Shown here one piece after another: positions 1 through 44,037 of a stretch of 44,037 nucleotides of DNA; within the stretch, counting starts at the first letter, position 1, and every line of letters begins with the position of its first letter. A model generated the notes under the pieces. The model was not told the DNA's origin. It worked only from the letters and a program-made list of their open reading frames with translations, and ran no database searches. The stretch spans positions 1 to 44,037 of the forward strand of contig WFRT01000177.1 of NCBI GenBank assembly GCA_015486445.1, given 5' to 3'. The DNA is from Pseudomonadota bacterium (GTDB lineage Bacteria; Desulfobacterota; Anaeroferrophillalia; Anaeroferrophillales; Tharpellaceae). The translations under genes and the position numbers were made by a program.

Positions 1-3
1 AAT

Positions 4-1161
4 CTAACTGGCCGGCGGCGTGCGGCAGTAGGGATCGTCCGGGTGGCGGGGCAGGCAGTGGACGTGACCGGGATCGACCCTGACCGCCAGTTCCCGGCCG
101 GGTTCGAGTCCCAGCCCCATGGCCGCCTGCTCCCGGCCGAAAGCAAACGCCAGCAGGCGCACCTTTTCCCTTCCCCCTTCCATCTCCACCAGCAGCGTCG
201 CCCCGGCCTGGGGCAGAAGCCGGCGAATGCGGCAACCGTCAATCCGGTTCTCCCGGCCGCTTCCCGAAATTCCCATTACACCCGAGGTCGCGATTTCCCC
301 GGCCTTTTCCAGCACCAGGAATTCGGGCCGCAGACAGACCCAGACATCATCCTCCGGTTCAGGAACCGAACTTGAAAAAAGCCGCTCCCCGGCAACCTCG
401 ACCAGGGCCCGGCCGGCGCCGTGACGCTCGACAACCCGGCCCGGGAGGATATTGCGGGTGGCGGTGAAATGGGCGATGAAGCGATCCTGGGGGCGGTTGA
501 AAATCTCCTCAGGAAGTCCTTCCTGGACCACCGCGCCCTCTTCCAGCACCAGGATTCGGTCAGCCATGAAGCGGGCCTCGGTGTGGTCGTGGGTGACGTA
601 GAGCATGGTCACGGAAAAACGCTCCTGGATTTTTTTGATCAACAGGGCGAGACGTTCGCGGGTGGCGGCATCGAGGGCCGAAAGGGGCTCGTCGAGAAGC
701 AGGATTTCGGGCCGCAGCACCAGGCAGCGGGCCAGGGCCACGCGCTGCTGCTGGCCCCCGGAAAGCTCGGCCGGAAGGCGGCCAAGCAAATGATCGATGC
801 GCAGCTCCCGGCTTACCGCCTCCAGCCACCGCCGCTGTTCACTGCCCGGCGCCCGCCGGCTGCGGAGCCCGAACAGGATATTTTCCCGCACCCGCAGGTG
901 GGGAAAAAGGGCGTAGTCCTGGAACACCAGCCCCACCGGGCGGGCCTGCGGCGGGCGCCCGCAGAGCGGCTGGCCATCGTAAAAGATCTCGCCCTCGTGC
1001 TCCCCGGCCAGCCCGGCCACCACTTCCAGAAGCTTGCTCTTGCCGGCCCCCGAGTTGCCGAGCACCACCAGCAGTTTGCCTTTTTCCAGCCCCAGGCTGA
1101 TATCCTTGAGAATCTTCCGGCGGTTGATCTCCAGGGTAATCTTTTCCAAGACCAGGCCCAT
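4..1161 (-). CDS. modC: ABC transporter ATP-binding subunit, molybdate/tungstate type (ModC-like) with C-terminal TOBE-like extension
   Basis: 385-aa ORF with Walker [12 protein letters not shown] signature LSGGQQQR, Walker B LLLDEP and H-loop VTHD. A long C-terminal extension follows the ATPase core, as in ModC/CysA-type importers. Lies 6 nt downstream of the modB-like permease. Confidence 0.85.
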
Positions 1162-1167
1162 ACCCGT

Positions 1168-1938
1168 CTACCTCTCACCCAGCAGGTTGACCAGGAGCAG
1201 GACCAGGAAAGAGAGCAGCACCAGGAGCAGGGAAAGGGCGTCGGCCACCCCGCTCTCTCCGCCCATCGCCTTGACGTAGATCATGATCGGAATCGTCTTG
1301 AGGCGGCCGGCGACCATCATCGTCGCCCCGAACTCACCGATCGCCCGGGCAAACGAGGTGATCGCCCCGGCCACCAGGACGGGCCGGGAAAGGGGCAGGA
1401 GAATCCGGAAAAAGGTCGTGAATTCATCAGCTCCCAGAGAGTTTGCGGCCTTGACCAGCGAATCCGGAACCTGCCGGAAAGCCGAAGCCGAGGCCTGCAT
1501 CATCAACGGGGTGACGACAAAAAACTGGGCCAGGACCAGGGCTGCGCCGGTAAACATGATCTGCAGGCCGAAGCCCCGGTACAAGGGGCCGCCGACCAGG
1601 CCGTAGCGGCCAAAGGCGAGCAGCAGCATGTAGCCGGCGGCCGACGGGGGCAGTACCAGGGGCAGGGAGAAAAAGGTTTTCAGCAAGCGGCCGCCCCGTT
1701 TCCGGCGGAAGGTGAAATGGTAACCCAGGATGATGCCGACCACAACCGCCAGCCCGGTCGCGGCCAGCGCCGTGACCAGGCTGGTAACCACGACGACCAG
1801 GACCTCCCGGTCGACCAGCACGGCAACCCCTCTGCCGGTGGCGAAAGAGTGCAGAAGGGCGGCGAAGGGGGAACCGAAAAAAAGCCCTGCGGCCAGAACC
1901 AGCAGGGTCAGCAGGAGAGGGAACCAGGAAAGCTTCAT
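1168..1938 (-). CDS. modB: ABC transporter permease, ModB/CysTW family
   Basis: The ORF track gives 1168..2085, but the hydrophobic protein begins at MKLSWFPLLL (ATG at 1938), 1 nt after the modA-like stop (1940-1942). Multi-TM protein with EAA-loop-like KAANSLGADEFTTFFRILLP and FARAIGEFGATMMVAG. Confidence 0.85.
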   Translation of the reverse strand: MKLSWFPLLLTLLVLAAGLFFGSPFAALLHSFATGRGVAVLVDREVLVVVVTSLVTALAATGLAVVVGIILGYHFTFRRKRGGRLLKTFFSLPLVLPPSAAGYMLLLAFGRYGLVGGPLYRGFGLQIMFTGAALVLAQFFVVTPLMMQASASAFRQVPDSLVKAANSLGADEFTTFFRILLPLSRPVLVAGAITSFARAIGEFGATMMVAGRLKTIPIMIYVKAMGGESGVADALSLLLVLLSFLVLLLVNLLGER

Positions 1939-1939
1939 G

Positions 1940-2806
1940 TTACCGGGGAACCGCGACCACGAGTTCGTTGCCCATGAAAACCCGGGCCCGGTCGGCCAGC
2001 CCGCGGGCAACCAGGTCGTTGACGTAGCGGGGAGCGGCAGAAAGAAAAAGATCGGCCCCGCAAGAGCCGACCGCCCCCTGGACAAGCTTGCTGTAGAGCC
2101 GGCCGGAACCGGCGAACTCGCAACTCACTTCAACCCCGGTGGCGGACTGGAACTGCCGGGCCAGGACCGGCAGGACGGAATAGAAAACCGCGGCCGCAAA
2201 CACCGTCAGCCGCGAGCCGGGCGGAAAGCTTGCGGCCCCAGGCAGTTTCCCGGCCGCCGTCTCGACCGGTCGGGGCTTGAAGCCGTAGGCTTTCCAGACC
2301 CCGGCGGCGGCCGGGCCGGTCAGCCAGTCGATAAAAACCCCGACGGCCGCCGGTTGCCGGGTCTCCCGCAGCCGGGCCAGGGCGTATTCAGGCACCACGG
2401 CACAGGCCGCGGGCACCGTGACAACCTTAAGTTTTTCCTCGTTGTGCAGGGTATCACTGCGATAGATGAAACCGGCATCTATCTCTTTTTGCAAAAGCTT
2501 GTCGAGCAGGGCCCGGACATGGCTTTCATAGGTAACAATATTCTTCTCGATCGCCGCCGCCGCGGCGGGATCGATCCGTCGATAGCGGGCCAGGATTTTT
2601 TCGGCGTAGCGGCCGGCGGGGCCGAGATCGGGATCAACAATCCCGATGCGCACGCCTTCGGCGGCCAGATCGGAAAACTTTTTTACACTCGGCCGTAAGC
2701 CTTTAACCGCCGGGCGCTCACAGGCCCCAAGTCCTGCGGCCAGCAGCAGAAGCAGCAGCACAACACCCCGCCCCCAAGCTGCCGGTCGGCGGCTGGCAGG
2801 GCTCAT
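1940..2806 (-). CDS. modA: Molybdate-type periplasmic substrate-binding lipoprotein (ModA family), apparently circularly permuted
   Basis: 288-aa ORF with lipoprotein-type signal LLLLLAAGLGAC. The first half matches the C-terminal part of ModA (IGIVDPDLGPAGRYAEKIL; HVRALLDKLLQKEIDAGFIYRSD; WLTGPAAAGVWKAYGF). The last ~95 aa match the N-terminal part (LTVFAAA; FAGSGRLYSKLVQGA..ADLFLSAA; GNELVVAVP). Confidence 0.8.
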   Translation of the reverse strand: MSPASRRPAAWGRGVVLLLLLLAAGLGACERPAVKGLRPSVKKFSDLAAEGVRIGIVDPDLGPAGRYAEKILARYRRIDPAAAAAIEKNIVTYESHVRALLDKLLQKEIDAGFIYRSDTLHNEEKLKVVTVPAACAVVPEYALARLRETRQPAAVGVFIDWLTGPAAAGVWKAYGFKPRPVETAAGKLPGAASFPPGSRLTVFAAAVFYSVLPVLARQFQSATGVEVSCEFAGSGRLYSKLVQGAVGSCGADLFLSAAPRYVNDLVARGLADRARVFMGNELVVAVPR

Positions 2807-3171
2807 TTTCCACCGGCCGCCTGGATTCCGGCCGCGGCCCCCCCCTTGGCCGGACTCTTTTTGTTTTTCGCCTTGCGGCCGCTGGCCGCAGCCTTGGCCG
2901 GAGGTGTAACCGGGGTTGCCGCCGCGGCCGCTTTTGCCTTGAGCTTGCCGCCGCGCAGCAGGCTGACGGCATCATCCCGGTTCCGGGCCAAATAGAAAGA
3001 GAGTTCCTCGAGCTGGTCGACACTCATGTCGACCCGGGCCGCCTCCAGGAAAGCATACAGATGATCGGCAATGTCGAGGAGCCGGTCATAGGCATCGGCC
3101 TCTTTCTTGGAGGTAAAGGTCATTTTCTGCTCTCCATTCCTGACCACGATATACTGTACGATAACGGCCAT
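2803..3171 (-). CDS. yebG: YebG-like protein (DNA damage-inducible YebG family) with Ala/Lys/Pro-rich histone-H1-like C-terminal tail
   Basis: The ORF track (2803..3213) starts at a GTG. An internal ATG at 3171 gives MAVIVQYIVVRNGEQKMTFTSKKEADAYDRLLDIADHL. This closely parallels the N-terminus of E. coli YebG as I recall it (MAVEVKYVVIREGEEKMSFTSKKEADAYDKMLD). The stop overlaps the modA start (ATGA at 2803-2806). Confidence 0.75.
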   Translation of the reverse strand: MAVIVQYIVVRNGEQKMTFTSKKEADAYDRLLDIADHLYAFLEAARVDMSVDQLEELSFYLARNRDDAVSLLRGGKLKAKAAAAATPVTPPAKAAASGRKAKNKKSPAKGGAAAGIQAAGGK

Positions 3172-3367
3172 ATCCTGTCTCCACGCTGACGGCTGAATTG
3201 CATTGATCGACACCCACCGGGCTCGGGCCGCGGTGCAAACTGTAAAATTGTCTTTCCGGCTGTGATGGCAGCCTGAATCCTTCTATGCAGTAGCAAAATT
3301 CAGCCATTATGTAAAGCGTGATAAAGCGGGACCAGCCCCGGGCCGCGGCCCGGCCGCAAAGGGGTGG

Positions 3368-3412
3368 AAAATAAAAAAAGCCGGGTCTCGGCAAGCACTC
3401 CGAAACCCGGCT
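3368..3412 (-). terminator. Rho-independent terminator downstream of the AsmA-family gene
   Basis: On the minus strand: stem AGCCGGGT (3412-3405) / ACCCGGCT (3386-3379) with an 18-nt loop, followed by TTTTTTTATTTT. Confidence 0.7.
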
Positions 3413-3434
3413 TCCGGCAGCTGAGGTTTCCGCC

Positions 3435-5213
3435 CTACTCCTTGCCGGACCCTTTGTAAAGTCGTTTCAGCAACTGTTGTTCCACCTTCTTCTGCACGGT
3501 CTTGCCAAGTTGCTGCGGGAGTTTACCGCGGTCGAGACGGATATTGGGCTGCTCAATGCTGCCGTTCAGGTAAAGATTAAGGGTGGCTTCGCCCTGTTCA
3601 TTCAGGCTCCCTTCAAGCCAGGCATATTTGTGGACCAGTCGGGAACTCAAATCCCGGTTGAAAACCAGGCTGACCGGCAAATCGAGGCGGCCGTCGAGGC
3701 CCACCGTGCCGACCGCCCGGCCCTTGAGCAGGCGACCCGACCAGCGGTTGTTGAGATGCAATAACCCCTTGATCAGCTTGAGGTCGCCGTCGAGCCGGTC
3801 GATAGCCAGGTCGTTGAGTTCCGGCAGCCCCAGGGTAACGGCCAGTTCCCGGGCCAGGGGCGTACTCTTGAGTTCGACCTCTTCCAGGCCGTAGTCGCCC
3901 ACCAGGGTAAGAGTTTTTTTCAGGGCCGCGGGAGTCTTGCCCCGCCCACCGAATTTGAAAGCGCCATGGAGCCGGCCGTCAAGCTGCCGGGGAGAGTCCG
4001 GGGCCGCCATTTTCAACAGGGCCGCGGCCCCCAGGTCGGCAAAAGAAAAATTGCCGGAAAAATCAAGTTCCGCCGGAAACGAGTCAAACTCGCTGTTGCC
4101 GGAAAAGTGTCCGCCGGCAATCTCGCCTTCAAGCCCGGATATTTTCAGCTTCTGATTACGGTAATCATAATGTAAGGCAAAATTATTGACCTGCCAGTTT
4201 TCATAAACGGCCTCCCCGATCCGCACCTGGCCGCCGGCCACCATGGCCGGTGGGGAAGAACTTTTCCGAGAGTCCGATTTTCCGGCGGCCGGCCGCCCGG
4301 CCGTCCGGTCTTTTTCCGCGCCGCCGAGTTGCTCGGCAAGACCGGCCAGGTAGGCCAGGTCGAGCCGTGGTGAATCAAGGTTGAGCACCAGGCTCGGCAA
4401 CTTCGACAGGTAGTCGCTGAGGCTGCCGCTTAAAGTGCACTGCTGGTCCTTGAGGCGGGCCTCCACCCGGTATTCCACCTGCCTGGGGTCGAGCTTTATT
4501 TTCCCCTGCGCCCGGGGCGCAAGGCCCCGGTAAAGGGCATTGAGGACGAAATCGAGCTGACCGGAACCGTTGAAATCTTTCGGCGCAAACCCTTTGCTGA
4601 AATCAAAGCGGCCGTTGAAATCAGCCGTTAAATCAAAATCCGGCAACTCCTTAAGGGCATCCTTGAAAATCAGCCTGACATCGGCAAGCCGGCAGTGCTT
4701 GAGAATGATGTCAAGCGGCAAACCGGAGGCCGCTGGGGCCGGGGTTGAAGAGCCGATCCCGGCACTGCTGACCGCCGGCAGAGTCGCTCCCTGGCGGTTT
4801 TCCGCCGGAGTCCGGGAATGCAGAAATTTCAAGCTCTGGTAGTTGAAAGCCCCCTGGCGGTTGCGATAGACCTTGACGGTAAGTCCGGAGATGCTAAGCT
4901 TTGAAATCTCCAGACGCTTCTGCAGCAACGGCATCAGGCTGTAGCCCAGGCCCAGCTTTTCCACCGTCAGAAAATTGGTTTTGCCGTCGGCCTCCTTCAC
5001 CACCAGGCCGGATAGTTCAATCCCGCGGATCAAATCTATGCTGCAGGACCCGAAATCGACCTGGCGGCCCAGGGCTTCGCGAACCGGCGGTAAAAGCAGG
5101 CTGCGCAGGCGCTCGTTGCTGAAATAGAATTTCAGCACCAGACTGCCGACCACGACCACGACCAGCAGGAGCACCACGGCCGCCAGCAGCAATTTAAACA
5201 ACCTTTTCATCAC
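3435..5213 (-). CDS. AsmA-family outer-membrane biogenesis protein
   Basis: 592-aa ORF with N-terminal membrane anchor KLLLAAVVLLLVVVVVGSLVL, then a long beta-rich periplasmic region. The family call rests on overall architecture and pattern, not on one diagnostic motif. Confidence 0.6.
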   Translation of the reverse strand: MMKRLFKLLLAAVVLLLVVVVVGSLVLKFYFSNERLRSLLLPPVREALGRQVDFGSCSIDLIRGIELSGLVVKEADGKTNFLTVEKLGLGYSLMPLLQKRLEISKLSISGLTVKVYRNRQGAFNYQSLKFLHSRTPAENRQGATLPAVSSAGIGSSTPAPAASGLPLDIILKHCRLADVRLIFKDALKELPDFDLTADFNGRFDFSKGFAPKDFNGSGQLDFVLNALYRGLAPRAQGKIKLDPRQVEYRVEARLKDQQCTLSGSLSDYLSKLPSLVLNLDSPRLDLAYLAGLAEQLGGAEKDRTAGRPAAGKSDSRKSSSPPAMVAGGQVRIGEAVYENWQVNNFALHYDYRNQKLKISGLEGEIAGGHFSGNSEFDSFPAELDFSGNFSFADLGAAALLKMAAPDSPRQLDGRLHGAFKFGGRGKTPAALKKTLTLVGDYGLEEVELKSTPLARELAVTLGLPELNDLAIDRLDGDLKLIKGLLHLNNRWSGRLLKGRAVGTVGLDGRLDLPVSLVFNRDLSSRLVHKYAWLEGSLNEQGEATLNLYLNGSIEQPNIRLDRGKLPQQLGKTVQKKVEQQLLKRLYKGSGKE

Positions 5214-5364
5214 TTCACTCCTTCTCGTTGCCCCGAAACATCACCAGGATAACTTTTTTTGTCAGTTTTTCCGGGCAAACCAAAACTCGGAAACCCGGAC
5301 TCAGGGCACGGCAAATTCACGAATCCGCCAACAATCCGCGCAACACCGGTTATTTTTTCATTTT

Positions 5365-5604
5365 GTAACTATTCAGCCGAATACACGGGGTCGGGCGCGG
5401 CTTTTCTTCGCTAAGCGTTAAGATTTCTGTTTTTCCAGCGCTCGCTCCGCCCGCATTGCAAAACTCGCTTGCGCTCAGACAGTTGCAATGCTTAAGGGCT
5501 CCAACTCGCTGGGAAAAACAACGAAATCTTTCCGAAATCGCTCAGAAAAACCACCCCCCGCCCCCTCCTGAAAGAAGGGAGATAGAATTTAGCTGAATAG
5601 TTAC
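5365..5604 (+). mobile_element. Foldback MITE-like intergenic repeat, full copy A (~240 bp)
   Basis: Terminal inverted repeats GTAACTATTCAGC (5365-) and GCTGAATAGTTAC (-5604). The left and right ~110-bp arms are imperfect reverse complements. Central hairpin GCATTGCAA(5453-5461)/TTGCAATGC(5483-5491). No ORF. Near-identical copy at 19538-19777. Confidence 0.8.
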
Positions 5605-5605
5605 T

Positions 5606-5800
5606 TTATTTTTTGGCCGGCTCGGAAAGCAGGACGCCGCCCTTGCTGATATTATCCCGCTCTTCTTCGTCGATAAAGATCAGGATGTTTTCCCGGGGCT
5701 TGCCGGAAACCCGGGAAATCACGTCGGTAACCCCGGCGCAGATATCGGCTTTCTGATCACGACTGAGCTTTCCGGCAACCCGGATATTGACATACGGCAT
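5606..5800 (-). CDS. 4-oxalocrotonate tautomerase family protein
   Basis: 64-aa ORF beginning MPYVNIRV (Pro-1 after Met removal). Its size and beta-alpha-beta-type pattern fit the tautomerase superfamily. Confidence 0.65.
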   Translation of the reverse strand: MPYVNIRVAGKLSRDQKADICAGVTDVISRVSGKPRENILIFIDEEERDNISKGGVLLSEPAKK

Positions 5801-6067
5801 GGAGCAACCTCGATTCTAAAAGGTTCATTCAGGGCGGGCAGATAAAAACACCCGCAACTACACTCAAAGTAAAACATTCCCCGGTTTTTGTCAACTTGCC
5901 GCCGCCCCTTAAAGCCCCGACAGCGGCCCCATTAAAACGGTTGCAAGGAACCGAAAAAGCAAGTAAATATAGCGATGATTGCAGTATTTGACGGTTTGCC
6001 GGCGTCATCCCGCCCGGCCGAGACCCAGCTCCCAACCCGCCATTGAAACCGGCCGCGAAAGCAATTC

Positions 6068-8107
6068 ATGAGACAACTCCTGCCCACTTCCGAAAGCATC
6101 AATGATCTCCTGGCCGAGAACTGGGAACTGCGCTGGAGGGTCTTTGAGGTCTTTTACCGCACCCGGCTTATCCTGTATGACTTTTCCCGCTCCTCACAGG
6201 AGTACCGGCAGGCCCGGGAACTCTGCCGGGAGCTGGCCGGCCGGCTCAATGGCCCGAGCGACGTCAACCTGCACCTGGTTCTGAACGCGGCCTGGTTCCT
6301 GGGGGGCAGCCATTTCCTGCTGCTGGTCCTGGAAAAGATCGGAGTGGACGACCCGGAAACGGGCGATGCGGAAACCCTGCGCTGTAAAAAACCACTCAAC
6401 GCCAACCAGCCCGACGCCTCTTTTTACGACTATTTCCACTCCCTGCTGCGACGCGGCAAGGCCCTGGACGCCACGGCCGAAACCGCCATCCGGATTTTTC
6501 CTCCTGAACACGGATTGAACCTGGTCTGCGCCATCCCCGAATCTGAATCACGCTGCTCCGCCATCAGGCTGCTGCGGCATCATTACCCGGGGGTGTTTTT
6601 CAACCAGCTGCTGCTGCAGGAAGAACCGGAACGACTGGAAAAATTCCCGGAACTGGTGGAATTCATCTCTCCCCCTGTGCCGGCGGGGGAAGAAGAACGG
6701 CTGAAAAACCTCATCACCCCCCTGCTTGAAGCGCACGACTTGAGACTGGACCTGGCCCTGCAGGCAACAGCCCGGCTGGAACTCAGATCTTTAGCGAAGC
6801 AACTCGACAAACTTCCCGACGACCTTTTAACCCTCGCCACGAAAGCCCGCCTCGGGGACCGGGAAAGCTGCCGCAAACTGCTCAAAAGCGCGACTTCATG
6901 GCGGCGCGGCAAAAGGACGCAAGCCCTTTCCCGGCTCGGAGCCTGCCGGCGACAGCCGGAAGTTTTCGAACTCTTGCAAGAGCGCCTGCGCAAGGGCAGC
7001 CAGGAAGAGAGGCGCATCGTTCTCGACACCCTGGCCGACGAACCCGACCGACAGGTCCTGGGCCTTTTGCTGGAGCGCCTGGAACAGAGCTGGGACCACG
7101 ATGAAAGCCGGCTTCTGCTCAGGACCATATCCGCCCATCCCTGGCCCGACCTGCCCGTAAACGAGGCCCGGGAAATTGCCGACCGGCTGGCCGAACTGGC
7201 GGACAGCATCGAACTCTATCCCGAGCTCACGGCGGCGGCGGCCCGGTTTCCCTGCAGTGAAAAATGGAAAGAGTTCCTGCTGAGCCGGGTCAAATCCCCG
7301 ATTCTCAAGCCGCACTACCGGGAAATCGCCCTTTTCATGACCCGCTTTGCCGACCAGGAAGCCATCCGCCGCCACCTGAGCAAACTGCTGCTGGATGTCG
7401 ACTGGTCCTTCTCCTACCGCCTGCTCAGCCTGCTGGCGCCGGTTTTTACCAGCGCCGACGTCCCCCTCCTCCTGGGCCTGCTGAAAGACCGCGAAGAGCA
7501 CCGGGAACTGACCATCAAAGAGCGCCTGACCCGGGGACGGGACCTGGAACAACTGCCCGAGGCCCTGGCGGAATTTTTCCAGCAGCAGCCGTCAATCGCC
7601 CGGCAGGTTGTCGAAAAACTGCTCACCGGGGTGGTTACCGGAGCCTTCAACACCCCGGAAAAACTGTTTGCCGAACTGCGGCGGGAACCGGCCGAACTCG
7701 CCGAACTGCTGCTGGGATCGGCCGGGGAAAACCAGACCGCGGAAACCGTCAGCCTGCCCCGCCTGCTGGTCTGGCACCTGCTCTCGGCAATCAAGGTTGA
7801 CGGCAGCGATTGTTTTGCGCTAGTAGTACATCGAACCCGGCGTTACGACGGCTATTTCCGGCACCGGATCAGCGCCGTCCTCAATCGCCTGCTGGAACAG
7901 GAAAACGAATTGCAGGATCCCGGCAACCTGCCGATCCTGCGCCTGATCATCGACTTTATCCGGGGCCGTTCCGAATTTGACGAGTTGCGCCGGAAACTGC
8001 TTGACCGGGTTGCACTGGTCACTCGGCGCTGCCGTGAACTGAAGGTTTTCAGCGAAGCCTCTCAAACCCGGGACCTGATGGTTTTCAAGATCAGGAAACT
8101 GGGATAG
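6068..8107 (+). CDS. Hypothetical 679-aa Leu/Arg/Glu-rich helical-repeat (HEAT/ARM-like) protein
   Basis: ATG at 6068. No signal peptide or TM segment and no catalytic motif recognised. Segments such as ERRIVLDTLADEPDRQVLGLLLERLEQ and RLGDRESCRKLLKSATSW look like HEAT-like helical hairpins. The stop lies 13 nt before the next gene. Confidence 0.5.
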   Translation: MRQLLPTSESINDLLAENWELRWRVFEVFYRTRLILYDFSRSSQEYRQARELCRELAGRLNGPSDVNLHLVLNAAWFLGGSHFLLLVLEKIGVDDPETGDAETLRCKKPLNANQPDASFYDYFHSLLRRGKALDATAETAIRIFPPEHGLNLVCAIPESESRCSAIRLLRHHYPGVFFNQLLLQEEPERLEKFPELVEFISPPVPAGEEERLKNLITPLLEAHDLRLDLALQATARLELRSLAKQLDKLPDDLLTLATKARLGDRESCRKLLKSATSWRRGKRTQALSRLGACRRQPEVFELLQERLRKGSQEERRIVLDTLADEPDRQVLGLLLERLEQSWDHDESRLLLRTISAHPWPDLPVNEAREIADRLAELADSIELYPELTAAAARFPCSEKWKEFLLSRVKSPILKPHYREIALFMTRFADQEAIRRHLSKLLLDVDWSFSYRLLSLLAPVFTSADVPLLLGLLKDREEHRELTIKERLTRGRDLEQLPEALAEFFQQQPSIARQVVEKLLTGVVTGAFNTPEKLFAELRREPAELAELLLGSAGENQTAETVSLPRLLVWHLLSAIKVDGSDCFALVVHRTRRYDGYFRHRISAVLNRLLEQENELQDPGNLPILRLIIDFIRGRSEFDELRRKLLDRVALVTRRCRELKVFSEASQTRDLMVFKIRKLG

Positions 8108-8120
8108 GCTTGAGTCTCTC

Positions 8121-9638
8121 ATGGGCATGAACATCTCGATATTTTTCAACAACGTCAACCTGCTGGTCTACGGCCAGGATGAAGAGACCGGAAAAATCGA
8201 ACCGGTCCACCTGGGCGACATCTCGACCACGGTTGAAATCATGACCACCCGGGGCCCGGAAACACTCCACCTGGTTCCGGCCATGATCTGCTACGGCGAC
8301 CGCATCTACTGCGGCCAGGAGGTCTTCAGCCAGAAAAAATTCAACTCCCCGGCAACCTTCAAATACATGAAGCAGTATATCGGCAAAGGCCAGCATCTGC
8401 ACCGGATTATCGGCGACCAGGAGATTTCGACCTTCCAGGCGGCCAGCGACCTGATGATCAACATTATCGACCGGATCCACGAACGCTACGGCCGGGAGAA
8501 CATCGGTATGATCGTTTTCATTGTCGAACCGTTGAACTTCTCGGTCTTTGCCTCACTCATCGAAAGCTTCTGCCTGCGCATCGGCCTGGTCAACTACAAG
8601 GTCGTGGACGAAGCGGTCTGCGCCCTGCTCGAATACAACCTCGCCAACCAGCTCGACCACCACCTGATCTATCTCCATTTCGGCTACACGACCATCGACC
8701 TGACCCTGCTCAAGGTCACCGAGAGCAACCGCGAACCCCGCCTGAAAAGTGTCATCATCTGCAGCATGCACAAAAATTACGGGGCCGTCGATATCGACAA
8801 GACGATCCAGGACTACTTTGCCGACCGCTGCCAGATCAGCATGAAAAAAGCCCGGGAAATCAGGGAGCAGCTGAATCGCCGGCCCCACTACCAGGAGACG
8901 GTCGACGGCCGGGAACTCAAGCTTTCCCGGCAGCAGCTCCATGTCATGCTGGACCGGAAAGGCTACGGCGAGGAGCTCAAGGTCCTGTTGCGCGACCTCT
9001 TCGACCTGGCCTCGGGTTACGGCGTCACTTACGAAAACATCAACTATGTTCTGGGTACCGGGCTGAGCCTGCCGACCCCTTACTACCACGATATCCTGAA
9101 GGCCTTTTTCGGCCCCAAGTTTCTCAGCCGGAAAGCCCACGACGCGATCCCTCTCGGGGCCCTGCGCTACCTCCAGAAGGGGGGCCGCCAGGCCACCATC
9201 AAGGCCAACTACGCCCTGCGCAGCCGCACCGCCCGGGGCGAAGGCTACCGTTTTGACATCATCGTTCCCAAGGGCACCCCCTACCCGACCCAGAACGGGG
9301 TTACCAGCATCATCGCCAACGGCTTTTATGCCGGCCAGATCGAGGTCGAACTCGATATCTTCCGCATGGACCGGCCCGAAAGCAGCAGCGACCGGGAAAT
9401 CGTCATCGACGATACCGGCCGGATGCAGCTGGAAGAGAACCTGGGCGACGAGCAGCAGTCTTTCATCAACGAAGCCAGCCCCGAGATCATCCCCCTGGAC
9501 CCGCCGGCCCTGGACAACGAACGCCGCCTGGAAATTACCTTCGACATCAGCCTGAACCGCGACCTCCTGATAACCGTCAAGGACTTGAGGCGCAACCAGA
9601 CGATCTGGAAACGAAAAAAATCGGTGCGCCTGGAATGA
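8121..9638 (+). CDS. Hsp70/DnaK-superfamily protein with degenerate nucleotide-binding motifs (NBD plus beta-sandwich SBD-like C-terminus, no helical lid)
   Basis: Collinear matches to DnaK landmarks, listed as ORF vs DnaK. VPAMICYGDRIYCGQEV vs TPSIIAY..LVGQPA. VFIVEPLNFS vs VITVPAYFND. KVVDEAVCALLEYN vs RIINEPTAAALAYG. YLHFGYTTIDLT vs YDLGGGTFDIS. VLGTGLSLPTP..ILKAFFG vs ILVGGQTRMP..VAEFFG. IIVPKGTPYPTQ vs LIAKNTTIPTK. RLEITFDISLNRDLLITVKD vs [20 protein letters not shown]. Confidence 0.75.
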   Translation: MGMNISIFFNNVNLLVYGQDEETGKIEPVHLGDISTTVEIMTTRGPETLHLVPAMICYGDRIYCGQEVFSQKKFNSPATFKYMKQYIGKGQHLHRIIGDQEISTFQAASDLMINIIDRIHERYGRENIGMIVFIVEPLNFSVFASLIESFCLRIGLVNYKVVDEAVCALLEYNLANQLDHHLIYLHFGYTTIDLTLLKVTESNREPRLKSVIICSMHKNYGAVDIDKTIQDYFADRCQISMKKAREIREQLNRRPHYQETVDGRELKLSRQQLHVMLDRKGYGEELKVLLRDLFDLASGYGVTYENINYVLGTGLSLPTPYYHDILKAFFGPKFLSRKAHDAIPLGALRYLQKGGRQATIKANYALRSRTARGEGYRFDIIVPKGTPYPTQNGVTSIIANGFYAGQIEVELDIFRMDRPESSSDREIVIDDTGRMQLEENLGDEQQSFINEASPEIIPLDPPALDNERRLEITFDISLNRDLLITVKDLRRNQTIWKRKKSVRLE

Positions 9639-9847
9639 AAAACGAAAACCTCGAAACCCGGCCGGCGGCTCTCCGTTCCCGCGCTCCCGAAAAACCGCCG
9701 CGGCAGACTTTCATCACGATCTCCCCGGATGGCGAAATTGCCGCCTGGGGGCTTGATCCAGACGTGGAAAAACTGATTTTGCGCTTGACCGGAAACCGGG
9801 AGTTGATTAAAGCTAACCGGAAAATGGCCTACGAATTGTGCGGTTAA
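9635..9847 (+). CDS. Hypothetical 70-aa protein, translationally coupled to the Hsp70-like gene
   Basis: Its ATG overlaps the upstream TGA (ATGA at 9635-9638). The ORF fills the gap to the AAA+ gene (46 nt remain). No recognisable family. Confidence 0.45.
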   Translation: MKNENLETRPAALRSRAPEKPPRQTFITISPDGEIAAWGLDPDVEKLILRLTGNRELIKANRKMAYELCG

Positions 9848-9893
9848 AATCTCCCGGCCGCCGCTGCCGGCCGGCACAGCAAGGGGACCAGCG

Positions 9894-11384
9894 ATGAACT
9901 TTCTCGACAATTTCAACACGACGATCCGCAGCAACCATTCCCTGATCAACATCGTAACTTACGAAGAGGCCAGGTTTCTCTTGATGGTGGCCGAGTCCCC
10001 GTTGTTCAAGGACAAAAGCATCATCGTCTGGGACCTGGCCGACGGCTTCAAGACGATCAAGGGCAGCACCAGCGGCATCAAGAACAAGGAGCGCGCCGAC
10101 CCGATCCACTGCCTCCAGGAAGTCAAGAAGTTCAGCGGCAACGCTATCTTCATCCTGCGCGACTTCCACCTGCATTTCCGGGAAAGCATCATCCTGCGCT
10201 CGCTGCGCAACCTCAACCAGGACCTGCGCGCGAGCAAAAAGACCATCGTCATAACCACCCCGACCTCCACCCTGCCGGCGGAACTGCGTGAAGATGTCTG
10301 CCAGATCGAGCTTGAACTGCCGGGCTACAAGGAGATCGAGAAGGAACTCGACAACGTCGTTGCCAGCACGTCCCAGCCCAATCCGCCGACCCCGCAGCTC
10401 AAGGAAAAGATTGTCGAATCGACCCTGGGACTGTCGATGGTCAACATCAAGAACCTGTTTTCCCGAATCATCATCACCCACGGGGTTATCGATGAACGGG
10501 CGATAGAGATCATCCTGCACGAAAAACGCAGCATCATCAAGAAAGGGGAGATCCTCGAATTCTTTCCGGTCCAGGAAAGCCTCAACGATATCGGCGGGCT
10601 GGAAAATCTCAAGGCCTGGCTGCGCAAGCGCAGCCAGGTTTTCACCCACAAGGCCAAGGACTACGGCCTGCCGGCCCCCAAGGGAATCCTGATCATCGGT
10701 ATTCAGGGCACCGGCAAAAGCCTGACCGCCAAGGCCACGGCCGGGCTCTGGAAACTGCCGCTGCTGCGCATGGACCTGGGCAAGGTCTTCGGCAGCCTGC
10801 TGGGTGAATCGGAACAGAATCTGCGCCAGGCCATCAACCTGGCCGAAACCATTTCACCCTGCATTCTCTGGGTTGACGAGTTGGAAAAAGCCTTTGCCGG
10901 CAGCACCGGCGGGGCCGGCGACGGCGGCACCTCGGCCCGCATTCTCGGCACCTTTCTCACCTGGATGCAGGAAAAAACCAAGCCGGTCTTCATCATCGCC
11001 ACCGGCAACGACGTCGCCCAACTGCCGCCCGAGTTGATGCGCAAGGGCCGCTTCGACGAAATCTTCTTTGTCGACCTGCCCTCCAATTCGGAGCGCCAGG
11101 CGATTTTCAAGGTCCTGCTCGAGAAGGTCCGGCCGGTGATCCGCCAGTTCAACCTTGAAAAACTGGCCGAGGCCACCGAAGGCTACAGCGGAGCCGAAAT
11201 CGAGCAGATCATCTATGACGCGATGTTCAATGCCTTCGACGACAACCAGCGTGAATTTACCGAAGAAGACATCCTGGGCAGCGTTTCGGAGATCATCCCG
11301 ATTTCACGCCTGATGAGTGAGAAGATCGGGGCCCTCAGAACCTGGGCCACGCACCGGACCCGCAAGGCCAACAGCGAAACCTGA
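9894..11384 (+). CDS. Classical-clade AAA+ ATPase, Ycf46-like (single AAA module with ~250-aa N-terminal domain)
   Basis: Walker A GIQGTGKS, Walker B ILWVDELEKAF, sensor-1/SRH FIIATGNDVAQLPPELMRKGRFDEIFFVDLP, lid GYSGAEIEQI. The N-terminal IRSNHSLINIVTYEEARFL resembles the Ycf46 family N-domain as I recall it. SD-like AAGGGGA sits upstream. Confidence 0.85.
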   Translation: MNFLDNFNTTIRSNHSLINIVTYEEARFLLMVAESPLFKDKSIIVWDLADGFKTIKGSTSGIKNKERADPIHCLQEVKKFSGNAIFILRDFHLHFRESIILRSLRNLNQDLRASKKTIVITTPTSTLPAELREDVCQIELELPGYKEIEKELDNVVASTSQPNPPTPQLKEKIVESTLGLSMVNIKNLFSRIIITHGVIDERAIEIILHEKRSIIKKGEILEFFPVQESLNDIGGLENLKAWLRKRSQVFTHKAKDYGLPAPKGILIIGIQGTGKSLTAKATAGLWKLPLLRMDLGKVFGSLLGESEQNLRQAINLAETISPCILWVDELEKAFAGSTGGAGDGGTSARILGTFLTWMQEKTKPVFIIATGNDVAQLPPELMRKGRFDEIFFVDLPSNSERQAIFKVLLEKVRPVIRQFNLEKLAEATEGYSGAEIEQIIYDAMFNAFDDNQREFTEEDILGSVSEIIPISRLMSEKIGALRTWATHRTRKANSET

Positions 11385-11464
11385 GAAGTATCCGACTAAA
11401 CCTTTGGCAACCCAGTGAGGGAGCGGCCGCGAAACCAGGCCATGCGCCCCGAAGGAGTACGGCA

Positions 11465-11842
11465 ATGTCACATTTCACCAAGCTCAGAACCAAGATCACC
11501 GACAAGATCTTCCTGAAAAAAGCGATCAGCGACATGGAACTGGAATACGAGGAGGGCAAGCTCAAGGCCAGGGGCTGGCTCTGGAAAAGGGAAAAGGCCG
11601 ACCTGATCATCCCGACCAAAAGCGGCTATGACATAGGTTTCCGCTTCAACGGTGAAACCTACGACATCGTCGCCGACTGGGACTCGATCAAGGACGTCGA
11701 CCAGGAGACTTTCGTCAATACCCTGAGTCAGCGCTACGCCTACAACGTAGTCAAGGAAACCCTGGCCCAGCAGGGTTTCCTCCTGACCGAGGAACAGGTC
11801 AAAAGCGGCAACATCAACCTGACCCTGAGCCGGGAGCAGTAG
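11465..11842 (+). CDS. DUF1257 (Ycf35-like) protein
   Basis: 125-aa ORF starting MSHFTKLRTKITDKIFLKKAISDMELEYEEG. The MSHF..I.T.I.D start is the hallmark I associate with DUF1257/Ycf35. Strong SD GAAGGAG lies 7 nt upstream. Confidence 0.7.
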   Translation: MSHFTKLRTKITDKIFLKKAISDMELEYEEGKLKARGWLWKREKADLIIPTKSGYDIGFRFNGETYDIVADWDSIKDVDQETFVNTLSQRYAYNVVKETLAQQGFLLTEEQVKSGNINLTLSREQ

Positions 11843-11897
11843 CTCCCCATACCCGACCGGTCACCTTTTCCGGCCTTAGACACGGAGACCAGAAATC

Positions 11898-12095
11898 ATG
11901 GAAAAAATCAATATCACGATCGCCCGGGACGGTTCCGTCAAACTTGAACTGGACGGCTTTACCGGCGGCAAGTGCATGGAAGCGACCAAGGCCCTGGAGA
12001 CCCTGCTGGGCGGCGAAGTAATCGAGCGGGAACTGACCAGCGAATACTACGCGGCCGAAGAGGTCAAACAGGAAGAAAAACTTTCCGCGACCTGA
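11898..12095 (+). CDS. DUF2997 protein
   Basis: 65-aa ORF MEKINITIARDGSVKLELDGFTGGKCMEATKALETLLGGEVIERELTSEYY. It fits the I.I..DG.V.....G..G..C...T..LE..LG......T.EYY pattern I associate with DUF2997. Follows the DUF1257 gene, as is typical for this pair. Confidence 0.65.
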   Translation: MEKINITIARDGSVKLELDGFTGGKCMEATKALETLLGGEVIERELTSEYYAAEEVKQEEKLSAT

Positions 12096-12131
12096 TTTAA
12101 ACCAGGCCGCAACCAGAGCGACAACCAACTT

Positions 12132-12174
12132 AAAGGGGCGCCCGCAAAACTTACGGACGCCCCTTTTCTGTTTT
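12132..12174 (+). terminator. Rho-independent terminator ending the six-gene operon (possibly bidirectional, also serving asd)
   Basis: Stem AAAGGGGCG (12132-12140) / CGCCCCTTT (12158-12166) followed by TCTGTTTT. An A-rich left flank gives a weaker U-tract on the minus strand. Confidence 0.8.
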
Positions 12175-12183
12175 CCTTAACTT

Positions 12184-12233
12184 GCAACTATTCAGCTAAT
12201 TTTTTTCCCCTCTTTCAGGAGGGGAGAGAAAAA
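12184..12233 (-). repeat. Solo right-end fragment of the foldback repeat (inverted orientation)
   Basis: GCAACTATTCAGCTAATTTTTTTCCCCTCTTTCAGGAGGGG is the reverse complement of the right end of copies A-C (..CCCCTCCTGAAAGA.GGGAGATA.AATTTAGCTGAATAGTTAC). Contains hairpin CCCCTC/GAGGGG. Abuts the asd stop codon. Confidence 0.7.
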
Positions 12234-13259
12234 TTAGAGGTATTCCCGGATAAGGATTTCGGCAATCTGGACGGCGTTTAGGGCCGCGCCCTTGCGGATG
12301 TTGTCGGCCACGACCCAGAGGTTGAGGCCATTGGCGATCGATTCGTCTTCGCGGATACGGCCGACAAAGGTCTCGTCCCGGCCGGCGGCGTCAATCGCCA
12401 GGGGGTAGAGATTTTCTTCCAGCTCGTCGACCAGCTCGACCCCGGGGGCCTGCGCCATCAGTTCGCGAACCTCGGCAACCGAAATCTTTCTTTCGGTCTC
12501 GACATTGATCGACTCGGAGTGGCCGAAAAAAACCGGGACCCGGACCGCGGTAGCCGTGACCCCGACCCGATCGTCAGAGAAAATCTTGCGGGTCTCGTTG
12601 ACCATCTTCATCTCCTCGCGGGAGTAGCCGTTATCGAGGAAGACATCGATGTGGGGCAGGCAGTTGAAGGCGATCTGGTGGGGGTAGACATTGACCGGGA
12701 TTTCGTTCTCCTGGTTAAAAAGCGCCAGGACCTGCTTTTCGAGCTCGTCGATCGCCTTCTTGCCGCTGCCGGAGACCGCCTGGTAGGTCGAAACCACGAT
12801 CCGGCGGATGCCGGCGGCATCGTAAATCGGTTTCAGGGCGACCACCATCTGGATGGTCGAACAGTTGGGGTTGGCAATGATACCACGGGACCGATAATTG
12901 GCGATTTCGCCGGGGTTGACCTCGGGCACCACCAGGGGAACATCGGGCTCCATGCGGAAGGCATTGGTGTTGTCGATAACGACGGCCCCGGCGGCGGCGG
13001 CGGCCGGCGCGAACCGGGTGCTGATCGAGCCGCCGGCCGAAAACAGGGCGATGTCGACCCCGGCAAACGAATCCTCGGTCAGTTCCTCGACCTGATACTC
13101 CCGGCCCTTGAATTCGTAACTCCTGCCGACCGAGCGGGCCGAGGCCAGCAGCTTCAATTCGGCAACCGGAAAATCCCGCCCCTCCAGGGTCGCCATCATT
13201 TCATTGCCGACGGCCCCGGTGGCGCCCACCACGGCAACGTTGTAAGCTTGTTTCCTCAT
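12234..13259 (-). CDS. asd: Aspartate-semialdehyde dehydrogenase
   Basis: 341-aa ORF with NAD(P)-binding VAVVGATGAVG and active-site region IIANPNCSTIQMV. Full-length collinear family pattern. Confidence 0.9.
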   Translation of the reverse strand: MRKQAYNVAVVGATGAVGNEMMATLEGRDFPVAELKLLASARSVGRSYEFKGREYQVEELTEDSFAGVDIALFSAGGSISTRFAPAAAAAGAVVIDNTNAFRMEPDVPLVVPEVNPGEIANYRSRGIIANPNCSTIQMVVALKPIYDAAGIRRIVVSTYQAVSGSGKKAIDELEKQVLALFNQENEIPVNVYPHQIAFNCLPHIDVFLDNGYSREEMKMVNETRKIFSDDRVGVTATAVRVPVFFGHSESINVETERKISVAEVRELMAQAPGVELVDELEENLYPLAIDAAGRDETFVGRIREDESIANGLNLWVVADNIRKGAALNAVQIAEILIREYL

Positions 13260-13294
13260 CTGATTTCAACTCCCAGCTTCATGAAATATCTTTG

Positions 13295-13330
13295 CTGACT
13301 ATTCAGCTAAATTTTATCTCCCCTCTTCCA
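13295..13330 (-). repeat. Solo right-end fragment of the foldback repeat, 35 nt upstream of the asd start
   Basis: CTGACTATTCAGCTAAATTTTATCTCCCCTCTTCCA is the reverse complement of GGGGAGATAAAATTTAGCTGAATAGTCAG. Confidence 0.65.
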
Positions 13331-13340
13331 CCGGCCTACG

Positions 13341-13838
13341 CTATTCGGCCAGGCGCTTTTTCCAGTAAGCCATGAGACCGCCGGCATCGAGCAGGCCGCG
13401 CATGAATTCCGGCACCGGCCGGGCCGAGAAACTCCGCCCCGAGGTCAGATCTTCGATCAGCCCGGAGGCCGGGTCGATCCGGACCTCGTCGCCCTCGGCA
13501 ATCGCCGCCGCGGCTTCGGACGATTCGAGAATCAAAAGCCCGGTGTTAAAAGCGTTGCGGTAGAAGATCCGGGCAAAGGTCGGGGCGATGACGCAGGCAA
13601 CCCCGGCCGCCTTGATAGCAATCGGGGCGTGTTCGCGTGACGAGCCGCAGCCGAAATTCTTGCCGGCAATAATGATGTCGCCCGGTTTGACCCGGCCGGC
13701 AAACGCAACATCGGCATCTTCCATGCAGTGTTTGGCCAGTTCCTGCGGATCAGAGGTATTGAGATAACGGGCCGGGATGATCGCGTCGGTATCGATGTCG
13801 TCACCGAATTTCCAGGCCTTTCCCTTGATTGTGTCCAT
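13341..13838 (-). CDS. leuD: 3-isopropylmalate dehydratase small subunit (short LeuD type)
   Basis: 165-aa ORF with DIDTDAIIPARYL and GKNFGCGSSREHA motifs. Immediately downstream of leuC. Confidence 0.9.
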   Translation of the reverse strand: MDTIKGKAWKFGDDIDTDAIIPARYLNTSDPQELAKHCMEDADVAFAGRVKPGDIIIAGKNFGCGSSREHAPIAIKAAGVACVIAPTFARIFYRNAFNTGLLILESSEAAAAIAEGDEVRIDPASGLIEDLTSGRSFSARPVPEFMRGLLDAGGLMAYWKKRLAE

Positions 13839-13841
13839 ATC

Positions 13842-15125
<1,284 letters not shown>

Positions 15126-15148
15126 TTCGTTATTATCTCCTTAAAATT

Positions 15149-15177
15149 GTAACTATTCAGCTAAATTCTATCTCCCC
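15149..15177 (-). repeat. Solo right-end fragment of the foldback repeat, 23 nt upstream of the leuC start
   Basis: GTAACTATTCAGCTAAATTCTATCTCCCC is the exact reverse complement of the right end of copy A (GGGAGATAGAATTTAGCTGAATAGTTAC). Confidence 0.7.
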
Positions 15178-15208
15178 AACAACGCCGACGCCACGGCCGG
15201 CGGCCGGG

Positions 15209-16747
<1,539 letters not shown>

Positions 16748-16793
16748 TTTTCTTCTCCTGGAAATAGAATGGTTAACAAGAATATATGCAAAG

Positions 16794-16835
16794 CTAAAAA
16801 AACCCCTGGCGGCGCTATGCGGACCCAGGGGCTTT
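16794..16835 (-). terminator. Rho-independent terminator downstream of pssA
   Basis: Minus strand: stem CCCCTGG (16831-16825) / CCAGGGG (16809-16803) followed by TTTTTTT (16802-16796). Confidence 0.7.
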
Positions 16836-16871
16836 TGACTTCAAGCGGGAAACTTATACAGGCTTCGCAGT

Positions 16872-17636
16872 CTATTTCACTGGCGTCTCCGTTTCCGACT
16901 TCCGGTCACCCCTCGAGGTCCACGAGGTCAACCGCCTTAGTAGTCCGGTCAACCTTAGCAGGGCCTTGAACGGCCCGGAAAAGGTATAGATCAGGGCCAG
17001 GACAAAGAGGGAGACTTCGGGTTCGGCGGCGATCACGATAAAGACCATGGCCAGCATGACCAGGGCGATAAACGGAACCCGGCTGTGCAGCAGGCTCTCC
17101 TTGAAAGCCGGATACTTGATGTTGCTGACCATCAAAAAGGCCAGGGCGTAACAGAGCAGCAGAAGAACGATGTTGCGCTCGATCCCGACGGCGCCCAGAT
17201 GGTTGGTGATCAGGACCGTGGTCGCCAGCATGCTGGCGGCCGCGGGGATCGGCAGACCGTTAAAAACCCCCTTGTCCAAGGAGTCGACCTGGACATTGAA
17301 ACGGGCCAGTCGCAAGGCACCGCAGGCGGTAAAGAGAAAAGCGGCGAGCCAGCCGAAGCGGCCAAAGGAGGAGAGGCTCCACAAAAAGACCAGGAGCGCC
17401 GGCGCCACCCCGAAGGAAAGCAGGTCGGCCAGGGAATCGAATTCCATGCCGAAACGGCTGGTGGCCTTCATCATCCGGGCAACCTTGCCGTCAAGGATAT
17501 CGAAGATATTGGCCACGATAATCGCCGTGGCGGCCGTGGCGTAATCTCCCTTGATCGCCGAGATGATGGCAAAAAAGCCACAGAAAAGATTGCCCATCGT
17601 AAACAGGTTGGGCAGGATGTAGATGCCGCGTATCAA
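16872..17636 (-). CDS. pssA: CDP-diacylglycerol--serine O-phosphatidyltransferase
   Basis: 254-aa multi-TM ORF. The CDP-alcohol phosphatidyltransferase motif DGx2ARx8Gx3Dx3D is present as DILDGKVARMMKATSRFGMEFDSLAD. Confidence 0.85.
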   Translation of the reverse strand: MIRGIYILPNLFTMGNLFCGFFAIISAIKGDYATAATAIIVANIFDILDGKVARMMKATSRFGMEFDSLADLLSFGVAPALLVFLWSLSSFGRFGWLAAFLFTACGALRLARFNVQVDSLDKGVFNGLPIPAAASMLATTVLITNHLGAVGIERNIVLLLLCYALAFLMVSNIKYPAFKESLLHSRVPFIALVMLAMVFIVIAAEPEVSLFVLALIYTFSGPFKALLRLTGLLRRLTSWTSRGDRKSETETPVK

Positions 17637-17707
17637 AACCGTTCCTCGTGGTTCAACTGGAAAATCAGCCGGATTACAAAAACCCCGTCAGTACCCTATT
17701 AACATAA

Positions 17708-18376
17708 TCAGGCATCTTTTGGCAAGTAGCCGATAACGGTCTCGCCGGCCTTGACGTGCTGGCCCGGGCTGACATCGATCTCGGCCGCCGGGGGCAGGTA
17801 GAGATCAACCCGGGAACCAAACCGGATCAGGCCGCAGCGCTGCCCTTTTTCGACGGCCTCGCCGGGCTCGACAAAACATACGATGCGGCGGGCGATGAGC
17901 CCGGCAATCTGGACAAAAGCCAGCCGCCGGCCCTGTTCGTCATCCATGACGATCAGGTTGCGCTCGTTCTCTTCGGCGGCCTTGTCGAGATTGGCGGAAA
18001 AGAACTTGCCGGGCCGGTAAAATATGCCGACTATCCGGCCGGCGGCCGGAACCCGGTTGATATGGACGTTGAAGACCGACATGAAGATCGAAACCTTGAT
18101 ACTGGCACCCATCTCGGCCGCCGCCGGGGCCTCGGTTTCGGTGATCGAAAGCACCTTCCCGTCGGCCGGCGACACCAGGCTGCCGGCTTTTTGCGGGGGA
18201 AATCTCTCCGGATCACGGAAAAAGGCGCCGCAGAAGATACCAAGCAGCAGGCAGGGCTTCCACAGCCAGCCCCAGCCCAAAATCAGAAAAATGATCGTGG
18301 CCAGGCCGAAACCAAGCAGCCAGCGATGCCCTTCCGGATGAATTCGATTGAGCAGGGGTATATTGTCAAGATTCAC
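17708..18376 (-). CDS. psd: Phosphatidylserine decarboxylase proenzyme (short type)
   Basis: 222-aa ORF with N-terminal TM segments and FGSRVD (the GS self-cleavage site region) near the C-terminus. Adjacent to pssA. Confidence 0.8.
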   Translation of the reverse strand: MNLDNIPLLNRIHPEGHRWLLGFGLATIIFLILGWGWLWKPCLLLGIFCGAFFRDPERFPPQKAGSLVSPADGKVLSITETEAPAAAEMGASIKVSIFMSVFNVHINRVPAAGRIVGIFYRPGKFFSANLDKAAEENERNLIVMDDEQGRRLAFVQIAGLIARRIVCFVEPGEAVEKGQRCGLIRFGSRVDLYLPPAAEIDVSPGQHVKAGETVIGYLPKDA

Positions 18377-18429
18377 TTTAATCAGCTCTCCCTGGGCCGT
18401 TTACCGCGGGTCGAAAAAAACGGAAACCG

Positions 18430-19446
18430 CTAGTTCTTATCCTTGTCAACCAGCTTTTTCTGGCTGATCCAACTCATCATCGACCGCAGTTTCCGGCCGA
18501 CCTCCTCGATTTCATGTTCTTCTCCCTGACGGGTCAGGGCGTTGAAAACCGGACGGTTGGCCTGGTTTTCGAGAATCCATTCCCGGGCGAAAGAGCCGTC
18601 CTGGATCTCTTCGAGAATCTCGGCCATGGCCTCGCGGCTTTCCGCGTTGATGACCCGGGGACCACGGGTCAAATCGCCGAACTGGGCCGTGTTGCTGATC
18701 GAATAGCGCATGTTCGAGATGCCGCCCTCGTAGATCAGGTCGACAATCAGCTTAAGCTCGTGCAGGCACTCGAAATAGGCCATCTCGGGAGCGTAGCCGG
18801 CGTCGACCAGGGTCTCGAAACCGGCCCGGATCAGTTCGGTGACCCCGCCGCACAAAACCGCCTGTTCACCGAAGAGATCGGTTTCGGTCTCTTCCTTGAA
18901 GCTGGTCTCGATGATCCCGGCCCGGCCGCCGCCGATGCCGCAGGCGTAGGCCAGGGCCACATCGCGGGTGTCGCCGGTCGGGTCCTGGTTAACCGCGATC
19001 AGGGTCGGCACGCCCATGCCCTCGGTATATTCGTGGCGGACCAGGTGGCCCGGCCCCTTGGGGGCGGCCATGAAGACGTTGACCCCGGCCGGGGGTACGA
19101 TCTGGCCGTAGTGAATATTGAAACCGTGGGCAAAAGCCAGGTAGTCGCCCTCCTCGAGATTGGGCGCCACATCTTCACGGTACATCGCGGCCTGGAGTTC
19201 GTCAGGCACCAGGATCATTACCACCCGGGCCGCCTTGACCGCCTCGGCGGTGGGCAGCAGGGGCAGGCCGCCGGCCTCGGCTTTTTTCCAGGAACTGCCA
19301 CCGGGCCGCAGGCCGACCACGACGTCAAACCCGCTTTCGCTCAGGTTATGGGCATGGGCGTGGCCCTGGCTGCCGTAACCGATAACGGCGATTTTCTTTC
19401 CCTTGAGAACCGACAGGTCGGCGTCTTTTTCGTAGTACAGTTGCAT
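18430..19446 (-). CDS. ilvC: Ketol-acid reductoisomerase
   Basis: The ORF track starts at a TTG (19512). ATG at 19446 gives [35 protein letters not shown] and is preceded by SD AAGGAG. Class I KARI length (338 aa). Confidence 0.9.
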
Positions 19447-19537
19447 TTTTAACTCCTTACTTAATTCTCTTTTCCGGAATCCACCTCCGGCTTGACCGCC
19501 TCTATACACCAAGTACGGTAATATTTTAACTAAAAAC

Positions 19538-19777
19538 GTAACTATTCAGCCAAATCCGGGGTCGGGCGCGGCTTTTCTTCGCTAAGCGTTAAGATTTCTG
19601 TTTTTCCACGCGCTCGCTTCGCCCGCATTGCAAAACTCGCTTACGCTCAGACAGTTGCAATGCTTATGGGCTCCCGCTTAGCTTAAGAAAAACGACGAAA
19701 TCTTTCCGAAACCGCTCAGAAAAACCACCCCCGCCCCCTCCTGAAAGATGGGAGATAGAATTTAGCTGAATAGTCAC
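19538..19777 (+). mobile_element. Foldback MITE-like intergenic repeat, full copy B (~240 bp), between ilvN and ilvC
   Basis: Same orientation and length as copy A. Ends are GTAACTATTCAGCC... and ...TTTAGCTGAATAGTCAC. By eye it differs from A by a handful of substitutions and short indels. The same central GCATTGCAA/TTGCAATGC hairpin is present. Confidence 0.8.
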
Positions 19778-19807
19778 AAAACTTCTTACAAGGTTTCCGT
19801 CAGGATA

Positions 19808-20296
19808 TTACCTGGCCCCGTCGCGGCCCAGGGCGACGAGACCGGTGCGGGCCATCTCGCGAATGCCGAACGGGGCCAGCACCTTCAGGGCCGTGCCGAT
19901 TTTCTCCCGGGCCCCGGTCAATTCAACCACCAGCGAGCGGGGCCCCAGTTCCAGCACCCGGCCCTGGTAGACCTCGACCAGGCGCAGCAGTTCAAGACGC
20001 TTGGCGCCGGAGCCGGAGGCAAACTTGATCAGTACCATTTCGCGGGCCATCTGGGTGGATTCGGTCAGTTCGACAACCTTGATGACGTTGATCAGCTTGT
20101 TGAGCTGCTTGGTAATCTGTTCGATTATGTGATCATCGCCGGTGGTCACGATGGTCATGCTGGAAACCGTCGGATCGTCGGTCTCGGCCACGGTCAGGCT
20201 CTCGATGTTAAACCCCCGCCCGCTGAACAGGGAAGCGATCCGGGAAAGCACCCCGAATTCGTTTTCAACCAGTACGCTGATAATATGCTTTCTCAT
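19808..20296 (-). CDS. ilvN: Acetolactate synthase small (regulatory) subunit
   Basis: 162-aa ORF with N-terminal ACT domain HIISVLVENEFGVLSRIASLFSGRGFNIESL. Lies 9 nt downstream of ilvB. Confidence 0.9.
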   Translation of the reverse strand: MRKHIISVLVENEFGVLSRIASLFSGRGFNIESLTVAETDDPTVSSMTIVTTGDDHIIEQITKQLNKLINVIKVVELTESTQMAREMVLIKFASGSGAKRLELLRLVEVYQGRVLELGPRSLVVELTGAREKIGTALKVLAPFGIREMARTGLVALGRDGAR

Positions 20297-20305
20297 AATT
20301 CCCCC

Positions 20306-22009
20306 CTAAACCAGCAGCATGTTGGAAATCGCCTCGCCGGCGGGTACCATCGGGTAAACATTTTCTTCCGGGGCGACCTTGAAATCGACGATCACCGGCC
20401 CGGGATGGGCGAAAGCCCGCAGCAGGGTCTCTTCGACCTCGGCCGGCTTCTCAGCCCGCAGGCCCAGGGCCCCGTAGGCTTCAGCCAGTTTGACGAAATC
20501 CGGAGCGTGGTCCATCGTCGTAGCCGAGTAGTGGCGGTCAAAAAAGAGCTCCTGCCACTGCCGCACCATGCCCAGGTAGCCGTTATTCAGGATAATCACC
20601 TTGACCGGCAGCTGGTACTGGACCACAGTGGCCAGTTCCTGGATGTTCATCTGGATGCTGCCGTCGCCGGCGATATCGAGAACCAGGCGGTCGGGGAAGG
20701 CAACCTGGGCGCCCATGGCCGCCGGCAGGCCGTAGCCCATGGTCCCCAGCCCCCCCGAGGTCAGCCAGGTTCGGGGCTTGGTGAAGGTAAAGAACTGGGC
20801 CGCCCACATCTGGTTCTGTCCGACCTCGGTGCTGACGATCGGGTTGCGATCACGGGTCAGCTGACTGATCTTTTCAACCACGAACTGGGGCTTGATGATC
20901 TCCTCGTCGCGGACGTATTCAAGTTTGTGCAACTCCCGCCAGTAGGCAACCTTCTCCAGCCACTCGTCATGGCCGGCGACGCACTCGGCCGCCGCCTGAT
21001 CGGAACTGCGAACCACCTCCAGCATTTTCTGGAGAACGTCGCCGACGTCACCGACAATCGGGATGTCGACAACCACGTTCTTGCTGATTGAGGTCGGGTC
21101 GATGTCGACATGGATGATCTTGGCCCCGGGAGCGAACTGGTCGATGCGGCCGGTAACCCGGTCGTCGAAGCGGGCGCCGAAGGCGACCATGACATCGGAC
21201 TTGGTCACCGCCATGTTGGCCCGGTAGGTGCCGTGCATGCCGAGCATGCCGAGCGACAGGGGATCGTCTTCGGGAAAAGCTCCCAGCCCCATCAGGGTCG
21301 TGGTCACCGGGATCTTCAGCCGCCGGGCGAGTTCGGTAAGCTCGGCCGAGGCATCCCCCAGGACCACCCCGCCGCCAACGTAAAAAAGCGGCCTTTTGGC
21401 CTTGAAAAGTTGCTGCATGGCCCGCTGAACCTGGCCGGGATGGCCGGCATAGTTGGGATTGTAACCTTTCAGGACCGGCTTTTCCGGTTTTTTCTTGGCG
21501 CATTTGCCGCCGATCACATCCTTGGGCAGGTCGATCAGGACCGGGCCGGGCCGACCGGAATTGGCGATGTGAAAGGCTTCGTTGATAATCCGTTCGAGAT
21601 CTTCAACCTTTTTGACCAGGTAATTATGCTTGGTGCAAGGCCGGGTAATGCCGACGATGTCGGCCTCCTGGAAGGCATCGTTGCCGATCAGCGGGGTCGG
21701 CACCTGGCCGGAAAAAACCACCAGCGGAATCGAGTCCATGTAGGCGGTAGCCAGTCCGGTCACCGTGTTGGTGGCCCCCGGTCCCGAGGTTACGATGGCA
21801 ACCCCGGTTTTGCCGGTGGCCCGGGCGTAGCCGTCGGCGGCATGGACGGCGGCCTGCTCGTGGCGCACCAGGAAATGCCGGCAACTGTACTCCGGCAGAC
21901 AATCATAAAGGTTGATCACGGCCCCGCCGGGATAGCCGAAAACCACATCAACCCCCTGTTCTTCGAGAACCTCGAGCAGGATCTGAGCTCCGCTTAACAT
22001 CTTCTTCAT
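20306..22009 (-). CDS. ilvB: Acetolactate synthase large (catalytic) subunit
   Basis: The ORF track extends to 22105. ATG at 22009 ([29 protein letters not shown]) follows SD GAGGGAGAGG. ThDP motif [16 protein letters not shown]...[10 protein letters not shown]. Confidence 0.9.
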
Positions 22010-22053
22010 GGATTCCTCTCCCTCGTTAATCACCAGCCCCCGGCACGCCGCCG

Positions 22054-23100
22054 TCACGGGGCCAGGGGTCCGGTCAAAAGACCACAGGTTTCGGGCTGAC
22101 CGCAAATCAGGTTAAGGTTCTGGACAGCCTGTCCGGCCGCCCCCTTAACCAGGTTGTCGATCGCGGCAAAAAGCACCAGCTGGCGGCCCTCTCCTCCCAC
22201 AACGAAGCCAATATCGCAAAAGTTGCTGCCCCGGACCGCGCTTAAAGCCGGCAGTTCGCCATCCGGCAAAAGACGGACGAAAGGTTCACCGGCATAGCTG
22301 TCGGCCAGAAGTTTCTCGATCTCCCGGCCCTCGACCGGCCGCTCGAGGGTCAGATAGATCGAAGAGAGAATGCCCCGGTTAACCGGCAGCAGGTGGGGAA
22401 CAAATAACAGGTTCGGGCGCTGGCCGACGGCCCGGCCCAGCTGCTCCACCATTTCCGGCTGGTGGCGATGCCGGCCCGCTTTATAGGGTTTGAAACTTTC
22501 ATTGACCTCGCAGTAGAGCGATCCCGGGCTCAGTCCGCGCCCGGCCCCGCTGGTTCCCGACTTGGCATCGACCACGACCGGGCTGGCGGGCGCCACCAGG
22601 CCGGCCTTGAGCATCGGGGCCAGCGGCAGGATAACGCTGGTTGGGTAGCATCCGGGGTTGCCGATCACCTGCCCGCTTACGATCTGGTCGCGAAAAAGTT
22701 CGGGCAGACCGTAGACCGAGACTTCCAGGACTTCGGGACGGGTGTGAGGCTGGTACCACTGTTCGTAAAGATCCCGGTCGGAAAAACGATAGTCGGCACT
22801 CAGGTCGATTACTTTTTTCCCGGCCTGGTAAAGCTCGGCCACGACCTCGATCGCGGCCTTGTGGGGCAGGGCCGTGAACACCACCTCGGCGGCCGCGGCC
22901 ACGGCCGCCACCCGGTTGTCGCTGAACTTGAGTTCCACCAGGCTGCGCAGGGAGGGGAAAACCGAACTTACCGGCATCCCGGCATACTGCCGGGAGGTCA
23001 CCATGGTCAATTCAACCCCGGGATGGGCGCTCAGGATCCGCATCAATTCGACCCCGGTATAGCCACTGGCCCCGATAATCGCCACTCTTGTTTTCGTCAT
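22054..23100 (-). CDS. argC: N-acetyl-gamma-glutamyl-phosphate reductase
   Basis: ATG at 23100 gives [16 protein letters not shown] (the track start at 23112 is GTG). Catalytic Cys lies in NPGCYPTS. Confidence 0.9.
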
Positions 23101-23180
23101 GACTCCATCCACCTAATCAATCCGCCAATCCCGAGCCGGGAACAATCCCCGCAACCCGGACTCTCCTTTGCCTGCCGTAA

Positions 23181-23371
23181 AGCGCTCGCTTCGCCCGCAC
23201 CCCAAGGGCACTTCCGTTGGGCGCATGCAAAACTCGCTGCGCTCAGACAGTTGCAATGCTTATGGGCTCCCGCTCGCTGGGAAAAACGACGAAATCTTTC
23301 CGAAACCGCTCTGAAAAACCACCCTCACCCCCTCCTTCAAAGAGGGGAGATAAATTTAGCTGAATAGTTAC
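23181..23371 (+). mobile_element. Foldback repeat, copy C: left arm missing, right ~190 bp retained with a short internal insertion
   Basis: GCGCTCGCTTCGCCCGCA....GCAAAACTCGCTGCGCTCAGACAGTTGCAATGCTTATGGGCTCC...GGGGAGATAAATTTAGCTGAATAGTTAC aligns with the right part of A and B. About 24 extra nt (CCCCAAGGGCACTTCCGTTGGGCG) interrupt the central hairpin. Confidence 0.7.
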
Positions 23372-23395
23372 AATTTAGCAAGCAACCGGGAAAGC

Positions 23396-23430
23396 ACGAA
23401 AAAGGGGAGACCGTTCTGCCGGCCTCCCCT
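23396..23430 (-). terminator. Rho-independent terminator downstream of rpsI
   Basis: Minus strand: stem AGGGGAG (23430-23424) / CTCCCCT (23409-23403) followed by TTTTCGTGCTTT. Confidence 0.7.
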
Positions 23431-23464
23431 GGTGTCTGAGCTTGTTGGCTGCTCCCAGTCGACT

Positions 23465-23857
23465 TTAACGTTTCGAGAACTGGTAACGGGCCCGGGCACC
23501 ACGCTGGCCGTATTTTTTGCGCTCCTTAATTCGCGCATCGCGGGTTAGAAACCCCGCCTTCTTAAGTAGGCCGCGCAACTCGGGATTGTAGGCCTGCAGT
23601 ACCTTGCTGATACCGTGCTTGACGGCCCCGGCCTGGCCGGAGATACCGCCCCCGGAAACCTTGATCATGAAGTCGAACTTGTTCTCGTTTTCAGTCATGG
23701 TCAGAGGCTGGAAGATAATCTCCCGCGCCGTCTCCAGGGTAAAATAGTCATTCACCGGACGGCCGTTGACCTTGATTTCACCGCTTCCTTCACTGAGCCA
23801 GACCCTGGCGATCGAAGCTTTCCTCTTGCCCGTGGCATAATACTTTGTCGCTGTCAT
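23465..23857 (-). CDS. rpsI: 30S ribosomal protein S9
   Basis: 130-aa ORF ending ...[18 protein letters not shown]. Confidence 0.95.
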
Positions 23858-23936
23858 ATCAGAACCTTAAAAAAATATAAAATGATTAACTGTCCGATCC
23901 CGGGTCACTGGTTTCCGAACCCCCGGGCAGCCCCGG

Positions 23937-24365
23937 TCAAACTTCCCGCGGGGCCGGCTTCTGGGCCGCGTGGCAATGCTCGGAACCGGCATAGACTTTA
24001 AGCTTTTTCATCAGCTTGCGCCCCAGTTTGTTCTTCGGCAGCATGCCCTTGACGGCCAGGTTGATAACCTCTTCCGGCTTCTTTTCCAGCATTTCACCGG
24101 CAGTCATCGATTTAATGCCGCCGGGGTAGCCGGTATGATGATAATAAACCTTGTCGCTGACCTTGTTGCCGGTCAGACGAATGGCCGCGGCGTTGATCAC
24201 GACAACAAAATCCCCGGTGTCGACATGGGGGGTGAACTCGGGCTTGTCTTTACCCCGAAGAATCCGGGCAACTTCACTGGCCAGGCGGCCCAGGACCTTG
24301 CCCCGGGCATCGATGAGATGCCACTTCTGCTCGAGTTCCCCCGGCTTAGCCATGTAGGTCTTCAT
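23937..24365 (-). CDS. rplM: 50S ribosomal protein L13
   Basis: 142-aa ORF containing [46 protein letters not shown]. Confidence 0.95.
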
Positions 24366-24479
24366 TATTTCTCTTTCTCCAACTCAAAAAACTTCCGGCG
24401 CCCGAGGGGCGGCGGGGATATGAAGCTTAAAAAATCTCTCCACCCGAATCCCGGGCAGGCGCTGAATTTGAAGGGGAGT

Positions 24480-24509
24480 CTTTTAGTACACCGCCCCGGC
24501 AATTGTCAA
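24480..24509 (-). promoter_or_regulatory. Candidate sigma70-type promoter for rplM-rpsI
   Basis: Perfect -35 TTGACA on the minus strand (24509-24504), overlapping the bioF stop. Only weak -10 candidates lie 15-18 nt downstream (TACTAA / TAAAAG). Confidence 0.25.
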
Positions 24510-25711
24510 GGCTTTTTTCGCAAAAAGTCCCGGCGCCGTTCGGCGAAAAGCGCCAGCACCAGGTCGAGATCGGCAAATTCGAGGTCGGCGCTCAGGGTCA
24601 CCCTGAGCCGGGAAGAGCCTTCGGGCACGGTCGGCGGCCGGATACCCTGAATGAAAACCCCGCGCTCCAGAAACCAGGCGCTCAAGGCCATGGTCTTCTC
24701 CGCCGGGCCGACCAGGACCGGGATGATCGGGGTGGGATCCTCGCCCACCGGCAGGCCCAGATCCCGCAGCCCGGAACGAAAACGGGACCCCAGCAAAGCC
24801 AGCTTCGCAATCCTTTCCAGCTCCCGGTCCACCACTTTCAGGGCCTCCCGGGAGGCCGCCAGCACCGCCGGCGGCAGGGCCGTGGTGTAGATAAAGCTGC
24901 GGGCCCGGTTGACCAGATAGTCAATCAGTTCCGGAGCCCCGGCAACATAGGCGCCGAAACTTCCCAGGGCCTTGCCCAGGGTCCCCATCTGGACATCGAT
25001 ATCCCGCCAGTCGAGCCCGAAATATTCGGCCGACCCGCGACCGGTCTCCCCGATCACCCCGGTGGCGTGGGCGTCGTCGACCACCACCAGGGCGTCGTAT
25101 TGACGAGCCAGGCTGACAATTTCCGGCAACGGTGCCAGATCACCGTCCATGCTGAAAACACTGTCGGTGACAATCAGCCGGCGGCGGAAATTACGGCCTC
25201 CCTCCCGCAACCGGCTGGCCAGGTGATCGACATCACGGTGCCGGTAGATCTCGAGCCGGGCTTGCGAAAGCCGGCAGCCGTCGACGATGCTGGCATGGTT
25301 CAGGGCGTCGCTGTAGATCACGTCCCCGGCCCCGGCCAGGGTCGTCATCAGCGCCAGGTTGGCGACATAGCCACTATTGAAAACCAGGGCCGCCGGGGCT
25401 TTTTTAAAGGCCGCGAGATCCTCCTCGAGGGCCCGGTGGGCGCTCATGGTCCCGGAAATCAGGCGTGAAGCCCCGGCCGAACACCCTTCCTTTCCCAGGG
25501 CCCGGGCGGCGGCCCGGGCGAGATCGGGATGTTCGGCCAGACCGAGATAATTGTTGGAACAGAGCAGCAGCACCGGCCGGCCGTCGAGAACCACCCGGGC
25601 CCGCTGGGGTCCGGCCACGGTGCGCAGGAAACGCCGACGGCTGTTGGCGTCCAGTTGCCGCAGTTCCTCCCGCAGCCCGGCCAGGGCGCTTTTTCCTTCT
25701 CCCGAAATCAT
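24506..25711 (-). CDS. bioF: 8-amino-7-oxononanoate synthase
   Basis: 401-aa PLP-dependent ORF with NNYLGLAEHP, DDAHATGVIGETGRG and PLP-lysine motif GTLGKALG. The start overlaps the bioB stop by 4 nt. Confidence 0.85.
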   Translation of the reverse strand: MISGEGKSALAGLREELRQLDANSRRRFLRTVAGPQRARVVLDGRPVLLLCSNNYLGLAEHPDLARAAARALGKEGCSAGASRLISGTMSAHRALEEDLAAFKKAPAALVFNSGYVANLALMTTLAGAGDVIYSDALNHASIVDGCRLSQARLEIYRHRDVDHLASRLREGGRNFRRRLIVTDSVFSMDGDLAPLPEIVSLARQYDALVVVDDAHATGVIGETGRGSAEYFGLDWRDIDVQMGTLGKALGSFGAYVAGAPELIDYLVNRARSFIYTTALPPAVLAASREALKVVDRELERIAKLALLGSRFRSGLRDLGLPVGEDPTPIIPVLVGPAEKTMALSAWFLERGVFIQGIRPPTVPEGSSRLRVTLSADLEFADLDLVLALFAERRRDFLRKKP

Positions 25712-26715
25712 TTGCCGTCGTCCCCGTCAAAATCGGCCCAGGCCGCCAGCATGAGCCGGTCATCTTCCCACTGCCGGCCCCGGGTGGTGAGATAGTTGCC
25801 AACCATCAGGCCGTTGGCCCCGGCCGCGAAAACCAGGCCCTGAAAATCCCCGAAGGCCCGCTGCCGGCCGCCGCAGATCCGGAGGTCGCGGGTCGGGTTG
25901 ACCAGCCTGAACATGGCAACCGTGAGCAGCGCGGCCCGGGGGGACAGGCCGGGCTGTCCGGCCAGCGGCGTGCCGGGAACCGGCTGGAGAAAATTAAGCG
26001 GAATCGAATCAACCTCAAGCCGGTTCAGCTCGAGGGCCAGTTCAACCTGCTGGGCCGGGCTCTCTCCCAGCCCCATGATGCCGCCGCTGCAGACATAGAA
26101 GCCGGCTTTTTTGGCCAGCTTCACGGTCTCGACGGCCCGTTCGTAGGAATGGCTTGTGCAGATCGAAGGAAAGAAGCTGCGGGCCGTCTCGAGGTTGTGA
26201 TGATAGTGTTTCAAGCCGGCCCGGCGGTAGAGCTCGACCGCCTCGGCATCGAGAAATCCGAGAGAGGCGCAGGGCCCCAGGCCGAGCCCGGCCAGACCTT
26301 CAAGCATGGCCGCGATCCGGGCCTGCTCGGCGGCATCGCCGACCGCCGTGCCGCTGGTCACCACCGAAAAGTTGTCGACTCCCGCTTCCCGCATCGACCG
26401 GGCCCGGTCCAGCAGTTCCTCGACCGTAATCAGGGGAAAGGTTTCAACCCCGGTTTTCCAGGCCGCCGACCGGGCGCAGAAGGCACAATTTTCTCCGCAG
26501 CGCCCCGACTTGGCGTTGGCAATCGCGCACCGCGCGATCCGCCGGCCGCAGTGATGACGCCGCAGGCGGTTGCACAAGGGCAGCAGGGAGAAAATTTCCG
26601 GCCCCGGCAGCCCGGTCACGGCAATGGCCAGTTCACCGTCCAGCCCCTCGCCGTCCAGCAGTCGGGGCAGCCGGCGGGCAATTTCCGCAACAATTTTTTC
26701 CGGCTTCATGCTCAA
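25708..26715 (-). CDS. bioB: Biotin synthase (radical SAM)
   Basis: 335-aa ORF with CxxxCxxC motif CGENCAFCA and YHHNLET. Confidence 0.9.
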   Translation of the reverse strand: MSMKPEKIVAEIARRLPRLLDGEGLDGELAIAVTGLPGPEIFSLLPLCNRLRRHHCGRRIARCAIANAKSGRCGENCAFCARSAAWKTGVETFPLITVEELLDRARSMREAGVDNFSVVTSGTAVGDAAEQARIAAMLEGLAGLGLGPCASLGFLDAEAVELYRRAGLKHYHHNLETARSFFPSICTSHSYERAVETVKLAKKAGFYVCSGGIMGLGESPAQQVELALELNRLEVDSIPLNFLQPVPGTPLAGQPGLSPRAALLTVAMFRLVNPTRDLRICGGRQRAFGDFQGLVFAAGANGLMVGNYLTTRGRQWEDDRLMLAAWADFDGDDGK

Positions 26716-26763
26716 TCACAAATTCCTTTCCCTGCCCGCATCAGTCATGCTATTTTACCGGGC

Positions 26764-27372
26764 ATGGCATTCAATCGCAAAGACGGTTACTGGAAACAGG
26801 CCAAACGCGAAGGCAAACGCTCCCGGGCGGCCTACAAGCTCGAAGAGATCGACCAGCGCTTCCGGCTTTTCCGCAAGGGTCAGAAGATCCTTGAACTGGG
26901 GGCCGCGCCGGGCGGCTGGATGGAATATATCGCCACCCGCCTGGGCCCGGACGGCCGTGTCCTGGGGCTTGACCTGCAGCCCATCAGAGACCTGCCGGCC
27001 CCGCCCTGCCTGACCCTGGTGGCCGACATCCTGCTCCCGGAAACCGAAACCCGGATCGACGAACTCATGCCGCCGCCAATCGACGGGGCGGTCTCCGACC
27101 TGGCCCCCAACCTGACCGGGATCAGGGCCACCGACCAGGCCAACTCGATTGCCATGCTTGAGAAAGCCCGGGAGTTGGTGGCACCGAGGCTGGCGGACAA
27201 CGGCTTTTTCCTCTGCAAGGTTTTCCAGGGCAGCGAACTCAAGCCCTTTCAGAAAAGGCTCGAGCGTGATTTCCGCAAGGTTGTCCTGGCCAAGCCCCGG
27301 GCAAGCCGCAAAAGCTCGACCGAAATCTATCTCGTGGCCACCGGCTACGCCGGCAGGAGCAGGCGCCAGTAA
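26764..27372 (+). CDS. rlmE: 23S rRNA 2'-O-ribose (U2552) methyltransferase RlmE/FtsJ
   Basis: Only the last 202 codons of the 635-aa track ORF are real. ATG at 26764 gives MAFNRKDGYWKQAKREGKRSRAAYKLEEID. SAM motif ILELGAAPGGW, then SDLAPNLTG and CKVFQG. Confidence 0.9.
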   Translation: MAFNRKDGYWKQAKREGKRSRAAYKLEEIDQRFRLFRKGQKILELGAAPGGWMEYIATRLGPDGRVLGLDLQPIRDLPAPPCLTLVADILLPETETRIDELMPPPIDGAVSDLAPNLTGIRATDQANSIAMLEKARELVAPRLADNGFFLCKVFQGSELKPFQKRLERDFRKVVLAKPRASRKSSTEIYLVATGYAGRSRRQ

Positions 27373-28127
27373 AGCGCTACCAGCTGCGGCCCGCAAAACA
27401 GGTACAAAAGCCCCCCGGCGGCCAGGAACGGACCGAAAGGAATGGCATACTTGCCGTCCCGGCCATACGCCAGCATCAAGCCGACCCCAACCACGGCACC
27501 ACTTAAGGAACTCAACAGGATAATCGGCAGCAGGGCCCGCCAGCCGAGAAAAGCCCCGAGCAGGGCCAGCAGCTTGAAATCACCTCCGCCCATCCCCTCC
27601 ACTCCGGTTACCATATAGTAGCCGCGTGCCACCAGCCACAACACGGCATAACCGCAGACGGCACCGAGCAGCGACTCAGACCAGGCCAGCCCGGCCCACC
27701 ACCAGGACCCGGCCAGGCCGACAACCACTCCCCCGAGGCTGAAAGTGTCGGGAATGATCTGGAACTCGAGATCGATGAAGGTTATCGGTACCAGGAGAAA
27801 AATCAGCACCAGGGCGCCGAGCAGTTCCCGGGAGAAGCCAAAGCGCCAGGCGGCAAGGCCGAACAGCAGGCCGGTCAGGCCCTCGACCAGGGGGTAGCGC
27901 CAGGAAATCGGCTGGCGGCAGAAATAACAGCGGCCGCGGAGCAACACAAAGGTCAGCAGGGGGATATTGAGCCAGAACGGCAGCCGCCGCCCGCACCGGG
28001 GACAGTGGGAGGGAGGGGAAACCACCGACAACCCGCGCGGTATCCGGTAAATGCAGACATTGAAGAAACTGCCGCAAACCAGCCCCAGAATCACCACCCA
28101 GAGGGTTAGAAAAAGGCCGCCGGTCAT
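27345..28127 (-). CDS. pilD: Prepilin peptidase / N-methyltransferase (A24 family)
   Basis: 260-aa polytopic ORF with Cys pairs CPRCG...CYFCR and catalytic-Asp region GMGGGDFKLLALLGAFLGW. The 3' end overlaps the convergent rlmE by 28 nt. Confidence 0.9.
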   Translation of the reverse strand: MTGGLFLTLWVVILGLVCGSFFNVCIYRIPRGLSVVSPPSHCPRCGRRLPFWLNIPLLTFVLLRGRCYFCRQPISWRYPLVEGLTGLLFGLAAWRFGFSRELLGALVLIFLLVPITFIDLEFQIIPDTFSLGGVVVGLAGSWWWAGLAWSESLLGAVCGYAVLWLVARGYYMVTGVEGMGGGDFKLLALLGAFLGWRALLPIILLSSLSGAVVGVGLMLAYGRDGKYAIPFGPFLAAGGLLYLFCGPQLVALYWRLLLPA

Positions 28128-28180
28128 GGCCCGGTCACCCCGTCCCCGGGCCGGCAGGCAACCCGGGAGAAATTAGGCGG

Positions 28181-28209
28181 TTGAACAAAAACCACAATTA
28201 TGGTATACA
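28181..28209 (+). promoter_or_regulatory. Candidate sigma70 promoter for the carD operon
   Basis: TTGAAC (28181-28186), 17-nt spacer, TATACA (28204-28209) in an AT-rich divergent intergenic region. The 10-bp palindrome ATACATGTAT overlaps the -10. Confidence 0.3.
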
Positions 28210-28392
28210 TGTATTTCTACATAACAGCTTGTGAAATAAAGTTTCAACCCGACCGGCAAGCAGCCAGCCAGCGCAACAGCCGCCGGGCCATAACATGTCA
28301 ACAGGCTTTTTGCCAACAAAAAATCATCTCGCCGGAGGCCCCGGGTTTTCGACCTGATGTTGCCAACCGAGAAAGACGGGAACCGATATACC

Positions 28393-28911
28393 ATGGGAAA
28401 ACAGACCAGCAATGCTTTCAACATCGGGGACCTGGCGGTCTACCCGGGCCATGGCGTAGGCCGGATCAACGCCATTGAACGGCGCGAGGTCTGCGACAAA
28501 ATCCAGGAGTTCTACATCATGGTCATCCTGGACAGCAACATCACGATCATGATTCCCAAGAACAACACCACCAATGTCGGTCTGCGCCAGCTGGTCAACC
28601 AGGAAGAGGTCAAAAAGGTCTACAAAACCCTCAAAAAACGGCGGGTGAAACTTTCCCACCAGACCTGGAACAAGCGTTACAAGCAGTTCCATGACAAGAT
28701 CAAAAGAGGGTCGCTGTTCGAAGTCGCCGAGGTTTTCCGGGATCTCAACCTGATCAGTCTGAACAAGGAGCTCTCTTTCGGCGAGCGTAAAATGATGGAA
28801 ACCGCCAAGCACCTGATCGTCTCCGAACTGGCCCGGGCCCGGGCCCTTTCCGAAAGCGAGATCGAGCAGGAGATTCACGAAATCTTCGTCAGTGACGCCA
28901 AGGAAACCTGA
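28393..28911 (+). CDS. carD: CarD/CdnL-family RNA polymerase-binding transcription factor
   Basis: FNIGDLAVYPGHGVGRINAIERREV...EFYIMVIL is the CarD_TRCF RID-like N-domain. ATG at 28393 is preferred over 28357 (172 aa, typical length). The start choice is uncertain. Confidence 0.8.
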   Translation: MGKQTSNAFNIGDLAVYPGHGVGRINAIERREVCDKIQEFYIMVILDSNITIMIPKNNTTNVGLRQLVNQEEVKKVYKTLKKRRVKLSHQTWNKRYKQFHDKIKRGSLFEVAEVFRDLNLISLNKELSFGERKMMETAKHLIVSELARARALSESEIEQEIHEIFVSDAKET

Positions 28912-28980
28912 GTCCTGGCGCCCGCCCCACCCCGATGCCTTTGAACTTTAAAACCCTGTCACCCGTGCACGAGAAAAATC

Positions 28981-29970
28981 TTGCTCATAATCCGTACTTT
29001 TTTCACCCTGGCGGCCGCCCTGCTTTCTTTCCAGATCGCCAAAGCCCAGCTCCACCGGGTTGACTACGCCTGTGTCGCTTTTTTCGTCGCCGGCTGCCTG
29101 GTGGCCTACCTCTTCTACCTGGTCAGCCGCCTGAAACAGATTCCCCTGCGCACCATTCTCGGGGGATTCACCGGCATGGTGGTCGGGCTCTTCATCGCCA
29201 ACCTGCTGCTCCGCGGAGCGCCGTTCGTCGACCTCTTCGACAACCCACGGACCAATTTCACGCTCTACCTGCTGGTCTACTCGTTGCTGGCCTACGTGGC
29301 CCTCGAAGTCGGCCTGAAAAAAGGTGACGAATTCGACCTCATCCGGGCCCTGGTCAGCAAGAAGAAGGAGGACCAGGAAAAGATCGTCGACACCTCGGTC
29401 ATCATCGACGGCCGCATCGCCGACGTCTGCGAAACCGGTTTTATCGAGGGGACCCTGATCATCCCCCAGTTCGTTCTGCATGAACTGCAGTCGATTGCCG
29501 ATTCACCCGACTCGCTGAAGCGCACCCGGGGCCGGCGGGGGCTGGACATCCTGAAACGCATCCAGAACCAGGCCAAGGTCAAAATCGTCATCACCGACGA
29601 AGATTTTCCCCGGGTCAAGGAGGTCGACGCCAAGCTCGTCGCCCTGGCCAAAAAGCGGGAAGCCAAGATCCTGACCAACGATTTCAATCTCAACAAGGTG
29701 GCCGACCTCCAGGGGGTCGAGGTTCTCAATCTCAACCAACTGGCCGAAGCCTTGAAACCGCTGGTCCTGCCGGGCGAGTCGATGGACGTCCTGATCAGCC
29801 GGGAAGGCAAGGAACCCGACCAGGGGGTCGCCTACCTCGACGACGGAACCATGGTGGTGATCGACCACGGCCGGGAACGGGTGGGAGAAACCGCCAAGGT
29901 AATCGTCACCAGCGTTCTCCAGACCACGGCCGGCCGAATGATCTTTGCGAGATGCAAGAATGGCGGCTGA
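28981..29970 (+). CDS. Membrane-anchored PIN + TRAM domain protein (YacL-like)
   Basis: TTG start. About four N-terminal TM helices, a PIN-like core (IVDTSVIIDGRI...ILTNDFNL) and a C-terminal TRAM-like segment (GESMDVLISREGKEPDQGVAYLDDGTMVVI). The carD / yacL-like / ispD order is a conserved neighbourhood. Confidence 0.75.
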   Translation: MLIIRTFFTLAAALLSFQIAKAQLHRVDYACVAFFVAGCLVAYLFYLVSRLKQIPLRTILGGFTGMVVGLFIANLLLRGAPFVDLFDNPRTNFTLYLLVYSLLAYVALEVGLKKGDEFDLIRALVSKKKEDQEKIVDTSVIIDGRIADVCETGFIEGTLIIPQFVLHELQSIADSPDSLKRTRGRRGLDILKRIQNQAKVKIVITDEDFPRVKEVDAKLVALAKKREAKILTNDFNLNKVADLQGVEVLNLNQLAEALKPLVLPGESMDVLISREGKEPDQGVAYLDDGTMVVIDHGRERVGETAKVIVTSVLQTTAGRMIFARCKNGG

Positions 29971-31204
29971 AAAGGTGACGACCCGGGGTTACGCCGTAAT
30001 CGTCGCGGCCGGCGCCGGTCGGCGCTGCCCGGGACCTCTGGCAAAACAGTTTCTCGAACTCGAGGGCCAGCCCCTCTACCTCTGGAGCGTCAAGGCTTTT
30101 CTGCAGGACCCCCGGATTCATGGAGTGGTGCTGGTGGGACCGGCCGCCGACGAAGCGGCCCGGGCCGGGATGCGGGAGGCGGTGCGGGCTTTTCCCCGGG
30201 TTCTGGCGGTCGTTGCCGGCGGGCCGACCCGCACCGATTCGGTGGCCTGCGGGATCGACGCCCTGACCGAACAGGTGGCCCTGGCGGACAACGATCCGGT
30301 TCTCATCCATGACGGCGCCCGCCCCCTGGTCTCCGCCGAACTGATTGCCCGGATCATCGATGAAACCGCCGCCGGCCGGGTCGCCATCCCGGTAACCACT
30401 CCCACCGCCACGGTCAAGCAGCTCGACCGGAACACTATCCTGAAAACCCTGCCCCGGGAGACTCTCGGCCTGGCCCAGACCCCCCAGGGACTGCCCTGCA
30501 AACTGTTGCTCCGGGCCCTGGAGTATTACCGGCGCCACCCCGATCCCGCCCGCCCGGCCACGGATGAGAGCGCCCTGGTCGAAGCCCTGCCGGAGGCTTT
30601 GCGGAAGGGCTTTAACATCGTTGCCGTCGCCGGGGAAACCCGCAACCTGAAAATCACCTTTCCGGAAGACCTCAGGCTGGCCCGGGCCCTGCTGCCGCAA
30701 TCGCTGCAAGAGCACGGTTCCTTCCCCGCTCCGCCTTTCGCCACCGGTTTCGGTTATGACGTCCACGCCTTCGCCAACCAACGCGAGCTGGTCCTTGGGG
30801 GCGTAAAAATCCCTCAACACACAGGGCTCGCCGGACACTCCGACGCCGACGTCCTGGTTCACGCCCTGGTCGACGCCATCCTCGGAGCTGTCGGCGCGGG
30901 AGACATCGGCCAACTCTTTCCCGACCACGACCCCGCTTACAAGGACATGTGCAGCCTGCGCTTTCTGGAAAAAGCGGTTGAGCTGGTGCGGGCGCAAGGA
31001 CGGCTGCTCCTGGCCGCCGATATAACCGTGGTGGCCGAAACCCCGAAACTGGCACCCCACATCCCGGCCATGCGAAACTGTCTGCTGGAGGTTTTAGGCC
31101 CCTGCCAGCTCAATCTCAAGGCAACCACCAGCGAAGGCCTCGGGTTTACCGGTCGCCGGGAGGGCATTGCCGCATACGCCATCGTCACGGTGGCGGCTCC
31201 ATGA
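29960..31204 (+). CDS. ispDF: Bifunctional IspD/IspF (MEP cytidylyltransferase / MEcPP synthase)
   Basis: ATG at 29960 overlaps the upstream stop by 11 nt. IspD motif AVIVAAGAGRR..KQFL. IspF half GFGYDVHAF...GHSDADVLVHALVDAILGA. Confidence 0.9.
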   Translation: MAAEKVTTRGYAVIVAAGAGRRCPGPLAKQFLELEGQPLYLWSVKAFLQDPRIHGVVLVGPAADEAARAGMREAVRAFPRVLAVVAGGPTRTDSVACGIDALTEQVALADNDPVLIHDGARPLVSAELIARIIDETAAGRVAIPVTTPTATVKQLDRNTILKTLPRETLGLAQTPQGLPCKLLLRALEYYRRHPDPARPATDESALVEALPEALRKGFNIVAVAGETRNLKITFPEDLRLARALLPQSLQEHGSFPAPPFATGFGYDVHAFANQRELVLGGVKIPQHTGLAGHSDADVLVHALVDAILGAVGAGDIGQLFPDHDPAYKDMCSLRFLEKAVELVRAQGRLLLAADITVVAETPKLAPHIPAMRNCLLEVLGPCQLNLKATTSEGLGFTGRREGIAAYAIVTVAAP

Positions 31205-31220
31205 ACCTGCCCCGGCCGAG

Positions 31221-32048
31221 ATGAGCAAAAACTTTCGCGCAAACCAGATTTCCCGGCCCGCACCCGCGAAAGGTTCGGGCCGGCCCAGTGAAAACCAGGC
31301 TTGGATGCTGGCCCTGGGAGTCTCGATCCTGATCCACATCCTGATCCTGCTCCCTTTGACCGACTACAACCCGTTCCGCTTCAACCCGGCCGGTCAGACC
31401 GTCAAGGTCCAGCTCCTCGAGCCGCGGGCCGTGGCCAGGACCAGGAAAAAGCCCTCGCGCCAAGTGAAGAAAACCGTTGTCAAACACCGGAAGCAACGTA
31501 AACTCAAGCAAAAGCCTAAGAAAAAGCCGGTCAAGACGAAAAAGCCCAAACCGGTCAGCAAAAAATCGCTCCTGGCCCGGAAAAAGAGCCGGCCCCGCAA
31601 GCCCAAACCGCAGAAAGCGGCCGACAGCCGCCTGGCAAAAATCAAGAAGAAACTGGCCCGGCAGCAGGAGGAAGAGAAACTGGCGGCCATCCGTCAGCGC
31701 CTGCAAGCCGAGAGTTCACCGGCCGCCCAGGCCCGCCGCAACGCCCTGCTCCAAGAATATCAAGAGCTTCTCAGGGCCTGGCTGATGCGCAACTGGCACC
31801 TGCCGGAACATCTCTTAAACAGCGGCCTCGAAGCCACCATCAGCCTGACCATCGACGCTTCGGGACAACTCCTGAGCCAGAAAGAGGAAAAGCTTTCGGG
31901 CAACCTGCTGTTTGACAATGCCATGCGCCAGGCCGTGGCCGGGGCGCAGCCGTTTCCACCTTTTCCCCCGGATCTCAAGCTGCCTCGGGAGGAGTTCGTT
32001 ATAACTTTCAACCCCAACAATTTGAAAAAACCGGGCTCTGGCGACTGA
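31221..32048 (+). CDS. tolA: TolA-like / TonB-C-domain energy-transducer protein
   Basis: ATG at 31221 (MSKNFRAN). Single TM WMLALGVSILIHILILL, a Lys/Pro-rich spacer (KKPVKTKKPKPVSKK..), a coiled region and a TonB_C-like end. Sits directly upstream of tolB. Confidence 0.65.
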   Translation: MSKNFRANQISRPAPAKGSGRPSENQAWMLALGVSILIHILILLPLTDYNPFRFNPAGQTVKVQLLEPRAVARTRKKPSRQVKKTVVKHRKQRKLKQKPKKKPVKTKKPKPVSKKSLLARKKSRPRKPKPQKAADSRLAKIKKKLARQQEEEKLAAIRQRLQAESSPAAQARRNALLQEYQELLRAWLMRNWHLPEHLLNSGLEATISLTIDASGQLLSQKEEKLSGNLLFDNAMRQAVAGAQPFPPFPPDLKLPREEFVITFNPNNLKKPGSGD

Positions 32049-32101
32049 CAACAGCCCGGGGAAGCAATCAACAGGTTAAACTGAAAACAGGCTGAACCTC
32101 G

Positions 32102-33451
32102 ATGAAAAAAACCGTTCGCTATTTCACGTCCCCGACCACCGTCCTTTTCTTTCTCCTCCTGCTGCCCGGGCTTTTTTTCCCGCCCGCCGCGAGGGCCCGG
32201 GTCTACCTCGAGCTTGACTCCCCCAACCTGCGCCGGGTCCCGATCGCCGTGGCCCCCCTGATTCCTTTGTGCGGCAGCAGTGAAGACCGGACAATCGCGG
32301 ACACCGGGCGTCAGATCCTGCTTGACGACCTCGAGTTCTCGACCTTTTTCAAACTGCTGTCGGACCCTTCGACCTACCTGGAAAAACCGCAAAAATGCAA
32401 CCTGACCAAGGGAACCTTCGACTTTCGCAACTGGTCCCTGATCGGCGCCGAGCTGCTGCTCAAAACCGGCTACTCCGCGGTCGGCGACCGCCTGGTGGTC
32501 GAGTTCCGGCTCTACGACACCCTGGCCGGCAAAATGATCGTCGGCAAACGCTACCGGGGGCGGCGCAAGAACCTGCGCCTGATTTTCCACAAGTTCTCCA
32601 ACCAGGTAGTCAAAAGCGTTACCGGCCTGCCCGGAGAGTTCACCTCCAAAATCGCCTTCTCGGGACGCAAGAAAAACGGCACGGCCCAGGAACTCTACAG
32701 CTGCGACTACGATGGCCATGAGCGCCGCCAGCTGACCCGCAACGGTTCCCTCAACCTCTCGCCGGCCTGGTCGCACGATACCAACAAGCTGGTCTTTACC
32801 TCCTACCGCCGCCACAATCCGGATCTCTACCTGATCGACTTTCTCAAAGGCAAGGAGGTCCTGCTCGCCAGCCGCAAGGGGATCAACACGGCGGCCGACT
32901 GGTCGGCCAGGGACCGCTACCTGACCTTGATGCAACGTTATGAAAGCCACAGCGAGATCACCATCATCAACGCCCTGACCGGCAAATCCATCCGCCGGCT
33001 GACCCACAGCAAGGCCAACCAGGCTTCCCCCTGCTGGTCGCCCGACAACAGTATGATCGCTTTTGTTTCGGACCGCAGCGGCACCCCGCAGATCTACCTG
33101 ACCGCGGCCGACGGCGGCACGCCCTGGAAACGCCTGACCTTGAGCGAGGTTTACAACGCCAACCCGGACTGGTCGCCGCACAACAACACCATTGTTTTTA
33201 CTTCCAGGATCGACGGCATCTTCCAGATCTGCACGATCAAACCTGACGGTTCTGGTTTCCGGCAGCTGACCTACGCTCCCAGCAACTGCGAGACCCCGAG
33301 CTGGTCACCCAACGGCCGCCACATTCTCTTCACCCGGAAACTCAACGGCACCTATCAGTTGATGGTCATGGATGAAAAGGGGCGCAATCTCAAACAGGTG
33401 ACCTTCGACAAGCTTGACAAATTCAGCCCCGACTGGTCAGGCAACCGGTAA
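32102..33451 (+). CDS. tolB: Tol-Pal system beta-propeller protein TolB
   Basis: 449-aa ORF with a signal peptide and repeated WSPD/PDWSP propeller blades (PAWSHDTNKLVFTS; PCWSPDNSMIAFVSDRSGTPQIYL; PDWSPHNNTIVFTS; PSWSPNGRHILFT). Confidence 0.9.
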   Translation: MKKTVRYFTSPTTVLFFLLLLPGLFFPPAARARVYLELDSPNLRRVPIAVAPLIPLCGSSEDRTIADTGRQILLDDLEFSTFFKLLSDPSTYLEKPQKCNLTKGTFDFRNWSLIGAELLLKTGYSAVGDRLVVEFRLYDTLAGKMIVGKRYRGRRKNLRLIFHKFSNQVVKSVTGLPGEFTSKIAFSGRKKNGTAQELYSCDYDGHERRQLTRNGSLNLSPAWSHDTNKLVFTSYRRHNPDLYLIDFLKGKEVLLASRKGINTAADWSARDRYLTLMQRYESHSEITIINALTGKSIRRLTHSKANQASPCWSPDNSMIAFVSDRSGTPQIYLTAADGGTPWKRLTLSEVYNANPDWSPHNNTIVFTSRIDGIFQICTIKPDGSGFRQLTYAPSNCETPSWSPNGRHILFTRKLNGTYQLMVMDEKGRNLKQVTFDKLDKFSPDWSGNR

Positions 33452-33657
33452 CGCCGCAACTTCCGCTCTCCGTTCCCGGCCTCAGGCGGCCGGCCCAGCG
33501 ACCCGGATTGCCTCGGTTTTTTTGTCCCCGGCGGGTCCCAAGCCGCCGAGTCCTGAAGCCCAGCAACCCGGCGGCCCGGTAATTTTAAAACCGATTTTTA
33601 GATGACTCCGCACCTTTCAAGGCCGGAATTTAATTAGAATTTCTAATAAAAAGCGTG

Positions 33658-33690
33658 GCGACCGGCATAGCCGGCGCTTATTCGCTTGTA
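33658..33690 (+). terminator. Possible weak intrinsic terminator after tolB
   Basis: GCGACCGGC-ATA-GCCGGCGC hairpin (one bulge) followed by the T-rich TTATTCGCTTGTATTTTCTT. Confidence 0.3.
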
Positions 33691-33813
33691 TTTTCTTGAT
33701 TTTTTATGTTAAAGAAGATAGTAGTAGTACATAAGAACTAGGTTATGGTTTACAAAATCACGTTCGAGTAATTTAAACCCTGACCCACAGACAGAGAAAG
33801 AAGGAGTCAAAAA

Positions 33814-34368
33814 ATGAAAGCAGTAAGAATTGTTTTGGCCTTGATCCTGGCCGCAAGCTTGATGTTTGCGTTCACCAGTTGTACCTGCAAACCCGGAGAT
33901 ATCGCCGAGGAACAGGTTCAGCCCAAAGTCATGGAAACCCCGGCAGTCGCCACCCCGGCCCCGAAAGTTGAACAGCCGGCCGCGGTAAGCGCCGCCGTTC
34001 TCAAAGTCGGCAACCGGATCGTCGATGTCGGCGACCGCATTTTCCCGATCTATTTCGATTTCGACAAATCGGAACTGCGGGACGATGCCCGGGCGACCTT
34101 GAGTGAACTGGCCCAGTGGCTGAAAGACAATCCCTATGTCAAAGTCCGGGTCGACGGCAACTGTGACGAACGGGGCTCCAACGAATACAACCTGGCGCTG
34201 GGTGAAAACCGCGCCGCCAGCGCCAAGAAATACCTGGTCTACCTCGGCATCTCTCCGGACCGCCTGGAAACCATGAGCTACGGTGAGGAGAAACCGGTAT
34301 GTACCGAATCCACCGAAAGCTGCTGGAGCAAAAACCGGCGTGATGATTTCACCATCATTGCCAAATAA
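33814..34368 (+). CDS. pal: Peptidoglycan-associated lipoprotein Pal (OmpA-like domain)
   Basis: Lipobox FAFTSC. OmpA_C motifs IYFDFDKSELR, GNCDERGSNEYNLALGENRA and NRRDDF. Strong SD AAGGAG. Confidence 0.9.
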   Translation: MKAVRIVLALILAASLMFAFTSCTCKPGDIAEEQVQPKVMETPAVATPAPKVEQPAAVSAAVLKVGNRIVDVGDRIFPIYFDFDKSELRDDARATLSELAQWLKDNPYVKVRVDGNCDERGSNEYNLALGENRAASAKKYLVYLGISPDRLETMSYGEEKPVCTESTESCWSKNRRDDFTIIAK

Positions 34369-34382
34369 CGGGTCATGGTCAT

Positions 34383-34414
34383 GGATTTTCGGGCTCTTCG
34401 GGGCCCGAAAATCC
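34383..34414 (+). terminator. Strong hairpin after pal (12-bp stem); terminator-like but without an immediate U-tract
   Basis: GGATTTTCGGGC (34383-34394) / GCCCGAAAATCC (34403-34414). A second overlapping hairpin AAAATCCG (34408-34415) / CGGATTTT (34433-34440) is followed by TTCTGTTG. Confidence 0.5.
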
Positions 34415-34564
34415 GTTGTCATAATTTAGCTGCGGATTTTTTCTGTTGTCCACATCATCTACTTAATTAATAAGGGTGCCTTGAGATTCACGATTCCGAG
34501 GTGCCCTTATGTTATATGTACATAAAAGAGTAAGTTTTCCCGAAAGCGGCAGAGGTTTTCGTAC

Positions 34565-35377
34565 ATGGCTGCAATCCCAAGGCAAAAGCTGGTTCTGGTC
34601 ATCATCGTTCTTCTGGCCCTGTTTCTGACGGGCTGCGCCAATGACAGCCAGATCCGTGAGCAGCAGGCCCTTTACCAGCGCCTCAGCGCCGTGGAACAAC
34701 AGCAGAAAGCCCTCAGGGAATCTCAGCAGAAGCTCAACGCCGACACCAACATCCGCCTCGACAACCTTGAAAGGGAACTCAAGCTTTTAAGTGAATCGGT
34801 CGAAGACAGCCTGACCAAGCCCGAGGAGATCGGAGCCAGCGCCGCCAGCCCCGAGATCGATGCCGCCTTGGAACGCATTGAAAAACGCCTGCAGAAACTG
34901 GAACAGCAGGCAACCGGAAACCCGGCGGCACCGAGCCCGTCATCCCCCGGCAAAACCCCTCCAGCCGTGGTTCCAGCAAAAAAATCTCCGCCGCCGCCCG
35001 GAGCCCGGGAAAAAGCACTCTACGACGATGCCTACGCGGCTTTCAAAAGAGGCAATTTCAAAGCCGCCAAGAGCAAGTTCAAGAAATTCATTTCCACCTA
35101 CCCCAACAGTACCTACAAGGTCAACGCCCTCTTCTGGATCGGCGAATGCTATTACAAATCCAGAGACTACGCCGAGGCCATCATTAAATACGACGCCATC
35201 GTCGCTTCCTATCCCCACCACCCCAAAGCACCCAGCGCCTTGCTGAAACAGGGGTTTGCCTTCATTCAGCTCGGCGACACGACGGATGGGAAACTGATCC
35301 TGGAAAAAGTGATCAAGAATTACCCGGGCACCGACCAGGCGGAAATCGCCAAGAGAAAACTTAAAATTCTCAAGTAA
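34565..35377 (+). CDS. ybgF: Tol-Pal system protein YbgF/CpoB (coiled coil + TPR)
   Basis: 270-aa ORF with a signal/anchor, a coiled-coil N-half and a C-terminal TPR block (YDDAYAAFKRGNFKAAKSKFKKFISTYPNSTYKVNALFWIGECYY...). Confidence 0.85.
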   Translation: MAAIPRQKLVLVIIVLLALFLTGCANDSQIREQQALYQRLSAVEQQQKALRESQQKLNADTNIRLDNLERELKLLSESVEDSLTKPEEIGASAASPEIDAALERIEKRLQKLEQQATGNPAAPSPSSPGKTPPAVVPAKKSPPPPGAREKALYDDAYAAFKRGNFKAAKSKFKKFISTYPNSTYKVNALFWIGECYYKSRDYAEAIIKYDAIVASYPHHPKAPSALLKQGFAFIQLGDTTDGKLILEKVIKNYPGTDQAEIAKRKLKILK

Positions 35378-35490
35378 ACCCTATTCCAAACCATAGATTA
35401 AGCGCCCCGCGCAAATCAGGCATAGATTGTGCAGGGATTAACCATACAGGACAGAGTTTCCGTAATTGGGCTAAAGAAATATTTCATTAG

Positions 35491-35522
35491 TTACTTAAAA
35501 GTAACTCATTACTTAAAAGTAA
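35491..35522. promoter_or_regulatory. Two tandem 14-bp palindromes TTACTTAAAAGTAA (candidate operator) 7 nt upstream of the pilM ATG
   Basis: TTACTTAAAAGTAA (35491-35504), CTCA, TTACTTAAAAGTAA (35509-35522). Each unit is a perfect inverted repeat (TTACTT/AAGTAA). Confidence 0.55.
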
Positions 35523-35529
35523 TCAAAAA

Positions 35530-36603
35530 ATGTTATTCAAGAAAAGCAAAACCCTACTCGGTCTCAATATCGGCTCCGGCAGCATCAAGATGGTCGAATT
35601 CAAAGATACGGGTTCGGTTTACACCTTGAACAATTTCGGCATGGCGGTCCTGCCTCCCGATGTCATTGTGGACGGCACGATCATGGATTCCGGCGCGATT
35701 GTAAACGCCATCAACAGCCTGGCGGCCAACCTCAAGATCAAGAAGAAAAGGATCTGCACTTCGGTGGCCGGGCATTCGGTGATCATCAAGAAAGCGACCC
35801 TTCCCAAGGTCGATGAAAGTACTATCGAACTCACCATCCAGCAGGAAGCCACCCAGCACATCCCCTACGACATAAATGACGTCAACCTCGATTTCCAGAT
35901 TCTCGGACCCTGTCCCGACAATCCCGAGCAGATGGAAATAATCCTGGTGGCGGTCAAGAGAGAGACCATCAACGACTACCTCGGGATTGTCGAAGAAGCC
36001 GGGTTTGTGCCGGTAGTCGTCGATGTCGACACCTTTGCCTTGAGCAATACTTACGAATACAATTACGAAACGGAGAACAGCAGCGAGGTCACCGCGCTGG
36101 TCGATATCGGGGCCAACCTGACCAACATCAACATCCTCGACAAGGGGGTTACCGGCTTCTCCCGTAACATTACTTTCGGCAGCCGGCTGATCACCGAACA
36201 CCTGCAAAAGAAATTCTCCTTGAGCTACGACCATGCCGAGGCCCTTAAGCATGGCTGCCCGGCCAACAGCCGGGTCTCCCAGGTCGCGGCCCTGGCGGCA
36301 ATCAGCGAGTCCGCCTTCTCCCTGGCTAACGAGATCGACAAGGCCATAGAATTTTTTCACAATTCGGCGGTTACCGAAGGCCGGGTGGAAAAGATAGTTT
36401 TGAGCGGCGGGGGAGCCAAAACCCCGGGAATTGCGCAACTGATTAAACAGAATGCCGGTATTGATACTGAAATCATCAATCCCTTTCGCAACATAATTAT
36501 TCCGGAGAAAAATTTCGATCAGGAATACATCCGGGAAATTGCACCCCTGGCAGCCGTGGCCACCGGCCTGGCCTTGCGCAGTGATGAGGCCGTACGCAGA
36601 TGA
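35530..36603 (+). CDS. pilM: Type IV pilus assembly protein PilM (actin-like ATPase fold)
   Basis: 357-aa ORF with LGLNIGSGSIKMVEF at the N-terminus and GGGAKTPG. First gene of the pilMNOPQ order. Confidence 0.9.
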   Translation: MLFKKSKTLLGLNIGSGSIKMVEFKDTGSVYTLNNFGMAVLPPDVIVDGTIMDSGAIVNAINSLAANLKIKKKRICTSVAGHSVIIKKATLPKVDESTIELTIQQEATQHIPYDINDVNLDFQILGPCPDNPEQMEIILVAVKRETINDYLGIVEEAGFVPVVVDVDTFALSNTYEYNYETENSSEVTALVDIGANLTNINILDKGVTGFSRNITFGSRLITEHLQKKFSLSYDHAEALKHGCPANSRVSQVAALAAISESAFSLANEIDKAIEFFHNSAVTEGRVEKIVLSGGGAKTPGIAQLIKQNAGIDTEIINPFRNIIIPEKNFDQEYIREIAPLAAVATGLALRSDEAVRR

Positions 36604-37211
36604 TCCAGATAAACCTGCTTCCCGTCCGAGCTGAACGACGCAAGGAATTTATCCGCAAGCAGCTCATGATTGCTGGGCTGACTCTTTTGGTGACGATAAT
36701 TGTGATGGGCCTGTTCTATCACAATCTGCAAAACCGCCTCGCCACGACCAAGAAAGAGCTGCAACTGACCAACCGGGAGATTAAAAAACTGCAACCGGTT
36801 ATCAAAAAGATCGAAGAGTACAAGAAACAGAAAGCGGAGATCAGCAAGAAAATCGCCATCATCATTGACCTTGACCGGCGCCGGCCGGCACCGGTCATCA
36901 TTTTTTCCGACCTCAACCGGCTGCATCCGGACAAGCTCTGGTTTACCTCTTTGAAACAATCCGGAAAGAACCTGACCATAACCGGAATAGCGATCGACAA
37001 CGAAACCGTGGTTTCTTTTCTCAACAACCTGAAGAAGTCAAAGGTCTTGAAGAATGCCGATTTGACCATGCTGCGATCGCAAAAGGTCGCCAAACTGACC
37101 CTTAAAGGATTCACCATCAACTGTCCCCTGGACTTAAAATCCCTGGACCAAGAAGTTCAGTCCTTATCCGGTTCCAAGGAAAACAAGGTTGCCGAGGAAA
37201 ACAATGGCTGA
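36600..37211 (+). CDS. pilN: Type IV pilus assembly protein PilN
   Basis: MIQINLLP start, single TM, coiled coil. ATGA overlap with the pilM stop. Confidence 0.85.
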   Translation: MIQINLLPVRAERRKEFIRKQLMIAGLTLLVTIIVMGLFYHNLQNRLATTKKELQLTNREIKKLQPVIKKIEEYKKQKAEISKKIAIIIDLDRRRPAPVIIFSDLNRLHPDKLWFTSLKQSGKNLTITGIAIDNETVVSFLNNLKKSKVLKNADLTMLRSQKVAKLTLKGFTINCPLDLKSLDQEVQSLSGSKENKVAEENNG

Positions 37212-37821
37212 TCTGAATTTAGATTTTCTCCATAGCTATTCGCCATTGAAACGGATCCTGATCCTGGCGGCAATGATTGCCGTCCTGGTCGCCGCTTTTA
37301 TCTACTTTCTGTACCTGCCCCAGCTTAAAACAGTGCAGAGAGAGGAGAGAAAACTCAAGAAAGCCCGGGTGAAACTGCACCAGACACAGCAGATAGCCGC
37401 CCAACTGCCGGCCTTCGAGGCCGAGAAGGAAAAGCTCGACCGGGCTTTCAAAAAGGCCCTCAACCGGCTGCCCGACAACAAGGATATCCCGGCCCTGTTA
37501 CTCAAGATCACCCAGTTGGGCAAAGACGCCAAACTCAAGTTCAACCTGTTTCATCCCTTGGCGATCAAAAGAAAAGATTTTTATGCCGAGGTTCCCATCG
37601 ATATCGAGGTGAACGGAAGCTATCACGCGGTCGGTCGCTTTTTCAGCCAGATCTGCGCCATGCCCAGAATCGTCAATATCAGGAATTTCAGCATGGGTAA
37701 ATATCACCAGGAAGAGGGAATGGATGTCCTGACAGCCCGTTTCCAAGCCGTGACCTACACTTTCGTAGACCAGCCGGCCCCCAAGAAAAAGGGTAGAAAG
37801 AAAGGCAGGAGAAGAAGATGA
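37204..37821 (+). CDS. pilO: Type IV pilus assembly protein PilO
   Basis: ATG at 37204 (MADLNL..) overlaps the pilN stop by 8 nt. TM, coiled coil and a ferredoxin-like C-terminus (VPIDIEVNGSYHAVGRFFSQI). Polybasic tail KKKGRKKGRRRR. Confidence 0.8.
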   Translation: MADLNLDFLHSYSPLKRILILAAMIAVLVAAFIYFLYLPQLKTVQREERKLKKARVKLHQTQQIAAQLPAFEAEKEKLDRAFKKALNRLPDNKDIPALLLKITQLGKDAKLKFNLFHPLAIKRKDFYAEVPIDIEVNGSYHAVGRFFSQICAMPRIVNIRNFSMGKYHQEEGMDVLTARFQAVTYTFVDQPAPKKKGRKKGRRRR

Positions 37822-38495
37822 GCTCGGGACTGCACAAACAAGGCGGGACTGCCGGAATCGTTGCCCGGCTGTTGGTCGTCGGCCTTCTTGTCTTTATCCT
37901 GGGAGCCGCCGGAAGTGCTCAGGCGCGCAAGAAAGCCCCGGCAAAAAAACCGGCAACGGAAACTCACCTGACTCCGGAAAAACTGGCTTCTCTGGACAAC
38001 AAACGGCCGGTCGTCACTTATGACTCCATGGGACGCCAGGACCCTTTTCGCCCCTTTTTCGACCTTACCCATATCGAACGATCAATTCCCAGCGACCCCG
38101 GTCGACCCCGCACCCCGCTGGAAAAATTCGCCTTGAATCAGTACCACCTGGTCGGCATCATGCTGGCCGGCGGAGACCACAATTATGCTCTTGTAGAAGA
38201 CCCGGAACATGTCGGCTACACGGTGCACGTGGGAGATTACATCGGCAACCAGAGCGGGGTGGTCAAAGCGATCAACGAAAATGAAATCATCGTTGAAGAA
38301 CCTTACCTCGATATTTTTGACCAGCGCCAGGTCCGCATGGTCACCGTGCGTCTCCATGCTCTCGATGAACAGAACCTCTCGCCGCTGCTGCCCGGCGACC
38401 AGAATGTGCTCCCCCCGGAAGAACCACCGCAACATGATGCCTCCACGAGCGCACCGATGGAATCTCAACAGTCTGGAAAAGATTATGTCAATTAA
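37818..38495 (+). CDS. pilP: Type IV pilus assembly protein PilP
   Basis: Signal/anchor, then DPFRPFF and YHLVGIMLAGGDHNYALVEDPEHVGYTVHVGDYIG (PilP beta-sandwich). ATGA overlap with pilO. Confidence 0.8.
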   Translation: MSSGLHKQGGTAGIVARLLVVGLLVFILGAAGSAQARKKAPAKKPATETHLTPEKLASLDNKRPVVTYDSMGRQDPFRPFFDLTHIERSIPSDPGRPRTPLEKFALNQYHLVGIMLAGGDHNYALVEDPEHVGYTVHVGDYIGNQSGVVKAINENEIIVEEPYLDIFDQRQVRMVTVRLHALDEQNLSPLLPGDQNVLPPEEPPQHDASTSAPMESQQSGKDYVN

Positions 38496-38535
38496 TAATT
38501 TCAGCAATATTCAATCCTCCCGGAGCAGAATAATT

Positions 38536-40302
38536 ATGAGTACGATCAAGCAAAAAGCCCGGAAGAAATGGTTCCTGGTTCTTATTCCGGTTGTCTGCCT
38601 GCTGTTGGCCCTCCCCCTGGTCCGGCCGGTCGCGGCCAGTCCCGATCCCGGCGGCCAGAACATCATCAAGCTCCAGCCGTTAATCAAAAACGGCCTGCTG
38701 ACCTTGACTTTCAGCGGCCGGCAGGACCAGAAAATAGACTACAAGCTGTTCTCGCTCGAGGCTCCGCCCCGGCTGGTTATCGATTTTCCCGGCGCCACTC
38801 TCGAGGTTTCATCGGATCCCGGCCTGCTGCTCAAAGAATACTCAGGTTTCAAGGCCCTGCGCTGGGTCAATTCCGACGGAAAATGTCGGGTCGTACTCGA
38901 TACGGAACATGCAAGCCTGCCCGAATACGAACAACAGGCCAAGGACAACACTCTTCTCGTAACCCTGCACAAGGCCCTGCCCGACAACCCGAAAACGATG
39001 GCTCCGGCGCCCGCCAAACCGGCCCCGGCGAAAAAAATCAGCCGGCCGTTCAAACCGGGAAACAACCCCATCAGCATTGATTTCAAGGGCACCGACATCC
39101 AGAACGTCTTCCGTTTTCTGGCCGAAATCAACCATCTCAACGTCGTCATGGGAGATGATGTCAAAGGCACCGTCACCCTGCGTCTGAAAAATGTTCCTTG
39201 GAAGCAGGTCCTGGACATTGTCCTGCGAACGCATCAGCTGGGAATGGAGCGTGAAGGCAACGTCGTTCGTATCGCCCCGGTGGAAGTGTTCCTGCGTGAG
39301 GAAGCGGCCCGCCAGGAAAAAGCCAGGCGTGAAGCTGAAAGCCGTGAAGCCGAGCAGGCGGTCAAGCCCACGGTCATCAGGATTCTCAAGGTTAATTTTG
39401 CCGACATCGATGACGTGGCCAACAAGATTGAAAACACCATCCTGAGCGACCGGGGAACGATCGAAACCGACCCCCGTACCAACTCGATTATTATCAACGA
39501 CATTCCGGAAAGCATCGACCTGGCCGAAGACCTGCTGCATGAACTAGACGAGCCGGTTCGCCAGGTCATGATCGAAGCCAAGATTGTCAAAATCCACAAG
39601 ACCTCGGTCAAGGCCCTGGGGATCCAGTGGGGCGGGGCTTTCAAAAGCAGTACCGGCGACCGTTATTACGGCATCTACGGCAACAGCAACGGTCGGGACG
39701 ATATCGGCCTGCCCACCCCGGCGGATTCCAGCTTCTATGCCGTCAACCTGCCGGTTGCGGCAGCGACCAGCGGGATCGGCATGGTTTTCGGAAAGGTCGA
39801 CAAATTCGCCCTCAACGTCAAGCTGTCAGCCATGCAGAACAGCGGCAACGCCAAGGTCCTTTCCAACCCCAAGGTCCTGGCTTTGAACCAGCAGGAAGCT
39901 GAAATCAGGCAGGGTCAGGAGATACCGTACCAGACCAGTTCCGACAATACCGGGCCGACCACCGAATTCAAGAATGCCGATTTGAGCCTCCAGGTTACCC
40001 CGACCATCACCAACAACAACATGATTTCAATGAAAGTCATGGTAACCAAGGACTCCAAGGGGGAAAACACCCCGGACGCCGGACCGGTCATCAACACTCA
40101 GAGAATCGATACCTCACTGTTGCTGAAAGACGGTGAAACCGCGGTCATTGGCGGCATCCTGGAAACCAACCAGATTGACGCCAACCAGAGTGTGCCGTTT
40201 TTCGGCAGAATTCCGATCCTGGGCTACCTTTTCAACCATAACTACACTGACGGCGAACAGACTGAACTGATGATCTTCATATCGCCGAAGATCGTCAAGT
40301 AA
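38536..40302 (+). CDS. pilQ: Type IV pilus secretin PilQ (AMIN + N0/N1 + secretin domains)
   Basis: The track ORF (38209..) overlaps pilP out of frame. ATG at 38536 gives signal peptide MSTIKQKARKKWFLVLIPVVCLLLALP (alternative ATG at 38485). AMIN motif PPRLVIDFPG, N0 domain ISIDFKGTDIQNVFRFLAE, secretin core KVLSNPKVLALNQQEAEI...VPFFGRIPILGYLF. Confidence 0.9.
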   Translation: MSTIKQKARKKWFLVLIPVVCLLLALPLVRPVAASPDPGGQNIIKLQPLIKNGLLTLTFSGRQDQKIDYKLFSLEAPPRLVIDFPGATLEVSSDPGLLLKEYSGFKALRWVNSDGKCRVVLDTEHASLPEYEQQAKDNTLLVTLHKALPDNPKTMAPAPAKPAPAKKISRPFKPGNNPISIDFKGTDIQNVFRFLAEINHLNVVMGDDVKGTVTLRLKNVPWKQVLDIVLRTHQLGMEREGNVVRIAPVEVFLREEAARQEKARREAESREAEQAVKPTVIRILKVNFADIDDVANKIENTILSDRGTIETDPRTNSIIINDIPESIDLAEDLLHELDEPVRQVMIEAKIVKIHKTSVKALGIQWGGAFKSSTGDRYYGIYGNSNGRDDIGLPTPADSSFYAVNLPVAAATSGIGMVFGKVDKFALNVKLSAMQNSGNAKVLSNPKVLALNQQEAEIRQGQEIPYQTSSDNTGPTTEFKNADLSLQVTPTITNNNMISMKVMVTKDSKGENTPDAGPVINTQRIDTSLLLKDGETAVIGGILETNQIDANQSVPFFGRIPILGYLFNHNYTDGEQTELMIFISPKIVK

Positions 40303-40328
40303 CCAAAGCGACAACCAAGCAAGAGAAA

Positions 40329-40362
40329 GGGGCTGCCTCAGCATGGGGCAGCCCCTTTTTTT
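40329..40362 (+). terminator. Rho-independent terminator of pilMNOPQ
   Basis: GGGGCTGCC (40329-40337) / GGCAGCCCC (40347-40355) followed by TTTTTTT. Confidence 0.85.
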
Positions 40363-40685
40363 GCTAACAACGAGCTGCTCAAGAAAGAGCTGCTCAAGAA
40401 ATACACGGGCGGTCTCCCGCTCCGGTTGCTGGACCCGACCGTAACTGTGAGGGGGCAAAGCGGAGGCCCCGCCTGGCGTCAGGTCGAACAGTAGAAAACC
40501 TATCTGAACAGATGTGTAGACCTTACCTAACCGGGATCGGAGGACTGTCTTGACATATGCGTTTCCGGGCAACGTGTAAGGCCTTCCCCCATCGAAGACG
40601 AAGCAAAGGAGGCGCGGCGTTCTCGATATTCGTTGAAGCTCAAGCTTATTTTTCTATCACTTTGTCAAGAGTAAAGATTTGACCC

Positions 40686-40765
40686 CTTATGTCGTGACTT
40701 ATGTCTTGACCCCTTATGTCCTTATGTCTGCCCTTATGTTCTTATGTTGCCTTGGCCCCTTATGT
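40686..40765. repeat. Array of seven CTTATGT heptamers in ~80 bp
   Basis: Copies start at 40686, 40698, 40713, 40721, 40733, 40741 and 40759. Two are embedded in a longer repeat TTGACCCCTTATGTC. The spacing is irregular (8-18 nt). Confidence 0.8.
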
Positions 40766-40984
40766 TGCCTGTTATTCCTCCTTCGTGGTTAAACCAGGTA
40801 AAAACCCCTTTCCGGCCGGAGGATCATCCATAAAACAAAGAAAATGCAGCTGACAACCTCTGCATGTTGCTGACTTGACCACACACCTGGAGAGGGGCAG
40901 ACAGGGAAGGAAAAAACGGGAGATTCTGGGCACTCCCTTAGATTTACGATACCCCCTCCGCATATCATCGAAAAGTCACGGGGC

Positions 40985-41027
40985 TCAAAAAATAAATGCC
41001 GCTTCCCGCAACCGGAAAGCGGCATTT
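40985..41027 (-). terminator. Rho-independent terminator downstream of the 874-aa gene
   Basis: Minus strand: stem AAATGCCGCTT (41027-41017) / AAGCGGCATTT (41004-40994) followed by ATTTTTTGAG. Confidence 0.75.
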
Positions 41028-41092
41028 CAACCCCCTCCCCCGGCTCACACATTATGAGCGCAGGGAAAGACAAGCATACCAACGAAACAATT

Positions 41093-43714
41093 TCAGAAAC
41101 CAACCTGGGACAAACGTTCACCTTTGACCGGAGAATCCTGTTCCACAACCTGATCCTGGTAATAACAGCTGTAACTGCCGGTAAAACCGTATTTCGTCAC
41201 TTTTTCTATCTTGTAGACATAGTGGTAGGCTCCCATGGAGAATTCGAGAATATAGCCAGGCCCTTGACGGTTGTAATGGGCGACGACCGGGTAGGGCGGC
41301 CAGACGGCACTGATCTGGCCGTTGTTTTCCGTGACCGTCAAGGCATTGGCATGAACCCGGTCCACTCCCATGTAGTGGGAGGTCACCCGCCAGGTACCGG
41401 CCAAGGGGTAGATCTTGAGAGCCTGGAATTCCAGCAGCCCCTGGTCGAACCGGAAGGGAATGCCGTGGTTTTCACCGGGATCCTTGACAAAGGTCGCCGT
41501 GTAGAGCACACCGGGCATGAACTTGAAGTCGGAAGCGTTGTTGTAGACTTTCGGCGCCGGCGGAATCTCGATCGGAATCCCGCCAAACATGAAAGTCTGC
41601 GCAGTACCCCCCCCGGGGCCCTGGCACTGAGTGCAGCCCAGCTGCCGCAGGTCGATCCAGCTCAGATCGAGGATATTCAGAGGGCCGCTGGAAGGCTGAT
41701 ACCAGAGATTCTGCCAGCCGTCCGGTGACTGGTAGGGGAAGGGGCGGATGCTGCCATCTGCGGTCACGGCATAGATAACGCCAGCCGAAAGCGGGTCGTG
41801 AGCCATCAGGACATAGAGCCGGCCGGGATTGGGGGTCGCGGCGCTGACAATCCAATGGTAACCGGTGTCGGCCGTAAAAGTGTTAAATTCAGTCAGGGTA
41901 TAATTGACGTACGGCACTCCGCTCAAGTGGACAATATACTGGACTCCCCAGTCCGTATACTGTTCTGGAATCGAGGCCTCCTCGACCTTGCCGATATTGA
42001 AGAAGAGGTTGTCGGCAAAATAACCGGAAGTCTTGGGAGAAAAGGTTACAAGACATTTCAGGGTGCCGCCGTTGGCGGGAATGATGGTTCCCGGGTCCAG
42101 GCCCGTGACCCCAAAATTGCCGGTGCCAGTGGTGGCGCCCTTGACCTGGAGATCGGTTTTGGAACAGTTGGTAACCATGATCTCCCGGGTCTGACTCTCA
42201 CCGACATTGAGACCGGCAAAAGCCACCTCGCTCGGATTAACGACAATCTGGGCGCCGGTCCCGGAAAGCGGAATTTTTCGGCTCGGCAGGTTGTCAAAGA
42301 CAAGTTCTATAGATCCGTCGGCAACACCGTTGAAGCTGGGGGTGAACGTCACGGTCCCGGTCAGGGTTTTGCCTACTTCGAGGGTGCCGGAAAGCCCGGA
42401 CACCTGGAAAACCTCGCTGCTGGTATTGACCTGCAGAATCTCGACATCGACATCACCGGTATTGGTCAGAACCAGGGTCCGGGAGGCTGCATGATCAAGG
42501 CCCACGGTGCCGAAGTCAACCGCGGCCGGAGCCAGGGAGATCTCGGGGTTGGCGGTTCCGTTGCCCCGCATGTCAATTATCGATTCCGGCAGCCAACTGT
42601 CATACAGAACCCGCAGCTGGCCGGAAATATCACCAACCGACTCGGGGGCAAAGGTTACCATCACATCCAGGACACCATGGGGAGGAATGGTTTTGTCCTC
42701 GAGATCCGGAACCTGGAAAATGGTCTCCGGGGTGATTTCTACCTTTTTGACGGTCACCGGGAAACTGCTGTTGTTGGAAAACAGCAGGGTGGCGTTTTTC
42801 TCCCGACCGATATTGCAGTTGCCAAAGTCAAGCCAGCCGGCCACCGTAATTATCTGGCCCGAAAACTGGATCCCGGAACCACTCAAGGAAATTTCGCTGC
42901 TTTTGACAAAATTGTCATATAAAATCTGGACATTGGCTATATACTGCTTGACAGCCTTGGGCGCGAAAGTGACAATCGCTTCAAACTCTTCGTATTTTCT
43001 AATTGTCTGCCCGGTCAGTTTATTGCCGCTGGTGTCGGTGATGGTAAAAACGGCGCTGCCGTCTGCCGGTGAAGAAAGGTCGGGGATGGTTTTCAGGATT
43101 TTTACATCCACTCCGCCGGTGTTTACCAGGCGCAGCAGGAAGGTCTTCTCGGTCCCGACGGCACAAGGCCCGAAAACAATGCTGGCGCCGCTGCGAATAT
43201 CAATGACATCATTGACGGTAAAATAGCCACTGCCGCTGATCGAAACATTGATGCCGCCACCCGTCAGGACGGCGGCGTAATCTTTCTCCAACTCCGGGGT
43301 AAAAGAGATCCTGGCGCTGACCGTTCCGCCGGCCGGAATGGTAAAACTGCTGCTGCCTTTGAGGGCAAAAGCAGAATCGCCACTAAGGCGCAAGCTGATT
43401 ACTTTCGAGTCCGGATCGGTCGCCGCGTCCTTGACGTAGGAGATATAAACCGTGCCCACCTTTTCCGAACCAACCGAACAGGTATAGAAGTTGAGGCTTC
43501 CCGGGGAAGCACTCACCCCGGCCGCCGCGGCTCCCGGAAACAGCCCGACCGTACCTAACAGGACAAACGCCAGGCAGATGAAAAACAGCATGACTCCGGT
43601 GATCCGGCGGCCGCCGGTACCGTTACAGATTCGTGCGTCCATACCTTCTTCTCCCTTCCGGCCGGAACCGGAACAACAATTCACCAACCCTCTAACCATA
43701 ACCGCCGCCTTCAT
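41093..43714 (-). CDS. Large secreted/surface protein: five tandem ~100-aa Ig-like (ASH / choice-of-anchor-D-like) repeats plus a ~300-aa C-terminal region of unknown fold
   Basis: Hydrophobic signal/anchor ITGVMLFFICLAFVLLGTVGLF. Repeats each contain F(G/T)..(V/I)G......L.(L/V).N.G...V.I and end with L.GSG / GTG. The C-terminus has LGCTQCQGPGGG and a GTWRV...lipocalin-like segment. The ATG at 43714 shares one nt with the upstream stop (TGATG). A later start at MDARIC (43642) is possible. Confidence 0.6.
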   Translation of the reverse strand: MKAAVMVRGLVNCCSGSGRKGEEGMDARICNGTGGRRITGVMLFFICLAFVLLGTVGLFPGAAAAGVSASPGSLNFYTCSVGSEKVGTVYISYVKDAATDPDSKVISLRLSGDSAFALKGSSSFTIPAGGTVSARISFTPELEKDYAAVLTGGGINVSISGSGYFTVNDVIDIRSGASIVFGPCAVGTEKTFLLRLVNTGGVDVKILKTIPDLSSPADGSAVFTITDTSGNKLTGQTIRKYEEFEAIVTFAPKAVKQYIANVQILYDNFVKSSEISLSGSGIQFSGQIITVAGWLDFGNCNIGREKNATLLFSNNSSFPVTVKKVEITPETIFQVPDLEDKTIPPHGVLDVMVTFAPESVGDISGQLRVLYDSWLPESIIDMRGNGTANPEISLAPAAVDFGTVGLDHAASRTLVLTNTGDVDVEILQVNTSSEVFQVSGLSGTLEVGKTLTGTVTFTPSFNGVADGSIELVFDNLPSRKIPLSGTGAQIVVNPSEVAFAGLNVGESQTREIMVTNCSKTDLQVKGATTGTGNFGVTGLDPGTIIPANGGTLKCLVTFSPKTSGYFADNLFFNIGKVEEASIPEQYTDWGVQYIVHLSGVPYVNYTLTEFNTFTADTGYHWIVSAATPNPGRLYVLMAHDPLSAGVIYAVTADGSIRPFPYQSPDGWQNLWYQPSSGPLNILDLSWIDLRQLGCTQCQGPGGGTAQTFMFGGIPIEIPPAPKVYNNASDFKFMPGVLYTATFVKDPGENHGIPFRFDQGLLEFQALKIYPLAGTWRVTSHYMGVDRVHANALTVTENNGQISAVWPPYPVVAHYNRQGPGYILEFSMGAYHYVYKIEKVTKYGFTGSYSCYYQDQVVEQDSPVKGERLSQVGF

Positions 43715-44037
43715 CAAGACTGGCTGTCACGGGCGGCTGCCACGGGGATCGGCTCATTGACAAGATCACTTTCGACGGTAGCGATAAAACTGTGTACCAG
43801 GGTGCTGGTTACCCGGCGAATGGCCTTGGCCACGAGTTTGCGATATTCCTGCTCGGCATACATGCTTTCGGGGGTAACCTCGACCTCGGAACGGTTGCTC
43901 CACAGCAGGCGCCCGGTCTTGGCGTCCTGGACCATGATCCGGATCTGGACTACGGCCCGCGGCACCTTGCCGCCGTTGTGCGCCAGGTAGGCCGTCCCGA
44001 CCCCGGCCAGGCCCCAGAGGGTGGTATTCAAGGCATG
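43714..44037 (-). CDS. Hypothetical protein, 3' part only (ORF open to the window edge)
   Basis: The reading frame stays open upstream of the TTG at 44031 to the window end. The stop is coupled to the 874-aa gene. No family recognised. Confidence 0.4.
   Translation of the reverse strand, partial: HALNTTLWGLAGVGTAYLAHNGGKVPRAVVQIRIMVQDAKTGRLLWSNRSEVEVTPESMYAEQEYRKLVAKAIRRVTSTLVHSFIATVESDLVNEPIPVAAARDSQS

Follow-up and report, generated by a model that had tools for sequence, protein, structure and literature searches.

What do six tightly packed plus-strand genes do together when every gene around them lies on the opposite strand? The window (the whole stretch of 44,037 nucleotides that was analysed) carries such a set, which we designate g1 to g6 and which is laid out, with its candidate control elements, as follows:

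Candidate sigma-70-like promoter, 5941-5969, plus strand: TTGCAA, 17 nt, TAAATA; about 95 nt upstream of g1
g1, 6068-8107, plus strand: 679 aa, HEAT/ARM-type alpha-solenoid
g2, 8121-9638, plus strand: 505 aa, lid-less Hsp70 paralogue with degenerate ATP motifs
g3, 9635-9847, plus strand: 70 aa, clade-specific protein
g4, 9894-11384, plus strand: 496 aa, single-ring classic AAA+ ATPase, Ycf46-type
g5, 11465-11842, plus strand: 125 aa, DUF1257/Ycf35 family
g6, 11898-12095, plus strand: 65 aa, DUF2997 small protein
Intrinsic terminator, 12132-12175, plus strand: GC-rich hairpin (12132-12166), then U-tract, UUUUCUGUUUU

A six-gene operon conserved as a unit

The six open reading frames, the junctions between them (in order from g1 to g6: 13 nt, a 4-nt ATGA overlap, 46, 80 and 55 nt) and the terminator all lie where an earlier note on this DNA had placed them. 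The terminator hairpin has a folding energy of -20 kcal/mol (z = -4.1), which none of 200 shuffles equalled; its 9-nt loop and single mismatch hid it from a simple consensus scan. The g6 and asd genes converge on this terminator, and it probably acts in both directions; folding of the three larger internal gaps (46, 80 and 55 nt) revealed no significant or terminator-like structure. The TTGCAA/TAAATA block at 5941-5969, which was not picked up by a consensus promoter scan, is preserved at the syntenic locus L004, in a comparison of two closely related sequences only; it is a weak and tentative candidate for the g1 promoter and could alternatively serve the divergent tautomerase gene. The flanking genes (AsmA-like, tautomerase, asd, leuD and leuC, labelled by Pfam assignments from L004) are indeed all on the minus strand, so that the cassette runs against housekeeping neighbours as previously described.

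In about 21 related loci, drawn from MAGs of Ca. Tharpella and other 'Deltaproteobacteria'/Thermodesulfobacteriota, every sufficiently long contig keeps the order g1-g2-g3-g4-g5-g6, in at least three different neighbourhoods whose flanking genes differ. The homologues are thus co-localised and not scattered, as anticipated for a single co-directional cassette. Mean identity across the clade is 76% for g2, 86% for g4 and 81% for g5, and falls to 49% (to the window) for g1, the fastest-evolving member. Judged by gene order and layout, the conservation exceeds chance and the six genes are confirmed as one real operon.

A degenerate Hsp70 beside an intact AAA+ motor

Taken alone, g2 scores below every Pfam model, and its Hsp70 assignment stands through a family profile that matches solved DnaK structures at 1.5e-26, SBD-beta included; the AAA, DUF1257 and DUF2997 assignments were by comparison upheld directly, above the Pfam cut-offs. 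The protein consists of an NBD and an SBD-beta and terminates immediately beyond the final SBD-beta strand, leaving no helical lid. Its motifs FFNNVN, HFGYTT and GTGLS stand against DFGTSN, DFGGGT and VGGSS in its relatives, and all three nucleotide-binding motifs are degenerate in every member of the window clade, whereas they are intact in 58 of 60 distant Hsp70-like relatives and slightly variant in the remaining two, both Leptolinea sequences. By its motifs, g2 is a pseudo-ATPase that has lost nucleotide binding, in agreement with the catalytically dead Hsp70-like protein first proposed here, and despite this loss its conservation shows it to be still under purifying selection.

These data bear on a further alternative, namely that the six genes are merely adjacent and functionally unrelated, or that g2 is a functionless remnant decaying in the manner of a pseudogene. 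Internal promoters might be present in the 80-nt and 55-nt gaps, and the catalytic motifs of g2 are gone, but g2 is full-length, free of frameshifts and stops and 76-92% identical among MAGs, the internal gaps lack terminator-like structure, gene order is kept in 21 loci across differing contexts, and linkage and fusion of these families recur across phyla (see below). We regard this alternative as already largely refuted by the sequence comparisons and highly improbable.

Searches of Pfam, NCBIfam, PADLOC and PHROGs gave no match to the 70-residue g3. We nevertheless consider it a genuine coding gene because each of the 21 related loci carries it at this position, and it is found nowhere else, and because pairwise differences by codon position (5528/4637/8211) show a third-position excess. 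Its core is conserved, its C-terminus is an invariant L-C-G, and the ATGA overlap would couple its translation to that of g2.

The g4 protein matches AAA (PF00004, 2e-29) and AAA_lid_3 above cut-offs, with Cdc48/p97 D2 as its closest solved relatives (1e-55), and it aligns with phrog_8638 along the entire protein. Full-length identity is 42% to a Pseudanabaena AAA protein whose gene precedes DUF1257 and 46% to an Anaerolinea AAA protein, which places g4 by sequence in the AAA+ family that neighbours DUF1257 in cyanobacteria; we call it Ycf46-type on comparison with the Pseudanabaena protein, not with a named Ycf46. Walker A (GIQGTGKS), Walker B (ILWVDELE) and the second region of homology (RKGRFDE), whose arginines had been noted as intact, are all conserved, and because these catalytic motifs are intact the motor looks active. 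Pore loop 1 reads S-L-[LV]-G, with an aliphatic residue at the usual aromatic position, and may confer weak threading or none. The N-domain of about 225 residues is conserved and finds no match among PDB sequences.

DUF1257 is recognised in g5 at 2.5e-25 and DUF2997 in g6 at 8e-17. The g5 N-terminus is an invariant M-S-H-F-T, and an MSH motif is likewise reported for plastid Ycf35 (PMC13060386). Its AF2 model is an alpha+beta sandwich (pLDDT 92.9) with no significant neighbour in a structural search against the PDB (best E 0.1); any role for g5 is a guess, since the DUF1257 fold lacks an informative structural neighbour. The g6 protein is without a match among PDB sequences and, over 57 sequences, carries the invariant pattern G-x-x-G-x-x-C ... 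T ... E ... LG ... R ... E.

The g1 protein itself has no Pfam match, and most of its homologues carry HEAT_2. Its AF2 model is all-alpha, with about 42 helices (pLDDT 87.3, pTM 0.81), and its Foldseek matches are the HEAT/ARM solenoids karyopherin, SF3B1, PP2A-A, CAND1 and beta-catenin, which bears out the predicted helical-repeat protein. The C-terminal tail (residues 658-679) has pLDDT below 50 and about half of the final 23 residues are conserved at 90% or more, so that the tail is predicted to be disordered yet conserved.

A reduced version of a widespread chaperone-type cluster

By its gene content, the operon is a reduced derivative of a larger cluster that spans at least six phyla and includes GrpE, WD40 and radical-SAM components; its full order is AAA+, HEAT+WD40, GrpE-like, ATP-competent lid-less Hsp70, DUF1257, DUF2997 and NrdG-like radical-SAM. 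Counts rest on 60 distant Hsp70-like genes, with denominators that vary by feature. DUF1257 and DUF2997 lie immediately downstream of the Hsp70-like gene in 44 of 55 cases; upstream are a HEAT/WD40 protein (29/43), a GrpE-like gene (27/57) and, on the same strand, the same AAA+ family (24/43). The AAA+ and DUF1257 genes are also neighbours in cyanobacteria, and the AAA+/DUF1257/DUF2997 triad thus recurs, as the earlier note had stated, in the clade, the distant loci and cyanobacteria. Pfam confirms 17 of 22 GrpE-like members, which match solved GrpE structures at 1.6e-8. GrpE-like genes adjoin 27 of 56 ATP-competent Hsp70-like genes versus none of 18 degenerate ones (Fisher p = 1.2e-4), a distribution in which GrpE loss is shown to accompany loss of the Hsp70 ATP motifs. 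No version of the cluster encodes a J-domain protein.

Domain fusions join Hsp70 to HEAT (P0131, P0144, P0155, P0168 and P0179), Hsp70 to WD40 (P0133 and P0160) and DUF1257 to HEAT and WD40 (L059), and imply physical cooperation among these families. Conserved linkage and fusions among the Hsp70-like, HEAT/WD40, DUF1257, DUF2997 and AAA+ families are thereby evident at the level of gene arrangement. Orthology between g1 and the HEAT+WD40 proteins is not demonstrable by sequence (hhalign E about 1e-3, probability 10-22%). A literature search found no description of this six-gene or wider chaperone-type cluster, which is apparently undescribed.

The extended system is patchy (201 matches among 185,579 species genomes), and in Pseudanabaena galeata it resides on megaplasmid pPg_01, accompanied by toxin-antitoxin genes and an AAA_21/AbiEii-like insert; both observations suit either a conflict or a housekeeping role. 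In a 'chaperone-thresholded' anti-phage or anti-invader system, HEAT/WD40 proteins would detect or tie up an invader protein, the response would be gated by the AAA+ and Hsp70-like ATPases, and DUF1257/DUF2997 or unlinked partners would be the effectors. Consistent with this are, besides the patchiness, the shifts of the cassette between contexts, the rapid evolution of g1 beside slow partners, the FHA, pentapeptide, TPR and eCIS_core/DUF4157 proteins that accompany relatives, the RelE/ParE and PIN modules that, with the ATPase, split the pPg_01 cluster, a partial match of the canonical Hsp70-like protein to the PADLOC candidate PDC-M61B (2e-12), and phage-borne homologues of g4, g5 and g6; Hsp70 with GrpE and superstructure-forming repeats also occur in GTPase-centred conflict systems of multicellular bacteria (PMC7159879). 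Against it, the six proteins contain no nuclease, protease, TIR, pore-forming or other effector domain, and similarity to IetA models (PADLOC 1e-30; NCBIfam IteA 92.7 bits, cut-off 510) is confined to the AAA core and far under the cut-off, with IetS absent. Both window flanks are housekeeping and free of mobile elements, gene order is stable across Anaerolineae genera, cyanobacteria carry the AAA+/DUF1257 pair on the chromosome, beside psaA/psaB, Ycf35 is plastid-encoded, and the Hsp70-like gene is absent from the 2.9 million viral contigs searched. The 'defence-type machine' of the earlier note is accordingly only a possibility, and on balance we consider it unlikely.

Directly 3' of DUF2997, 31 of 51 distant loci encode an NrdG-like glycyl-radical-enzyme activase (TIGR02491 1e-32; Fer4_12 8e-32), often with a stop/start overlap, and in rearranged loci this gene travels with g5-g6. 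The cluster might hence serve maturation or repair of a radical or iron-sulfur protein, with DUF1257 and/or DUF2997 as substrate or carrier of the activase and the Hsp70-like and AAA+ proteins loading, unfolding or recycling it; the window lineage would retain the chaperone part only. Candidate sites would be an invariant R-G-[YWF] at a beta-hairpin tip of DUF1257, where the AF2 model places G37, and the G-x-x-G-x-x-C of DUF2997. The glycyl-radical signature is RVxG[YF], and the spacing of R-G-[YWF] is unlike it. No Cys-rich cluster-binding motif is present, the one invariant Cys being that of DUF2997; the window clade cassette lacks a radical-SAM gene, and oxygenic cyanobacteria, plastids and cyanophages have DUF1257 and DUF2997 without the activase. 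The Fe-S assembly chaperone HscA is the best-scoring match of the Hsp70-like protein, a ferredoxin gene lies close by in cyanophage P-SSM2, and cyanobacterial DUF2997-Ycf35 is clustered with ferredoxin Fed7 (PMC4284462). We consider this proposal improbable, and more so than a conflict role.

A proposed AAA+-driven remodelling complex

As the best, if still tentative, reading we propose that the operon encodes a self-contained ATP-driven protein-remodelling complex, for which we infer assembly, division of labour, direction of hand-off and role as follows. A presumably hexameric g4 would be the motor, g5 and g6 its small partners, either as adaptor/regulator or as committed client, and g2 with the g1 solenoid and g3 would form the client-capture arm. 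In most lineages this arm would comprise an ATP-cycling Hsp70, its own GrpE and a HEAT+WD40 scaffold, whereas the window lineage has lost Hsp70 nucleotide binding and GrpE and relocated the AAA+ gene next to Hsp70; g2 would therefore be an ATP-independent holder or adaptor and g4 the sole source of energy. The cyanobacterial ycf46 gene belongs to a three-gene operon that is stress-induced in a (p)ppGpp-dependent manner, and its AAA+ product interacts with KaiC (bioRxiv 10.1101/2025.07.21.665879). By analogy with this operon, we favour remodelling of a specific client tied to stress or redox state as the role. For Ycf46 and Ycf35 of cyanobacteria and plastids, which have long lacked an explanation, the present operon offers a context that can be tested.

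Comparison with known systems

The pairing of g1 with g2 had been likened to the HspBP1/Fes1/Sil1 exchange factors, where an all-alpha solenoid is similarly encoded beside an Hsp70-family gene. The data do not support this proposal: g2 lacks nucleotide-binding motifs, its ATP-competent relatives use a GrpE-like protein while keeping a HEAT protein, and the 50 best structural matches of g1 include no ARM-type exchange factor.

DnaK-GrpE-ClpB likewise combines an Hsp70-family protein with a hexameric AAA+ motor, and the operon's relatives encode their own GrpE; g4, however, is single-ring, of the Cdc48-D2-like classic clade and without a ClpB M-domain, the operon's Hsp70 has neither helical lid nor ATP site, no J-protein is present, and DUF1257 and DUF2997 are obligate partners alongside a HEAT scaffold. 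Cdc48/p97/VAT, to which the g4 ATPase domain is closest among solved structures, also joins a motor to small or repeat adaptors, but g4 has one AAA ring instead of two and an unrelated N-domain, and the operon has no link to ubiquitin-like or proteasome genes. With IetAS (IetA AAA+ and IetS protease) the resemblance is that of a generic AAA core; the g4 N-domain differs and an IetS-like protease is missing.

GTPase-centred conflict systems (Kaur et al. 2020, eLife, PMC7159879) share dedicated Hsp70/GrpE and repeats (WD40, HEAT, TPR, pentapeptide) and, like the wider cluster, favour filamentous or multicellular bacteria, but are built on GAP1-N2/DO-GTPases or MoxR-vWA, with no classic AAA+, DUF1257 or DUF2997 described. 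The cyanobacterial and plastid Ycf46-Ycf35-DUF2997 set agrees in its full-length AAA+ family, DUF1257 with MSH, DUF2997 and their adjacency, and differs in that Hsp70-like, HEAT and 70-residue proteins are missing from the cyanobacterial core copies; it is known by phenotype and expression only, through its stress/(p)ppGpp response, KaiC interaction and CO2 use.

Organization and probable transcriptional unity of the operon

The open reading frames, their junctions and the terminator were recovered as the earlier note had them, which confirms a compact set of six co-directional genes:

Features of the operon region
5941-5969, divergent tautomerase/g1 intergenic region: candidate promoter, TTGCAA-17 nt-TAAATA
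6068-8107, + strand: g1, HEAT/ARM-type solenoid, 679 aa
8121-9638, + strand: g2, lid-less Hsp70-like protein, 505 aa
9635-9847, + strand: g3, clade-specific protein, 70 aa
9894-11384, + strand: g4, AAA+ protein of presumed Ycf46 type, 496 aa
11465-11842, + strand: g5, DUF1257/Ycf35 protein, 125 aa
11898-12095, + strand: g6, DUF2997 protein, 65 aa
12132-12175 (hairpin 12132-12166), between the convergent g6 and asd: terminator hairpin and U-tract, -20 kcal/mol, z -4.1; A-rich sequence on its 5' side

From g1 to g6, the intergenic distances are 13, -4 (an ATGA overlap), 46, 80 and 55 nt, and the flanking genes (AsmA-like, tautomerase, asd, leuD and leuC) all lie on the minus strand. The hairpin at 12132-12175 probably ends transcription on both strands. 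Folding of the three larger internal gaps revealed no significant structure, and no Rfam family reached threshold over the whole window. A promoter/terminator scan, which also overlooked the real terminator, found no plus-strand promoter; the candidate at 5941-5969 lies in a block common to L004, a locus syntenic with the window. Taken together, the tight spacing, the single overlap, the terminal hairpin, the lack of internal terminator-like structures and the conserved gene order indirectly suggest a probable single transcript spanning all six genes.

Homologues of the six genes are co-localized, as had been anticipated: every sufficiently long contig of the window's clade carries them in identical order. 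The genomic setting itself varies, with some loci sharing the window's flanks and others, L001 among them, having histidine kinase genes and a flavodoxin gene on either side of the operon.

A lid-less Hsp70 paralogue with a degenerate nucleotide site

The Hsp70 ATP site is marked by a phosphate-1 motif (DxGT[TS]), a phosphate-2 motif (DxGGGT) and an adenosine motif (GG..IP). At these positions relatives of g2 carry DFGTSN, DFGGGT and VGGSS.IP, whereas g2 reads FFNNVN, HFGYTT and GTGLSLPTP, respectively. The motifs are degenerate in all full-length members of the clade, with divergent sequences having arisen in two sub-clades, and intact in 58 of 60 distant relatives, with two Leptolinea sequences slightly variant. 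The g2-family profile matches the solved DnaK, BiP and Hsc70 structures (1.5e-26), with a second aligned segment in the SBD-beta (E..R.E.TFDI..N..L.V..KD). The suspicion that the Hsp70-like protein is catalytically dead is thus borne out by its three nucleotide motifs, and on their evidence g2 is a pseudo-ATPase. Its assignment to HSP70 (PF00012) stands in part: g2 alone has no Pfam match at E <= 0.1 and scores 25.8 bits with NCBIfam HscA, below the cut-off of 743, whereas the family profile supports the assignment and distant relatives carry PF00012. The C-terminal alpha-helical lid is absent, as g2 stops ~20 residues past the last SBD-beta strand, and the cassette contains no J-domain gene.

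Mean identity across the clade is 86% for g4, 81% for g5, 76% for g2, 67% for g6, 49% for g1 and 48% for g3. Still 76% identical, g2 therefore appears to have been kept for a job without need of ATP. Its close homologues (57-92% identity) occur only in metagenome-assembled genomes labelled Deltaproteobacteria, Thermodesulfobacteriota or Ca. Tharpella. That the six genes are unrelated neighbours, or that g2 is a gene in decay, is contradicted by the comparative data and hardly credible.

A wider cluster across phyla

Scanning one genome per species yielded 201 relatives of g2, and an exhaustive HMM search 305 clusters (50% identity) at E <= 1e-30. Distant members (24-26% identity) occur in Chloroflexota (many of them Anaerolineae), Desulfomonilaceae and Syntrophales, and further in Planctomycetota, Verrucomicrobia, Moduliflexus and cyanobacteria. 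We applied iterated HMMs to 60 such loci and found the DUF1257 and DUF2997 genes directly after the Hsp70-like gene in 44 of 55 loci, a g4-family AAA+ gene upstream on the same strand in 24 of 43 (46% identity to g4, full length), a large HEAT+WD40 protein encoded between the AAA+ and Hsp70-like genes in 29 of 43, a GrpE-like gene directly before the Hsp70-like gene in 27 of 57, and a small radical-SAM gene after DUF2997 in 31 of 51. Some of these components are fused, namely Hsp70-like-HEAT in five proteins, Hsp70-like-WD40 in two, and DUF1257-HEAT-WD40 at locus L059. Next to this much wider cluster, the operon represents a reduced version.

The GrpE assignment is solid: 17 of 22 family members match Pfam GrpE, and the family profile aligns with GrpE structures over the full length of the latter (1.6e-8). 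The gene accompanies ATP-competent Hsp70-like genes only (27/56 versus 0/18 for degenerate ones, p = 1.2e-4), the pattern expected if an exchange factor has no further use after the loss of nucleotide binding.

The radical-SAM protein resembles NrdG-type glycyl-radical-enzyme activases (TIGR02491, 1e-32; 113 bits, where the cut-off is 126), and in many anaerobes its gene is translationally coupled to DUF2997, in a cluster that lacks an NrdD gene. The activase (Fer4_12, ~190 aa) is encoded at 12203-12772 of locus L027 and at 36 other loci. Its presence in relatives' clusters, the association with ferredoxin genes and the invariance of certain Gly and Cys residues could indicate a role in radical or Fe-S maturation, a reading that we regard as quite improbable given that no activase accompanies the genes in the window's clade and that the family occurs in oxygenic phototrophs. 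A glycyl-radical motif in DUF1257 was likewise set aside as the primary explanation, because its spacing differs from the signature and DUF1257 is found in oxygenic phototrophs.

The AAA+/DUF1257/DUF2997 triad, described in the earlier note as a recurring neighbourhood, does recur both with and without an Hsp70-like gene: AAA+-DUF1257(-DUF2997) genes are linked without one on a Pseudanabaena chromosome and at the metagenomic locus L089. This makes the triad the older module, to which the Hsp70/GrpE/HEAT-WD40 arm was added. At L089 (1-9170) the partners of the triad are wholly different, namely three FHA proteins, of which one contains a long coiled coil, and eCIS_core/DUF4157, pentapeptide and TPR proteins, with a Y1 transposase gene nearby.

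A complete, ATP-competent cluster is present in a cultured, fully sequenced strain, on plasmid pPg_01 of Pseudanabaena galeata CCNP1313 (L092, 1-16622). WD40 genes flank a series of GrpE, Hsp70, DUF1257, DUF2997 and AAA genes, which RefSeq labels GrpE, Hsp70 family protein, DUF1257, DUF2997 and AAA family ATPase. RelE/ParE and PIN toxin-antitoxin modules break up the cluster, and an AAA_21/AbiEii-like ATPase gene and a 167-aa gene are inserted between DUF1257 and DUF2997.

The AAA+ protein and its small neighbours

Pfam assigns g4 to PF00004 (2e-29) and AAA_lid_3 (3e-12), and its best solved relatives are the D2 domains of Cdc48/p97 (1e-55). Walker A (GIQGTGKS), Walker B (ILWVDELE), sensor-1 (ATGN) and the SRH (RKGRFDE), with its arginines, are conserved in 44 family members; by these motifs g4 is a classic-clade AAA+ protein and, as had been proposed, probably active. 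In AAA+ proteins an aromatic pore-loop-1 residue serves substrate threading. This residue is absent from the g4 family, which has the aliphatic S-L-[LV]-G throughout, aligned with M-W-F-G of Cdc48/p97 D2 and resembling K-L-A-G of D1. The N-domain (225 aa) is conserved and found no match in a sequence search of the PDB. Across 496 aa, g4 is 42% identical to the Pseudanabaena AAA protein encoded directly upstream of DUF1257; the name Ycf46 is a tentative assignment made from this DUF1257 context.

Both small-protein calls hold above the Pfam cut-offs: g5 matches DUF1257 (PF06868, 2.5e-25; 89.1 bits against 22.2), and g6 matches DUF2997 over the full profile length (PF11211, 8e-17; 61.3 bits against 24.1). 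The N-terminal M-S-H-F-T of g5 (window 11465-11479) is invariant in 32 sequences from Tharpella-type genomes to cyanobacteria, and could serve metal binding, recognition or catalysis; plastid Ycf35 has the same MSH motif (PMC13060386). Neither g5 nor g6 had a sequence match in the PDB, and a Foldseek search of the PDB with a DUF1257 model found no significant neighbour, the best being a phosphomutase domain 4 (E 0.1), with helix-grip-like folds appearing only near E 1.

Homologues of the triad's proteins also occur in phages. Prochlorococcus phage P-SSM2 (L086, NC_006883.2) encodes overlapping DUF2997 and DUF1257 genes at 2802-3381, both annotated as hypothetical (PSSM2_178, DUF2997, Pfam 8e-18; PSSM2_179, DUF1257, 3e-24). 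The pair adjoins DUF6561 a few genes downstream of the phage ferredoxin, and is found as well in P-SSM5 and several marine single-virus genomes. Full-length g4 homologues are encoded by Mycobacterium phage Corndog (gp96, L087 2923-4623) and in 62 other phage records, among them cluster-O mycobacteriophages and Pseudomonas, Rhizobium, Rhodobacter and Stenotrophomonas phages; the alignment of gp96 (phrog_8638) with g4 has 31% identity and spans 99% of the protein, including the N-domain. DUF1257 was not matched in the phage groups with g4 homologues, the only phage matches to DUF1257 being in cyanophages and marine viruses.

These phage homologues of g4, g5 and g6, a patchy distribution, the fast evolution of the repeat protein g1, a partial PDC-M61B match of the Hsp70-like protein, the toxin-antitoxin and AbiEii-like neighbours in Pseudanabaena and the L089 partners, typical of conflict systems, would all suit a conflict system. 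We nevertheless consider this unlikely, as the six proteins include no effector domain, the window's flanks are housekeeping genes, synteny in Anaerolineae is stable, core orthologues persist in cyanobacteria and plastids, and the viral contigs searched contain no relative of the Hsp70-like gene (and a single partial match to DUF1257). The earlier suggestion of a defence-type machine thus finds no effector to support it. For the window's proteins PADLOC returned nothing beyond generic AAA matches, and g4 was rejected as IetA: its match to IteA_antiphage, at 92.7 bits where the cut-off is 510, is limited to the AAA core, a generic likeness, and the operon has no protease or IetS partner.

The g1 solenoid and the g3 protein

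No Pfam model, repeat models included, matches g1 at E <= 0.1, and most of its homologues contain PF13646 HEAT_2. Its AF2 model is an all-alpha solenoid (pLDDT 87, pTM 0.81) that Foldseek relates to karyopherin, PP2A-A, SF3B1 and CAND1 (probability ~1.0), as well as beta-catenin, in keeping with the helical-repeat architecture first assigned to it; the TM-scores are low (0.25-0.3), as expected for flexible solenoids. Residues 658-679 (window 8039-8104) form a C-terminal tail predicted to be disordered (pLDDT ~40), and yet about half of the last ~22-23 residues are >=90% conserved (..EASQTRDLMVFKIRKLG). The tail has a hydrophobic core between basic residues, resembling an Hsp70-binding peptide, and may dock in the g2 SBD or the AAA+ ring.

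By contrast, the proposed analogy with the exchange factors HspBP1/Fes1/Sil1 is not supported, because g2 lacks a nucleotide site, relatives pair GrpE with the HEAT protein, and none of the three is among the top 50 Foldseek matches. Comparison of g1 with the HEAT+WD40 family (hhalign E 3e-3, probability 10%) and with an Hsp70-HEAT fusion (E 9e-4, probability 22%) gave no more than generic HEAT_2 likeness, too little to establish orthology.

The small g3 is a real gene, occupying an identical slot in 21 loci with conserved motifs, the last of them L-C-G, and an excess of third-codon-position changes. No relatives are detectable outside the window's clade, and profile comparison with the GrpE-like, DUF1257 and HEAT-WD40 families gave no match; a similarity to DUF2997 (16 aligned columns, E 1e-3) was too weak to retain.

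A proposed remodelling machine and its known counterparts

We propose, with somewhat less than even confidence, that the operon encodes an AAA+-driven remodelling complex, in which g4 would be the motor, g5 and g6 its obligate small partners, and g2, g1 and g3 an ATP-independent client-capture arm. A stress-linked remodelling role would be in keeping, by analogy, with the ycf46 operon of Synechococcus, a stress- and (p)ppGpp-induced unit of three genes whose AAA+ protein interacts with KaiC (bioRxiv 10.1101/2025.07.21.665879). More tentatively, the operon may be the minimal form of an unrecognised cross-phylum chaperone system, in which a lid-less Hsp70, GrpE, a Ycf46-family AAA+ protein, HEAT/WD40 proteins, Ycf35 and DUF2997 would act as one machine, joined in many anaerobes by the NrdG-like activase.

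For decades Ycf46 and Ycf35 have stood as conserved 'hypothetical chloroplast reading frames', and we know of no mechanism for either. Their linkage, and occasional fusion, to Hsp70/GrpE, scaffolds and AAA+ proteins predicts that Ycf46, Ycf35 and DUF2997 belong to a chaperone machine, as components or as clients, with named partners. If the cross-phylum machine is real, Hsp70 and AAA+ ATPases would have Ycf35 and DUF2997 as dedicated cofactors or clients, which might bear a radical-SAM-installed modification, and the Tharpella-type version would represent a natural case of an Hsp70 that has become an adaptor, free of nucleotide, serving an AAA+ unfoldase. That the Hsp70 of the window's lineage has lost both ATP binding and its exchange factor, and yet remains under strong selection, bears on Hsp70s as pure adaptors. 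The complete version in P. galeata CCNP1313 would offer a tractable model; were the operon a conflict system instead, it would be of a new, chaperone-gated type.

Among the publications found, those on Ycf46 and Ycf35 are mostly plastid-genome reports, and those consulted on DUF1257 and DUF2997 treat both as functionally uncharacterised. Hsp70/AAA+ chaperone modules and the Ycf46-Ycf35-DUF2997 neighbourhood are each of a kind already known, while the full-text literature searched, whose coverage leaves subscription journals outside, contains no description of the present architecture. Kaur et al. 2020 (PMC7159879), the one paper found to mention these components together, described Hsp70/GrpE modules in systems that differ from this operon in being centred on GTPases or MoxR and in lacking its architecture.

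Follow-up and report, generated by a model that had tools for sequence, protein, structure and literature searches.

The window, by which we mean the whole 44,037-nt stretch of DNA that was analyzed, carries on its plus strand a six-gene cassette (6068–12095) that is conserved across the order, with flanks that are partly different (Table 1). A gene for an α-solenoid is followed by those for an Hsp70-like protein, a small protein, a AAA+ ATPase, and members of the DUF1257 and DUF2997 families. A simple promoter and terminator scan of the plus strand gave nothing beyond shuffled expectation.

Table 1. Features of the Hsp70-like/AAA+ cassette, in window positions
Feature	Position	Strand	Basis
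679-aa all-α HEAT/ARM-type solenoid	6068–8107	+	AF2, Foldseek
Lidless Hsp70-like protein, 505 aa	8121–9638	+	Open frame; homology, alignments, AlphaFold model
NBD, residues ~1–355	8121–9185	+	Within Hsp70-like ORF
Degenerate phosphate-1 loop ISIFFNNVN, residues 5–13	8133–8159	+	Alignments, per-position counts
Degenerate phosphate-2 loop HFGYTTID, residues 186–193	8676–8699	+	Alignments, per-position counts
Degenerate adenosine motif GTGLSLPTP	9054–9080	+	Alignments, per-position counts
SBD-β, residues ~356–505	9186–9635	+	Within Hsp70-like ORF
70-aa protein, clade-only	9635–9847	+	ATG overlaps Hsp70-like TGA (ATGA at 9635–9638)
Classic-clade AAA+ ATPase, 496 aa, of a ~500-aa family labeled Ycf46-like	9894–11384	+	PF00004 2.3e-29, AAA_lid_3
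AAA+ Walker A GIQGTGKS	10698–10721	+	Motif position
AAA+ Walker B ILWVDELEK	10863–10889	+	Motif position
DUF1257 (Ycf35-like) protein, 125 aa	11465–11842	+	PF06868 2.5e-25
DUF2997 protein, 65 aa	11898–12095	+	PF11211 7.9e-17

Judged by sequence, the similarity of the Hsp70-like protein to Hsp70 is weak. A Pfam search returned no match, PF00012 included, even at E ≤ 10, and the NCBIfam hits to HscA (3.9e-6; 25.8 bits, with the cut-off at 743) and DnaK (1.8e-3) both fall far under their cut-offs. DnaK from the PDB aligned over two collinear stretches, residues 39–236 and 461–493 (E = 3.9e-4). We consider Hsp70 homology secure because residues 1–504 align end to end with a 533-aa relative (BLASTP, E = 9e-38, 23% identity) from a family whose intact members pass PF00012 (2e-36 and 2e-28), and because of the AlphaFold (AF2) model (pLDDT 81.3, pTM 0.72). 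In this model, a two-lobed actin-like NBD precedes a β-sandwich SBD. Foldseek paired it with two-domain DnaK, BiP, and Hsc70 structures (E = 1e-26 to 1e-20); the matches to DnaK NBD+SBD-β structures reached E = 1.5e-26, and DnaK without SBD-α and lid-truncated BiP were among them. The bridging relatives and the model thus agree with the initial annotation, which had proposed from the letters alone that the protein is collinear with DnaK through both domains and had suggested a structure prediction.

The same annotation had noted that both the helical lid and an EEVD-type tail are absent. The first point holds, since the chain stops at residue 505 on the last SBD-β strand (E493–503 in the model), as it does throughout the subfamily. 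The second is uninformative, as bacterial DnaKs in general lack EEVD. The genome encodes a separate true DnaK on another contig (PF00012, 905 bits).

The protein belongs to a widespread subfamily of lidless Hsp70-like proteins, of which a profile search recovered ~305 representative clusters at E ≤ 1e-30. It shares with them full-length collinear homology, the length class (~505–540 aa), and the invariant SBD motifs GTPYPT, NE..P, DPP, and F..N..L.IT..D. Canonical ATP-binding motifs are the norm in the subfamily, being present in nearly all members, and most of the best 150 family representatives carry DFGTSNT, DEPSAAA, DFGGGTLD, and VGGSSLIPS. The window protein lacks them.

We determined the register of these motifs with MAFFT and hmmalign, using intact relatives as a bridge to DnaK. 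At phosphate-1, where DnaK has GIDLGTTNS and intact relatives have GVDFGTSNS, the window protein reads ISIFFNNVN, with F8, N10, N11, and V12 in place of Asp, Gly, Thr, and Thr/Ser. In the Asp column, 33 of the 36 clade members have F and all 49 aligned intact members have D, and N11 is found in 36/36 of the clade. At phosphate-2, HFGYTTID replaces DLGGGTFD (DnaK) or DFGGGTLD (intact relatives); H186 stands for the Asp, a position that differs among clade members (H/N/L/M), and Y189–T190 for the Gly–Gly pair. The adenosine motif, VGGMTRMP in DnaK and VGGSSQIP in intact relatives, is TGLSLPTP (residues 313–320), in which the first Gly is retained as G314 and the second is L315. The product therefore matches none of the Hsp70 signatures (I/V)DLGTT(N/Y)S, DLGGGTFD, and (L/V)VGG(x)(T/S)R(I/M)P. 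When 11 motif positions are scored, it reaches 4 and its orthologs 3–4, compared to 10–11 at all 59 other genome loci. By these alignments, the protein has lost almost all of the residues with which an Hsp70 holds ATP. The three replacements read by eye in the initial annotation were thus in the right register, as the HMM alignment of catalytic columns that it had named as a check confirms, and loss of the motifs is common to the whole clade.

Several catalytic-site residues survive, namely K84 (DnaK K70), T191 (T199), D193 (D201), G188, and the Glu of the NEPTAA motif, E164 (DnaK E171). The annotation had listed this Glu as kept, which is accurate for the window's taxonomic family; in its sister family within the order, the position is G, N, C, or D. 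We counted K84, E164 (in one family only), T191, and D193 against a pseudo-ATPase reading.

A phylogenetic tree recovers the window's clade as monophyletic (SH-aLRT 100), with a stem branch 1.93 changes per site long, nested inside the lidless family, and places DnaK elsewhere; this topology indicates that motif loss is a derived state that arose on the long stem branch. A further clade of the family is also partly degenerate and may represent an independent loss. The two halves of the window protein diverged unequally, the NBD more than the SBD. Identity between the clade and intact relatives is 21% in the NBD, compared to a baseline of 35% among intact proteins, and 28% in the SBD-β, compared to 34.5%. 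Two sequence subclades match the two taxonomic families of the order and differ at many pocket positions (FFNNVN versus FFGNAF; GYTT versus GPMC).

The long stem and the missing Pfam HSP70 match are what a decaying relic or pseudogene of an intact system, or a motif loss produced by faulty alignment, might leave. This explanation is effectively refuted, and we give it almost no weight: dN/dS of the gene against 10 orthologs is 0.05–0.19, which points to strong purifying selection; frames are open in all orthologs, with an intact 504–506-aa frame in more than 35 of them at 57–92% identity; a single copy occurs in 21 of the 27 genomes from this order, and in 13 of the 15 high-quality genomes; and MAFFT, hmmalign, BLASTP, and the pLDDT-81 model reproduce one register.

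We also explored the hypothesis that the protein still binds ATP in a non-canonical manner and perhaps hydrolyzes it slowly, acting as a slow regulatory switch like yeast Ssz1. Ssz1 is an atypical Hsp70 that serves as a structural partner and binds ATP but needs no hydrolysis. The retained K84, E164, T191, D193, and G188/G314 fit this hypothesis, as do the Ssz1-containing structures of the ribosome-associated complex among the Foldseek matches of the model (6sr6, 5mb9, 7x3k), and other ASKHA-fold proteins tolerate unusual loops. We nonetheless judge it improbable. Both phosphate loops lack the Gly and Thr backbone donors, and neither of the two Mg-coordinating Asp residues (equivalent to D8 and D194) remains. 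A bulky Leu occupies the position of the second adenosine Gly, the sister family does not retain E164, and the operon has no exchange factor gene.

Upstream of the Hsp70-like gene, the solenoid was modeled by AF2 with helices throughout (pLDDT 75.8), and Foldseek matched it to importin, PP2A-A, and SF3B1-type solenoids. Its C-terminal tail (residues 657–679, pLDDT below 50) is disordered and contains two conserved short motifs, RELKVF...RDLMVFKIRKLG, from ~8027. The gene is present in 20/22 clade loci and 0 intact loci, and occupies the place that HEAT-WD40 proteins hold in intact systems. Pfam, NCBIfam, and PADLOC searches gave no match for either the solenoid or the 70-aa protein. By hhalign, the solenoid matched the HEAT N-terminus of the downstream HEAT-WD40 proteins (probability 79%, E = 1.5e-5), which is only suggestive of homology to this half because HEAT repeats match generically. 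Homology to the HEAT half of the upstream HEAT-WD40 proteins was unsupported (probability 7%), and the 372-aa protein of a candidate sister locus, L088, showed no similarity.

The 70-aa gene is translationally coupled to the Hsp70-like gene through the ATGA overlap. Its product has a conserved C-terminus (...LCG). In a comparison with DUF2997 as a possible paralog, hhalign gave a probability of 23% over 14 columns only, and the idea of a GrpE remnant was rejected for lack of similarity (probability 0.2%).

These features bear on an alternative in which the cleft has been repurposed: the conserved Asn-rich loop FFNNVN and the remodeled phosphate-2 loop would accommodate a novel ligand or a peptide from a partner, with the 70-aa protein as one candidate, and the NBD would be held in a single conformation in place of a nucleotide cycle. 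Since the replacement residues are themselves conserved (F8 in 33/36, N11 in 36/36), the pocket may not be empty but may have acquired a new ligand. The coupled gene, moreover, occurs in 18/22 clade loci, with the others cut by contig ends, and lies outside the conserved gene order of intact loci. We regard this alternative as rather unlikely, as the freedom of residue 186 and the differing pockets of the two subclades look like relaxed constraint and not a shared new site, and neither homology nor structure links the 70-aa protein to the cleft.

The AAA+ protein is intact and evolves at an ordinary rate: its identity to the AAA+ proteins of intact systems is 44–47%, no different from that among those systems. 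Besides its Walker motifs, it has a pore-loop-like SLLGESE, sensor-1 IIATGN, and RKGRFD. It also matches the CDC48, PAN, and FtsH subfamilies in NCBIfam, and database records name its relatives 'SpoVK/Ycf46/Vps4 family'. We regard it as a putative ortholog of Ycf46 on the basis of size, family label, and 45–55% identity to a phylum-wide family. The DUF1257 gene follows the Hsp70-like or AAA+ gene in 67/83 loci, and a DUF2997 gene is found in 65/83. PADLOC-DB 2.0 contained no defense-system match for the Hsp70-like protein, the solenoid, or DUF1257; the AAA+ domain alone matched IetA models (1.3e-30), reflecting generic AAA+ similarity. The Hsp70-like gene is near-universal in the order and not patchy, and we do not classify the cassette as a defense system.

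Comparison with intact loci indicates that the cassette is a variant of a conserved system spread over many bacterial phyla, which comprises a Ycf46-like AAA+, HEAT-WD40 proteins, a GrpE-like protein, the lidless Hsp70-like protein, DUF1257, DUF2997, and an NrdG-like radical SAM protein. Among 61 intact loci, many of them cut by contig ends, DUF1257 was a partner in 51, DUF2997 in 50, and the ~500-aa AAA+ in 30. Cultured organisms that carry an intact relative include Longilinea arvoryzae KOME-1 and Thermanaerothrix daxensis GNS-1. The window lineage retains these three partners (9894–12095) but differs in having the solenoid and the 70-aa protein, and in the gene order Hsp70-like, AAA+, DUF1257, DUF2997. 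GrpE-like, NrdG-like radical SAM, and HEAT-WD40 genes (the last ending RFDIEI...GEFDIEL), which many but not all intact loci contain, were found neither in the window nor at any clade locus, and no WD40 propeller is encoded there.

The radical SAM gene is present in 26 of 31 intact loci with full flanks, and a GrpE-like gene (PF01025, 1.5e-7 to 4e-7; NCBIfam GrpE, 1.8e-6) lies directly upstream in 27/57 intact loci, compared to 0/19 clade loci with enough upstream sequence. Because such a neighbor is also missing from roughly half of the intact relatives, and because its loss would be one evolutionary event and not 19 independent ones, this absence is only consistent with loss of nucleotide cycling and is not decisive. 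The idea that the AAA+ accompanies only dead Hsp70s, as compensation, was rejected: 30/61 intact loci have it, as do 19/31 of those with full flanks. The initial annotation had called a non-hydrolyzing Hsp70 beside an active AAA+ unusual. By this comparison, the motif loss is peculiar to the window's clade, whereas lidlessness and the AAA+ neighbor are traits of the whole widely distributed family.

The intact system is apparently undescribed. A literature search, including papers that mention DUF1257 or DUF2997, found none on a system that joins the Ycf46-like AAA+, HEAT-WD40, GrpE-like, Hsp70-like, DUF1257, DUF2997, and radical SAM proteins. The only paper found that combines Hsp70, GrpE, WD40, radical SAM, and AAA+ places HSP70 in GTPase/tubulin-centered systems of different architecture (Kaur et al. 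2020, PMC7159879).

Based on this information, we favor, with some confidence, the reading that the gene product is a functional pseudo-ATPase of the Hsp70 superfamily and serves as an ATP-independent adaptor or holder beside the AAA+. That it most likely does not bind nucleotide is suggested by its motifs; because nearly all ATP-holding residues are lost, the protein is probably a passive adaptor for the adjacent AAA+. The register, the derived state, purifying selection, and the absence of a GrpE-like gene beside clade loci all support the pseudo-ATPase that the initial annotation had thought probable. The ancestors would have been ATP-cycling lidless Hsp70-like proteins in a conserved system that had its own GrpE-like exchange factor. 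Replacement of the two phosphate-binding loops and of the adenosine Gly–Gly took place in the window's order, where the Hsp70-like gene has no GrpE-like neighbor; the SBD-β sandwich stayed nearer to intact relatives than the NBD. We hypothesize that the SBD-β clamps a peptide segment of a partner, the prime candidate being the disordered conserved tail of the solenoid, and that the inert NBD offers a docking surface. All energy-dependent remodeling would fall to the intact AAA+, acting with DUF1257 and DUF2997.

The resemblance to known chaperone systems is partial. DnaK with GrpE and the DnaK–ClpB bi-chaperone share the actin-like NBD, the SBD-β sandwich, and a AAA+ beside an Hsp70. Compared to DnaK, the window protein lacks the lid, the ATP-binding loops, and the hydrophobic VLLLD interdomain linker, which is ATIKANYALR instead; a J-domain partner was not seen in the window operon, and the AAA+ is a single-ring ~500-aa classic-clade enzyme and not ClpB. 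By analogy, Ssz1 is another Hsp70 fold that may be likened to the proposed non-cycling subunit of a larger chaperone assembly. It has no sequence kinship to the window protein beyond the superfamily, and its partner is a J-protein, whereas the neighbor here is a AAA+.

The three downstream genes are in, or labeled as, the cyanobacterial and plastid families Ycf46, Ycf35 (DUF1257), and DUF2997. For cyanobacteria, a cluster of DUF2997, ycf35, and fed7 is on record (PMC4284462), and an operon induced by stress, whose mechanism is not known, includes Ycf46 (PMC7496141, PMC13683863). Unlike the window operon, these clusters are described without an Hsp70-like partner.

A literature search found no description of bacterial Hsp70-fold proteins that clearly lack nucleotide binding yet are under strong selection. 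An ATP-driven clamp cycle is the defining trait of Hsp70s. The conserved system links the long-orphan families Ycf46 (AAA+), Ycf35/DUF1257, and DUF2997 to a chaperone module. Within it, the window lineage represents a natural deletion experiment: the ATPase motifs, GrpE-like protein, radical SAM protein, and WD40 were dispensable, and SBD-β, AAA+, DUF1257, and DUF2997 were retained. Hypotheses for taking the machine apart follow directly from this, and the six genes form a minimal set that is tractable to reconstitute. We further speculate, well short of an even chance, that the order carries a minimized, nucleotide-free version of an undescribed Hsp70/AAA+ machine, in which the cleft is permanently locked, possibly by the 70-aa protein, and the β-sandwich holds the basic twin-motif tail of the solenoid. 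If so, the Hsp70 module of the Ycf46–Ycf35–DUF2997 system would be a tail-binding adaptor that brings scaffold-bound clients to a AAA+ unfoldase, and the system could do without its additions, namely ATP cycling, GrpE, the radical SAM enzyme, and the WD40 propellers.

The open reading frame at 8121-9638 (see table) encodes a 505-aa Hsp70-like protein whose resemblance to Hsp70 is faint when judged by its own sequence. A Pfam search returned no family even at E≤10, and the NCBIfam models for HscA (3.9e-6) and DnaK (1.8e-3) matched hundreds of bits under their cut-offs. DnaK chains in the PDB matched at 3.9e-4 over two collinear stretches, corresponding to the NBD (residues 39-236) and SBD-beta (461-493). 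A search of 5.8 billion proteins recovered ~38 close homologs (57-92% identity, every one 504-506 aa) and four full-length relatives, 24-26% identical, which themselves match PF00012. BLASTP against one intact relative (a family member with canonical ATP-binding motifs) aligned residues 1-504 collinearly (E=9e-38). Because of these intermediate relatives, we consider Hsp70 homology secure. The AlphaFold model, built from 16 sequences (pLDDT 81.3, pTM 0.72), best matched two-domain DnaK, BiP, and Hsc70 structures (E=1.5e-26 and weaker), including 5obu (DnaK without SBD-alpha) and 7a4v (lid-truncated BiP). The same genome also encodes a canonical DnaK (905 bits to PF00012), separately and on a different contig; a further member of the lidless subfamily was not found in it. 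We note that P0040, a predicted 432-aa protein from a 2.3-kb metagenome contig, combines a Ser/Thr kinase domain and a HisG-like piece with the last 155 residues of the clade SBD-beta (72% identity); chimeric assembly is a likelier origin for it than genuine gene fusion.

Features of the window and of loci from other genomes
Feature	Position	Strand	Length (aa)	Remarks
Tautomerase-family gene	window 5612-5803	-	64	4-oxalocrotonate type; PF01361, 6e-12
Solenoid protein	window 6068-8107	+	679	
Solenoid tail	window 8027-8104	+		basic
Hsp70-like protein	window 8121-9638	+	505	
70-aa protein	window 9635-9847	+	70	
AAA+	window 9894-11384	+	496	
DUF1257	window 11465-11842	+		Ycf35-like
DUF2997	window 11898-12095	+		
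Intact cluster, AAA+			~508	E about 1e-140 to window AAA+
Intact cluster, HEAT-WD40			~870	
Intact cluster, GrpE-like			~175	PF01025 1.5e-7 to 4e-7; NCBIfam GrpE 1.8e-6
Intact cluster, Hsp70-like, DUF1257, DUF2997				
Intact cluster, radical SAM			~190	closest to NrdG and other glycyl-radical activases; TIGR02491 1.5e-32, under its cut-off
Intact cluster, second HEAT-WD40			~750	
HEAT-WD40 proteins with twin acidic motif (examples)	L066:5254-7968; L066:10790-13033; L068:4364-6961			
Permuted locus, Planctomycetota	L062:1076-9596			
P0094-group locus	L088:2551-9317			
Second degenerate clade, P0104	L086:3384-5012			
Second degenerate clade, others				P0086, P0091, P0106, P0124, P0128, P0130, P0140, P0142, P0147, P0155, P0168, P0170

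In Hsp70, the beta and gamma phosphates are held by backbone amides of Gly/Thr residues in the two phosphate loops, and Mg2+ is positioned by the two Asp residues. The initial annotation had proposed, from a by-eye register, that both phosphate loops and the adenosine motif are lost and the NEPTAA Glu is kept; this register was reproduced both when MAFFT aligned the protein with the DnaK of the same genome and when hmmalign placed it on the subfamily profile. Phosphate-1 (GIDLGTTNS in DnaK, GVDFGTSNS in intact relatives) reads ISIFFNNVN, with D replaced by F8, G by N10, T by N11, and T/S by V12. Phosphate-2 (DLGGGTFD/DFGGGTLD) reads HFGYTTID, with H186 for D and Y189-T190 for GG, and the adenosine motif (VGGMTRMP/VGGSSQIP) reads TGLSLPTP, with L315 for the second G. 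The residues kept are K84 (DnaK K70), E164 (E171, the NEPTAA Glu), T191 (T199), D193 (D201), G188, and G314. Because the Gly/Thr donors and both Asp residues are lost together, nucleotide binding appears unlikely; with both the losses and the kept residues in view, we regard residual, non-canonical binding of the Ssz1 kind as improbable.

Among orthologs, the loss itself is clade-wide and F8, F9, and N11 are nearly invariant, whereas position 186 drifts (H/N/L/M). The order also contains a sister family in which the replacements differ (FFGNAF, NFGPMCLD, CAGSSLQIP) and the Glu is gone too (VDGGVC). On an 11-position motif score, the clade reaches 3-4, compared to 10-11 in all 59 non-clade genome loci. 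Most of the best 150 representatives keep DFGTSNT, DEPSAAA, DFGGGTLD, and VGGSSLIPS.

Searching 1.84 billion representatives with a profile yielded 305 proteins (E≤1e-30), most of them 505-560 aa long; the whole window clade counts as one representative among them. In a maximum-likelihood tree built by a quick method, the clade is monophyletic (SH-aLRT 100) and branches inside the family, apart from DnaK. Its stem is long, at 1.93 changes per site, which leaves the exact sister uncertain; the candidate is the P0094 group (support 81). The P0094-group locus runs Hsp70-like (intact motifs), a 372-aa unknown protein, WD40, AAA+, DUF1257, DUF2997, and radical SAM, and thus shares the order Hsp70, AAA+, DUF1257, DUF2997 with the window, which fits the tree placement. 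Phosphate-2 and adenosine motifs are degenerate (e.g., IICFDETDLT, MTGRGSAIPA) in a second, separate clade of the lidless family as well, which often retains DFG in phosphate-1; one of its members has a 934-aa WD40 protein on one side and a DUF2997 gene on the other. With two separate degenerate clades, ATP-binding motifs therefore seem to have been lost at least twice in the family.

Pairwise dN/dS between the window gene and 10 orthologs is 0.05-0.19, and the gene is single copy in 21/27 species genomes of the order (13/15 high-quality ones). Identity to the window protein is 76-84% within its family and 57-61% in the order's other family, and the pattern fits vertical inheritance. Flanks are partly common to close relatives (tautomerase, AsmA, and asd genes), and clade members include MAGs named Candidatus Tharpella. 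The tautomerase-family gene lies just upstream of the operon and adjoins it in three related genomes as well. The Hsp70-like gene encodes a functional protein under selection that lacks the ATP-binding loops; that it is a relic, or the motif loss an alignment artefact, is highly improbable.

The ORFs of 80 retrieved genome loci were labelled by the window proteins and those of one intact locus. Genomes with intact relatives belong to Anaerolineae and other Chloroflexota, Desulfomonilaceae, Syntrophales, Planctomycetota, Verrucomicrobiota, and Armatimonadota, plus one cyanobacterium; the relatives lie in a recurring cluster whose genes are all on the same strand. In intact systems, the C-termini of both HEAT-WD40 proteins carry a conserved twin motif, RFDIEI...GEFDIEL; across all upstream and downstream C-termini, it takes the acidic form R(F/Y)DI(E/Q)(I/V)...GEFDI(E/Q)L. 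The permuted Planctomycetota locus retains the gene set in altered order: DUF1257, DUF2997, radical SAM, AAA+, a second, weak DUF1257-like ORF, a 1054-aa WD40 protein, GrpE-like, and Hsp70-like.

The window clade has a different but equally conserved cassette: 679-aa protein, Hsp70-like protein, 70-aa protein, AAA+, DUF1257, and DUF2997. A GrpE-like gene is present at 27/57 intact loci compared to 0/19 clade loci (loci with ≥700 bp upstream), leaving the clade loci with no dedicated exchange factor. Among loci with full flanks, radical SAM (26/31 intact) and WD40 (27/31) genes are each found at 0/5 clade loci. These contrasts are descriptive rather than statistical, because one lineage represents one evolutionary event.

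The AAA+ is retained, and its Walker A, Walker B, sensor-1, and Arg-finger motifs are all intact; it is 44-47% identical to intact-system AAA+ proteins, the level seen between distant intact systems. We label it "Ycf46-like" based on its size, the "SpoVK/Ycf46/Vps4 family" name given to relatives in their source annotation, and its 45-55% identity to a phylum-wide ~500-aa family. The Hsp70-like protein is 24-26% identical to intact relatives, compared to 31-35% for a comparable intact pair, and its NBD has diverged more (21% vs. a 35% baseline) than its SBD (28% vs. 34.5%), so that SBD-beta is the closer of the two to intact relatives.

With a model pLDDT of 75.8 and fold matches to importin, PP2A-A, and SF3B1, the 679-aa protein is a HEAT/ARM-type solenoid made up of alpha-helices throughout. 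Its tail is conserved and predicted disordered, with a twin motif (RELKVF...RELKIFKVKKL; consensus RELKVF...R(E/D)L.(I/V)FK(V/I)(K/R)KL) analogous to the HEAT-WD40 tails but basic. Both kinds of tail may be recognized by the Hsp70-like SBD or by the AAA+. The 70-aa gene is translationally coupled to the Hsp70-like gene, whose stop codon it overlaps (ATGA). Its clade-specific product, conserved in 18 clade loci, has an invariant C-terminal ...LCG and a TGN motif; no known family matched it, and its ITI..DGE stretch weakly resembles the DUF2997 N-terminus (hhalign probability 23%, only 14 columns). We think it unlikely that the altered cleft has been repurposed to bind this protein or a new ligand.

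With the correction that lidlessness and an AAA+ neighbor are traits shared by the whole family, the motif loss, the selected gene, and the missing exchange factor support the initial annotation of a probable pseudo-ATPase acting as adaptor or holder, a role that we infer. The protein very probably does not cycle ATP, and the specific adaptor model has an even chance of being right; together they form the explanation we favor, with some confidence. The Hsp70-like protein would be an ATP-independent adaptor or holder whose SBD-beta binds a partner segment, the solenoid tail being the obvious candidate by analogy with the HEAT-WD40 tails. The NBD would offer a docking surface, and all energy would come from the AAA+.

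Mentions of DUF1257 or DUF2997 in the searchable open literature do not describe this system, and PADLOC contains no model for it. A DUF2997-ycf35-fed7 cluster is recorded in cyanobacteria (PMC4284462), and Ycf46 has been described as an AAA+ that stress induces and whose mechanism is unknown, with a link to CO2 use and a reported interaction with KaiC (PMC7496141, PMC13683863). The HSP70-GrpE modules of GTPase-centered conflict systems (Kaur et al. 2020, PMC7159879) differ in architecture from the AAA+/Hsp70-like/DUF1257/DUF2997 system. The window protein appears to be an Hsp70-superfamily pseudoenzyme within a system for which the searched literature held no description. What is new here is this putative pseudo-ATPase branch, together with the coordinated absence of the GrpE-like, radical SAM, and WD40 proteins.
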